Positions 1-64,000 of a stretch of 64,000 nucleotides of DNA are shown here, piece after piece; position 1 is the stretch's first letter, and the number at the start of each line of letters is the position of its first letter. The position numbers and the translations under genes were made by a program. The DNA comes from Ophelia neglecta (taxonomy: Eukaryota), in the NCBI GenBank assembly GCA_965285935.1, contig OZ260664.1, positions 88,350,001 through 88,414,000 on the forward strand. The letters are read 5' to 3'. The notes below the pieces were generated by a model. It had not been told where the DNA came from and made no database searches. It worked only from the letters and a program-made list of their open reading frames with translations.

Positions 1-1414
1 ATATTTTCTGAAAGGACAGAACCACAGCAATGCTATAAGACAAACTCCATTGCAATAGAGGCTGATATGGTTTTAGGGCACTCTCTTACAGAACAGTAGG
101 TAAAATAAAGAACTGATTATAGCCGTCCTTGGCACTTTACCTACATCAAAAGTAGGGCTGATTTTAGAGGCCCTTGGCAATCAAAATGTTAGGAAGGCCA
201 TGTATTTGGTTTAATTAGAAGAGGTGCCAAAAGGGTTTAAATCTCTTGTTCAAACTCTGTTGCCATGAGTGCCACTCACAGGTCAAATACCACACAAAAA
301 CCAATATATTAATGCTTGGTTTTGGAGTGTATACTCCACAATGTTATACTACTTGACAGCGTTAGTAGTATCTCGAGCACAGTGTCCCAAACCCCAGCTG
401 TGCTTATGATTGTTACGGGTTACAATAAAACATTCAAGCTACCAAAAACAATTTTTGCTCTTGTAACAAACATGGACAGAATCTATAGAGCGGACCTAGG
501 CGGATCATAGGATTCCATGACTGATAAGACCTACTGGTAAATGCTTTACATGAAAAAGAAAGAAAAAATGCCACTTAATCAATGAGACAAAACTATGATT
601 TATTAAGAGAGGTGTGCCTACTTGATACTACTTAATCTGCACAACTATAAAGTAGTATTTCAGAATTTCTGCTTATGTACTATGTGGAGTCTTCATGATA
701 TTACAGAAGAGACTCGAAAAGCAAGTGCCCCCTATGAAATGGTAGCGCTGCTGTATGGAGATGCAGGCATTTTGCGCTGTGCTGATTGGCTTCAATATGA
801 TCCTTAGAATTGCCGCCTAGTAATGCAGTGTGGAAGTGCTATTTTTCACACATGGCCAGATTGACTTTTGATACATTTTATGGTCATATACCGTTATCCG
901 AAATAGTCAAGTAGTACCAGGATAGTGTACCACAATGTTGCTGAAATTTAGCAAGGACAAAGTAAAGTAGTACAGATAATACTAGTTCTGATCCAAATAC
1001 AAATCTTCAATGGTTATGCCAGTTAACTACTTATGATTCATCTTCCATCATCCTGGAAATAATGAGGGTTGGAATCTTGCTAGGTAGTGACAGCGATGTG
1101 TTATCAGATTTCTGAAACAATTAATCATCACAAAGCCTGCGGCAGTACAACACAATTCTCATCACTGAGCTATCCGCAGGACACCGCTCGTCCAGGAGAA
1201 AGTGGACATTGGTCCTATAAAGAAACAGGCTGTAAACCATGTCATGTTCGTCAGCTGAAACCCTTCGCAAAATTCACGAAATACTCGCACCAATGTCATG
1301 TGGAAATATGGTGAAGTATGGTTCAAAAAATTTTCTTGCATGTGGAAATATAAGATAAAAGGGAAGTGTCAAGTTTGGTAGGGATTAGGCTGTGGTTAGC
1401 GGCAGCTTGGACGC

Positions 1415-2463
1415 AGCTTGGCGGTGGCTTGGCCGAGGTGTGCTAGCTTTCTGGCCGTGGCCTAGCTGAAGTTTGGGGCGTTCTAGCAGCGGCTTGGCTG
1501 AGGTTGGTGGCATCCTGGCAGTGGTGTAGCTGAGGGTTGGTGGCATTCTGGAAGTGGCCTGGTTGAAGTTTTGGTGGAGTTCTGGCGGTAGCCTAGCTGG
1601 GGTTCGTTGGCATTCTTGCAGTGGCCTAGCTGAGGTGTGCTAGCATTCTGGCTGTAGCCTAGCTGAGGTTTGCTGGTGTTCTGGGGGTGGCCTAGCTGAG
1701 GTTGTTGGGGTTCTGGCGCTGGCCTAGCTGAGGTTTGGTGGCGTTCTGGCGCTGGCCTAGCTGAGGTTTGCTGGGGTTCTGGCAGTGGCCTAGCTGAGGT
1801 TGTTGGGGTTCTGGCAGTGGCCTAGCTGAGGTTTGCTGGTGTTCTGGCAGTAGCTTAGCTGAGGTTTGGTGGTGTTGTGCTGGTGACTTGGCTGAGGTTT
1901 GGTGGGGTTCTGGCAGTGACTTGGCTGAGGTTTGGTGGGGTTCTGGCAGTGACTTGGCTGAGGTTTGGTGGGGTTCTGGCAGTGACTTGGCTGAGGTTTG
2001 GTTGGGTTCTGGCAGTGACTTGGCTGAGGTTTGGTGGGGTTCTGGCAGTGACTTGGCTGAGGTTTGGTGGGGTTCTGGCAGTGACTTGGCTGAGGTTTGG
2101 TGGGGTTCTGGCAGTGACTTGGCTGAGGTTTGGTGGGGTTCTGGCAGTGACTTGGCTGAGGTTTGGTGGGGTTCTGGCAGTGACTTGGCTGAGGTTTGGT
2201 GGGGTTCTGGCAGTGACTTGGCTGAGGTTTGGTGGGGTTCTGGCAGTGACTTGGCTGAGGTTTGGTGGGGTTCTGGCAGTGACTTGGCTGAGGTTTGGTG
2301 GGGTTCTGGCAGTGACTTGGCTGAGGTTTGGTGGGGTTCTGGCAGTGACTTGGCTGAGGTTTGGTGGGGTTCTGGCAGTGACTTGGCTGAGGTTTGGTGG
2401 GGTTCTGGCAGTGACTTGGCTGAGGTTTGGTGGGGTTCTGGCAGTGACTTGGCTGAGGTTTGG
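1415..2463. repeat. 33-bp minisatellite (GGCTGAGGTTTGGTGGGGTTCTGGCAGTGACTT), ~31 units
   Basis: About 17 near-identical units at ~1883-2463, preceded by ~14 progressively degenerate units. Explains the 11-aa-periodic ORFs at 1692-2577. Confidence 0.97.
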
Positions 2464-4724
2464 AGCCAGAGCTGGTCCACACAGTGCAATAGTCTGAGAG
2501 TCAGTCTGATAACAACTCAGGTGATTACCATACTGTGGTGTGGGGGAGTGTTCAGTTTAAAATGTCAAGGATTCTAGCCCACTAGCAGTCCCAAATATCT
2601 GACCTTACCCCAGTCAGAACCATGTTAACATTGGCAATCCTCTCAGGCAGTAATACACAAGTCATAAAACTGATTTTATATTAGCCAAGGCAGACATTCT
2701 AGCACACTGAGATTGTGAGAAATCAAGCAACTAGTTTGCTCTGCAGCACATTACCCTGGCGGGGAGATCAGGTCTATCCCCAGGCCTGATTAGATCAGCC
2801 AGTATTATACAATCACACTTAACCAGGGAACAATATGGAAACAGAAAAGTAGGGCTAGTGCAGTCAGTGACTTTACACTAGCACTAGCCCGATGCCCTTA
2901 GACTAGTAGTTTCATTTGGGCCAAATTGCAGCATTTCAATTTTAACAAGACCTTTTATGTATCAATGACCTATGGCTCCAAGCCAGGGAAGCTGTGAACC
3001 CGTTACGGCCACTGGCCACAACGCGTCACAATCATTCCCCCCAACGCTTAGTTACTAATCAATTAAAAATCAAATATGGCATGCATGTTTGTCTTTTTTG
3101 ATGAGTTTTTCCTGGCCAGTAAAGAAACCTGCCACACCGGCCGTGCTGACCGCAATGGCTCCATCACTGGTCCACTGCAGTGCAACCAGTGTGAGCGGTA
3201 ACTAAGGTGTTGTCAAGGTGCCTCATGGTCATTTGATGGTGATTTGCGTCACAGCTTTAGAGCCGTCCGCCCCATACCCAGCACATGTCAGCACCTGGCT
3301 CCTAAGATCAATCCTTACAGCCAAATTACATTGCAACTGGCATCAATCCTAACAAGATTTTATGGTGTCTATTTCCGACACACGCCTTCCGTAGATAGAT
3401 TTTTAATTACTTTCCAACTGGCACTAAAATTAGTTAATATGGACATGAAATTAATATCAGGTCAGCTCATGACTGCTGCTATGGATGAGCCGGGTCCCCT
3501 GGGGGAAGTGTGTGTGTGTGGGGGGGGGGGGGGACCGGGGACTTATCTTCAAAATGGGTACATATAATGTTACCTGTCATAATTAAAATAAAGACCCGGA
3601 CTCTTCATTGAGGCCCAAATTTAAGGGGTCAACACTCTTCATTGTAACTAATGGTGGCATCAAGACCCTATATTGAGATTAACAAAAAGGGTAAAAACTC
3701 TACATTGAAGCTAATAATGGGGGTTCATACTCTGGCCCACCCAAAAGATGGAGGAAAGGATGGTCAAAGTGCTACACTATCTTAATGGGGGTCAATAACA
3801 CATCAGGTATTATTCCCCAAAGTAGGGGTCAAAACTTTACATCATATTGTGAAAAAAAAGAGGGATCAATACCACAGCATATATTATGTACTACTTAAGG
3901 TATGGGGAGTGACCCCTCTCAGTGGGGAGGGAGGGGGGGGGGAGAGATATATCTTTTTAATACTTAGAAGAGAACCAAACCTGTCACTTCTTGATCACTT
4001 TTTGTGCATGTTCTAAAACCTGTAGCATATTGAAATAGTGACTAACAAGCAGTCCATACAACTACATGAATCACTGTATAAACCCCAAGTGAATCTCAGA
4101 AATGCCAATTTCTCCACATTTAAATATTTGGGTGGCCCTCATTCGACAGGTTATTGTGTTTTTTTCGCTGTCCTTGGTGAACTACAATAGAAATAAACAT
4201 CACCAGGAATGTTCATTACAGGAATTTTATTTCATCAGTATATTATCATTGGCTGTAAAGAGAATTGGAGCAGTCGGGCTTACGTCACCACCGCTGATTT
4301 GTGACTACTTCACTAGGTGAAAACACCACAGGCTCAGCACTAGTTACATGCTAAATTCGGCATTTTCAGCGCTCTATTGTCAGTTAACTATCTGATATAA
4401 AGAGGGAATGTTATGGGATTCTGATCCTATATGATAAAACGAACACGACAGATGAAAACCTTAATGATTTTGGTTGAGTTTAAAGCTCACAGGGCAATTC
4501 TTATTTGACTCTTTTAACATAGAAAATATAGCAACTTGACGGCAACTTCACCGAGCGCTGGACAACGGAGTGACGGCCACGCGTGTTTGTGATTGGCTGA
4601 GCACCATTCCGAGAATGATGCAGGGAGTCTGTCGGGCGGTGTTCAGTGTTACTCTGGAAATGACTAACTTGGTCTCAGGGAGTTTTCCATACTCTATTTG
4701 CTGGCTCAGAATATTAGCAGTATA

Positions 4725-4902
4725 CAGTGGTCCCTGTGATGTAGGGCCCCTCTAATGAAGGGCCACCTGCGACGGCAGGACAGTTTTTGAATTCCCATGT
4801 CCTATCTTTTCCATGTTAAAGTACCTCCGATGAAGGGCCACCTGCAATGTAGGGCCACTGTTCCTTGGATATAGGGGTGGCATTACATCGCAGGGACCAC
4901 TG
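4725..4902 (+). mobile_element. 178-bp MITE, family A copy 1 (Tc1/mariner/pogo-type)
   Basis: TIRs CAGTGGTCCCTGTGATGTA...TACATCGCAGGGACCACTG, TA on both sides, internal repeated AGGGCCACCTGC motif; homologous copies at 5412-5585 and 26332-26515. Confidence 0.9.
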
Positions 4903-5411
4903 TATAACTCTGGAAAGGACTCACTTGGTCTCAGGGAGTTTTTCCTGCTCTATTTTCTGGCCTAAGTATACTTGTAGTATACAATAACCATGGAGGGAGA
5001 AGCTTGCCAAGGTGCTATTATGTTGTTGTTATTTTGGTCTAGGCAGGTCAGGGCATTCCGAGTTACTATCGCTGGTATAAAGTAACATTACACAGTCTTC
5101 TTAACACCCCCACGGAGAAATGACTAGTCAACAACCTAGTCAACAACAAATAACACAGCTACACAATGTACGGGAGGCATTAATCACCACCTGATGAATA
5201 CCACATACAACTATAACATCACACACCAACTTAGAGCAAGTCTGGAACATATTCCAGCAATGTTTGGGTTCAACATTTCTTGATTATAACTAATCACATT
5301 AATATCAAATAAGGAGCTGTGAAATGTATGACCCTTTCAAAGGAATTGGTTTGTTAATAACTAACATTGTTGGCAGGTGATCCACTCAATACACTGCTCA
5401 GCACCATTTTA

Positions 5412-5585
5412 CATCCCTGCGATGTAGGGCCACCCCTAAATCCAAGGAAAAGTGGCCCTACATTGCAGGTGGCCCTTCATCAGAGATACTTTATCATGGA
5501 AAAGATAGGACATGGGAATTAAAAAACCGTCCTGCCATCGCAGGTGGCCTTTTTTTGGAGGGGCCCTACATCGCAGGGACCACTT
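5412..5585 (-). mobile_element. MITE family A copy 2 (inverted relative to copy 1)
   Basis: Reverse complement of the 4725-4902 interior; TA flanks; 4-bp deletion in the left TIR (CA----TCCCTGCGATGTAGGGCC). Confidence 0.85.
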
Positions 5586-6585
5586 TACTTGTTAAATACA
5601 CCAGTACACTAGGTATACCATAGTCATTGTTATAAGCACCCACATCTTAATAAATGCCCACCATCTTTACATTTTCACCTTTTTTGCAAGGTTTTTTTTT
5701 TGCATTCTTGGGCCACATAATTATCAAGGCGCCCAGCAGCCCAGCCATGATCTAAAAGCTAATAGGAGTTACATATCAAATAAAGGCCGCCTTGTTAATT
5801 TTATAATAAGGTAGGGCCATGGCTTATTAAGGATTTTTATAATTGAAGTCTTCATAAGAGAACTTTGTTATTCCAATACAAATGGAATTGCCAAGTTGGA
5901 CACAAAATCGCATTATCTGAAAAATGAATAACTCTTAGATCAAATAGGGTATGTCTGTGTCAACTTTGAAAGGGAAGGTCAAGGTCAAAATAAATGCTGA
6001 CATTTAACTGACAAACTAATTTTGACTTTAGCATTCTCTGTCATGTTGTTTTTCAAGGCAGATGTAGGGCAAAATTAATACCTATGGTGAAATGATAATA
6101 AAACCTACCTTAATACTTAGTCTATCTGACAGTTTTGGACTTAAAAGAGAAGTTAATTCTACCCACACATCATTACAAAGATCAGTACTACAAATCAATT
6201 AGAATTTTATGAAGACAACTGTGAGGTCTTTCCACAGGGGGTCAAAACTACTAATACGAAAGCCGATAGCCGAGATTTTAAACAGATCAGCTGCTATTCC
6301 AGGAACAATCTCCGACTGACACAGACAGCGACTAGACACTAAGGGTCTGGCTGCTTGGCACGAGAGGACGGGGTGGTATTAAACAGATTGGTCATTATTT
6401 ACAGACCCCAATGAAAGTCAAGTTGACCTGAGAATATCCAGTTTAAGGTTTTCTGTCGACAGACGGCAGATGATTGGAGGTAACCAATCACAGTCAGAGG
6501 AAATGAGTAGGAGACTTACTGAGTAGACTTACACCTGTCTGCACCATATAAGGCTGATGGCTCAAGTCCAGATGTACATCATGGG

Positions 6586-6860
6586 TATAGGGAGAGTAGG
6601 GGGAGGGGGGGTGGAAGGAGGGGGGAGGGGAGGGGGCGTGGGGGGAGGGTGGAAGGAGGGGGGAGGGGAGGGGGAGTGGGGGGAGGGGAAAGAATTGGGT
6701 AGCGGATTTGCTGTAGACATAGATAATATGTCAGCACGATGTATGTCTGAGGGATGAAAACCAGATACATACTATGGGGTGGGGGTGAGTTGGGAGGGAA
6801 TGGAGGGGGGGGGGGGAGGAGGGGGGCATACATAGGGAGAGAGGTTAGGAGAAGAGGGGC
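6586..6860 (+). repeat. G-rich low-complexity tracts (G-quadruplex-prone)
   Basis: Dense G3-G11 runs at 6586-6690 and 6775-6860. Confidence 0.75.
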
Positions 6861-7495
6861 GATATCAGTATGGGATGTGGTTAGCTGAAATAGTCAGGGA
6901 AGACTCACCGACCATACCCATAATGGCAAATAAACACCTGACAGCCTAGTCTGGGACAAGTCAAACCTGCTCACCCCTTCAGGAAACTGATAGGAAAACT
7001 ACATACTGCCAGATTATTACAAACAGGATGTGGTAACTTGATAATTAACCAAGACAGGTGTACTCAAGTTAGTGCAAAAGGAGTGGCCAAGCAGCTCACA
7101 AACTTCCGTTAACAACTAGCGGTAAGAGGAGCTGAACATAGTATGTTCTATGACATAAGAGCTTCTAGACTGACATGCTGTGTATGGCTGGAGCAGACTT
7201 GGCCTTGGTGGCAAGTCGACACATCTTCACATCTACTGTACTTGTCATTTAAACGCCTGGCAAGTCTATCAACTGATCACGGTAGCCTTCAGGACTTGGG
7301 AGTTCTCACATTAAAATGGAGGCCACAGCTTCTGATTTAATGTTTTACATATCTTCTTGTAATCTTCAGTATCAATCAGAATTCACTCTTTCCGGTATCT
7401 CCTTATTAACTTGTACAGCAGGGGGCATTTCTCATTTAGCTCACCACAGAATTTGACGGCCTTCACACAAAAAAACACACAAAGTGGTTTCCATT

Positions 7496-8040
7496 GATTT
7501 TAGAGCAAGTGACTCAACTTGAGTTCTTGTGTATTTCTAAGATTTTGGGGCAAGTGACTCAATTTGAGTTTTGGTGTATTTCTGTGATATTAGGGCAAGT
7601 GACTCAATTTGAGTTCCTGTGCATTTCCATTGATTTTAGGGCAAGTGACTCAATTTGAATTCCTGTGTATTTCTGTGATTTTAGGGCAAGTGACTCAATT
7701 TGAGTTCTAGTGCATTTCCATTGATTTAGGGCAAGTGACTCAATTTGAGTTCTGGTTAATTTCTATGATTTTAGGGCAAGTGACTCAATTTGAGTTCCTG
7801 TGTATTTCTATGATTTTAGGGCAAGTGACTCAACTTGAGTTCCTGTGTCTTTCTATGATTTTAAGGCAAGTGACTCAATTTGAGTTCTGGTGTATTTCTA
7901 TGATTTTAGAACAAGAGACTCAATTTGAGTTATGGTGTATTTCTATGATTTTAGGTCGAGTGACTCAATTTGAGTTCTGGTGTATTTCCATTGATTTTAG
8001 GGCAAGTGACTCAAGTTGAGTTCTGGTGTATTTCTATGAT
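7496..8040. repeat. 45-bp minisatellite (GCAAGTGACTCAATTTGAGTTCTGGTGTATTTCTATGATTTTAGG), ~12 units
   Basis: Direct reading; 15-aa periodicity of ORF 7735-8019. Confidence 0.95.
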
Positions 8041-8196
8041 TGTGCCATCACTTTCAGCAACTACACTCCCATATATACCTCAGTACCTTTGTAAGTATGT
8101 AAACTAATACACCATTAGTCACCATTAGTCAGTATTGGTTGATGGACCATTAGTTAACTTACTCAAACCAGCTAACATACTCTGACTAACAAACTA

Positions 8197-8374
8197 CAGT
8201 GAAACCTGGTCCAAAAGGCACCTGGAAATAAGGGACACCTGATAATTAGGGACAACTACATTAGGATGCAACATATCGTTTTATATGTAAAATAACCTTG
8301 ACATTAGGGGCACCTTAGAAAACAGGGCACTTTAACATAGTCCCTTGCCTGTCCCTAATTTCCAGGTTTCACTA
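8197..8374. mobile_element. 178-bp MITE, family B (Tc1/mariner/pogo-type)
   Basis: TA|CAGTGAAACCTGG...CCAGGTTTCACTA|TA, with repeated internal AGGG(A/G)CAC motifs. Confidence 0.8.
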
Positions 8375-8566
8375 TACCTGGTTTTGGTTCACATACACTT
8401 TGATTAAATGACTACATAACCAGCCATTCCTGCCTAACCTTTCAAACCCTCAATAAAACCCTGGCACTGCAGGGGTCCAAACTAATGTTGGCACACCTAC
8501 ACCTGTAAACAAGGTGAATGTCACTGAACGAGAACCTCTCTGGCATGGCATTGCATCCTCAGCCAG

Positions 8567-8736
8567 CAGTGGCGGATCCAGGATTTCAGGAAGGGAGGGG
8601 GCCCAATTTTTCCAAATTTGACAAGGCCAATGTCAGGATTGTCCCCGTTACCAACCCTCTGAAACCACCCTGCGTAGGTCCGGAAATAGTCCCTGGTCTG
8701 GGCCCCCTGGGTCCCCCCCCCCTAAATCTACCACTG
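8567..8736. mobile_element. Degenerate non-autonomous DNA element with CAGTGGCGGATCCAGG-type ends (hAT-like MITE)
   Basis: Imperfect TIRs CAGTGGCGGATCCAGG...CCTAAATCTACCACTG; GCCAG direct repeat on both flanks. Confidence 0.6.
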
Positions 8737-9851
8737 GCCAGTCTTACACTGACAATGTACTGAGGGTTTCCAGAGGCCTTCCAGATAAATACGACCAGGC
8801 ACCTGGTGACATTAATACCTGGTCCAGGTAACAACTAACCAGCTGCTGTCCTGAGGATAGATACCAGCCAATATCCGACACCCCGTTCTCCATTAATACA
8901 AACTAGGTTAAAAGCTGGTATGGGCCCAAAGTCGGATATCTCAAGTTCCTTAAACAGGCAGTGGTAACAATGACACTCACAACACATTCTGTGACACACA
9001 CAGGTACCCCGTGAGGACTGAAGGTCAGCTTTTATCCAATAGCTGGGTTGGACTTTCCTATTCCAAGTCAGGAATGACCTTTGTTTATAATAATAAAGAA
9101 CAATTTCTGAGATAACAGATGGCACCAGATATCAAGGGGTATTATTCAATGAAAAGTGATTGACAAAGGTTACCACAATAGGATGACAATGCTTCCGTTG
9201 CTGTCTGACATCCACACGGATTTTAACCTGAAGTGATGCAGAGAACCAGAGCTCAATACATGTAGCGTATTTAGCGGTACATTCATTACACCTATTTACT
9301 ATACTACTTTACATGTATAATACCTATTTATTGTCTCACTAACTTTTAACAACCTCTAATGATTTTCAGTCAGAACAAAGATCTCTAATCCATACACCTA
9401 GAAAGTTTGACCCCAATGAAGCTCCATAACATATTATTGGTACCATAACTACATGTTATTATAAATCTAATGAATTCTGATAGTTATATATTAACTATAG
9501 CCAACTAAAAGACACTTCATGGCCCACATGGTGCTATGTGTCGTTAAACCACAAAAAAACACAATTCCATTCAGCAGGACAGCTTCTACAGGGGTCCTTT
9601 ACAGTTACCCAAAAATTGAAATAGACAACTTTCTTCCCAGGGGTGACATAATATAATAAGACTACCAAGGCACAAAGGGCAGGATCTCAGTGATGAACCT
9701 GTTGCTTCCAGTTACAATAAAAACAATTGTATTGTATTTATCAACAATATTATTGAAAGAAGTAATACTCCAAGTCCTAGATCCCATGGTCTATAAGAGG
9801 GGAGCTTATTTTCACTGACTGTAAAAGAAATAAAGAAATGATAAGTTAAGT

Positions 9852-10933
9852 AACCCTAGTAACTAGATCATGGCTTGTCCCAGTGTCCTTGGACATCCAT
9901 AGTAACTAGATCATGGAGTTGTCCCAGTGTCCTTGGACAACCCTAGTAACTAGATCATGGCTTGTCCCAGTGTCCTTGGACAACCATAGTGACTAGATCA
10001 TGGAGTTGTCCCAGTGCCCTTGGACAACCATAGTGACTAGATCATGGAGTTGTCCCAGTGTCCTTGGACAACCCAGTGACTAGATCATGGAGTTGTCCCA
10101 GTGTCCTTGGACAACCCTAGTAACTAGATCATGGCTTGTCCCAGTGCCCTTGGACAACCATAGTGACTAGATCATGGAGTTGTCCCAGTGTCCTTGGACA
10201 ACCATAGTGACTAGATCATGGCTTGTCCCAGTGTCCTTTGACACCCATAGTGACTGGATCATGGCTTGTCCCAGTGTCCTTGGACACCCATGGTGACTAG
10301 ATCATGGCTTGTCCCAGTGTCATTGGACACCCATGGTGACTAGATCATGGCTTGTCTCAGTGTCCTTGGACACCCATGGTGACTAGATCATGGCTTGTCC
10401 CAGTGCCCTTGGACACCCATGGTGACTAGTTCATGGCTTGTCCCAGTGTCCTTGGACACCCACAGTGACTAGATCATGGTGTTGTCCAAGTGCCCTTGGA
10501 CACCCATAGTGACTAGATCATGGCTTGTCCCAGTGTCCTTGGACACCCATGGTGACTACCGGTAGATCATGGCTTGTCCCAGTGCCCTTGGACACCCATG
10601 GTGACTAGATCATGGCTTGTCCCAGTGTCCTTGGACGACCATAGTGACTAGATCACGGCTTGTCCAGTGTCCTTGGACACCCATAGTGACTAGATCATGG
10701 CTTGTCCCAGTGCCCTTGGACACCCATGGTGACTAGATCATGGCTTGTCCCAGTGTCCTTGGACAACCCAGTGACTAGATCATGGCTTGTCCCAGTGCCC
10801 TTGGACACCCATGGTGACTAGATCATGGCTTGTCCCAGTGCCCTTGGACACCCATAGTGACTAGAACATGGCTTGTCCCAGTGTCCTTGGAGTACCATAG
10901 TGACTAGATCATGGTGTTGCCCGGTGCCCTTGG
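9852..10933. repeat. 43/44-bp minisatellite (CCCATAGTGACTAGATCATGGCTTGTCCCAGTGTCCTTGGACA), ~25 units
   Basis: Direct reading. Confidence 0.96.
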
Positions 10934-11179
10934 CATGCCCTCACGTCTCCATACTAGGAATCTTTAATTGATAGTTTTACTTCTATTTAGGTGATTCCCA
11001 CAAGAACTCTCAAGTCTCTGTGGCCCACTCAAAGTTAATGACCCTCTAAACATGGTCGTAGAATGTGTGTGCTCTCACATTCAATCAGTTCTAGGGAGAT
11101 GGATCCCAGATATCAATATGTCAACTTTGTGCACTTAGACCAGCAGCACATATAGGCTTCTGGGCAATGGACAAATGGA

Positions 11180-11470
11180 CCTCAGGGCAACAGGCCTCAG
11201 GCCAGTGGGGCTCTGGGTACCAGGCCTGAGGCCAGTGGGGCTCTGGGTACCAGGCCTCAGGCCAGTGGGGGTTTGGGTATAAGGCCTCAGGCCAGTGGGG
11301 CTCTGGGTACCAGGCCTGAGGCCAGTGGGGCTCTGGGTACCAGGCCTGAGGCCAGTGGGGCTCTGGGTACCAGGCCTCAGGCCAGTGGGGCTCTGGGTAC
11401 CAGGCCTCAGGCCAGTGGGGCTCTGGGTACCAGGCCTCAGGGCAGTGGGGCTCTGGGCACCCAAGCCCCT
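11180..11470. repeat. 30-bp minisatellite (CAGGCCTCAGGCCAGTGGGGCTCTGGGTAC), ~9 units
   Basis: Direct reading; explains the ORFs at 11121-11540. Confidence 0.95.
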
Positions 11471-12205
11471 GGCCAATGGGCCACTGTACCATTGTAACTC
11501 ACTTTTTTGTTACCAGTACACTTCTTCAATCTGCCCATGAGAACTAATTTGGCTGCAAGGCCGAGCAGTCAGGAAGTCAGTTTGACCTCATGTCAGCAGA
11601 CTACATCCTACGTGCTAGCATGCCAGCAGGGTCCACTGCTCCAGTGTCTGGACTCTTTATTAGGATCGCATTCATTCCAATTCACTTTTTGTAAGCAGAC
11701 TCTTTGAATTGGTTTTTCAATGAGAGACCGCTGGGCTTAACACACCAGACCACTACTCCTGTGAGCTTTAAAAGCCAAGGCCCATGCTCTATGGTCATTT
11801 TTCTGATGGTCTGGACAGCCCAACAGCCTGTTATGACAGATGACCTCTTCTTCAGATGAAAAGTCAGTCAACCAAATCATTCCATGGTCAGGCACCAGTA
11901 GGCTCTGACGTAGTCCAATCCACTTAACCCTTTCAATACGGCAGACCTCTGGAGCTTCCACAATATCTCTTCTCAGTTACATATAATAAAACTACTACCA
12001 ATATTAATAACTTCTCCCTGACTAAAGAACTACATTAAAACCTTTAATAACATTAATAAGTCATCTCAAGGCCCTCGCCCAGGTCACTGCAGGTCAAGCT
12101 CTAGACAATGACTTTATTAAGGTTTTAACCTGTCGTCTGCTCACCATTGTACCATACTGAAACACACTGAAACAGCCTCAAACACAATAAAACACACTGT
12201 GCCCA

Positions 12206-12395
12206 GTTTAACATGGTTTAACATGGTTTAACATGGTTTAACATGGTTTAACATGGTTTAACATGGTTTAACATGGTTTAACATGGTTTAACATGTTTAG
12301 GAAAGTTTAGCAAGATTAAACAGGATTTAGCACTGGTTAACATGGTTTAACACAGTTTAAGGTGGTTTAACGCAGTTTAGCATGGTTTGTCATGG
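12206..12395. repeat. 10-bp tandem repeat (ACATGGTTTA)n with degenerate tail
   Basis: 8 perfect units at 12211-12290, then diverged units. Confidence 0.92.
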
Positions 12396-13069
12396 TGACC
12401 CGGGTGTTCCAGATCCCGTAGGTAGGAGGGCCTCCAGGCCACGTTCACACTAAAACACTGTGGTCAATACATGTAACTGGAGCATGACATAGAGAACTCG
12501 TCATATAAACATTCATGAGATCCATGTTTCCATTGACAAGGATAAAGTTTAAGATAAAGATGGCTAGGATTAAAACCAAATCCAGCTTCCAGAAACCTGG
12601 ATTAGCAAGTAAAAGTCAATTAGCAATTTGATCCTGATTAAATTCTGAATAAAGACTGTTTCCGGACGCCCCAGGGATGATGTAAAGACTACTGGATAAG
12701 GAAATAAATTAACTCCTAAAATCCTTAAAATCCTTTAAATCCAGTAAGATAGATGCTGTTCTTTGGCCTATTAAATACACAGACTTAAATCAGTCAAACG
12801 GGACCTTCACACTCTGTTTAGTTGTGTTTGTGTTTAGTTGTGTTTGTGCTCACAGTGGGGCCCATTTGTTCGGTTATATGCTCAGTGTGGGAGTAATATC
12901 GTAAACTTTTTGCACTGATATGTAAACAAGATGGCCCAGATTAGCGTGGGAGAGTTGGGAGAGTTAACGAGAGGTTAGGTGGTGATTTTTACCTGACTGC
13001 TCATGGACAGTACATATGGTAAGCTATGGTCTGTTCTGGACAGAGACTAATTGACTTATTACATAGAGA

Positions 13070-13700
13070 CGAGGTGGGGAGGTGGGGTGGGGAGGTGGGG
13101 AGGTGGGGAGGCTCAATGTCACACCTTGTTAAACCATACCAATCAGTCGTCAGCCTGTGTGATGGATGGCTTGGTGTACCTCAGGGGGTGTCCCTGGAGG
13201 GGGGGGGTGTACCTCAGGGGGTGTCCCTAGAGGTGGGGGGGGGGTTGGGGTGTACCTCAGAGGGTGTCCCTCGAGGGGGGGTGTATGTGATGGATGGCTT
13301 GGTGTACCTCAGAGGGTGTCCCTAGAGGGGGGGGGGGGGGTTGGGGTGTACCTCAGTGGGTGTCCCTGGAGGGGGGAGTATGTGATGGATGGCTTGGTGT
13401 ATCTCAGGGGGTGTCCCTGGAGGGTGGGGGGGGGGGGTGTACCTCAGTGGGTGTCCCTGGAGGGGGGGTTGGGGGGTTGGGGTGTACCTCATGGGGTGTC
13501 CCTAGTTGGGTGGGGAATGTATCTCAGGTGGGTTAGTCGAGGGGGGGTGTACCTAAGGGGTGTACCTAGGAGGGGGAGAGGAGTATCTCAGGTGGTGTAA
13601 CTAAGAGGGGGGGTATACCTAGAAAGGGGTGTACCCTTAGGGGGCATTGCCAGAGGTGGGGTCCTTAATGGTATTCCTCAAGAGGGGGGGGGGGGGGAGA
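13070..13700 (+). repeat. Degenerate G-rich minisatellite (GGTGTACCTCAGGGGGTGTCCCTGGAG(G)n)
   Basis: Recurrent GTGTACCTCAG..GGTGTCCCT core separated by variable poly-G. Confidence 0.88.
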
Positions 13701-14489
13701 TTTCATCAGGTTCGGATGGGAACCAGCCCACACTCCTTGAAATATACATGTTAACACATTGAGAAGTAAACAAAGTTGTTTCATGAAATGTAAATGACTG
13801 GTAGGAGGCTTAGTGACTTGTAAATAGGGTGTCTTACTGATTTGTACCTAGTGTGTAACACATTCTGTGTTTACATTCCTTGGTCCTTTCAAGTTAAGAG
13901 ATATGGCTTAAAGAGTGCCTCTTCATGATATAAAGGGAGCATCTCATTGGATAATTAACCATTTCTCCTGAACAGTGGCTTACTAGCCTATATTCAGATG
14001 GTTATCTAGGGTTGAAAGGTCAGTTTTTTCTCACTTCACCTAACACAAGTCTAAAGAATGTATGTATATGATGAGCTTAATAATTGACCGGTGCCTAACA
14101 TTGTCCACCATGAACACAACATTAGATGAGTAGATGTACCCTGCTTTGTGAGAGTCCACAGTTTGTGAAGTCTGAGATCAGGTACTCCCTCCAGGAGGTT
14201 AACTGTTGATCTTGTACACTATTGGATGCTATCTGGTCTAATTTCATCTACCAGTTCCTGGTAAGGTATTTATGGATACAGCCACCAGAAGCCAAGCTTT
14301 CTCTTTGTGAATTGTGATACCATAGCTAATTAATACAGGAGTGGCTTCTTGCTGAAGAACCATCCATAGGTCAAGTCTATAGATAGTAGCAGCTCAATAA
14401 GTTTATTGTCAGAATCCAACTAAAATGTTACCTCATTGAAAGACTGTCTGCCTGTCAGAGTCAGAAGGCACCACAAGGAAAGAGGACAG

Positions 14490-15008
14490 CAGGTTTGTGT
14501 CATTAAATGAAGGTTCCATGAAGGGAGGAAGTTTCATGAAAGTTAGCAGGTTTCATCATAATGAAGATGGTGCAACCTCATGAGCAAGTTTCATCAAATG
14601 AAACAGGTTTTATACTGTGTGGGCTAGTTTTATTAAGTGAGCAGGTTTCATTAAATGAGCGGGTTTTATCAAGTGAGCAGGTTTCATTAAATGAGCGGGT
14701 TTCATTAAATGAGCAGGTTTTATCAAGTGAGCAGGTTTTATCAAGTGAGTAGGTTTTATCAAATGAGCAGTTTTTATCAAGTGAGCAGGTTTTATTAAGT
14801 GAGCAGGTTTTATCAATGGGGAGGTTTTATCAAATGAGTAGGTTTTATCAAGTGGGAGGTTTTATCAAGTGAGCAAGTTTTATCAAGTGAGCAAGTTTTA
14901 TCAAGTGAGCAGGTTTTAACAAATGAGTAGGTGTTATCAAGTGTGAGGTTTTATCAAGTGAGCAGGTTTTATCAAGTGGGAGGTTTTATCAAGTGAGCAG
15001 GTTTTATC
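14490..15008. repeat. 17/18-bp minisatellite (AAGTGAGCAGGTTTTATC)
   Basis: Direct reading; 6-aa periodic ORFs at 14561-14816. Confidence 0.92.
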
Positions 15009-16996
15009 TAGAGCTTGTCAGTAGAATTTGGTTCTTTTTGCTTGCTGTAAATGACAGATGTACGATTTTGGATAAATATGGGAGGATTGCCTTTCAATTG
15101 AAGACTAAGGGTGGGTGGGGGTGCCCACCCTCAACCTAGGAGGTCCTATGGTGGGTGCACCCTACTGCACCCTCCAGTCACTCACTGGCGGAACAGGTGT
15201 TGAGAAAATAGGGTCCATAGCCCTGCATCCCCTCTCTAAGTCAGCCAGTGGCAATGACTTCAGGTTTACCTAAGTCAAACAGCCATGTGTTCTGTGGAAA
15301 GCTGTGAAGAGCTGTGATGAACAGTTGTAAATCATCCCTGATTTACAGTTCACAGTGCAAGTCTAACCTGTTCAAATTGGTTAAGTGCAATGTTATTATG
15401 GTGGTAACAATCCATAAATGTCATGACTTATTACTCACATTAAAAGTCACCATCTGAGTCACTGCTCGTGCACTGTTCACCTCAATCTACTCAGCAAAGG
15501 ATGGAATGCTCAGAATATAAAGACAGAGAAATGTACCATGATCAATCCATAATGAAATGTGAAAATCATTACTCCTACGCATGACTGACTGATATTCAAT
15601 TGATTCCATGTGGATATTTTGTGAAAATGATTTGACCTGTCACTTCGTGTGACCCCACTGGTCATTGATGCTTGACACTTCACAAAGGTTTATTTAACAC
15701 TCCAGCTAAGGATTCTGGGAAATATGAATAAAGCCTGCTGCATTGTGAAATGAACATGGTCAATGTGCACCTACCAAGTCAGAATCAGCCATTTACGGTA
15801 GTCATGGTTGCTCATAAACTATCAAGTCGGCCATTTACTTGGGCGGCTATAAGAGCTGGAATATTTCTTCTAATTGTAGAAAACCTGTCAAATTGAGGCC
15901 ACTTTTATGATAGACAAGGAAAGTAAACAAGTGCCATAATCAATTTTATCGGCCGCTCCGATCCAGGTGACGTCACGATTTGTAAAATTTTCGGGCATAG
16001 TAAAGGGAGTCGGTTCCCTCCTCCCAAAAATACATGAAGATAAGTCATAACACTTGGACTCCAAACAAGAAATTTAGTAGTATAGAAGGCACTTATCTAC
16101 CATGACAAATTTAGTTGAAACTTTGATCGTTTCCAATACAGTTCTCTTGTTTGTATGCCAGGAACAAAACACCTTATCAACGAAATGGAAACATCCACGT
16201 CTTGTATCAACAATGATGTGGTTTTAACACTAAAAGAGGAAGCATACATGTATCACATATCTAAATATTCTGCCCCCAGGCTTGTCAGGACATCTTTGTT
16301 GTTTTCTAGTGCTTCCTGAGTGCCTAAGAGTGTTTACTTTCATTGAGTATTTGCCTGCTCACAGAAAGGGCCAATTGGAAGGCTCATATCCACTTCATTG
16401 TAACTCCAACACAATGTTCAACTATTGACTGATAACACTGGGGCTTGGAAGATAAATTTAAAGTAAGCAGACATGTGAGGAGCATTGTGTCGGCCAGAGA
16501 CTGGTTGTATCTCTGGCTGTAGCCTTAGGCATCGCACTGTTAAAACTGGGATTCAGCACATTTTGTTTGTCAATGAAGAGAAAGAAGAGGAAATTAAAAT
16601 CAAATCATGTCCCCCGTGAGTTCATTTAGACACGTGAGTTCATTTAGACACGGGCACATTAGCCAGGGGCAATACCCTTGCCTTTACTTTTTATAAACTT
16701 TTCAAGCATTCATGAACAGCAATACTCAATCACAGAGAGCACAAAGAGTTTTTCTTAATGAGAATTCCCTTCTGCCACATTTCTAACTTTGATTGTGTGC
16801 CCGCTTCTGTCAGGAATTCTTATTTAGATTGCCCGTCTTCTGTTTAAAACAATGACACACATTTTAAACAGTGTCTTTGAACAAATGAATGGCAACAGCA
16901 GAGCAAAGGCCTATGATGGCAATTCCCTTATATACATAACTGACTAAGGGCTAGAGGGACACATGTCCAAGAGCAACCATAACATGCTATGGAGGA

Positions 16997-18545
16997 GGAC
17001 TGACCCTAGGGTTGGCATTCTAACCATGACAAGCTGGGACTGACCCTAGGGCTGGCATTCTAACCATGACAAGTAAGGCCCGACCCCAGGGCTGGCATTC
17101 TAACCATGACAAGCTGGGACCAACCCTAGGGCTGGCATTCTAACCATGACAAGCTAGGACCGACCCTAGGGCTGGCATTCTAACCATGACAAGCTGGGAC
17201 TGACCCTAGGGCTGGCATTCTAACCATGACAAGCTAGGACCAAACCTAGGGCTGGCATTCTAACCATGACAAGCTGGGACTGACCCTAGGGCTGGCATTC
17301 TAACCATGACAAGCTAGGACCAAACCTAGGGCTGGCATTCTAACCATGACAAGCCAGGACCGACCCTAGGGCTGGCATTCTAACCATGACAAGCTAGGCC
17401 CGACCCTAGGGCTGGCATTCTAACCATGACAAGCTAGGCCCGACCCTAGGGCTGGCATTCTAACCATGACAAGCTGGGACTGACCCTAGGGTTGGCATTC
17501 TAACCATGACAAGCTGGGACTGACCCTAGGGCTGGCATTCTAACCATGACAAGCTAGGCCCGACCCTAGGGCTGGCATTCTAACCATGACAAGCTGGGAC
17601 TGACCCTAGGGTTGGCATTCTAACCATGACAAGCTAGGACCAAACCTAGGGCTGGCATTCTAACCATGACAAGCTGGGACTGACCCTAGGGCTGGCATTC
17701 TAACCATGACAAGCTAGGACCAAACCTAGGGCTGGCATTCTAACCATGACAAGCTGGGACTGACCCTAGGGCTGGCATTCTAACCATGACAAGCTAGGAC
17801 CAAACCTAGGGCTGGCATTCTAACCATGACAAGCCAGGACCGACCCTAGGGCTGGCATTCTAACCATGACAAGCTAGGCCCGACCCCAGGGCTGGCATTC
17901 TAACCATAACAAGCTGGGACTGACCCTAGGGTTGGCATTCTAACCATGACAAGCTAGGCCCGACCCTAGGGCTGACATTCTATCCATGACAAGCTAGGCC
18001 CGACCCTAGGGCTGGCATTCTATCTATGACAAGCTAGGCCCGACCCTAGGGTTGGCATTCTAACCATGACAAGCTGGGACTGACCCTAGGGCTGGCATTC
18101 TAACCATGACAAGCTAGGACCAAACCTAGGGCTGGCATTCTAACCATGACAAGCCAGGACCGACCCTAGGGCTGGCATTCTAACCATGACAAGCTGGGAC
18201 TGACCCTAGGGCTGGCATTCTAACCATGACAAGCTAGGACCAAACCTAGGGCTGGCATTCTAACCATGACAAGCCAGGACCGACCCTAGGGCTGGCATTC
18301 TAACCATGACAAGCTAGGCCCGACCCTAGGGCTGGCATTCTAACCATGACAAGCTAGGCCCGACCCTAGGACTGGCATTCTAACCATGACAAGCTAGGCC
18401 CGACCCTAGGGTTGACATTCTAACCATGACAAGCTAGGACCAACCCTAGGGCTGGCATTCTAACCATAACAAGCTGGGACTGACCCTAGGGTTGGCATTC
18501 TAACCATGACAGCCCTAAGACAGGAATTCCAACCATGACATGCCA
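16997..18545. repeat. 40-bp minisatellite (TAACCATGACAAGCTGGGACTGACCCTAGGGCTGGCATTC), ~38 units
   Basis: Exact 40-bp register with no indels from 17001 to 18510. Confidence 0.98.
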
Positions 18546-18686
18546 GGACCAGCCACACCAGTGCACAGAGGTTAAATCACACAGACCACCAGCCAGCAGC
18601 AGCCGCAGGGGAGCAATCATAATCAGGAGGTCTAATGAACAGACCCGCAGAGCTGGAGAACTGGAGAACCTGATCTGATCAGTAGA

Positions 18687-18841
18687 CTGGACATCAGTAC
18701 AAGGGGTGTAGGGTGCTGGCTCATCAGCAGGCTGGACATCAGTACAAGGGTGTAGGGTGCTGGCTCATCAGCAGGCTGGACATCAGTACAAGGGTGTAGG
18801 GTGCTGGCTCATCAGCAGGCTGGACATCAGTACAAGGGGTG
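18687..18841. repeat. 44/45-bp tandem repeat, 3.5 units
   Basis: CTGGACATCAGTACAAGGG(G)TGTAGGGTGCTGGCTCATCAGCAGG starting at 18687, 18732, 18776 and 18820. Confidence 0.93.
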
Positions 18842-19262
18842 AATAGACAACAAACTGGTAACTGAGTAACTAGACAGATCAATACACAAGTCCATCAGAC
18901 CCTGGTGGGATAGGTGTGAAAGGACATGAAACAATCAGGAAGCTTTTCTATTTAAACATTAAGTGCTCTAGCAATGAAATAGTACAACCTTTACTTTGCA
19001 CTTTGCAGTGAAAGTAGTTGCACTTAGACCCTATCTGTATTCATTTTGAGCCAGGGATTCCGAGAGACTGTGAGGGGGGGGGGGGAGGGTGATGGTGACA
19101 AACTGTCCTGGGGTAAAAAGAAATTCCTAATTGGTTTAATTGACCAAATCAGACAATTAGAGATCCCGGATTACTGCAGTTGAATGTATGTAGTTTAACA
19201 TCAATAAAAAAATATTATTAACCTTCTCATGTAGTTTTTGCTGTATTTTTCTATACTAAAAA

Positions 19263-19433
19263 AATGTTATCAAATGGTTCCCTAAATGTTATCTAGTAAT
19301 GTAAGGAGGGAAGGTTCTTATAACCAATAGAAAACTTTCCAGGGTAACGTTCTCCTAATGTTACTGAGTTACCTTGTTATAGGTTACAGGTAACATTCTT
19401 TAACGGTCACATAACGTAACATTGTTTGCTGGG
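19263..19433. mobile_element. Possible terminal fragment of a non-autonomous DNA transposon (CCCAGCAAACA-type end)
   Basis: Clustered AATGTT/AACGTT/AACATT motifs ending in TGTTTGCTGGG; the matching opposite end is not seen. Confidence 0.35.
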
Positions 19434-21211
19434 GTTGTACTGTGATAGGAGACTAGGAGACTTCAGACAGTTAGAGCTGTCCTGTGTTCATTGTACTCTA
19501 GTTCAGGCCTTCACATCAGATAAGAGTCCACATATAGAACATATCTCCCATACAACACATCTCATTTCCTCACCTCCGAGTGGTTACCTGTGTCAATGAT
19601 ACACTTAATGGTAAATTCACTCAAAGAATCACCATCAATCTCCAGGACCTGCTTGTCCACTGATGGCTTTAGAACGATCACGCTTCCAATCAGGGAGAAA
19701 CCCCACCGAAGCACCCCTGGAAAGTAGTGCCATTTTTAACACAGAGTGCCATAAGACACACTACAGTGATATATTACTACACAGTCAACAGTCTTGTTTC
19801 ATGGGAATTAGGGAAAATGTGATAAAGAAGCCCACCAAGAATGAGAGTCAGTCGGACATTTGCAATGCCGCAAAGGATCTAATAGAAGATGCATACTTAG
19901 CTCAGATAGGACACACCCTTACTTTTAGAATAAGGATGGACTATAGCTTATTTTAGGTTTTTTTTATTATTCAAGTCTTAAAAATGAACTTTGTTAGTTC
20001 AATAAAAGATCCATCCACAAGTTTGGAACAAAATTTAATTATTTTCTAGACCTAAAAAATGAAGAAAGAGGGTCTTTTATTAGATCAATTACGGTATTTA
20101 TGTTCATGCGTTACAAACTGATTGAAGTTGCTTTAAGAATGTATTCCACAGAACACATTCCTGGAAACATTTTATTGTGCAGTCTATCATTCCAGTATCT
20201 CACTTTAACATGGAGAAGGCATGCATAAAATGTTTCATGAGCATAATTTCTTCATGTACGTGACCTCTATTTGTCTGGCCCACTTTTTCAAAGGAGAGGG
20301 ATGATGGGAAATGGCGTAACACCAAAGTCTTTCAACTTGATGGGGCATTTCATAGCTTGTGACCCTCTCGAGGCAACATTTAGGACCCCGCTTGGCATTC
20401 ACAGACAGAATGTCAATTCCAAAGATTTAATGGAACAGTTTCCTATCATTTGGTAGATACTACTTCAAGACAGGAGTACGTTTGGGACTACTTTTATCTT
20501 CCTGCGCACTTGTGTTTTGAGTTTTATCATCAGTTAACAACACATGGAGTACCTAACAAATCTGCCAGTGGCACAAAAGAAAGTCAGCAAGGTGACAAGG
20601 TGACGGAGGAAACCTCTGGCGACAGATCGCCGGCCGTCTGTCACCACTCATGTCCTCCTCAGCCGTCAATACATCACAGTCATCGGTGATTTAGTTAGCT
20701 GTTGGACTCTGCCTGTCCCGATGACTTTCCCATGACTTTCCATGATGAATGAGGTACCAGAGCGGCATGTGGCGGGCTGAGAGTTGGTGCACCTCTGTGA
20801 GAGGGGTCACAAAGGTCGCCGGACCTCATTCTTTGTGTCACCCCACACTTAACACAGCGGGACAATGAGCTGCCAGTAAATGGTCTGTCTATAAAAGGTC
20901 CCTTGGCAAATCCATGTGTTTACAGGTGCATTGATGTACGCCTGTGTTAACACAGCGATCAGTGACTCCCAAAAGGCAACAAACTGCATGATATATATTC
21001 CGAAATAACCTAAAACCTTAACAGTAACAATTATAAGTTGGTTTAGGTTAACCACACATCTATTATAAATTTTACATTTTCTTCTAACTTGAAGATTGCA
21101 TATCACACTGGCAGGGGTGAGCTCCAGGACCCCCCTTTGGAGGGAGACACCCCTTTCTACCCTGAGATGAGAAACCACAGTCGGTTTCTGATCCCTGTCA
21201 TCATCTAAGTG

Positions 21212-21335
21212 AGAAACAAAAGGGGGTCCTGACCCCTGGGTCCTTCTCTAGATCAGAAACAAAAGGGGGTCCTGACCCATGCCCATCTCTAGATCAGAAA
21301 CAAAAGGGGGTCCTGACCCCTGCCTCCCTCTCAAT
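21212..21335. repeat. Three tandem copies (~40-43 bp) of AGAAACAAAAGGGGGTCCTGACCC...TCTAGATC
   Basis: Direct reading. Confidence 0.8.
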
Positions 21336-22461
21336 CCGTGGATCTTTTTACGATTTATTAATAGACTAAGATGGTTAAGACAAAGAACATAAGATATTTC
21401 ATAACTTAAGATTGATCATAATTTCCTATTTGATGCCTTCAATCCATCAGATTGTCAGTAGATCATGTACAAGTATAACTAGTTGTCATATATCAAATAA
21501 AGAATGAACTAAATCTCTTGGCAGATTTCCTACGGCTGCGAAAACCTCGGAAATGGCCCTAATCAGTCAACAAGGATTGCAATCCATTCACATCCATCAA
21601 AACCCTATTACTGCCCTCAATCTGATAAATACAGTTGTTGTATTGAGTCCTACCCAGCATGCTCTACACCCACAGTCCAGTCATACTGAATGGGTGTTGG
21701 CATTTTAATTGAAAACCTATTCACCTGCGACAAAAGAATTATTCTAAATCTATCAGATGGTCTGCTTTTACCCGACCATCATCAATTTCCTGCCTGAAAT
21801 CTCTTTGATAATCAATTGAGTTGACGTTGGAGGTGTCAGGGGGCGATAGGCAGCCAGAACATTACAAGCAGGCTCACTACATTTGCCGGTGGTGTGTTGG
21901 CCGTTAATAGACCGGGAGATTGTCATTCCACGGCAGCGATGGACGACTGAGCGAGGACCGAGTGGCGGAATGAAGGGGCGTGGAGTGTATAACGCCCACT
22001 TGATCTGCGTCATTGGGGGCTACGGCTGATCAACAGTGTGTGATAACAAAACAGGAAAACACACCTACGGCTATCTGGGAGATGGGCAAACAAGAGGTGG
22101 GAGGAGAGGGGGGAGTAGAGGGGGGAGTAGAGGGGGGGGGGAGGCTTATGGCCCTCTGTTCTTTCTCTTAAATAGAATCATAATGCTGATTGAGGTTTAC
22201 AGGGGGGGGGGGGGGGGAAAGCTTGGTTAGGAGCCTGAAACACCAAATGTTTGTGTTTTGGGCCCACTGCTTTCCACGTCCACCCGCCCCTACTGCCCCA
22301 GAGGGTGAGCCTTCTTTCCTCCAAATCTGTTCAGACTACAGTCCTGGAACATCTAGACCCAGAGGAAGACACTACAACACAATAGATAAACTACAGGTCT
22401 GTGTCAAGGTACATGTACCAGAGGAAAAACTGACAAACAGGAATGACAGTTCACATTTATC

Positions 22462-22630
22462 TAGAGTGAACCTGTGAATTAAGACCACCCATGGGACCAG
22501 AACATACTGACCAGATTATAGAGGTGGTCTGTTTACACAGGTTATTTTACACTGATACTATACATCATGGTCTTCATATTAGTGGTCTGAACTGACAGGT
22601 GGTCTGATTATAGAGGTGGTTGATGTAGAT
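22462..22630. mobile_element. Old degenerate pogo-type MITE
   Basis: Start AGTGAACCTGTGAATTAAGACCACC and repeated AGGTGGTCT subterminal motifs; ~170 bp; TIRs eroded. Confidence 0.45.
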
Positions 22631-23129
22631 TCAGCAGAGCACATACTTAATCTAAATTGTGGTCTATGTTCTAAAGCTGTCAGCACACAGCGGTTTCATT
22701 CTCCAACTCCCATTGTCACATCCACATAAAACATAAACCTTCAAATTTAATCAATGGCACATTCACTGGGGAGCAATAAGACAATTTTATATATCTGAGT
22801 GCCAGAAAAAAGTCAAATATGACTTTTTATTTGCCATTTCCACTATTAAAGCACGTAGAGCCATCCATTTTGTCTTCAAAGCTCATGAAGGATCTTCTAT
22901 TATTGATACTCCTGGGGACAATAAGAAGGCAATAAAGTCCAACCACAAATAGACATGTCACATATATTGTTATACATTGATTCCATTTTGGGATGACTCA
23001 CTGAACGTTCATGAAAAGATTATTCTCTGAGGAGCAGTAAAGAAGAGGAGATAGTTCACTTAGGGGCTACGTACTTGGGAGATGGAAGGGAAGTCTCAGG
23101 ATGGAACTGCAGGGAGGCTCAGTGGCCAG

Positions 23130-24050
23130 GGAAATGAGAAGAATTCATTGGGAGGCTTAGAACGCCAGGAGAAGGCGAAGAATTCATTGGGAGGCTTAGG
23201 ACACCAGCCAGGGCAAGGCTTAGAACACCAGCCAGTGCAAGGCTTAGAACAGTATACAGGGCAAGGCTTAGAACACCAGCCAGGGCAAGGCTTAGAACAC
23301 CAGCCTGGGAAAGGCTTAGAACACCAGCCAGGGCAAGGCTTAGAACACCAGCCAGGGCAAGGCTTAGAACTCCAGCCAGGGCAAGGCTTAGAACACCAGC
23401 CTGGGCAAGGCTTAGAACACCAGCCTGGGCAAGGCTTAGAACAGTATACAGGGCAAGACTTAGAACAGTATACAAGGCAAGGCTTAGAACACCAGCCTGC
23501 GCAAGGCTTAGAACAGAATACAGGGCAAGGCTTAGAACGGTATACAGGGCAAGGCTTAGAACAGAATACAGGGCAAGGCTTAGAACACAAGCCAGGGCAA
23601 GGCTCAGAACACCAGCCTGGGCAAGGCTTAGAACACCAGCCAGGGCAAGGCTTAGAACACCAGCCTGGGCAAGGCTTAGAACACCAGCCAGGGCAAGGCT
23701 TAGAACACCAGCCAGTGCAAGGCTTAGAACACCAGCCTGGGCAAGGCTTAGAACACCAGCCAGGGCAAGGCTTAGAACACCAGCCAGGGCAAGGCTTAGA
23801 ACACAAGCCAGGGCAAGGCTTAGAACAGTATACAGGGCAAGGCTAAGAACACCAGCCAGGGCAAGGCTTAGAACACCTGGCCAGGGCAAGGCTTAGAACA
23901 CCAGCCAGGGCAAGGCTTAGAACACCAGCCTGGGAAAGGCTTAGAACACCAGCCAGGGCAACAGTTTACAGGGCAAGGCTAAGAACAGTATACAGGGCAA
24001 AGCTCAGAGCACCACCCAGGGCAAGGGAAAGAGTTCAATGGGAGGCTCAA
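23130..24050. repeat. 24-bp minisatellite (GGCTTAGAACACCAGCCAGGGCAA), ~34 units
   Basis: Direct reading; variants CACCAGCCA / CAGTATACA / CAGAATACA. Explains the ORFs at 23082-23889. Confidence 0.96.
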
Positions 24051-25477
24051 AGTAGTACCAAGCCAAGGCCCTCCTTGAAATTCAAGGGACTTATCCCCAG
24101 TACAGGGGTTTCATTGTACTCAAACAGGTACCTTTCAAATCCACCACACAGGTTATTTATAGCCCTGATAAAAAATAATCTGGATGTTTACATGATGTGC
24201 TAATTGAGGCAAAGACAAATTGCTTTCAATTCTGTTTTCTGCCTCCATAAGCCATTTTATTGGCTCATAATATCATGGTTAACTGAATTCCCACATCAGA
24301 GGAAATCAGGTGTGACAGCATTAATGTCTGGAGAGCAGGTTTATGAAAATAGGACTGAAAACAGTTGTCTTAGTAGCAGACTGGGCTGAGAAAAGTCCAT
24401 TGAATTTAGCGCTCCCTACCTGGGTGTGCTATGCAGGAGTTCTCCACTAACTGATCAGATTCCAGCGATGCTAACACACCATTAAACATGAATTCTGGGA
24501 TTCTGAGGAATCCTCCTGTACTCACATTACAGCCTGGCACTCAGGCTAACAAGGGAAAAAAGCTGAAGGTGCCTTAAAGTGTACTTCATCTGGGAGAAAG
24601 TAGGTGAAAGCTTCTAATGGCTCTCTAATGGATGGGTGATGAGCTATTTATATAAACTTAGGTTTTTGTCATTACCTACTACATGTAAATGTCTTGTTAT
24701 AATTACTAAGTTTTTTTGTTTTCTTAGAAAATTAAAAGCCTGGAATTGGGAGGGCTGGGTGGAGAGTGTAGGGTGTGGGCTGGGTAGGGCGTCGGTTGGG
24801 TAGGTTGGGTGAGTAGGGGTGTTTGGAGGGGGCAGGATGGGGTTTAGGCAGAGGGGGTATCAGGTCATTTAGTTAACTAATTCAGTGTTATGAACACCAC
24901 ATCACTTCCTGAGGGACGTATCAATAGAACAGTGAAGGACTTTAAAAGCTGAGTGAATGTAATGTAAAACTCAGCTCTCAGATAGACCAAACAACCTGAA
25001 GGAGCTCAAGGGTCTTCATTCTGGTAATCAAATAAATATAAAAAGACTTTCAGTCTATGACCCTTAACACAAATCTACTAGACCAGGCTAAAACTGCTGT
25101 TAAAAAACAAAACCATTCCAGGGACTACAGAAGAAAATCACTACCAACATTAAAGGCTTAGGTTATTTGAGTAGTTGAGTAAAAGATTCCTTCCTACTCC
25201 TTGAGCAGGTGAGTTGTTATTTGAGTCAAAGATTCCTTCCTACACCTTGAGCAGAGAAGTGATGATCTGAGAGAAAAACACTAGTCCTCTCACAGCTTAT
25301 CTGTGCTGATAAAGACAGAGGTAGACTTGAAGATAGGGCAGGGACTGGAATCTGGGGTAGTACTGTAGTCAAGATCCACTGATCAGCCCAGCCCTTAGGC
25401 CTGTTAAACTAACCAGCACATCATTTAATTATCACCGAGGTAGGCTGGCATTGCTGAGAGGGTCCAACAAGGTTGTT

Positions 25478-26105
25478 AAGAGGGGTGGACATGGGGGTTG
25501 AGAGGGTGGACACTGGGTTGAGAGAGGCAGACACAGGGGTTGAGAGGGGTGGACATGGGGGTTGAGAGGGGTGGACATGAGGGGTTGAGATAGGCAGACA
25601 CATGGGGTTGAGAGGGGTGGACATGAGGGGTTGAGAGGGTGGACACTGGGTTGAGATAGGCAGACACATGGGGTTGAGAGGGGTGGACATGAGGGGTTGA
25701 GAGGGTGGACACTGGGTTGAGAGAGGCAGACACAGGGGTTGAGAGGGGTGGACATGAGGGGTTGAGAGGGGTGGCTACAGGAGTTGAGAAGGGTGGACAC
25801 AGGGGTTGAGAGGTGTGGCCACAGGGGTTGAGATAGGCAGACACAGGTGTTGAGAGGGTGGACATGGGGGTTGAGAGGGTGGACACAGGGTTGAGATAGG
25901 CAGACACAGGGGTTGAGAGGGGTGGACATGAGGGGTTGAGAGGGGTGGACATGAGGGGTTGAGAGGGGTGGCTACAGGAGTTGAGAAGGGTGGACACAGG
26001 GGTTGAGAGGGACAGACACAAGGGTTGAGCAGGGCAGACATGAGGGGTTGAGAGGGGCAGACAGGGGCATTAAGAGGGTAGGACACAGGGATTGAGAGGG
26101 ATAGA
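25478..26105 (+). repeat. ~21-23-bp G-rich compound minisatellite (GAGGGGTGGACATGAGGGGTTGA / GATAGGCAGACACAGGGGTTGA)
   Basis: Direct reading. Confidence 0.93.
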
Positions 26106-26331
26106 CCCAGGTGTTTGCTAGTTGATAGCAGCAGACATGGTACACTATTTGTATTTCCTTCACTCAGTTACTCAAGACAGCAACTTGAGCATGTTTAAAC
26201 CATTAATTTGTCAGATACAGGTTCTCCTACAAGATCACTTGAGAATTTGTTGGCAAGACAAGATTTTTCAGAGATTAAGGGATGATCTGTAAGAGTATCT
26301 GATGATGATATTAGCAGTGCTTATTGCTATA

Positions 26332-26515
26332 CAGTGGTCCCTGCGATGTAGGGCCCCTCAAATGAAGGGCCACCTGCGAAGGCAGGCCACTTTTTGAATT
26401 CCCATGTCCTATCTTTACCATGTTAAAATACATGTACCTCCAATGAAGGGCCAGCTGCAATGTAGGGCCACTTTTCCATGGATATAGGGGTGGCCCTACA
26501 TCGCAGGGACCACTT
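26332..26515 (+). mobile_element. MITE family A copy 3
   Basis: TA|CAGTGGTCCCTGCGATGTAGGGCC...GGCCCTACATCGCAGGGACCACTT|TA; colinear with 4725-4902 plus a 6-bp internal insertion. Confidence 0.92.
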
Positions 26516-28079
26516 TATATGGTTAGCTGTATAACCTTAGTATTATGATACATACGATATGATAGGTTACGATACACTGCACTATCTACGACCGGTGTCT
26601 CCTTCCAGACGAGGTCTGGGAGTAAGCTCTCTGTTGTCTTCTGGAGAGGGACCCAGCACTAACACCATCCATCACAAAGCTGATCTCCAATACCCCTTCC
26701 AAGTTCTCATATCTTCCCATGGGAAGAGGGACAGGGGTGGTGGATAGCCTTTATCAACTACCCTTCTTGATCTAATAGAAGGCTATCTTCTTTCATTTTT
26801 TGGGTCTAGAAAATATTGAACTTTTATGCCAAACTTGGTATGTGTCTTTTTGTTTTTGGATCTTCCCTTTGTTCACAGTATGGGGGTGGGTGTACAGTAG
26901 AGCTGTGCTGATTCGTACAGTAAACCAAACTGCGTGTTGAGCAATTACCTAGCAAGTACAGGTAATTGTTTGAAATGGTTTACAAGTTAAGTTTGTGATT
27001 GCTTGTACAGTGAATGCTCCTATACTGTGGTTTTGGACAGCCTTGATCTATTGTACATGTTTGTATGTCCAACTCGCCACACATACAGCTGTCAGACTTG
27101 TCGTGTTATCATAAACTCAATCTGAGAAGACCAGCTCTAAGCTGACAAAGTGGGAGTTGACTGCTGAGGACTTAGCAGTTGATGGCCATTTGATGACCTT
27201 GGTCATTTGATGACCTTGGTCTAGCCAAGACCCCAAGGGCATTCTCTAAAAGTACTCCAGCGACACAAGACCACATGACGACACAAGACCACATGACGGC
27301 ATCATGCCAGAGTCATCTTGAAAAGTGACCTTGACCTGAATCAGTGCTCAGATGACTTGCACATGACTTTACCAGTAGCAAACTACAGGTTACTAAGATT
27401 AGTTTTCAATCATCCCTAGTGACCACCTACAAGTACACACACTACACCCCTTGTACTGATGTCCAGCAGGCTGCTGATGAGCCAGTGACCACCTACCAGT
27501 ACACTGGTCAGGCCATGTTCTCTCACCAGCTAATGGTTTCATCTGAGAGCTTTGATTTCTCACCTCTTGACTTCCGGGTGAGGTTGCGGTCAGTATTGGG
27601 AACTGATCGGCCAAGGATCACCGGCGGTTACTCTGAGAGATTGACAGCTCACCGTCAGGTAAATTTATCAAGCTCAGTCTTTAAAAGTCAAAACCTATCA
27701 ACTGTAACAGCCATGTCCAGCTGACTTGCAGGCTAGCTGGCTTTCAGGAGACAGGTATAAACTACCAATAACTAGGAGAGTTATACAACCCAGATAACCT
27801 TCACACAAGACTTGTACCTCAGGCATTCCTGTACACCCATTGACTACAAGGCCGCAGCTTGGAGCTTCCCGAAAATAAGTAGCTACGGGAATAAATAGCT
27901 AGTAGCTATGTGTATGTCAAACATCACTTCTCAAAAGTGATGTTTTACATCGGAAAGGAAAAACAAACCTGCGACCATCAAAGCATGATAAAAACTAGAG
28001 TTTTGTCTACTTCTTTTCATCACTTTACTGTTGGTTGAAAATAGTGCACATCACAATAGTAAACAATTAGGATAGGAGC

Positions 28080-28690
28080 TAGGGGTTGGGGGGGGGGGGG
28101 GGGGGAGATTAGAGGTTAGGTGGAGGGCAGGAAAACTGTATCATTGGAGGTTAGGGGAGGGCAGGAAAATTGGAGGTTAGGGGGAGGGCAGGAAAATTGA
28201 GGGAGGGGAAATTGGAGGTTAGGTGGAGGGCAGGAAAACTGGAGGTTTGGTGGAGGGCAGGAAAATTGGAGGTTAGGGGGAGGGCAGGAAAATTGGAGGT
28301 TTGGTGGAGGGCAGGAAAACTGGAGGTTAGGGAAGGGCAGGAAAATTGGAGGTTAGGTGGGGGCAGGAAAATTGGAGGTTAGGGGGAGGGCAGGAAAATT
28401 GGAGGTTAGGGGAGGGCAGGAAAATTGGAGGTCAGGTGGAGGGCAGGAAAATTGGAGGTTAGGGGGAGGGCAGGAAAATTGGAGGTTAGGGGAGGGCAGG
28501 AAAATTGGAGGTCAGGTGGAGGGCAGGAAAATTGGGGGTTAGGGGAGGGCAGGAAAATTGGAGGTTAGGGGAGGGCAGGAAAACTTGAGGTTAGGGGAGG
28601 GCAGGAAAATTGGAGGTCAGGTGCGGGATGGGGAAGTGGGGGTCGGATGAGGGATGGGGAAGTGGGGGTCGGGTGGAGGGCAAGATGATG
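28080..28690 (+). repeat. 27/28-bp G-rich minisatellite (GGAGGTTAGGGGGAGGGCAGGAAAATT)
   Basis: About 18 units at 28110-28620, flanked by G-runs. Confidence 0.95.
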
Positions 28691-30100
28691 ATGGAGGGGG
28701 GCAGCCCGACCCCTCTGAACTGACTTACTGCTGACTTTGGTGACATGTAGCTCAGGACACAGCATGTCCACAGACTGATTGAGTCACATATAAACACCTT
28801 TACTGTCAGGATAAGACACAGGAGAATGGAAGGGGATGGGCCAAAAACCCACAGTAAAGGATGGGGTTTTAACAACCTATAGCTCTGCTCCACCCACACT
28901 GGTGCCAATAAAAAATTCAAACTTGATGTCTGTATAGCTCTAGTGCATGCAGAACAGAAATATTTCCCCAAGATTCATGTCTCTGCCTTAAACTGCAGAC
29001 ACAAACGGTATACAATTTCTGAACAGACATCTCTTCAGTAAAGATTATCAAACTCGTGTGAAATGGCAGCTGATTTCAGGTAAGGCCATTCTGTTAAACA
29101 TGGAATACAGAAAAAATAGGGCCAATTTTAGGGCCCCTTGGCCCTTAAGGTACATCAAAATGAGTGCAGATTTTACGTGCTCTTGGAACGCTTGGAAGTT
29201 TTATTGTAGTAGCCTGTAGCATGGAGAAATATCTTAGTACAGGTCTCAGGGAGTTGCCATCATCCATGTTTTTAAGTCTGAAGGCTTATTAATTGGCTAA
29301 AAACTCCCTCTCACAAAGCTCATACAAATAGCACATGGAAAAAACACCTCTGAGAATGAGGTTGATGGATTCTTTGGTTCTAACGCTTGCAGGATTTCTT
29401 TGTATTCCTCAGCATGCACCAATAACAGAGCCATGCATGTAGCTCCCTAGATAAACAACACTTGTGACCTCCCCTAGCTAACTAGCTAGCTCATCTCCAC
29501 AATCAATTTGGAAAATCTGTTATACAAGTGTGTTTGAGACAGTTTTTACCTGGAGAGGGCGCCTGAAGAGGCAGTAAGAGACGTCCGTCTGCCGCCATAA
29601 ACACTGTGGATGAATGATCCGGAATTAAATAGATCAAATCAACAATGCAAACCAGATCAGTTTTCCTAGCCAGGAAAATATCCTGAACTGTTCTCCACAT
29701 AATTTGGACATGAAATTCTGTCCCAGGGCTGGAGTCAGGTCGGGGGGGGGGGGGGGGGACCAAATATGCAATGAACAGGACATTTTGTGTGGCCGTAGAG
29801 TGATTTCCTCATGGAAGAAGGGATTTGTAAGAGATAACATGTACAAGTTCAGGAAGTCTTCAAAAATTGAAGACTGAAAAATTTCCTGCCTGTGAATATT
29901 TCCTGATCAATAGTGTGTAGTACATTCAGACTATCATTTATCAAACAGAACAGTGAGATTAATTGGAAATTGATGAATTGATCAACCGTAATGTATTCTG
30001 GATATCATTTTTGTTCTTATAATGATTAAGCAATCAATTCACCCATTTTGCAGTCAACTACAGGCTGGTGGAGGGATACATCCCCTGGACATTGGTGGGT

Positions 30101-30370
30101 TGGTTGTTGTTGTTGTTGTTGTTGTTGTTTGGGGGTTTTACTTGGCTTTCAACACTTATCGGTCATATCGCCACAGTGCCTACTTGTGACAGTGGGCTCA
30201 ATGCCCTCTTTATAGTGCTGCCTCACTGGAGTACCTGCCGTAGACACCAGACAGGGAACCCCTCCCAGTCACATTATACTGATACCGGGTTGACCAGTCC
30301 TGATACTACCTCCAAAATACCGGGCGCCTGGCAGAGAAGCTATCAGTACCTATTTTTACGTCTTGGGTTT
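30101..30370 (-). mobile_element. tRNA-derived SINE, 5'-truncated copy with expanded (AAC)n tail
   Basis: Reverse complement aligns with the core and tail of 43734-44044; tRNA head missing. Confidence 0.88.
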
Positions 30371-31214
30371 AAAGCAATCTGGACATTGATTGGCATGCTC
30401 CACCCCCAGGACCCAAAAGAGCTGAACCTCTTGACAAACCCCGACCCAAATAGAGCTTAAAATATATGTCAAACAGAGCAGATACCTCAAACAAGGGTCT
30501 AACAAAGGGGATCATCTTCCAACAGGGGGTGAAAAGGACAGACCATACCCTTATTAATATAGCAGTGTATAGAAGGCGACCCCAACAGTCTGCCTCAGTA
30601 TCAAGCAATTCTCTACAGGTCTACCAGTGTCAGAGAAACTAGTGCCTCGCACAAAGAATGTTCCATGTTTTGTTCAATGCAAAGTGAACCAAGATGGAGA
30701 CAGACGAATAAACAAACACTTCACGAGTTTAAACCAGCAAAGCTTTAACAGAGAATCTACATTTAATGACAACAAATTACCTAAAAGTGTAGGATCTTCT
30801 GAGACGCATCAACTCAAGACACCTTTTAAGTTAAGGTTACTCCAAATGGATGACTAGTGAGGCATACAGCAAACCAAAACTGTTTTCTGTGACAGAATCT
30901 TACAGGTGAATGAAACAGGATGCAGACTTTTAGAGTCAACAAAACAAGAAGCTGGGGAGGTGAATTTGCATGAGGGTGTAGTAATAATCACACTGGGGGC
31001 TGACAAGCAGCTGTGGGCGGCCCAAGACATGTTATCTCCTGTAACCTAGCCACAGTCAAACCTGGCCTTAATCATATGGAAGTGGGTGAAGACAAACCAG
31101 CCATGCAAATAGAGGACACATCCGAATTGTAATGATACTGTCATCAGTCGGTGAGGATTGATTGTAAGTTGTGTCCTGAACAGGAAAACACCAAGTGGTC
31201 TATGGAGCAAGTTA

Positions 31215-31412
31215 ACAGTATGGGCTAACACAAGACGCCAGTTTTTAGGGTTAAAGTATGGGCTAACACAAGACACCAGTTTTGAGGGTGGAAGTATGGG
31301 CTAACACAAGATGCCGGTTTGGAGGGTTAAAATATGGGCTAACACAAAATGCTGGTTTGGAGGGTGTAGTAAAGTGGGGGATAACACAAGATGCTGGTTT
31401 GGAGGGTTAAGG
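31215..31412. repeat. ~38-bp degenerate tandem repeat (AGTATGGGCTAACACAAGA...GAGGGTTAA), ~5 units
   Basis: Direct reading. Confidence 0.8.
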
Positions 31413-32009
31413 TTGAGATTGAAGGACATAGGTTGTCATAGCCTTACTGGCTTCTTCAAATTGACTCAGATAATGTAAAAAGGAAAATGTGACTCTGGTT
31501 GTTTGTAGAACATTTTGTGTACCAGAGACACTGCTAGAAAATGACCCCTCTCCACCCCCCCTCCCCTCCCCCCCCCTCCTCCTCCTCCTCCCCCCTTTTC
31601 CCTCCCTTATTCCCTGCAGTTTTGATAGCTATCTTACAATCAGTTACTACCCTAGGATGTCCTGAGAATTAGGCCGGGAGAGTGATCTGTTTTCTAACTG
31701 AAGCAGTGAAGTTAATTAATAATACCTTCCATCTTAATTACACCCAGGAGGTACATGTATATATAATTGGTTAATTTTCTGCTGAAAGAAAGAGTCTGCA
31801 TCTCACCAGCCTTCACTAGCATGGCAGCCTCAGCAGGGGACCTACATCATGATAAACTGCTACTGATTTATGTGGAGAAAAATTAACTTAAAACATCACA
31901 TATTTGTGTGGTATATTTATGGGTAGGAGATAAAGTGTATCACTACATGTTACTGGCTGTCCAGCCAGAGGTAAGCCAATCCATCGATCGTTATTCACCA
32001 ATCAGAGTG

Positions 32010-32301
32010 CAAGGCTCAACAGCAAAGAACATAAGTGATTGTCCAAAGGACAAGTCAAGTAAAGTATCCGATACTTCCAATATTTAACTTGTCCTAGTAA
32101 TTATCCACACTATAAATATGTGTTTTTCACAACATCTAACATGCCAAGTTCACTTTGAAAGTATCTTATGACAAATTTGGGTTACTTGGCACCAAATTCC
32201 ACCTCTAGACAAGTACCACAATAGATTTATAGGCATATACTTGTCCTGTGCTCTGAATTACTTGTCCAGGACAATAAGAGCATGTTTAGCGTTGAACTCT
32301 G
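32010..32301. mobile_element. Possible degenerate hAT-like MITE
   Basis: Imperfect TIRs CAAGGCTCAACAGCAAA...TTTAGCGTTGAACTCTG; several ACTTGTCC/GGACAAGT internal motifs; no clear TSD. Confidence 0.4.
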
Positions 32302-32819
32302 AGAGGAGGTTTCTCCTTACTCACTGACATTAAAGGTGGTGAGGGGCTTGGGGGTTGCTTAGAGGAGTCCCCATTCCTCCTCAGCAAGCAGAGGATTAGA
32401 GGGGTCCCCAATCTTGCCCAGGTAGCAGGTTAGGGTTAAATGAGAGGGTCCCCACTCTTTGTCAGGGACTAAAGGCCCAGGTTAGCTGGTTCTCTGTTAT
32501 GGTTAGAGAGGTCCCCAGGTGAGTGTTTAATGAGGGGGTCCATACATTTCATACTGAGCTGACCCCTGGTGATGAACTACCAAACCTGCATTATTTAGGA
32601 GATGGAGCACTTTCATGGATGACAAAAATCAAAACACTTAATCCTTTGTCTAGGGAAATTACCCACAAGGAATCTCAGTTCACAATAAATCAGTTTTCCT
32701 GACTTCTCAGAACAGATGATAGCAATTTCCGATTCAAAGGAAGTTAATGCCAGGAATAATGGATTACAGTAAATTAGGTAGACAGTTTTGGAGCTGGCAA
32801 GGGATGTCACATTGCCATG

Positions 32820-35800
32820 TAACAGCAGGCAAGTCTACACCAGAGCAGAACACACAGCTAGAAGGCAAGGCCATAGAGTGACAGTAGGCAAGGCAAGCCC
32901 AGAGCAGAACACACAACTAGAAGGCAAGGCCATAGAGCAACAGCAGGCAAGGCAAGCCAAGAGCAGATCACACCACTAGAAGGCAAGGCCATAGAGCGAC
33001 AGTAGGCAACTGGGCCAAGAGCAGAACACACCACTAGAAGGCAAGGCCATAGAGCAACAGCAGGCAAGGCGAGCCAAGAGCAGATCACACCACTAGAAGG
33101 CAAGGCCATAGGGAACAGCAGGCAAGGCCAGCCCAGAGCAGAACACACCACTAGAAGGAAAGGCCATAGAGCAACAGCAGGCAAGGCCAGCCAAGAGCAG
33201 AACACACAACTAGAAGGAAAGGCCATAGAGCAACAGCAGGCAAGGCAAGCCCAGAGCAGAACACACAACTAGAAGGAAAGGCTATAGAGCAACAGCAGGC
33301 AAGGTGAGCCAAGAGCAGAACACACCACTAGAAGGCAAGGCCATAGAGCAACAGCAGGCAAGGCGAGCCAAGAGCAGATCACACCACTAGAAGGCAAGGC
33401 CATAGGGAACAGCAGGCAAGGCGAGCCAAGAGCAGATCACACCACTAGAAGGCAAGGCCATAGAGCAACAGCAGGCAAGGCAAGCCCAGAGCAAAACACA
33501 CAACTAGAAGGAAAGGCCATAGAGCAACAGCAGGCAAGGCGAGCCAAGAGCAGAACACACAACTAGAAGGAAAGGCCATAGAGCAACAGCAGGCAAGGCC
33601 AGCCCAGAGCAGAACACACCACTAGAAGGCAAGGCCATAGAGCAACAGCAGGCAAGGTGAGCCAAGAGCAGAACACACCACTAGAAGGCAAGGCCATAGA
33701 GCAACAGCAGGCAAGGCGAGCCAAGAGCAGATCACACCACTAGAAGGCAAGGCCATAGAGCAACAGCAGGCAAGGTGAGCCAAGAGCAGAACACACAACT
33801 AGAAGGCAAGGCCATAGAGCAACAGCAGGCAAGGTGAGCCAAGAGCAGAACACACCACTAGAAGGCAAGGCCATAGAGCAACAGCAGGCAAGGTGAGCCA
33901 AGAGCAGAACACACAACTAGAAGGCAAGGCCATAGAGCAACAGCAGGCAAGTCTAGCCCAGAGCAGAACACACCACTAGAAGGCAAGGCCATAGAGCAAC
34001 AGCAGGCAAGGCGAGCCAAGAGCAGATCACACCACTAGAAGGCAAGGCCATAGAGCAACAGCAGGCAAGTCTAGCCCAGAGCAGAACACACCACTAGAAG
34101 GCAAAAGGCCATAGAGCGACAGCAGGCAAGGCGATCCCAGAGCAGAACACACCACTAGAAGGCAAGGCCATAGAGCAACAGCAGGCAAGTCTAGCCCAGA
34201 GCAGATCACACAACTAGAAGGCAAGGCCATAGAGCAACAGCAGGCAAGTCTAGCCCAGAGCAGATCACACCACTAGAAGGCAAGGCCATAGAGCAACAGC
34301 AGGCAAGGCGAGCCAAGAGCAGAACACACCACTAGAAGGCAAGGCCATAGAGCAACAGCAGGCAAGGCCAGCCCAGAGCAGAACACACCACTAGAAGGCA
34401 AGGCCATAGAGCAACAGCAGGCAAGGCGAGCCAAGAGCAGATCACACAACTAGAAGGCAAGGCCATAGAGCAACAGCAGGCAAGGTGAGCCAAGAGCAGA
34501 ACACACCACTAGAAGGCAAGGCCATAGAGCAACAGCAGGCAAGGTGAGCCAAGAGCAGAACACACAGCTAGAAGGCAAGGCCATAGAGCAACAGCAGGCA
34601 AGGCGAGCCAAGAGCAGATCACACCACTAGCAGGCAAGGCCATAGAGCAACAGCAGGCAAGGTGAGCCAAGAGCAGAACACACCACTAGAAGGCAAGGCC
34701 ATAGAGCAACAGCAGGCAAGGCGAGCCAAGAGCAGATCACACCACTAGAAGGCAAGGCCATAGAGCAACAGCAGGCAAGGTGAGCCAAGAGCAGAACACA
34801 CCACTAGAAGGCAAGGCCATAGAGCAACAGCAGGCAAGGTGAGCCAAGAGCAGATCACACCACTAGAAGGCAAGGCCATAGAGCAACAGCAGGCAAGGTG
34901 AGCCAAGAGCAGAACACACAACTAGAAGGCAAGGCCATAGAGCAACAGCAGGCAAGGTGAGCCAAGAGCAGAACACACCACTAGAAGGCAAGGCCATAGA
35001 GCAACAGCAGGCAAGGTGAGCCAAGAGCAGAACACACAACTAGAAGGCAAGGCCATAGAGCAACAGCAGGCAAGTCTAGCCCAGAGCAGAACACACCACT
35101 AGAAGGCAAGGCCATAGAGCAACAGCAGGCAAGGCGAGCCAAGAGCAGATCACACCACTAGAAGGCAAGGCCATAGAGCAACAGCAGGCAAGTCTAGCCC
35201 AGAGCAGAACACACCACTAGAAGGCAAAAGGCCATAGAGCGACAGCAGGCAAGGCGATCCCAGAGCAGAACACACCACTAGAAGGCAAGGCCATAGAGCA
35301 ACAGCAGGCAAGTCTAGCCCAGAGCAGATCACACCACTAGAAGGCAAGGCCATAGAGCAACAGCAGGCAAGTCTAGCCCAGAGCAGATCACACCACTAGA
35401 AGGCAAGGCCATAGAGCAACAGCAGGCAAGGCGAGCCAAGAGCAGAACACACCACTAGAAGGCAAGGCCATAGAGCAACAGCAGGCAAGGCCAGCCCAGA
35501 GCAGAACACACCACTAGAAGGCAAGGCCATAGAGCAACAGCAGGCAAGTCTAGCCCAGAGCAGATCACACCACTAGAAGGCAAGGCCATAGAGCAACAGC
35601 AGGCAAGGCGAGCCAAGAGCAGATCACACCACTAGCAGGCAAGGCCATAGAGCAACAGCAGGCAAGGTGAGCCAAGAGCAGAACACACCACTAGAAGGCA
35701 AGGCCATAGAGCAACAGCAGGCAAGGCGAGCCAAGAGCAGATCACACCACTAGAAGGCAAGGCCATAGAGCAACAGCAGGCAAGGCGAGCCAAGAGCAGA

Positions 35801-36575
35801 TCACACCACTAGCAGGCAAGGCCATAGAGCAACAGCAGGCAAGGTGAGCCAAGAGCAGAACACACCACTAGAAGGCAAGGCCATAGAGCAACAGCAGGCA
35901 AGGCGAGCCAAGAGCAGATCACACCACTAGAAGGCAAGGCCATAGAGCAACAGCAGGCAAGGTGAGCCAAGAGCAGAACACACCACTAGAAGGCAAGGCC
36001 ATAGAGCAACAGCAGGCAAGGCCAGCCCAGAGCAGAACACACCACTAGAAAGCAAGGCCATAGAGCAACAGCAGGCAAGGTGAGCCAAGAGCAGAACACA
36101 CAGCTAGAAGGCAAGGCCATAGAGTGACAGCAGGCAAGGTGAGCCAAGAGCAGAACACACCACTAGAAGGCAAGGCCATAGAGCAACAGCAGGCAAGTCT
36201 AGCCCAGAGCAGAACACACCACTAGAAGGCAAGCCCATAGAGCAACAGCAGGCAAGGTGAGCCAAGAGCAGAACACACAGCTAGAAGGCAAGGCCATAGA
36301 GTGACAGCAGGCAAGGTGAGCCAAGAGCAGAACACACCACTAGAAGGCAAGGCCATAGAGCAACAGCAGGCAAGTCTAGCCCAGAGCAGATCACACCACT
36401 AGAAGGCAAGGCCATAGAGCAACAGCAGGCAAGTCTAGCCCAGAGCAGAACACACCACTAGAAGGCAAGGCCATAGAGCTACAGCAGGCAAGTCTAGCCC
36501 AGAGCAGAACACACCACTAGAAGGCAAAAGGCCATAGAGCGACAGCAGGCAAGGCGATCCCAGAGCAGAACATAC
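32820..36575. repeat. 59-bp satellite (GAAGGCAAGGCCATAGAGCAACAGCAGGCAAGGCGAGCCAAGAGCAGAACACACCACTA), ~63 units
   Basis: Direct reading; largest array in the window. Confidence 0.98.
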
Positions 36576-36644
36576 AAAAAAGAGGCCATGGAGCAGAGAG
36601 CCTTGGAGCAGAGAGCCATGGAGCAGAGCTGGAGACCTGTGCTA

Positions 36645-36850
36645 CCATGCAGTGCTGCATCGCAGTGCTAGAGTACTGCGCTGTGCTGCCGCTGCAGTGT
36701 TGCCGCTGCAGTGCTGCCCCTGCAGTGCTGTTGCTGCAGTGCTGCCGCTGCAGTGTTGCCGCTGCAGTGCTGCCGCTGCAGTGCTTCTGCTGCAGTGCTG
36801 CTGCTGCAATGCTGCCGCTCCAGTGCTGCAGTACATAGCTGCAGCACAGT
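36645..36850. repeat. 14-bp tandem repeat (CTGCAGTGCTGCCG)
   Basis: Direct reading; ORFs in several frames on both strands. Confidence 0.88.
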
Positions 36851-37499
36851 TTGATCCAGCGCAGTGCTTGAATAGTGCTAAAGGAGCATAGTGCTCTTGT
36901 GCAATGCAATTAGATATAAGCAGTCCTAAAGAGCAGCACTAGAGAATTATAATCTAGTTAGATAGCTGTGCTAAAGGGCAGTCCTCAAATAGTGCTAGGG
37001 AGTAGTGCTAAAGAATAGTGCCAGAGAGCAATGCTAGGGACCAGTGCTAGAGTATATATTGTGTCTTGTTTCAAGATTCAAAATAAAAATATTCAGTTAA
37101 AACCTACTTTATACCAGTTGAAAGCCTGATAAGTTAGAAGATGGGATTAATCATAGTAGTAAGACAGGGTTTGTGTGTGGCCTGTTGTTAATCACCAGGG
37201 CTGTTAACACATACACTATGTACTTGTCATGTTCTTGAAAGCTTCCTGCTCCAAGTGTTAGGAGAGCTTTGATAAATTAGACCAATCTGTGACACCAGCA
37301 ATACTGGCAGATCTAAGGTATTCACCAGGGTTGGGGGAGTTCACTAGGAGGGTGTGGGATGGGTGTCCACACCCACAGGATGCCAAGAAGGAGGCATTCT
37401 TGGGTCATAACTCAGAGACCATCCCCCTGAAACGGGACATCCACCGGACAACAACTTGCTGCACCCTCTGGAGCGAGTTGAGGCATTCTTTTGTAGTAC

Positions 37500-37820
37500 C
37501 TTGAGGCACCACCTGAGCAAGTTAAGAGCAGTTTGGGTACCCTCAGAAGCAGCTTAGGTACCCTCAGGAGCAGTTTCGGTACCTTCAGAAGCAGCTTGGG
37601 TACCCTCAGGAGCAGCTTGGATACCCTCAAAAGCAGCTTGGATACCCTCAAAAGCAGCTTAGGTACCCTCAGAAGCAGCTTGGGGTTCTCTCAGAAGCAG
37701 CATCAGGCATCCTCGGGAGCAACAAGAGGTACCCTCAGGAGTGGCTTTAAGCACCCTAAGAAGCAGCTTGGTTGACACTCAAAGAGTAGCTTGGGTACCC
37801 TCAGGAGCAGCTTGAGGTAG
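37500..37820. repeat. 21-bp minisatellite (GGGTACCCTCAGGAGCAGCTT)
   Basis: Direct reading; 7-aa periodic ORFs. Confidence 0.9.
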
Positions 37821-38483
37821 TGTCTAAAGCAGGTTGTAGAACCTGGCCTGTCCAACCCCTATCAATCTCTAAATCTGTTAGCAAGCATTTGAGTTATTTG
37901 TATGTAATATATCTAATGGACACACTTATCTTATGATATGCCAACCAATCATGACCAGAGGAAGGGAGGTACAGGAGAGACACACAGGTAGATAGCACAG
38001 CTGGTGTCTGATGATTTTATGACTTCTGGAATGTATGTACTTACAAGTGATGAGCAGAGCTATGTCACTACTCAGCCTTATCACCGAGACTCATCAACTC
38101 TTCATAGATGGAGGGCAGAGAACTGAAAACAAGCCTAGAACACCAGGTATTTGGCTAGGTTGGTAATAGTCAATACTGCCCTAAAACATAACAAGTAGAG
38201 CTTACTTTCCTTACTACGCAGTCACATTTTTACATGGTCACTGGTCGTACAAGTCACTTCCTTTTCATGGTCTCCCATAATGCAGGTCACTGGTCTTAAT
38301 CGGTTACTATGGTTACCTCCCTTTTATGATCACTTCTGTTAACTTTGCCCTTTACATGTGAACCCTAATGGTCTACTGTGATTTTGACAGTAATCAGTAG
38401 CCTAGGTGTTAATTGTATGTTGAAGATATGTTGAAGCCATCTGACAGTGTACGGTACACACACGTATCATCACAAAAGTCCTG

Positions 38484-38703
38484 AGCTCAGTTTCTGGAAT
38501 CAGTCTTAACTCTTAATCCAATTTAAATCAGGATTAAAGTACTTAATCAGTCTTAACTTGCTAATCGGGGTTTAAGGAAGCTGGATATGGGGCTTAAACC
38601 TAGTCATTTGGTCTTCAACTTAATCATAGTCAATAAAAAAAACAATTAATATGCACTCAGATAAAAGTTATAAGGCTAATCCTTAAACTTAAGAAACCGG
38701 ACC
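38484..38703. mobile_element. Dispersed repeat family C (possibly PIF/Harbinger-type MITE)
   Basis: GTCTTAACTTGCTAATCGGGGTTTAAGGAAGCTGG (~38550) matches the reverse complement of ~44276-44310, ~47095-47129 and, more weakly, ~12581-12615; CTG on both flanks; eroded TIRs. Confidence 0.55.
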
Positions 38704-39924
38704 CTGCCCACGGACAAAGCATGTGCATAACGACCAGAAGTACGAGTCCATCCAGGTGTCAGGACCTAAGGACCTCAGGACCTTGGGACCTCCGGACCTT
38801 GGGACCTCCTTGCATGATGGCCAGTTCTTCCCTCCATACAATGTTATGCACGGAACAAGCAAAAGCTAGCAAATTACTGTTTCTTATTGCAGAGAAGGTG
38901 ACGCCATATAGTTAGGTTTTTCCAGAAAATTGGAAAAAGTCGTTCTGTAGTTGCATGAGAGATGACAGGGTCGGATGTGCAGCAATAATGGAAACATTAC
39001 TGAAATGGGCCTGCATTACTCAGCTGGGAATTAGCAGCAGCCTGTCCGGTTATTTCTGGTGGAAAATACAAGAAAATGCAAATGGGACATGCAACTTTAA
39101 GAACACTTGAAATGATTATTTCATGTCCACACATACAGAATTGGCTTGAGAGATTGCCTTCCTCAACTGAATTTAGTAGAGGCCTCAAATACTTTGGTCT
39201 TCTTCAGGAGGGCATGATAAAAAAAGAGACCACAAAATCAGTGGGAGTAAGCACTGTACAAGCTTTAATATGATCGTGCTGATACTCCATACTGTAGAAC
39301 AAAAAATGTTTACAAGCAGGAGAATTTTGGGACCCATATTTCAGCGTAAGTGTGAAACCCTGAATTTTTTAAATAAGCGTAATTCAGCCGGTGTCTGTTG
39401 GTGACCTTAGCAGGAATCAATCAGTTGGCTGATGTTTGGCTGATCTCTTGGGCTATGTGGTAGAGAAAGGTGTAAAGTACAGGACAGGAACCACTTACAC
39501 TGGAGGACAAAATACCAAGCAAATGGAATCAGTCAATACTAGTCTTAAACACACCTAATCACCTTTATATCATATAATTGACCATTTGTCCTGCATTATT
39601 ACTGAGATATTAATCCTCTTTGCTATGACAAATATCTCTTCCCACACGATGCCCTGCTTTTTGGAATCATGAGAAGGGATAATATCGAGGGGGCTGTCCA
39701 TCAAATGGTTACCCTAACAACTAACTGGGATCCAACACTAAGGAGATTGCCTGGAAATTATACACAATTAGCCACATAGCAAAGCAAATGGCAAATCAGA
39801 TTCTGTGCTCCTAGCTACCCACCAACAGAGAATAACAGATGAAAATGAAATCTGCAATGAAGTCCCCGATTGAGAACTTTATACCCAGTAAATTGCAGAA
39901 AAAATTCAATTCTCACACCATGAC

Positions 39925-40096
39925 TTATAGAATCTTACTTCCAGTAATAAAACACATGTAAATATAGTAAACACCAGTTTTGCAGCAAAATACTGTTACG
40001 TTAAAGGAGTTATAGAATCTTACTTCCAGTAATAAAACACATGTAAATATAGTAAACACCAGTTTTGCAGCAAAATACTGTTACGTTAAAGGAGTT
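39925..40096. repeat. Perfect 85-bp tandem duplication
   Basis: 39925-40009 = 40010-40094, TT microhomology at the junction. Confidence 0.93.
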
Positions 40097-40508
40097 TTGC
40101 TGCATTGAAATCCTGTCTTTAGTCTCCGACATCAATTTGGCCGTGTTCCAGTTTTTTTTTTGGGGGGGGGGGTGTTTAATCAGCAGATTGTTTACTGACA
40201 CACAGCGGCTTTCTCTCGGCTTCACCGCCATGCTCGATTGAGCATGGCCACTTCCAGGCGACGCTAACCAATGACAAATGGCTGCCGCAGCTAATCTACA
40301 ATCTTGGCGATCAATCTTTGGAGGAAATCGCCGTTATTGAACGCAGATTACCTTACCTTCATGTATGGGCTACACCGTATGCCTAAAGGGGTCGTCTCGG
40401 TTCTCCAAAGAATTGCACTGATACAATGTTTATTGACTAAATCAGTTGTCAGGTTGATAATGGAGGACCACATTCTCGTAGTGATATGAACAAAGCTTTT
40501 CTGTTCTA

Positions 40509-40727
40509 CTGTAATTCATCTAATTTTCAGACACCAACAATTATTTTAAATTCCAACCATATGAATAATTAGAGGCAAAACCTAAATCATTACTATTTTG
40601 AGTACTTGTTTCATAGTTTCCATAATAGGGTACCATATATGTGTCCTTATAATTAGAGGTAAAAATATTATTGGAAAACTGGAGTGTATAAATAAATAGA
40701 GTGTATGAATAATTAGAAATATTACAG
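40509..40727. mobile_element. ~220-bp TA-flanked MITE (CTGTAA-type ends)
   Basis: TA|CTGTAATTCATCTAATT...AATTAGAAATATTACAG|TA; repeated TAATTAGA motifs inside. Confidence 0.65.
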
Positions 40728-41047
40728 TAATCAAGCTGATCAAAAGGCAGCAGAGATTAGATTGCTATACATCTAAGTAAGGTTAAACTATTGATAAAAG
40801 GATAAAATTCCTCATACATGATATTTTACTCCTCAAGTTGTTGGAAGGTTTGTTTCAAACAACATATTGGGTATTAATATACATAATTATATATTCCTGC
40901 CTTATATATATAACTGAACAAAGTTCTGGTCAGTACAAACCGTCCATGTATAGACAAATTACATTAAAGTTGATTAAAATGATAACTTGATCATAAATCT
41001 TTGGAGGGAAACCAATAAGAGTAGGTAAGACATAAATCAATGCCATT

Positions 41048-41143
41048 TCTTACCCGTCGTTGTCTACAAGTTAAATGGATACTCACCTGAAACAGAAAGA
41101 AAAATACATTAATAGGAGAGACAACAGACAAAGACAATAGATG
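41048..41143 (-). other. Candidate recursive splice site (AG|GTGAGT) with 33-nt RS-exon (41054-41086)
   Basis: Minus strand reads CATCTATTGTCTTTGTCTGTTGTCTCTCCTATTAATGTATTTTTCTTTCTGTTTCAG|GTGAGTATCCATTTAACTTGTAGACAACGACGG|GTAAGA: ~55-nt AG-free pyrimidine-rich zone, branch-like TTAAT, CAG acceptor, immediate GTGAGT donor, and a second donor 33 nt downstream. Confidence 0.62.
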
Positions 41144-41145
41144 TA

Positions 41146-41298
41146 CAGTGGAACCCCTCATGAGAGTCCTCCAAACATGAGGTCTTACAAGAGGGGTGCT
41201 ATCTCATCAGTGGTTGAAATACATGGCAGGTATAGCAAATAGTTTAGCAAGAGTGGTTTCAGCCATTGTTGGGTGGTCTTTCATCAAGGGTTCCATTG
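41146..41298. mobile_element. 153-bp pogo-type MITE
   Basis: TA|CAGTGGAACCC...GGGTTCCATTG|TA, with GGTGGTCT-like internal motifs. Confidence 0.7.
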
Positions 41299-43733
41299 TA
41301 CACAGCTATAGTCATTGACAGGTTAATGTATATGATCTAACTGAAATTATTAATATTAAATAGTCTGTGATAGACAACCTACTTGAAGTGACTATTAACC
41401 TTGTCACTAGATCAATAATACATTATCCTGGCACTCGCGGTTAACAATAGCTCGAGACATATGACACGCTTGGTTAGAGCTGGGGTGGCCTATGACACGG
41501 TTGATTAGACCTGGTGTGGCCTTGGAATAAAATGGGGCACTCGTTTATTTAAAGTTCAATATCCTTTAGTCAGAAGCATTCGACAGATCTATAAATATTG
41601 CAATTCTGATATCTGGGCACTGTTTACCTATAGCACCGTTTTTCATGGCTTTCAACACTTTAAACAAAGCATCGTAGGGATAACCTCTACAAAAAAAACC
41701 TACTTATATTTACCTGAAAACTATCAGTTGTGGCCTATACAAGTATGTTGGTGATATTTTTTTTGGTTACACAAACTCCTAAAAACACTGGTAGTGGTGT
41801 GTTTACCGTTTATCAGACACTGATAACTCTATATAATTATTTTATCAAATACTGGTAGGTATTGAAGCTAACATCAAACTGCTAGACGGAGTTTAATAAA
41901 AACCTGTACAGTCCAACGTCAAGGTCAACTGAAGTTTAAAAATAAATAGGGGACATAGGCCAAATCGCAAAAAAAGATGATTTGGTCTAGAAAAAAAAAT
42001 TCAAAATCCCTTGTTACTTTTTATTGCATATTAACTTTTATCAAATACTGGTAATTGCATATTTACTTCTATCAAACGCTGGTTACTGCCCAATTACTTT
42101 TATCAAGTGGCTATTATTTGACAATAATTCAAATCTCTCTTTTTACGTGACCTCACTTTGTACTGGTTTCTAAATGCTGGAAACTTATAAACCAGACATT
42201 ACCCAGGGATTATGTGAGTGTGAGAAGAAGCAATAATTAATTGATGAATGCTCACTAACTTCTTTACGAGTGCGAGTTTGCCTTGAAAATTTCGATGAAA
42301 AGTCAATCAACTACAACATAATGATTTGACCTTCAGGTATTTAATAATACCGTGCTTCAAAGGTGAGCCATTATAGTACAGATATCGAACAAATAAGACC
42401 AAACATAAACCATCGATAGACAACCCAGGTGCAGAATGCCATAAAATATCTTTAATATGCTTTTAATGCCAAGTCTGCAGATTATTTATTATATAATAAA
42501 AAGTAATGTCCACCACATTCTAGGTGAGAATGGTTGTAACTTCTGGGGCAGGTGGGGAATTAGATAATTCTGACTATAACAAGCCCAGTGAATCACAATT
42601 AATGTCAGCCAGAAGATGGAAAGTGACATGAAAGTGGACAATATCTACTACAAGGTGACAGGTCACTAATGGGGGAGGCAGATGCAGGGGAGAGTGGCCT
42701 CAGGGGGAGAAAAGGTAGATGGGAGGGTGGGGAGATTGCGGGGGAGGGACGGGGGGGGGGGATTGAAAGGGCTAGAAGTAGAAAGTGTGGGAAAGGCCAA
42801 AGTGAGACTACTGGAGAGTGAGGTCATGCAGGGGTCAGTGGAACACAGAGAGGCCAATGGACACTAGTATGGAGGACTATGGTGATATTAAACAGGTGTA
42901 GGAAGCAGTGAGAGGGGCAATTACAAAGTGGCACACCAGGAAGAAACCACCCATGGACTACAAAACACTCAGAAGTAACACAGAGAGCAATCTCCCATGG
43001 ACATCAAAAACTACTCAGATAGCACTGTGAACAACCTTCCACAGGCCACAGGAACTCTATTGATCAATCAATCCACACAATCAATTGATCAATCAATTCG
43101 CACAATCAATTGATCAATCAATCTTTATTCATTCAAAAAAGCAACTGAGTATTTATGGCCCATGCTTCTGGTCTTTCACAGTAAAAACAAAGTTATGAGC
43201 CAATAATGTTATCAGCATTTGTGAAACACAGGAACCTGCTCCTTATTGTGGCACATAACATATACTCTAACTCTGCAGTCTAGCCCACACCGGAAGGCTT
43301 CAATGAAGATGTGCTGCGGCTGAGGGCATCAAAACCCAAGTTGTAGACCTGAGATGCTTGAACTCAGACACTGTGATTGTCATCAGAGGACACTCCGCGT
43401 CCTTTTCTCATTAAAAAAATGTTAAATGACACCGCTCACTAAATACCTGCTGAATTAAGTAACTGCACCCCGGAAGCAGGGGAATTAAAGCTCACAAACA
43501 CTTGGAGTGGCGCTGGACAGCTTTTTTGCAGACAGACACACTGTGAACAAGGCAGTCAATTAAGGGGCTGGCCTTGGCAGATGGTAGAATGAAGATCAGG
43601 TGAAAAGAAACAGAAAATATACAGAAGAATACAACAAATTTACAAAAAATATGGACAAAATACAGAAAAAATATAAGGTATGACTTTTAAAGATACTTTG
43701 AAGATGGCCCTTGGGGCTGTAATGTAGTAGGAA

Positions 43734-44044
43734 GGTTAGGGCGTCCACCTCACAAGTGGGAGATCGGGGTTCGAAGCTCGATCGCGTCAAACCTAAGACG
43801 TAAAAATAGGTACTGATAGCTCCCCTGCCAGGCGCCCGGTATCTCGGGGGTAGTATCAGGACTGGCCAACCCGGTGTCAGTATAATGTGACTGAGTGGGG
43901 TTCCCTGTCTGGTGTCTACGGCAGGTACTCCAGTGAGGCAGCACTCTAAAGAGGGCATTGGGCCCACTGTCACAAGTAGGCACAGTGGCGATATGACCGA
44001 TAAGTGTTGAAAGCCACGTAAAAACCCCAAACAACAACAACAAC
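43734..44044 (+). mobile_element. tRNA-derived SINE (A box truncated)
   Basis: B-box-like GGTTCGAAGCT, core GGTGTCAGTATAATGTGACTGAGTGG...CAGTGAGGCAGCACTCTAAA, 3' end TGTTGAAAGCCACGTAAAAACCCCAAA(CAA)n. Confidence 0.9.
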
Positions 44045-44150
44045 CATATTCATAGTGATTTATCATACATTAAAACTATACTACTTAATATACGAAGAGA
44101 TCAGCAACAAATAATTGAAACATGTTAAACAGGACCTGATCCAGCAGCCG

Positions 44151-44371
44151 GGCCCAGTGTCTATAAGCTGTCTTGAGTTAAGGGATGAGTTTAGCCTATA
44201 ACCAATTAGCTGGGACAGTATAAATCGGTTTTTCAGGATTAAGTTTAGACCAAATTTAGAAGGTGTAAGTTCAAACCAGCTTCCTGAAACCCCAATTAGC
44301 AAGTTAAGACCATTGAAGCACTTTTATTCTGACTTTAATCTGAGTTAGGGCTGCTTCCTGAAACATGTACC
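44151..44371. mobile_element. Dispersed repeat family C copy (duplicated at 46970-47190)
   Basis: Inverted homology to 38484-38703. Confidence 0.55.
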
Positions 44372-46552
44372 TAGTTAACTAGACTGAAAAAATCCCAGGC
44401 CATCTTTCCCTCCAAGCGGTAGTGCTGTACACGGTGGTCCCCTCTCATACACGGACATGACCCACTAGCCCGTTAAGTCCTAGTCCAAACCATTAGTCTT
44501 CATTAGGTATTTTCCGAGACCTTTAATTTCCTGTCAGTCACATGTATCAGTCAGGCCATGGCCCCATCAACCTGACCATCCACACCCCATACCATCAAAA
44601 TAACCGCCTTAAATCTGAAGCACAAACTGCATACATGAATATAACCAAGGCTTGCCACTCTCCAGGTCTGGGCAGGAGGCTTCTCTTGATATGTCCTGGG
44701 GTAAGCTCTAAATATACAGTCATTTTCATATGGCAGGGAAACTACAATTTTTCTCTTCATTTAAAAAAAAATTATTTTTTTGCAAGTCTCTTTTATATGT
44801 CTGCTACAACCCCATATTTAGAAATTCATTATGCCTACAAATCACTCAATCAAATTTATCTAATTAAGTGTGGCTAAAAGCATGGCCCAGCAATCAAGTC
44901 ATTACTGCCCAATTACTTTTATCAAGTGGCTATTATTTGACAATAATTCAAATCTCTCTTTTTACGTGACCTCACTTTGTACTGGTTTCTAAATGCTGGA
45001 AACTTATAAACCAGACATTACCCAGGGATTATGTGAGTGTGAGAAGAAGCAATAATTAATTGATGAATGCTCACTAACTTCTTTACGAGTGCGAGTTTGC
45101 CTTGAAAATTTCGATGAAAAGTCAATCAACTACAACATAATGATTTGACCTTCAGGTATTTAATAATACCGTGCTTCAAAGGTGAGCCATTATAGTACAG
45201 ATATCGAACAAATAAGACCAAACATAAACCATCGATAGACAACCCAGGTGCAGAATGCCATAAAATATCTTTAATATGCTTTTAATGCCAAGTCTGCAGA
45301 TTATTTATTATATAATAAAAAGTAATGTCCACCACATTCTAGGTGAGAATGGTTGTAACTTCTGGGGCAGGTGGGGAATTAGATAATTCTGACTATAACA
45401 AGCCCAGTGAATCACAATTAATGTCAGCCAGAAGATGGAAAGTGACATGAAAGTGGACAATATCTACTACAAGGTGACAGGTCACTAATGGGGGAGGCAG
45501 ATGCAGGGGAGAGTGGCCTCAGGGGGAGAAAAGGTAGATGGGAGGGTGGGGAGATTGCGGGGGAGGGACGGGGGGGGGGGATTGAAAGGGCTAGAAGTAG
45601 AAAGTGTGGGAAAGGCCAAAGTGAGACTACTGGAGAGTGAGGTCATGCAGGGGTCAGTGGAACACAGAGAGGCCAATGGACACTAGTATGGAGGACTATG
45701 GTGATATTAAACAGGTGTAGGAAGCAGTGAGAGGGGCAATTACAAAGTGGCACACCAGGAAGAAACCACCCATGGACTACAAAACACTCAGAAGTAACAC
45801 AGAGAGCAATCTCCCATGGACATCAAAAACTACTCAGATAGCACTGTGAACAACCTTCCACAGGCCACAGGAACTCTATTGATCAATCAATCCACACAAT
45901 CAATTGATCAATCAATTCGCACAATCAATTGATCAATCAATCTTTATTCATTCAAAAAAGCAACTGAGTATTTATGGCCCATGCTTCTGGTCTTTCACAG
46001 TAAAAACAAAGTTATGAGCCAATAATGTTATCAGCATTTGTGAAACACAGGAACCTGCTCCTTATTGTGGCACATAACATATACTCTAACTCTGCAGTCT
46101 AGCCCACACCGGAAGGCTTCAATGAAGATGTGCTGCGGCTGAGGGCATCAAAACCCAAGTTGTAGACCTGAGATGCTTGAACTCAGACACTGTGATTGTC
46201 ATCAGAGGACACTCCGCGTCCTTTTCTCATTAAAAAAATGTTAAATGACACCGCTCACTAAATACCTGCTGAATTAAGTAACTGCACCCCGGAAGCAGGG
46301 GAATTAAAGCTCACAAACACTTGGAGTGGCGCTGGACAGCTTTTTTGCAGACAGACACACTGTGAACAAGGCAGTCAATTAAGGGGCTGGCCTTGGCAGA
46401 TGGTAGAATGAAGATCAGGTGAAAAGAAACAGAAAATATACAGAAGAATACAACAAATTTACAAAAAATATGGACAAAATACAGAAAAAATATAAGGTAT
46501 GACTTTTAAAGATACTTTGAAGATGGCCCTTGGGGCTGTAATGTAGTAGGAA

Positions 46553-46863
46553 GGTTAGGGCGTCCACCTCACAAGTGGGAGATCGGGGTTCGAAGCTCGA
46601 TCGCGTCAAACCTAAGACGTAAAAATAGGTACTGATAGCTCCCCTGCCAGGCGCCCGGTATCTCGGGGGTAGTATCAGGACTGGCCAACCCGGTGTCAGT
46701 ATAATGTGACTGAGTGGGGTTCCCTGTCTGGTGTCTACGGCAGGTACTCCAGTGAGGCAGCACTCTAAAGAGGGCATTGGGCCCACTGTCACAAGTAGGC
46801 ACAGTGGCGATATGACCGATAAGTGTTGAAAGCCACGTAAAAACCCCAAACAACAACAACAAC
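46553..46863 (+). mobile_element. tRNA-derived SINE (copy created by the tandem duplication)
   Basis: Matches 43734-44044 at offset 2819. Confidence 0.9.
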
Positions 46864-47804
46864 CATATTCATAGTGATTTATCATACATTAAAACTATAC
46901 TACTTAATATACGAAGAGATCAGCAACAAATAATTGAAACATGTTAAACAGGACCTGATCCAGCAGCCGGGCCCAGTGTCTATAAGCTGTCTTGAGTTAA
47001 GGGATGAGTTTAGCCTATAACCAATTAGCTGGGACAGTATAAATCGGTTTTTCAGGATTAAGTTTAGACCAAATTTAGAAGGTGTAAGTTCAAACCAGCT
47101 TCCTGAAACCCCAATTAGCAAGTTAAGACCATTGAAGCACTTTTATTCTGACTTTAATCTGAGTTAGGGCTGCTTCCTGAAACATGTACCTAGTTAACTA
47201 GACTGAAAAAATCCCAGGCCATCTTTCCCTCCAAGCGGTAGTGCTGTACACGGTGGTCCCCTCTCATACACGGACATGACCCACTAGCCCGTTAAGTCCT
47301 AGTCCAAACCATTAGTCTTCATTAGGTATTTTCCGAGACCTTTAATTTCCTGTCAGTCACATGTATCAGTCAGGCCATGGCCCCATCAACCTGACCATCC
47401 ACACCCCATACCATCAAAATAACCGCCTTAAATCTGAAGCACAAACTGCATACATGAATATAACCAAGGCTTGCCACTCTCCAGGTCTGGGCAGGAGGCT
47501 TCTCTTGATATGTCCTGGGGTAAGCTCTAAATATACAGTCATTTTCATATGGCAGGGAAACTACAATTTTTCTCTTCATTTAAAAAAAAATTATTTTTTT
47601 GCAAGTCTCTTTTATATGTCTGCTACAACCCCATATTTAGAAATTCATTATGCCTACAAATCACTCAATCAAATTTATCTAATTAAGTGTGGCTAAAAGC
47701 ATGGCCCAGCAATCAAGTCATTAATCTGAGTATGGTTCAATAGACAAATATATCTACAGCAGTGCTAATCCTCCATTCCAGGTTACAGTTTATACTCTCT
47801 GGAT

Positions 47805-48512
47805 TGCCGCTTTCCTTAATGCCATGGTTCTGACAGCCGCTGTCCTGACAGCCACTGTCCTGAATGGCACTGTCCTGAATGCCGCTGTCCTGAATGGCAC
47901 TGTCCTGACAGCCACTGTCCTGACAGCCGCTGTCCTGACAGCCGCTGTCCTGACAGCCCCTGTCCTGACAGCCCCTGTCCTGACAGCCAATGTCCTGACA
48001 GCCACTGTCCTGAATGCCGCTGTCCTGACAGCCGCTGTCCTGACAGCCGCTGTCCTGACAGCCACTGTCCTGAATGCCACTGTCCTGACTGCCGCTGTCC
48101 TGACAGCCACTGTCCTGAATGGCACTGTCCTGAATGCCGCTGTCCTGACAGCCACTGTCCTGACAGCCGCTGTCCTGAATGGCACTGTCCTGACAGCCGC
48201 TGTCCTGAATGGCACTGTCCTGACAGCCACTGTCCTGACAGCCGCTGTCCTGAATGGCACTGTCCTGAATGCCGCTGTCCTGAATGGCACTGTCCTGACA
48301 GCCACTGTCCTGACAGCCACTGTCCTGACAGCCACTGTCCTGAATGCCGCTGTCCTGGCAGCGGCTGTCCTGACAGCCACTGTCCTGACTGCCGCTATCC
48401 TGAATGCCGCTATCCTGGCAGCCGCTGTCCTGACAGCCACTGTCCTGAATGCCACTGAGAGCCACTGTCTTCCTGTCCTTATGGCTGCTGTCCTGATCTC
48501 AGCTGTCCTGTC
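47805..48512. repeat. 15-bp minisatellite (CTGTCCTGACAGCC[A/G] / CTGTCCTGAATG[C/G]C[A/G]), ~44 units
   Basis: Direct reading; 5-aa periodic ORFs in three frames. Confidence 0.97.
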
Positions 48513-49254
48513 TCTGAAGAGTTGACTTACCACACTAGCGTTTACATTGGACCACATGCAGGAGGTGGTCTTGTGTTAATAAACTTAGTGTTTTGTATAT
48601 GACAGCTGTTATCAGAGCCACACAACAGGTTCAGATCTATATGACACCTGTCACATATGTCACACACAGCTCACAAAGAGGGGTTTGGCGTACATAGTAC
48701 ATGATAGTTTTTTATACCACCCAGTAACAACTGTCTAGGATTAGCCCAGCATCCATGACAGGAGTTCTAGCAGCCCACAGGCGGGCGGCATGCCAACAAC
48801 TTAACCACCCAGCCACAGGCCAGTTCTCAACCACTTGGCGTTTCTGAGTATTTTATATCAAATTTCATTCACACAGATTTACACCAATCGGGTTTTGATG
48901 TTTATCCCGTCTCGTCTATATGTATGCCAGCGGGGAATATCAGCAGGTAGTCCACTCTCTCTATAGCTCATCTGTAATATCTCAGACCAACCTTGGGGCC
49001 TGTCTGAAAATCATGGACTGAATGACCTAACTCATGGCCTTTTTCCAATTCCGATTTTTAAAACCTCATCTTTACTCCATCAGAATCTCCAAAAAAGACC
49101 CTGAGTTACACCTTATGTAGATGCTAGAGAGCGGCTGGCAGATCTAGAGTCTTACATGAAGGAGAGGGAGTCCATTTTGACCCATACAGTGTGTGATAGG
49201 TGCCCCCACCAGGGATATGTCTTGAGACTAGACCCCAGAGTTCAGACCGACCAG

Positions 49255-49486
49255 ACACCTATCCAACCCTGTTCCCACTGGGGTTGGACACCCAACCAAC
49301 CCTGTTCCCACTGGGGTTGGACACCCAACCAACCCTGTTCCCACTGGGGTTGGACACCCATCCAACCCTGTTCCCACTGGGGTTGGACACCCATCCAACC
49401 CTGTTCCCACTGGGGTTGGACACCCATGGGGTTGAACACCCATCCAACCCTGCTCCCTCTGGGGTTGGACACCCATCCAACCCTGC
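49255..49486. repeat. 33-bp minisatellite (ACACCCATCCAACCCTGTTCCCACTGGGGTTGG), ~7 units
   Basis: Direct reading. Confidence 0.94.
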
Positions 49487-50159
49487 TGAGATGCCGTATA
49501 CAGTAACAGGCAGAGAAATCTGCCTGCTGACCCTCCCCCCTCCCCTCCCTCCCTCCACTTTAAATCCTGCAGTAAGACTTAGGTATATTACAGTGATGGT
49601 ATACATGTCTGCCAGAACCTCATAGCACACAGTAAAAAACTGTTTTCATGTTTTCATTTTTTTTTGGTTCCAGACAAAAAATGGAAAAACAATTTGTTCT
49701 TACATTTTTCTTTCCCACTTGGGCACACCCAACAGGCTTAAACCATCATACGCCCCCAAACACTAACGACCACATGCTAAAGGTTACATATAAATGTGAT
49801 CCTATTTATGTGTTTAAGAATTACTACCAGAAGATGGTCTCACTGGGAGCCACCTTTAGACACTTCTCCTTGAAAGCCTGGTTGATTTCTGGTACTTGGA
49901 TTAGGAGGGTGGAGGAATGATAAATGGAAAGGTATTTTTACCTGACATACATTTTCCTGTACCCTTGCCAATACAGGTACATTGATATTGGGTTCTGATA
50001 AGGCTGTATCAGCTCACGCTAACATTGCCACCTAGTTTGGGAGTTTTTCAGAACACACGTGGCCGTATGGTTGTTTATAACAGGTAGCTGAGGTGACTGA
50101 ACTCGTACATCTCCAGGTACTTACATATGTATAACATACCATGGCCTCACTCTTACTAA

Positions 50160-50642
50160 AGTGGCAGAGAAAAGGGAGGGAGAAGAAATGGTGAAAAAAA
50201 AGGAGGACCTGATGGACAGAAGAAATGATGGAGAGAAAAAAGGATGGGAAGTAAGAAGAGAAGCAGTAATTAAGAGAGGTTTTGATGGAGGGAAGGATAA
50301 TGACTGCGGTGGGTTGAATCGAGAAGAAGGGATGATGAAAGGATGGAGAAGAGGGAGGATGGAGAAAGATGGAAGGAATGACAGATGAAGAAAAGGCAGG
50401 ATGTTGAGAAGAGAGGATAAAGGAAGGAAGGCAGGAGAAGGAGACACGGAGAGGAGCAAGATGAACTGACATGAGGAGATGAAGAAAGGATGAAGAAATG
50501 GGAGAAATAAAAGAAATGAAATAAAGGATGGTGAAAGGAACGATGGAGAAAAGAACGATGGAGAAAGGAAGTATGGAGACAAAATTGGATGGAAATAAAT
50601 TAATAATGATAGAAAGAAAGGGGATGGAAAGAAGAAAGGACA
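50160..50642 (+). repeat. ~480-bp purine-rich (GA) low-complexity tract
   Basis: Overwhelmingly A/G on the + strand; produces F/S/L/P-rich ORFs on the minus strand. Confidence 0.85.
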
Positions 50643-51779
50643 ACACTAGCTCACCTCAGGCGATATTTTTTAAGGAAAGCCGGACTCATGAATTAGACTG
50701 GAGAGAACAGAAGATGAATGCACAGTGGGAATTTAGGAAATGAAGCAAAAGCAATTCTTCTAAACCTAAGAATGCATGTAATAAAAAGTATAAATGTATG
50801 TTCCTTTCTTGCCAAAGCCAACACTCGAACAAGAGATCAGCCTCAATTACCAGTTTCACCCTTTTTCTCCCCAACTGCTGACAGATCAAACTGTTTTAAG
50901 TTAGCACTGGGTAGCTCTACGGCCTCCTAAAACTGTGTGACATTTTCTGCCTTGCAGCCAAGGAGCAGTGCTCTGATTGTAGTTACCTCCAACCTGGCTG
51001 CTATACAGATCAGTTTTGTCACTTTTGATGTTGGTGTAATGGGAAACTCTCTTACCAATGCCAAATGAACGAGTTTCTTCATATACAACTTACACTTGAC
51101 ATTTCCATGTACATTTACCAGTCTGGGAAAACAAACACTTAGAAGTCTTAGTTGTATTAAAGAGAAATGTGATTTTGGGAAACAAGCAATTTGAAACAAT
51201 TAATCATTGATAAAAAAAAGATGCAATTTATGATAAAAATATATGTTTTATTTATAAACATTGAAAATTGATTACAAGAAGAGCAAACATCTGAATGACT
51301 GACTGTGTGGTTGATTGAAAACTGTCACTGTCAGGGAATGGAAGGACGCCGGGAGACTACAAAGAACGAGTAGCACGACGGGGAATGGCACGACAATCGA
51401 CTGCCAGCACCACCGGTAAAGACATCGCAAATTAGAGAAACCTGGGCGATAAACGGGACAGTCAGAACTCAGATATGTGTAATGAACCAAAAATACTGGG
51501 TCAAACAGTGATAGGTCAATCTATGGTCCTCTTCTTACCCCTTTTTGCCACATATACAAGCGTCATATCACCCATTTGTTCCCCTCCACTTGAACAGAGG
51601 CCATTGCCACTGCTCAACCACCAGTTTCTATCAATGAAGTCACTTGAGCAGTTTGGGTATTCTTATCATACGAGTTTCCCCTAGTCGTGAGTCTAGCTAC
51701 AGCCATTGAAGAATTATGTCTTATGTCTTTCACTGCATTTCATTGAATGTGAAAGCTAGCTCCATATACCACTAAAAGA

Positions 51780-52096
51780 TTTGGTTGGTTGTTTGGGGTT
51801 TTACGTGGCTTTCAACACTTATCTGGTCATATCACCACTGTGCCTACTTGTGACAGTGGGCTCAATGCCCTCTTTAGAGTGCTGCCTCACTGGAGCACCT
51901 GCTGTAGACACCAGACAGGGAACCCCACCCAGTCACATTATACTGACAGTCCTGATACTACCCCCGAAATACCGGGCACCTGGTAGGGCAGCTATCAGTA
52001 CCTATCTTTAATTCTTAGGTTTGATGCGATTGGGATTTGAACCCCGATCTACCACTTGCGAGGCAGACGCTCTAACCACTCGGCCACGCTTTGGTG
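51780..52096 (-). mobile_element. Full-length tRNA-derived SINE with Pol III A and B boxes
   Basis: Minus strand: A box TGGCCGAGTGG (52076-52086), B box GGTTCAAATCC (52033-52043), shared core, (CAAC)n tail; candidate 11-bp TSD CCACTAAAAGA / CCACGAACAGA (9/11). Confidence 0.92.
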
Positions 52097-53130
52097 CCAC
52101 GAACAGAGCAAACTCTTCTGATAACACATGGACATGGAAATGAAAATAATAGACATGGTACCCAGTTCACAGAGATGCTCAACAGTATTTCTCCTTTTAT
52201 CTGAATCCTTTTATTAGTTAAGACACTGTGGTGCGAAAATAAAATGCTACATTAAATAGTTTCGCTTCTTCAGACTTATGGACATGGAATGAAACTGGTT
52301 TTCTACTGGAAGTTGGCCTTAATTAAAGAAATAAATATAAAAAATCAAGGGCTGGCACTGCCTCAAAACTGCCGACAGGTTTGTACCTCACGCTGCACCT
52401 GGCTAGCCTGCACCGCCCCCACCACGACATTAAAACTAGGTGCCTGCCCTGCCCCCAGTAAGGCATTGAATGTGACTTATGACAGGACCCAGCTGCCTGC
52501 CCCGCCCCCACCACACCATTAAATGTGACTTAGGACAGAACTCGACTGCCTGCACCATCCCCACCATGACATTAAACGCATACACTGCAATTTATATATT
52601 TTACGTCTTTCTGTCTATGAAACAACTAACTATGATAGTCTATTTTTCATACTACTTTGCCACTATATATTCAGCTAGGTGTATATTCAAACTACCAGGC
52701 GTCTATTTAAACTACCAGGCGTCTATTTATAGTAATGGCTATTTAATTATACTGGAGGATTATCAATAGAGTTTGAGACAGAAATATTTTGTTTCTGCCT
52801 CTAATTATTCATATTACTGGAATTCAACATAATTTGGGTGTGTGATGTATAAAAGGAATCAGAGTAATTTGGTTGTATACTTCCCCTGGAGATATAGTAC
52901 ATTGACACTGACATGGAGTTAGCTACAAGACATGGACAGCTACATTCAGTTACCAGTAAATGCCTGACTAAACACACACTATGAGAGTTATGTGAGAGAT
53001 GTGACATTAACAAGACGTTTCCTCTCAAATGGTCACCATCGTCCAATAACCTGATCATAACCTGCATACTGATCCTTCATTAAACATCCCAAGTGGCGCC
53101 TGGTGGAGACAGCACAGACTAGAGTGCCTC

Positions 53131-53186
53131 GGTCCTCCCTTGACCTCCCTTGACCTCTCTTGACCTTCCTTGACCTCCCTTGACCT
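53131..53186 (-). promoter_or_regulatory. 10-bp repeat forming five perfect AGGTCA half-sites in DR4 spacing
   Basis: TGACCT at 53141, 53151, 53161, 53171 and 53181. Function unproven. Confidence 0.35.
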
Positions 53187-53879
53187 GGGACCAATGATAG
53201 ATCCCAGTATGGTTCCTCTATGGAGCTCACACTCTGTGTTTGACTTCTCGTCACAGCACGTTTTTCAGCCTGAGAGAATCACAAGTCCCGTCTCAAGAGG
53301 CCATGTCATCTCCATTGAGGAGCTTGCCATGCTCTCAATGGAATGGTCCCACAAAGCTCATGAAGAAAGCACCGTTTGATCTAATTACACGACGATTGTC
53401 AGTTCATTATATGTGGATGGCTGTACATGAATACTAGCAGGGGTTGCCGGGTGTGTTGTCAAGGAGGGCCATGGCTGCCATGACAACATGTAATATTTCT
53501 CCGGGCCCAGCTACATACAAATAAAGGTGAGAAGCCATTAACACAGAGTGGCCGGGAGCCAGTAACATGATTTACGAGAGGTAGGTCCTGATTTGAGCGA
53601 TTAACACTGGCACTTGTCACCCTGTCGGTTGTGATACTAATAACACAGCAGCGTTAATTTGCCTCAAACGGACATCTCCACCCTGACCCCAAGATGACCT
53701 TTGTTTTAGTATCTCACCCAATGTCAGTCATATACTACTTACAGTGCCTCTGGTGTTGTTATACATGGAGTGATGAACAAACATAGCTAGGGGATCTCTG
53801 ACAGGAATTAAAAGTTAGCCCCCTAATTTCTTGCTATTTTTTCTATAGTCTATGACACCCCATCCCCTATATTCTTTTA

Positions 53880-54543
53880 AGACCAGTACCTCTAATGACA
53901 AGTCCCTCACCAGACCAGTACCTCTAAGGACAAGTCCCTCACCAGACCAGTACCTCTAAGGACAAGTCCCTCACCAGACCAGTACCTCTAAGGACAAGTC
54001 CCTCACCAGACCAGTACCTCTAAGGACAAGTCCCTCACCAGACCAGTACCTCTAAGGACAAGTCCCTCACCAGACTCACCAGACCAGTACCTCTAAGGAC
54101 AAGTCCCTCACCAGACCAGTACCTCTAAGGACAAGTCCCTCACCAGACCAGTACCTCTAAGGACAAGTCCCTCACCAGACCAGTACCTCTAAGGACAAGT
54201 CCCTCACCAGACCAGTCCCTCTAAGGACAAGTCCCTCACCAGACCAGTACCTCTAAGGACAAGACACTCATAGGACCAGTACCTCTAAGGACAAGTCCCT
54301 CACCAGACCAGTACCTCTAAGGACAAGTCCCTCACCAGACCAGTACCTCTAAGGACAAGTCCCTCACCAGACCAGTACCTCTAAGGACAAGACACTCATA
54401 GGACCAGTACCTCTAAGGACAAGTCCCTCACCAGACCAGTACCTCTAAGGACAAGTCCCTCACCAGACCAGTACCTCTAAGGACAAGTCCCTCACCAGAC
54501 CAGTACCTCTAAGGACAAGTCCCTCACCAGACCAGTACCTCTA
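53880..54543. repeat. 32-bp minisatellite (GACCAGTACCTCTAAGGACAAGTCCCTCACCA), ~20 units
   Basis: Direct reading; variant unit GACACTCATAG occurs twice. Confidence 0.97.
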
Positions 54544-55501
54544 CAGCGTTCTCCCTCATCTGTACATTAGTTTTTCCTTTGATGTACCAAAGATTTTAAC
54601 TTTAGTCTATGTGAGATTAATTTATAGCAATGGGACAGATGGCAATGTCTTAGATTAGCAGCAGTGGATGGTGTGGGCTCTCTGAGGAGTCGTCTCCGAG
54701 CCAATCCCTCCTAAGATAACCAACATTATGGCAGATCGCACTTCCCTAATGAGGCTCTTGTCTGAATTACTGCTTCCTTCTTTCTTGTAGTTAGCAGATA
54801 AAAGCTCTAAGTTTATTGTTTTTTGTGCAGGTAGCATCCATTTGACAGACTACTAAAGCATAAACTTATCTACAAAGACATGATGGCAATACACAATGGG
54901 AAAGTCACTCTGATCAACTGTTATAGCCTTCCTGATTGGCCAACACGGAGAAGACACTCATGATGAATTGTTATAGCTTCTGGGATTGGCCAAGAGAACT
55001 TTATTTGTAGTCTGGTGAGTGACACTGTCAGAAACACCACATAGTTCATACCTGTTATTTTTGTAGCCACATAGCACAGCTATGCTGGGTGTTTCTTTCA
55101 AATGAAATAGGTAAGATGGAAATTGTAAAAGCAGGTTGGGTAAAATAAGTTAAAAAAATTCATGTAGCCAAAGATGTCCTAATTGCTGTTGACAGGCATA
55201 GTGGCAGACAGGTATAGCGCTGAAAAGGTACATCTTTTAATGCCAGAAAAGCAAGGATTAAATTCCTACACCTGTTAACATGTAGAAATAGGCATAGCAT
55301 TGTATGATATCTCCAGCTGATAGTTTGTTTATACACCTAACTCCTACCTACCCCTGGTATAGATCTCATACCCTAGTTTGGCATTTAACCATTATTCACT
55401 ATGTACACTCACTTTTTCTAAATTACTTTATTTTCATGAAGAGCGTTGTTTCCACTGAAGATAAGCCTGATGAGAGTAGCACTCTGTGGGATTATATGGT
55501 G

Positions 55502-55550
55502 TGACCTAGTGACCTAGTGAGAGCTGAGTGACCTAGTGACCTAATGACCT
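55502..55550 (-). promoter_or_regulatory. 8-bp repeat forming AGGTCActAGGTCA (Rev-DR2-like) elements
   Basis: TGACCT at 55502, 55510, 55529, 55537 and 55545. Function unproven. Confidence 0.35.
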
Positions 55551-55899
55551 AGTGCCTTCTGGCCTTGACCTTACTCTCGGCGATATCTAAGTATTTAACC
55601 TTTCAACCCCTCTCGTCATGGTTGCGGCTCTTTCGACCTGCTTGGAAGCTTCTGTCCATTCCACATGGCTTGACACTTTCACATTCTGGCTGGCCCATGC
55701 CATTTGCTCTTTGTTGGGCCTGCTTTGACTCTGATAGCCCACAAGAGGAGTGATGGTTGTTTTAACATTTCAGGGGCGTATTACGGCTGCTTGACTTGAC
55801 CTTCCCTTCCCAGCAGAGGTTATGGTAACAGAGAAATGGAGCCCCTCATCTATACGACTGATTCTTTGAACAGAGGGCACATCCTGGTTTTGACCCCAG

Positions 55900-57003
55900 A
55901 GGTGTCCAGTCATAGAGAGGGATTCGCCAACTGAGAGGGATTCGGCCCAGGGAAGATTCTGGCCACTGAGAGGGTTCCAGGCCACTGAGAGGATTCCAGG
56001 CCACAGAGAGGGTTCTGGCTACAGAGAGGTTTCTGGCCACAGAGAGGTTTCCAGCCACAGAGAGGGTTCTGGCTAAAGACAGGGTTCCAGCTACAGAGAG
56101 GTTTCCAGCCACAGAGAGGGTTCTGGCTACAGACAGGGTTCCAGCTACAGAGAGGTTTCCAGCCACAGAGAGGGTTCTGGCTACAGACAGGGTTCCAGCT
56201 ACAGAGAGGTTTCGAGCCACAGAGAGGGTTCTGGCTACAGACAGGGTTCCAGCTACAGAGAGGTTTCCAGCCACAGAGAGGGTTCTGGCTACAGACAGGG
56301 TTCCAGCTACAGAGAGGTTTCGAGCCACAGAGAGGGTTCTGGCTACAGACAGGGTTCCAGCTACAGAGAGGTTTCCAGCCACAGAGAGGGTTCTGGCTAC
56401 AGACAGGGTTCCAGCTACAGAGAGGTTTCCAGCCACAGAGAGGGTTCTGGCTACAGACAGGGTTCCAGCTACAGAGAGGTTTCGAGCCACAGAGAGGGTT
56501 CTGGCTACAGACAGGGTTCCAGCTACAGAGAGGTTTCCAGCCACAGAGAGGGTTCTGGCTACAGACAGGGTTCCAGCCACAGAGAAGGTTCTGGCCACAG
56601 AGAGGGTTCTGGCCACAGAGAGGGTTCTAGTCATAGAGGATTCTGGCCACAGAGAGGGTTCCAGGCCACTGAGAGGATTCCAGGCCACAGAGAGGGTTCT
56701 GGCTACAGAGAGGGTTCTGGCTACAGAGAGGGTTCTGGCTACAGAGAGGGTTCCAGCCACAGAGAGGGTTCCAGCTACAGAGAGGTTTCCAGCCACAGAG
56801 AGGGTTCTGGCTACGGACAGGGTTCTGGCTACAGACAGGGTTCCAGCTACAGAGAGGTTTCCAGCCACAGAGAGGGTTCTGGCTACGGACAGGGTTCCAG
56901 CTACAGAGAGGTTTCCAGCCACAGAGAGGGTTCTGGCCACAGGGAGGGTTCCAGCTACAGAGAGGGTTCTAGTCATAGAGGATTCTGGCCACAGAGAGGG
57001 TTT
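55900..57003. repeat. 18-bp minisatellite with 54-bp higher-order unit
   Basis: AGCCACAGAGAGGGTTCT-GGCTACAGACAGGGTTCC-AGCTACAGAGAGGTTTCC trimer; explains ORF 55846-57015. Confidence 0.96.
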
Positions 57004-58371
57004 CATCCATACCACTTCCTTCTACCACTTGGCAATGTGCCTGTCAAGGTCTGACATGCATTTGCAATTGGCCTTTATAAACAAAACTATGAGCTGCGAA
57101 ATATCCATTCTCTGATCTAACTGTAATAGGTGAGCTTTTATTAAATTCATAAAGCATTAATTCAGTGAAGTTTTGAAGAAGGAAAGTTGGGGAGAGACTC
57201 AATTCCTTCCCAGCTGGTTCCAGGGGCTCAAGGCTGCAGCACAACAGTAAACACTGCTGCAGGGTACCCTAAGTGTTAATGAGTTTTCTGTAAGCTGCTT
57301 AGCTTTGGAAACTCAGATAAGCTTCTGGCTGAGTGCAGAAGTGAATTGTAAACAAGAAGGCGGTGGATAAATCTGCAGTGTTTTACTGGAGATTTAGTAA
57401 AACTGCAATAGCTTTACCTAAAGACGCTTTACCTAAAGACGGTTGACACCTAAGATAATGATTGACTGCCTTCATGTCTGTATATTTTTTTTCTCTCTTG
57501 ATTAAACTCAACTGAGAGGCTTTATCAGAGCCAAAATGAAAAGCTCATATTCCAATTTGACACTTGCAACTCAGTTACTGAACTCTGTGGTATGGCGAAT
57601 GAAACCCGAGACTGGGCCTGATTACCAGCGTCAGGGATAGGAAACCGGAATCCCTTGAAAACTCTACGCGCTGCCCCCCTTCTTGGCATTCAACATCTCC
57701 ATCTTGACCTTGCTGGAGTTGACCTTTGTGAAAGCACCGTTCACAATTTGTCTGATCCTCATCAAATGGCGAGCAAAACACGTGCCAAACATGTAGGGCG
57801 GCTTTATAGTTCATGAAGTGATTTCCGTTTTATTCATGCATTCATTCACACAATACCAGTCCAGCCTTCCAGCAGGGCGGCCAAGCAGACATTGTAACAA
57901 CAGATAGACAATAATATGACAATTTCATTCCCGGCATGTTACACTGTTACTGTATTAAGCACCAATAAAGCAAATGTCAGCAGAGAACCCACTGTGAAGA
58001 TGTGTTAAACCACCAGCCATCAAACCCGTCCGCCCCTGACAAGTATCTCAGATATTGTTATGAATTTTTGATGGGGACTATCAGAAACTTGGCTGTAGGT
58101 TTTTGCACACACGACCATCCTGGGATAGGATTTAGCTCTCTGGGGTAAATAAAAGGATACAGTGTATTTATTTTGCCTTCTATATGACTTGTTTATTGTT
58201 GGTGAATTGAGCAGAATGGGCCTCACACACTGTGCTGCAGGAAATGATAGGATAATATACCCCATAAGAACACATTTCACTGTATTCTTTCATCATTAAG
58301 AGTACATTTATATGGTTGCCGAGATAGTGCCTTGATATATGGCGACTCTAAATCATAAATTGCACTTTATG

Positions 58372-58880
58372 AATAAGTACAAAACATAGAATAGTTTATC
58401 TAGTAACTTTCATTATAACTCTGATGGAACAATGAGGAAATGTGCCATCGTAATGTGTGTGATAATGTGTGTGGTAATGTGTGTGATAATGGTGGGTGGT
58501 AATGTGTGTGATAATGGTGGGTGATTATGGTGTATGGTAATGTGTGTGGTAATGTGTGTGTTAATGTGTGTAATTATAAATACATAATAAGTACAAAACA
58601 TAGAATAGTTTATCTAGTAACTTTAATTATAACTCTGATGGAACAATGAGGAAATGTGCCATCGTAATGTGTGTGATAATGGTGGGTGGTAATGTGTGTG
58701 ATAATGGTGGGTGATTATGGTGTATGGTAATGTGTGTGGTAATGTGTGTGGTAATGTGTGTGGTAATGTGTGTGGTAGGGCAGGGTAATGTGTGTGGTAA
58801 TGTGTGTGGTAATGTGTGGTAATGGGCATGGTAATGTGTGGTTATGTGTGGTAATGTGTGGTAAAGTGTGGTAATGTGCA
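58372..58880. repeat. ~214-bp tandem duplication containing (GGTAATGTGTGT)n
   Basis: AATAAGTACAAAACATAGAATAG... at 58372 and 58586, each followed by the 12-bp repeat. Confidence 0.9.
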
Positions 58881-60685
58881 TCCAATGCCTTGTATCTCAA
58901 GAAACTTTGTCAAAGCAGCCATTTATTAATACGGTACAAGTAGGAATTACCCGGCTAGGAGATTAACATTCTCTAGTCCTGGTAGATATCAATCATAACT
59001 CCCATCAATCAAATAATTAAACATTAACATATAGAATGGGAGTGATGTGGGAGTGAAATGTCAAGTTTGGGTCGTTATCCTATTACTAGGTGAGAGACAT
59101 ATAAATCATTGTCATGGCGATATGATCTGGTATGATATGATATTCACCTGATACAAACTGACACCAGAGAGGTCCGGGTCAATTCTCATCTGACCCCTCT
59201 GGCATTTCTACTGATCAAATTGACATGCCAAGGCGAACTTCTTAACTGGCGGGGAGGCAGCTAGCCGAAAGATCCAAGATAGTGTAGCAAAATTCATATT
59301 TTCAGGGTGACTAGATTCAAACACTGGCCTTGGGGCATTTTAAAAGTTCCTGGTGTCCTATGATCTCAGTGCGTGGAGAACCAAGGTCATGAGGGGTCAG
59401 GGGAAAACGCTGGAACATGGGTACTCAGGGAGAGTAAGGGCCTAGATGGGTATGTGAGGGAGGAATGCAGTTAAACCACTGTCATGGCATCAGTTAGTGG
59501 TAGTATGTGGTTTATTTATGATAATATCTTATTATTTTTAACACTTGGGCCTTGGCTAAGGTTGTACACAGTATGGCTGGCTAGAGTCTCCATGCTCGTA
59601 GCTCCAGACTGTGTGGCACATTGAAACCTGCCTTAAACCATGACCACTACTACAATCAGACCACTTGTCAACTCAGACCACTCACATGAAGACAAGGCCC
59701 CTGTCAGACTGGCCCTCTTCACAGTTACATTATATGTCCCATGACAAAATGCCCCAGTTGGGGAGTAGTCATTATTTGAAAGAAGAAGAAGAACTACCCA
59801 AATCACACAAAGAAAACAAACAAAGAGAACAGATTTACATTTAACACAATATCCTTATACATGTATTTCCTTAATTTGTCAATTTTAGGGTTAAAAACTG
59901 CAAAACTGAAAGGCTTTTAATAGTAATTAGTGGCCCCCTGAGGACTTCTGATACTTTTAAAACCCAAATACCCACACTGACCTGACCCAACTCTGTGAAC
60001 CTTCTATTAACTACTCATGAACATAATGGCAGGGCTACATTTTCTGCCATAATCAGTAATTTAAAATCTTTGAAGCCTGGTTATGATAGGATGACACAAG
60101 ACCTGCCGGTAGGTGTATTTATTTATTGCTGGGAGTTGGTCAGATGATGTCTGGTGAGAGGCCAGACTCTGTGGCCCTAGTCGGGTCAGGATGTCTAGTT
60201 GTTACCTTGTGGACTAGCCCCCAACTTGGCTATCTCATTTGGCAGTCAGCATGACCTGGCTCACACACAGATGATATGACAGCTTCACCCGCCTAGGGAT
60301 TCACCTGCTCCCTGACAACAAACGAAGACTCCCTGAAAACATCTCCGGTCTACCTGACAACACCCACAGTCCAGGCATCTACCTAAACAAACAGCATGGC
60401 ACAAATGCCAAACAGAATGCTCCCTGACCATGAAACGTCGGGCCCTCCTGCCAAAGTCCAGCTTCTTCTGTGGCTTCTGACAATTCATTATCAAGTACCT
60501 GTCAGAAACTATTTGTAAGAAGCAGGCACTGATACCCAGGAGACCATACAAATAAACAGGCATAAAAACACATATAAATAATATAAAAAAACCTACATCA
60601 TAACCGTTATATCACAAACAAGGCCAAAGATCATGAGCAAACACACACAAGACTGATCTAATAATCATAGAAAAACTGCCTAATG

Positions 60686-62334
60686 TACCAGATGGTATGG
60701 TTGTTATAGGGCCAGACAACCATAACATCTGGTATAGGGCCAGACAACCATACCATCTGGTATAGGGCCATACCATATCACATGGTATAGGGCCAGACAA
60801 CCATGACATCTGGTATAGGGCCAGACAACCATGACATCTGGTATAGGGCCAGACAACCATGACATCTGGTATAGGGTCAGACAACCATGACATCTGGTAT
60901 AGGGCCAGACAACCATAACATCTGGTATAGGGCCAGACAACCATACCATCTGGTATAGGGCCAGACAACCATAACATCTGGTATAGGGCCAGACAACCAT
61001 ACCATCTGGTATAGGGCCATACCATATCACATGGCATAGGGCCAGACAACCATGACATCTGGTATAGGGCCAGACAACCATAACATCTGGTATAGGGCCA
61101 GACAACCATAGCATCTGGTATAGGGCCAACCAACCATAACATCTGGTATAGGACCAGACAACCATAACATCTGGTATAGGGCCAGACAACCATAACATCT
61201 GGTATAGGGCCAGACAACCATGACATCTGGTATAGGGCCAGACAACCATACCATCTGGTATAGGGCCAGACAACCATGACATCTGGTATAGGGCCAACCA
61301 ACCATAACATCTGGTATAGGACCAGACAACCATAACATCTGGTATAGGGCCAGACAACCATAACATCTGGTATAGGGCCAGACAACCATACCATCTGGTA
61401 TAGGGCCAGACAACCATACCATCTGGTATAGGGCCAGACAACCATAACATCTGGTATAGGGCCAGACAACCATGACATCTGGGATAGGGCCAGACAACCA
61501 TAACATCTGGTATAGGGCCAGACAACCATAACATCTGGTATAGGGCCAGACAACCATGACATCTGGTATAGGGCCAGACAACCATAACATCTGGTATAGG
61601 GCCAGACAACCATGACATCTGGTATAGGGCCAGACAACCATACCATCTGGTATAGGGCCAGACAACCATAACATCTGGTATAGGGCCAGACAACCATACC
61701 ATCTGGTATAGGGCCAGACAACCATACCATCTGGTATAGGGCCAGACAACCATAACATCTGGTATAGGGCCAGACAACCATGACATCTGGGATAGGGCCA
61801 GACAACCATAACATCTGGTATAGAGCCAGACAACTATACCATCTGGTATAGGGCCAGACAACCATACCATCTGGTATAGGGCCAGACAACCATAACATCT
61901 GGTATAGGGCCAGACAACCATGACATCTGGGATAGGGCCAGACAACCATAACATCTGGTATAGGGCCAGACAACCATACCATCTGGTATAGGGCCAGACA
62001 ACCATACCATCTGGTATAGGGCCAGACAACCATAACATCTGGTATAGGGCCAGACAACCATGACATCTGGGATAGGGCCAGACAACCATAACATCTGGTA
62101 TAGGGCCAGACAACCATAACATCTGGTATAGGGCCAGACAACCATAACATCTGGTATAGGGCCAGACAACCATAACATCTGTTATAGGGCCAGACAATCA
62201 TAACATCTGTGATAGGGCCAGACAACCATGACATCTGGTATAGGGCCAGAGTCTGGCCCTATACCAGATGGTATGGTTGTCTGGCCCTATACCAGATGCT
62301 AAGGCCCTCTCCTCCTATCCCAGATGTTATGGTT
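60686..62334. repeat. 28-bp minisatellite (TATAGGGCCAGACAACCATAACATCTGG), ~55 units, with inverted units at both ends
   Basis: Direct array 60705-62250; inverted segments 60686-60704 and 62252-62334. Explains the ORFs at 60612-62234. Confidence 0.97.
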
Positions 62335-64000
62335 TCTTTGCTCATAGCACCCAGGTGATTTGGCACATTTCTAGGTAAATGACATCCACCTGAATGGGTT
62401 TAGGAAAGGAAAGAAAGCCATTCACCGTAAAACAAGGTTAGGATGTTTTTCATGTTGCTTGGATCAGGGAGGTATATGTAGTTGCTAAGTTTAGCAGAAG
62501 ATAAGATATCTATATCTATTGCCAGTTTAATTGAGGAAGTCACAGGCTGGTTTTTTACATAACAGGAATGCATAGCTATACAATCTATTACAAGTGGCCA
62601 TTAGAATTATCTGACAAGAAATTGGTTGTCAATTTTATTCTCAACAGATGTCCTCTACTTTGGTTTAAACATATTTATTTACAACGTGATTTTTACAATA
62701 GCAAATGCTAACAAAGCGCAAGTATCACGTAAAATAAAAACGGTAATGATTATATTACAACTATAACATGTGCCAACAGAATAAGAACAAATATTGCATG
62801 CTCCGACAGGTGCGAAAAAGAATGGATGAAGGTATGTATCTTGATTTAAACATCTATTTTGTTTACACAAATGCTGTGAAAATAATATGACAAACGAAGC
62901 AAAGATGATTAAAGTCCTCTGCTTTCCGGTGGGCCCATACTCCATGGATCCAGCCATGGTTCTGAGCTTCTGCCTGCCTGGATTATGGGCCTCTGCTAGA
63001 CCCATAACCAAGCCCTGCTCATGGGTCTCTCATGCCCTTAATCAAGGTCTGTTTGTGAGCTCTGTCCAGGCCAATACCTCAGCCCTGGTGGCTGACCATT
63101 ACCAGCCCTGAGTATGGGCCTCTGGTAGGCCGGTACCCTAGCTTGGTCTGTTTGTGAGCCCTGTCCAGGCCTATACCTCAGCCCTAGCTTGGTGGCAGGC
63201 CTCTACCAGTCTTGGTTATGGGCTTCCAACAGTCCTGGTTATGGGCCTCTACCAGACCTGGTTATCAGCCCTGGTTATGTGCCTCTCATGCCCCTAACCC
63301 AGCTCTGCCTTTGGACACCAGAAGCCCCTGATTCAGCTCTGGTAAGGCTCCTGTCTAGGCCTGGTAAGGCCTGTGAATAGAATTATTTACTTGACAAGGT
63401 GGTCTGGTGAAAATAAATCCACATCTTTTAAGAGGGAACTGAGGAACTCATATAATGTAAGATTTCCATGCCTACCCTGTAGATCCATCCCAACCCACTT
63501 TATTAAGAGGGCTTTCGACACACATCATATCCCATCAAATTGTCAAAACAGACCCGAGAAGGAACCACAACAGTTCTTCCTTACTTAATAAGTACTTTTT
63601 GTTGATGATAGAGAAATTTGTTTAGATTGAATTCAATCTGATATCAGTTGCCAGGCATGGGCAATTAGGTATATGATTTATTTGCCACGGTGTACAACGC
63701 ATCGCCGCCTTCTCTCATCCACGTGATTGGCCAATGTAATTATAAGTAAAGCTGGTTCTAACACTTCCAGGATGTGTGCCAAATTCACCGAAAACTCCAC
63801 AGGTTTCACACGAGAAATAAATGATTAGCATACAAGGTTCCTGCATTGGTATTTGGGATACTTGTCTCTCTAGGTGAACATAGTAGGCCTTGGGTAGGAG
63901 AAAATCTAACTCATTCCTTGTGCATCTTGTCAACTTAGTACATGTAGGCAATTATTTTTAAGATGATATCGTTTTATAATGCTGTTTGGGTGCTACTTTA

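Follow-up and report, generated by a model that had tools for sequence, protein, structure and literature searches.

A candidate recursive splice site in a 158.6-kb THOC2 intron of Ophelia neglecta

Introduction

Could a very long intron in a lophotrochozoan be removed in steps, through a site where an acceptor runs directly into a donor? The question is raised by a short motif on the minus strand of a 64,000-nucleotide stretch of Ophelia neglecta DNA (here called the window; contig OZ260664.1, 88,350,001 to 88,414,000), which an earlier note had proposed as a candidate ratchet point followed by a cryptic RS-exon. Recursive splicing is an established process in flies and vertebrates; for annelids and molluscs, the literature searched gave no paper on the subject. 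Ratchet points with cryptic RS-exons are known from the Drosophila genes Ubx, kuz and Bx (Hatton 1998, Duff 2015, Joseph 2018; summarised in PMC8605326). They lie in long introns and consist of a fused acceptor and donor followed by a cryptic RS-exon of about 50 nt, and their donor beats the donor of the RS-exon, so that the RS-exon is recognised and then skipped as the regenerated donor wins (PMC8605326).

The fused acceptor/donor motif

The motif was found as the earlier note had described it, on the minus strand, with a tract leading into TTTCAG|GTGAGT and a second donor 33 nt further on. Its parts are as follows, in window positions.

41089-41143, minus strand: pyrimidine-rich tract, which with the AG makes up the acceptor half (3' splice site) of the candidate ratchet point
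41112-41108, minus strand: branch-like TTAAT inside the tract
41087-41088, minus strand: AG of the candidate recursive 3' splice site, at the tract end TTTCAG
41081-41086, minus strand: GTGAGT, candidate ratchet-point donor, fused directly to the AG and predicted to be regenerated after the first step
41054-41086, minus strand: 33-nt candidate cryptic RS-exon, open and frame-preserving in a phase-0 intron
41048-41053, minus strand: GTAAGA, the downstream donor (CGG|GTAAGA), which would define the RS-exon

The candidate acceptor has an AG-free zone of 70 nt, with 80% pyrimidines in a 20-nt span and 78% in a 40-nt span; the second A of TTAAT lies 22 nt upstream of the G in the candidate AG. The bases that follow GTGAGT are AT, and the donor reads GTGAGTAT. 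The juxtaposed 3' and 5' splice sites expected of a ratchet point, a tract followed by YAG|GTRAGT, are thus present as TTTCAG|GTGAGT, and the short cryptic RS-exon with its downstream donor is present as the 33 nt closed by CGG|GTAAGA. The reading frames of the 33-nt segment also agree with the earlier description, as frame 1 is open (VSIHLTCRQRR), frame 2 has a TGA and frame 3 a TAG.

The host intron

The surroundings of the motif were identified by homology. Full-length THOC2 proteins map exon by exon on the minus strand on both sides of the window (tblastn onto the window and the flank loci), and the same search gave no THOC2 match within the window. The exons were matched one by one to the abalone protein and not as a joined spliced model. 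In abalone THOC2, the alignment of the upstream flanking exon stops at residue 283 and that of the next exon begins at 284, which places the window within a single intron. This intron has a length of 158,565 nt and is in phase 0, and the window lies wholly inside it. The upstream exon ends at contig position 88458346 (position 4346 of flank piece L030) and the next exon starts at 88299780 (position 9780 of flank piece L025). The intron and the THOC2 domains around it are given below in contig coordinates.

88299781-88458345, minus strand: THOC2 giant intron, from exon mapping; window coordinates -50219 to 108345
88458337-88459819, minus strand: THOC2_N positions 141-297, from the Pfam family genome search
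88294386-88294568, minus strand: THOC2_N positions 375-434, from the Pfam family genome search
88278622-88279948, minus strand: Thoc2 domain, from the Pfam family genome search
88272-88274 kb, minus strand: exons of the Tho2 domain, from a Pfam scan of ORFs

The earlier proposal that the window is part of one very long minus-strand intron is therefore correct, with minus-strand THOC2 exons on either side of it that encode neighbouring residues. Its statement that 64 kb hold no coding exon stands for THOC2, and no coding ORF was found in the window; it does not extend to the surroundings, where plus-strand GPCR genes lie a short way beyond both ends of the window within the same intron. Genome-wide, Pfam matches to THOC2_N, Thoc2 and Tho2 were obtained at this locus only and on the minus strand only, which makes THOC2 a single-copy gene. 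The other mapped introns of the gene measure 0.4-5 kb. The candidate site is situated 67,259 nt from the donor of the giant intron and 91,306 nt from its acceptor, at 42% of the intron length, and it has the sense orientation inside a long intron that a ratchet point should have.

Two other contexts were considered. An intergenic location was favoured at first, because the window showed no coding ORF and the genes found closest to it were GPCRs on the plus strand, and it was dropped once minus-strand THOC2 exons turned up on both sides. A minus-strand ASB gene (ankyrin/SOCS-box) 99 kb to the left was also tried as the host and rejected, since its coding region is compact, the first coding exon being about 400 bp upstream of the last. 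Among named proteins, the ASB protein is best matched by one from Capitella.

Comparison with authentic splice sites

To judge the strength of the candidate we used the splice sites of THOC2 and of the neighbouring ASB gene. The ten authentic acceptors that were scored have 60-75% pyrimidines over 20 nt and 48-68% over 40 nt, and the candidate tract exceeds all of them. The authentic donors in the two genes are mostly GTAAGT or GTAAGA. The giant intron itself opens with CAT|GTAAGT, after an exon that ends in ...LIDLEAIYVH, and closes with tttcag|CTG TGT CCC..., where the next exon starts with LCPSD.... Joining CAT to GTGAGTAT in a first step would give CAT|GTGAGT, which agrees with the consensus at 8 of 9 positions; the downstream donor CGG|GTAAGA agrees at 7 of 9. 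Donor strength is here a plain count of consensus positions and not a calibrated splice-site score. By this count, the regenerated CAT|GTGAGT would equal the natural CAT|GTAAGT and outrank the downstream donor.

Frequency of the motif

Chance occurrence was estimated on 528 kb of local sequence, made up of both strands of the window and of twenty 10-kb flank pieces. An acceptor context as strong as that of the candidate was found at 42 of 17,749 YAG sites (0.24%). The same sequence holds 220 GTRAGT and 11 YAG|GTRAGT, and the candidate is the only one of the 11 with a tract. Among minus-strand AG|GTRAG sites, no other has a pyrimidine tract, either in the window or in the 108.6 kb of intron that were read. 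Assuming independence, about 0.004 fused sites of such quality are expected per 64-kb window on both strands, and about 0.005-0.016 on the sense strand of the host intron when the second donor is not counted; the probability of a GGTRAG at +20 to +90 is about 0.025. For the 762-Mb genome the expectation is about 50-150 fused sites. The rarity of the site is overstated by these numbers, because the thresholds were fixed after the site had been viewed. The site was selected as the best of 128 kb, among many scanned windows.

A search of the genome with the pattern Y8-N-YAG|GTRAGT gave 183 matches, as compared to 124 for a reversed control, and about one third of the listed forward matches are copies of a few repeats. 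The number of control matches implies that more than 100 comparable motifs occur in the genome by chance. Over the genome as a whole, such motifs show a slight excess of forward over reversed matches; it is no clear surplus and lends no usable support in either direction. The genome gives no clear sign of selecting for fused motifs.

Age, variation and origin of the site

In the red abalone (assembly GCA_023055435.1, identified via PMC9709998) the orthologous intron has the same position and phase and measures about 0.7 kb (positions 15850-16575 of the abalone piece, L038). The intron of O. neglecta is about 200 times larger. It follows that the giant size is specific to the lineage and that any ratchet point in the intron would be young. 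For the conservation of the acceptor|donor core, the red abalone is the one orthologous locus that was compared; two further THOC2 proteins, when looked up, led to no genomic record. A ratchet point that arose de novo after a roughly 200-fold growth of the intron, from less than 1 kb to 158.6 kb through the capture of GPCR genes, minisatellites and mobile elements, is a conceivable history of the site, and we consider it somewhat unlikely.

The contigs of one individual span the site, and they show no difference in 40982-41166 as compared to seven in the adjacent 140 nt, which is weak evidence for the site and too slight a contrast to claim constraint. The three sequencing runs that a search gave, from one sample, are DNA contigs, with an even genomic depth and no RNA-type joints; no RNA run turned up.

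A transposable-element origin of the signal was considered. The site is situated between two interspersed repeats.

41144-41300, minus strand: MITE-like interspersed repeat of about 160 bp with terminal inverted repeats, adjoining the tract and outside the signal
40505-40735, minus strand: second interspersed repeat, bounding the single-copy segment with the site

The MITE-like repeat has at least 620 candidate copies with 82-88% identity, and the aligned copies all end at the position equivalent to 41144, where the tract begins. The 396 nt from 40745 to 41140, which hold the site, have no other copy in the genome. Since the segment with the site is single-copy and the MITE ends at the tract, the signal is not carried by a repeat, and this origin was rejected.

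A recursive-splicing model

In its sequence, the candidate site has all the features of a ratchet point of the Drosophila type and of the cryptic RS-exon that goes with it, the donors being ranked by consensus count. We tentatively propose that it is a recursive splice site used in the processing of THOC2 transcripts, a reading that we hold to be a real possibility and stop just short of calling probable. During transcription of the intron, U2AF and U2 would bind the tract and the AG, and U1 would bind the downstream GTAAGA, by which the 33-nt segment would be defined as an exon. The upstream THOC2 exon would then be joined to position 41086, so that the first 67.3 kb of the intron are removed and the junction recreates the donor CAT|GTGAGT. 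The regenerated donor would in turn be spliced to the true acceptor 91.3 kb further on; the 33 nt would be lost with the rest of the intron and the mRNA would carry no trace of the event.

The size and frame of the putative RS-exon deserve attention. Because the intron is in phase 0, the 33 nt would be read in their open frame, and as their number is divisible by three the frame would be kept, which means that the segment is not a poison exon; neither the premature stop nor the frameshift that a poison RS-exon causes on inclusion is predicted here. The earlier suggestion that the segment should show up after NMD inhibition would therefore not work. A length of 33 nt is short for exon definition, and this counts against the recursive reading.

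The resemblance to the Drosophila ratchet points lies in the long pyrimidine tract and the YAG fused to GTRAGT, in a short cryptic exon ending at a downstream donor that is, by consensus count, the weaker one, and in a location deep in a very long intron, in sense orientation and with no predicted trace in the mRNA. Unlike those of Drosophila, the candidate is found in a lophotrochozoan and in a housekeeping gene, not in a long neuronal or developmental gene; its RS-exon would have 33 nt instead of about 50 and be in frame instead of out of frame, its intron is young in evolutionary terms, and it is known here from sequence alone. With the vertebrate RS-exons (Sibley 2015; Blazquez 2018, PMC6224609) it would share that exon definition starts the step, that the 5' end of the exon recreates a donor and that the two donors compete. 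Vertebrate cryptic RS-exons are, however, usually poison exons when included, whereas the THOC2 candidate would add 11 residues in frame. In that respect it is more like the m1/m2 microexons of Ubx (51 nt), which also preserve the frame, start with a donor consensus and belong to an intron of more than 70 kb, but m1/m2 are ultraconserved and demonstrably included, and the 33-nt segment has no counterpart in THOC2 of other species.

If the site is used as proposed, the phylogenetic range of recursive splicing would be widened, and the case would bear on the question of whether ratchet points are old conserved elements or may appear fast upon the expansion of an intron. A de novo origin as outlined above would make it the first of its kind in a lophotrochozoan and show that ratchet points can evolve fast when an intron expands, instead of being ancient and conserved. 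If it is unused, this would mean that even a super-consensus fused site lying in sense orientation within a giant intron can be passed over, which matters for the prediction of recursive sites from motifs. THOC2 is an essential, broadly needed mRNA-export gene, and its mRNA must be spliced over 158.6 kb. The locus is moreover a clean case for testing, with one outstanding candidate, known flanking exons and an intermediate that can be predicted precisely.

Alternative explanations

It is somewhat unlikely, though to be taken seriously, that the motif is a product of chance in young, repeat-rich intron DNA, and that the intron is removed in one step or via scattered stochastic sites while the site itself is ignored or barely used. 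The genome search is in keeping with this, as the reversed control came to 124 matches against 183 and many of the forward matches were repeat copies. So is the recent expansion of the intron, seen in the comparison with the 0.7 kb of the abalone and in a window full of minisatellites and mobile elements, which would have left little time for selection; and the site was picked after the fact as the best. Work on mouse brain and on lungfish reports few high-usage recursive sites even in very long introns (PMC8797253; 10.1101/2024.12.11.627982). Against chance speaks the low expected number on the sense strand, which falls about 40 times further when the second donor is required. The motif moreover predicted its orientation and its host intron, which were then independently confirmed, and the spliceosome would hardly overlook a signal that surpasses the authentic acceptors nearby and lies on a sense strand that is transcribed. 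That the segment is an expressed RS-exon or an alternative microexon is clearly improbable; the 33 nt would then sometimes be kept, by use of the downstream donor, and add the 11 residues VSIHLTCRQRR between ...AIYVH and LCPSD.... The phase of the intron, the open frame and the multiple of three all fit with such an exon, its downstream GTAAGA is a donor type of the authentic exons at this locus, and frame-preserving RS-exons of this type are on record (PMC8605326). However, a segment that is both open and divisible by three has a chance probability of about 0.2, the THOC2 proteins of other species are continuous over the junction without an insertion, and the donor of the ratchet point is closer to the consensus than the downstream one, which would favour skipping.

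The context itself could have been misread, either because an assembly or scaffolding insertion separates the two halves of THOC2 or because the signal belongs to another, nested minus-strand transcript, and we regard this as very improbable. It is true that the flanks were read as alternate 10-kb blocks, so that 108.6 kb of the 158,565-nt intron were covered, that the giant intron stands apart from the much shorter mapped introns of the gene and that it contains whole GPCR genes. Nevertheless, the two halves of THOC2 follow each other in order on a single 110-Mb contig and share one strand, there is no N in the 264 kb read, and the short-read contigs match the assembly over the 6 kb compared. 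As THOC2 is single-copy, its two halves must be spliced together, and the lack of a minus-strand coding ORF in the window argues against a nested transcript. The recursive use of the site stays our preferred, tentative reading.

Duplicated splice sites, nested genes and repeats

The THOC2 locus shows duplicated exon ends with their donors, and we considered whether the site may be a copy of the natural splice sites of the intron. When compared by eye, its likeness to the natural donor and acceptor amounted to pyrimidine richness only, and the idea was set aside. Elsewhere in the gene such duplications were evident. At their start, at least five THOC2 introns carry tandem arrays in which the last part of the exon before them is repeated with its donor, in 4 to 19 copies of 32-53 nt units. 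The arrays are situated as follows.

Positions 1860-2213, 2599-2901, 5279-5532, 6319-6944 and 9082-9821 of the flank piece at contig positions 88270001-88280000 (L024): exon-end/donor arrays

At the far end of the giant intron, the true acceptor and the first bases of the exon are duplicated about 105 nt upstream (positions 9886-9900 as compared to 9781-9795 of L025; contig 88299781-88299900), and this copy makes a decoy 3' splice site. A tRNA-derived SINE-like sequence was recognised by eye about 90 nt into the intron, at positions 4200-4260 of L030 (contig 88458200-88458260). A tRNA scan of the window found none.

On both sides of the window, the minus-strand THOC2 intron harbours aminergic-like GPCR genes, or pieces of such genes, on the plus strand.

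88418360-88418563, plus strand: first mapped coding exon of a GPCR, 4.4 kb to the right of the window
88442855-88443946, plus strand: GPCR main exon, to the right of the window
88320233-88327400 and 88343220-88343549, plus strand: GPCR-like pieces, to the left of the window

Some of the left-hand pieces carry stop codons. The closest match of the nested GPCR is the orphan GPCR 55 of Platynereis (60%), followed by proteins of Capitella and of other annelids and nemerteans. Taken with the Capitella match of the ASB protein, this points to a lophotrochozoan host, and to an annelid with more probability than to a mollusc.

The window is rich in minisatellites (94 TRF rows), and its long ORFs are all translations of tandem repeats. 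A tandem duplication of 2,819 bp occupies 42083-44901 and 44902-47720, with 100% identity over the 300 nt compared, and each copy has one ORF of 156 amino acids without a Pfam match. An element at about 43777-44044, with its duplicate at about 46596-46863, reached a summed contig depth of 4e5 to 1e6 in the DNA runs, as compared to a baseline of 10-30, and is an extremely abundant short interspersed repeat. A 59-bp satellite with 63.5 copies fills 32821-36572; many of its copies contain AAG|GTGAGC, which accounts for most of the plus-strand donor-like matches in the window.
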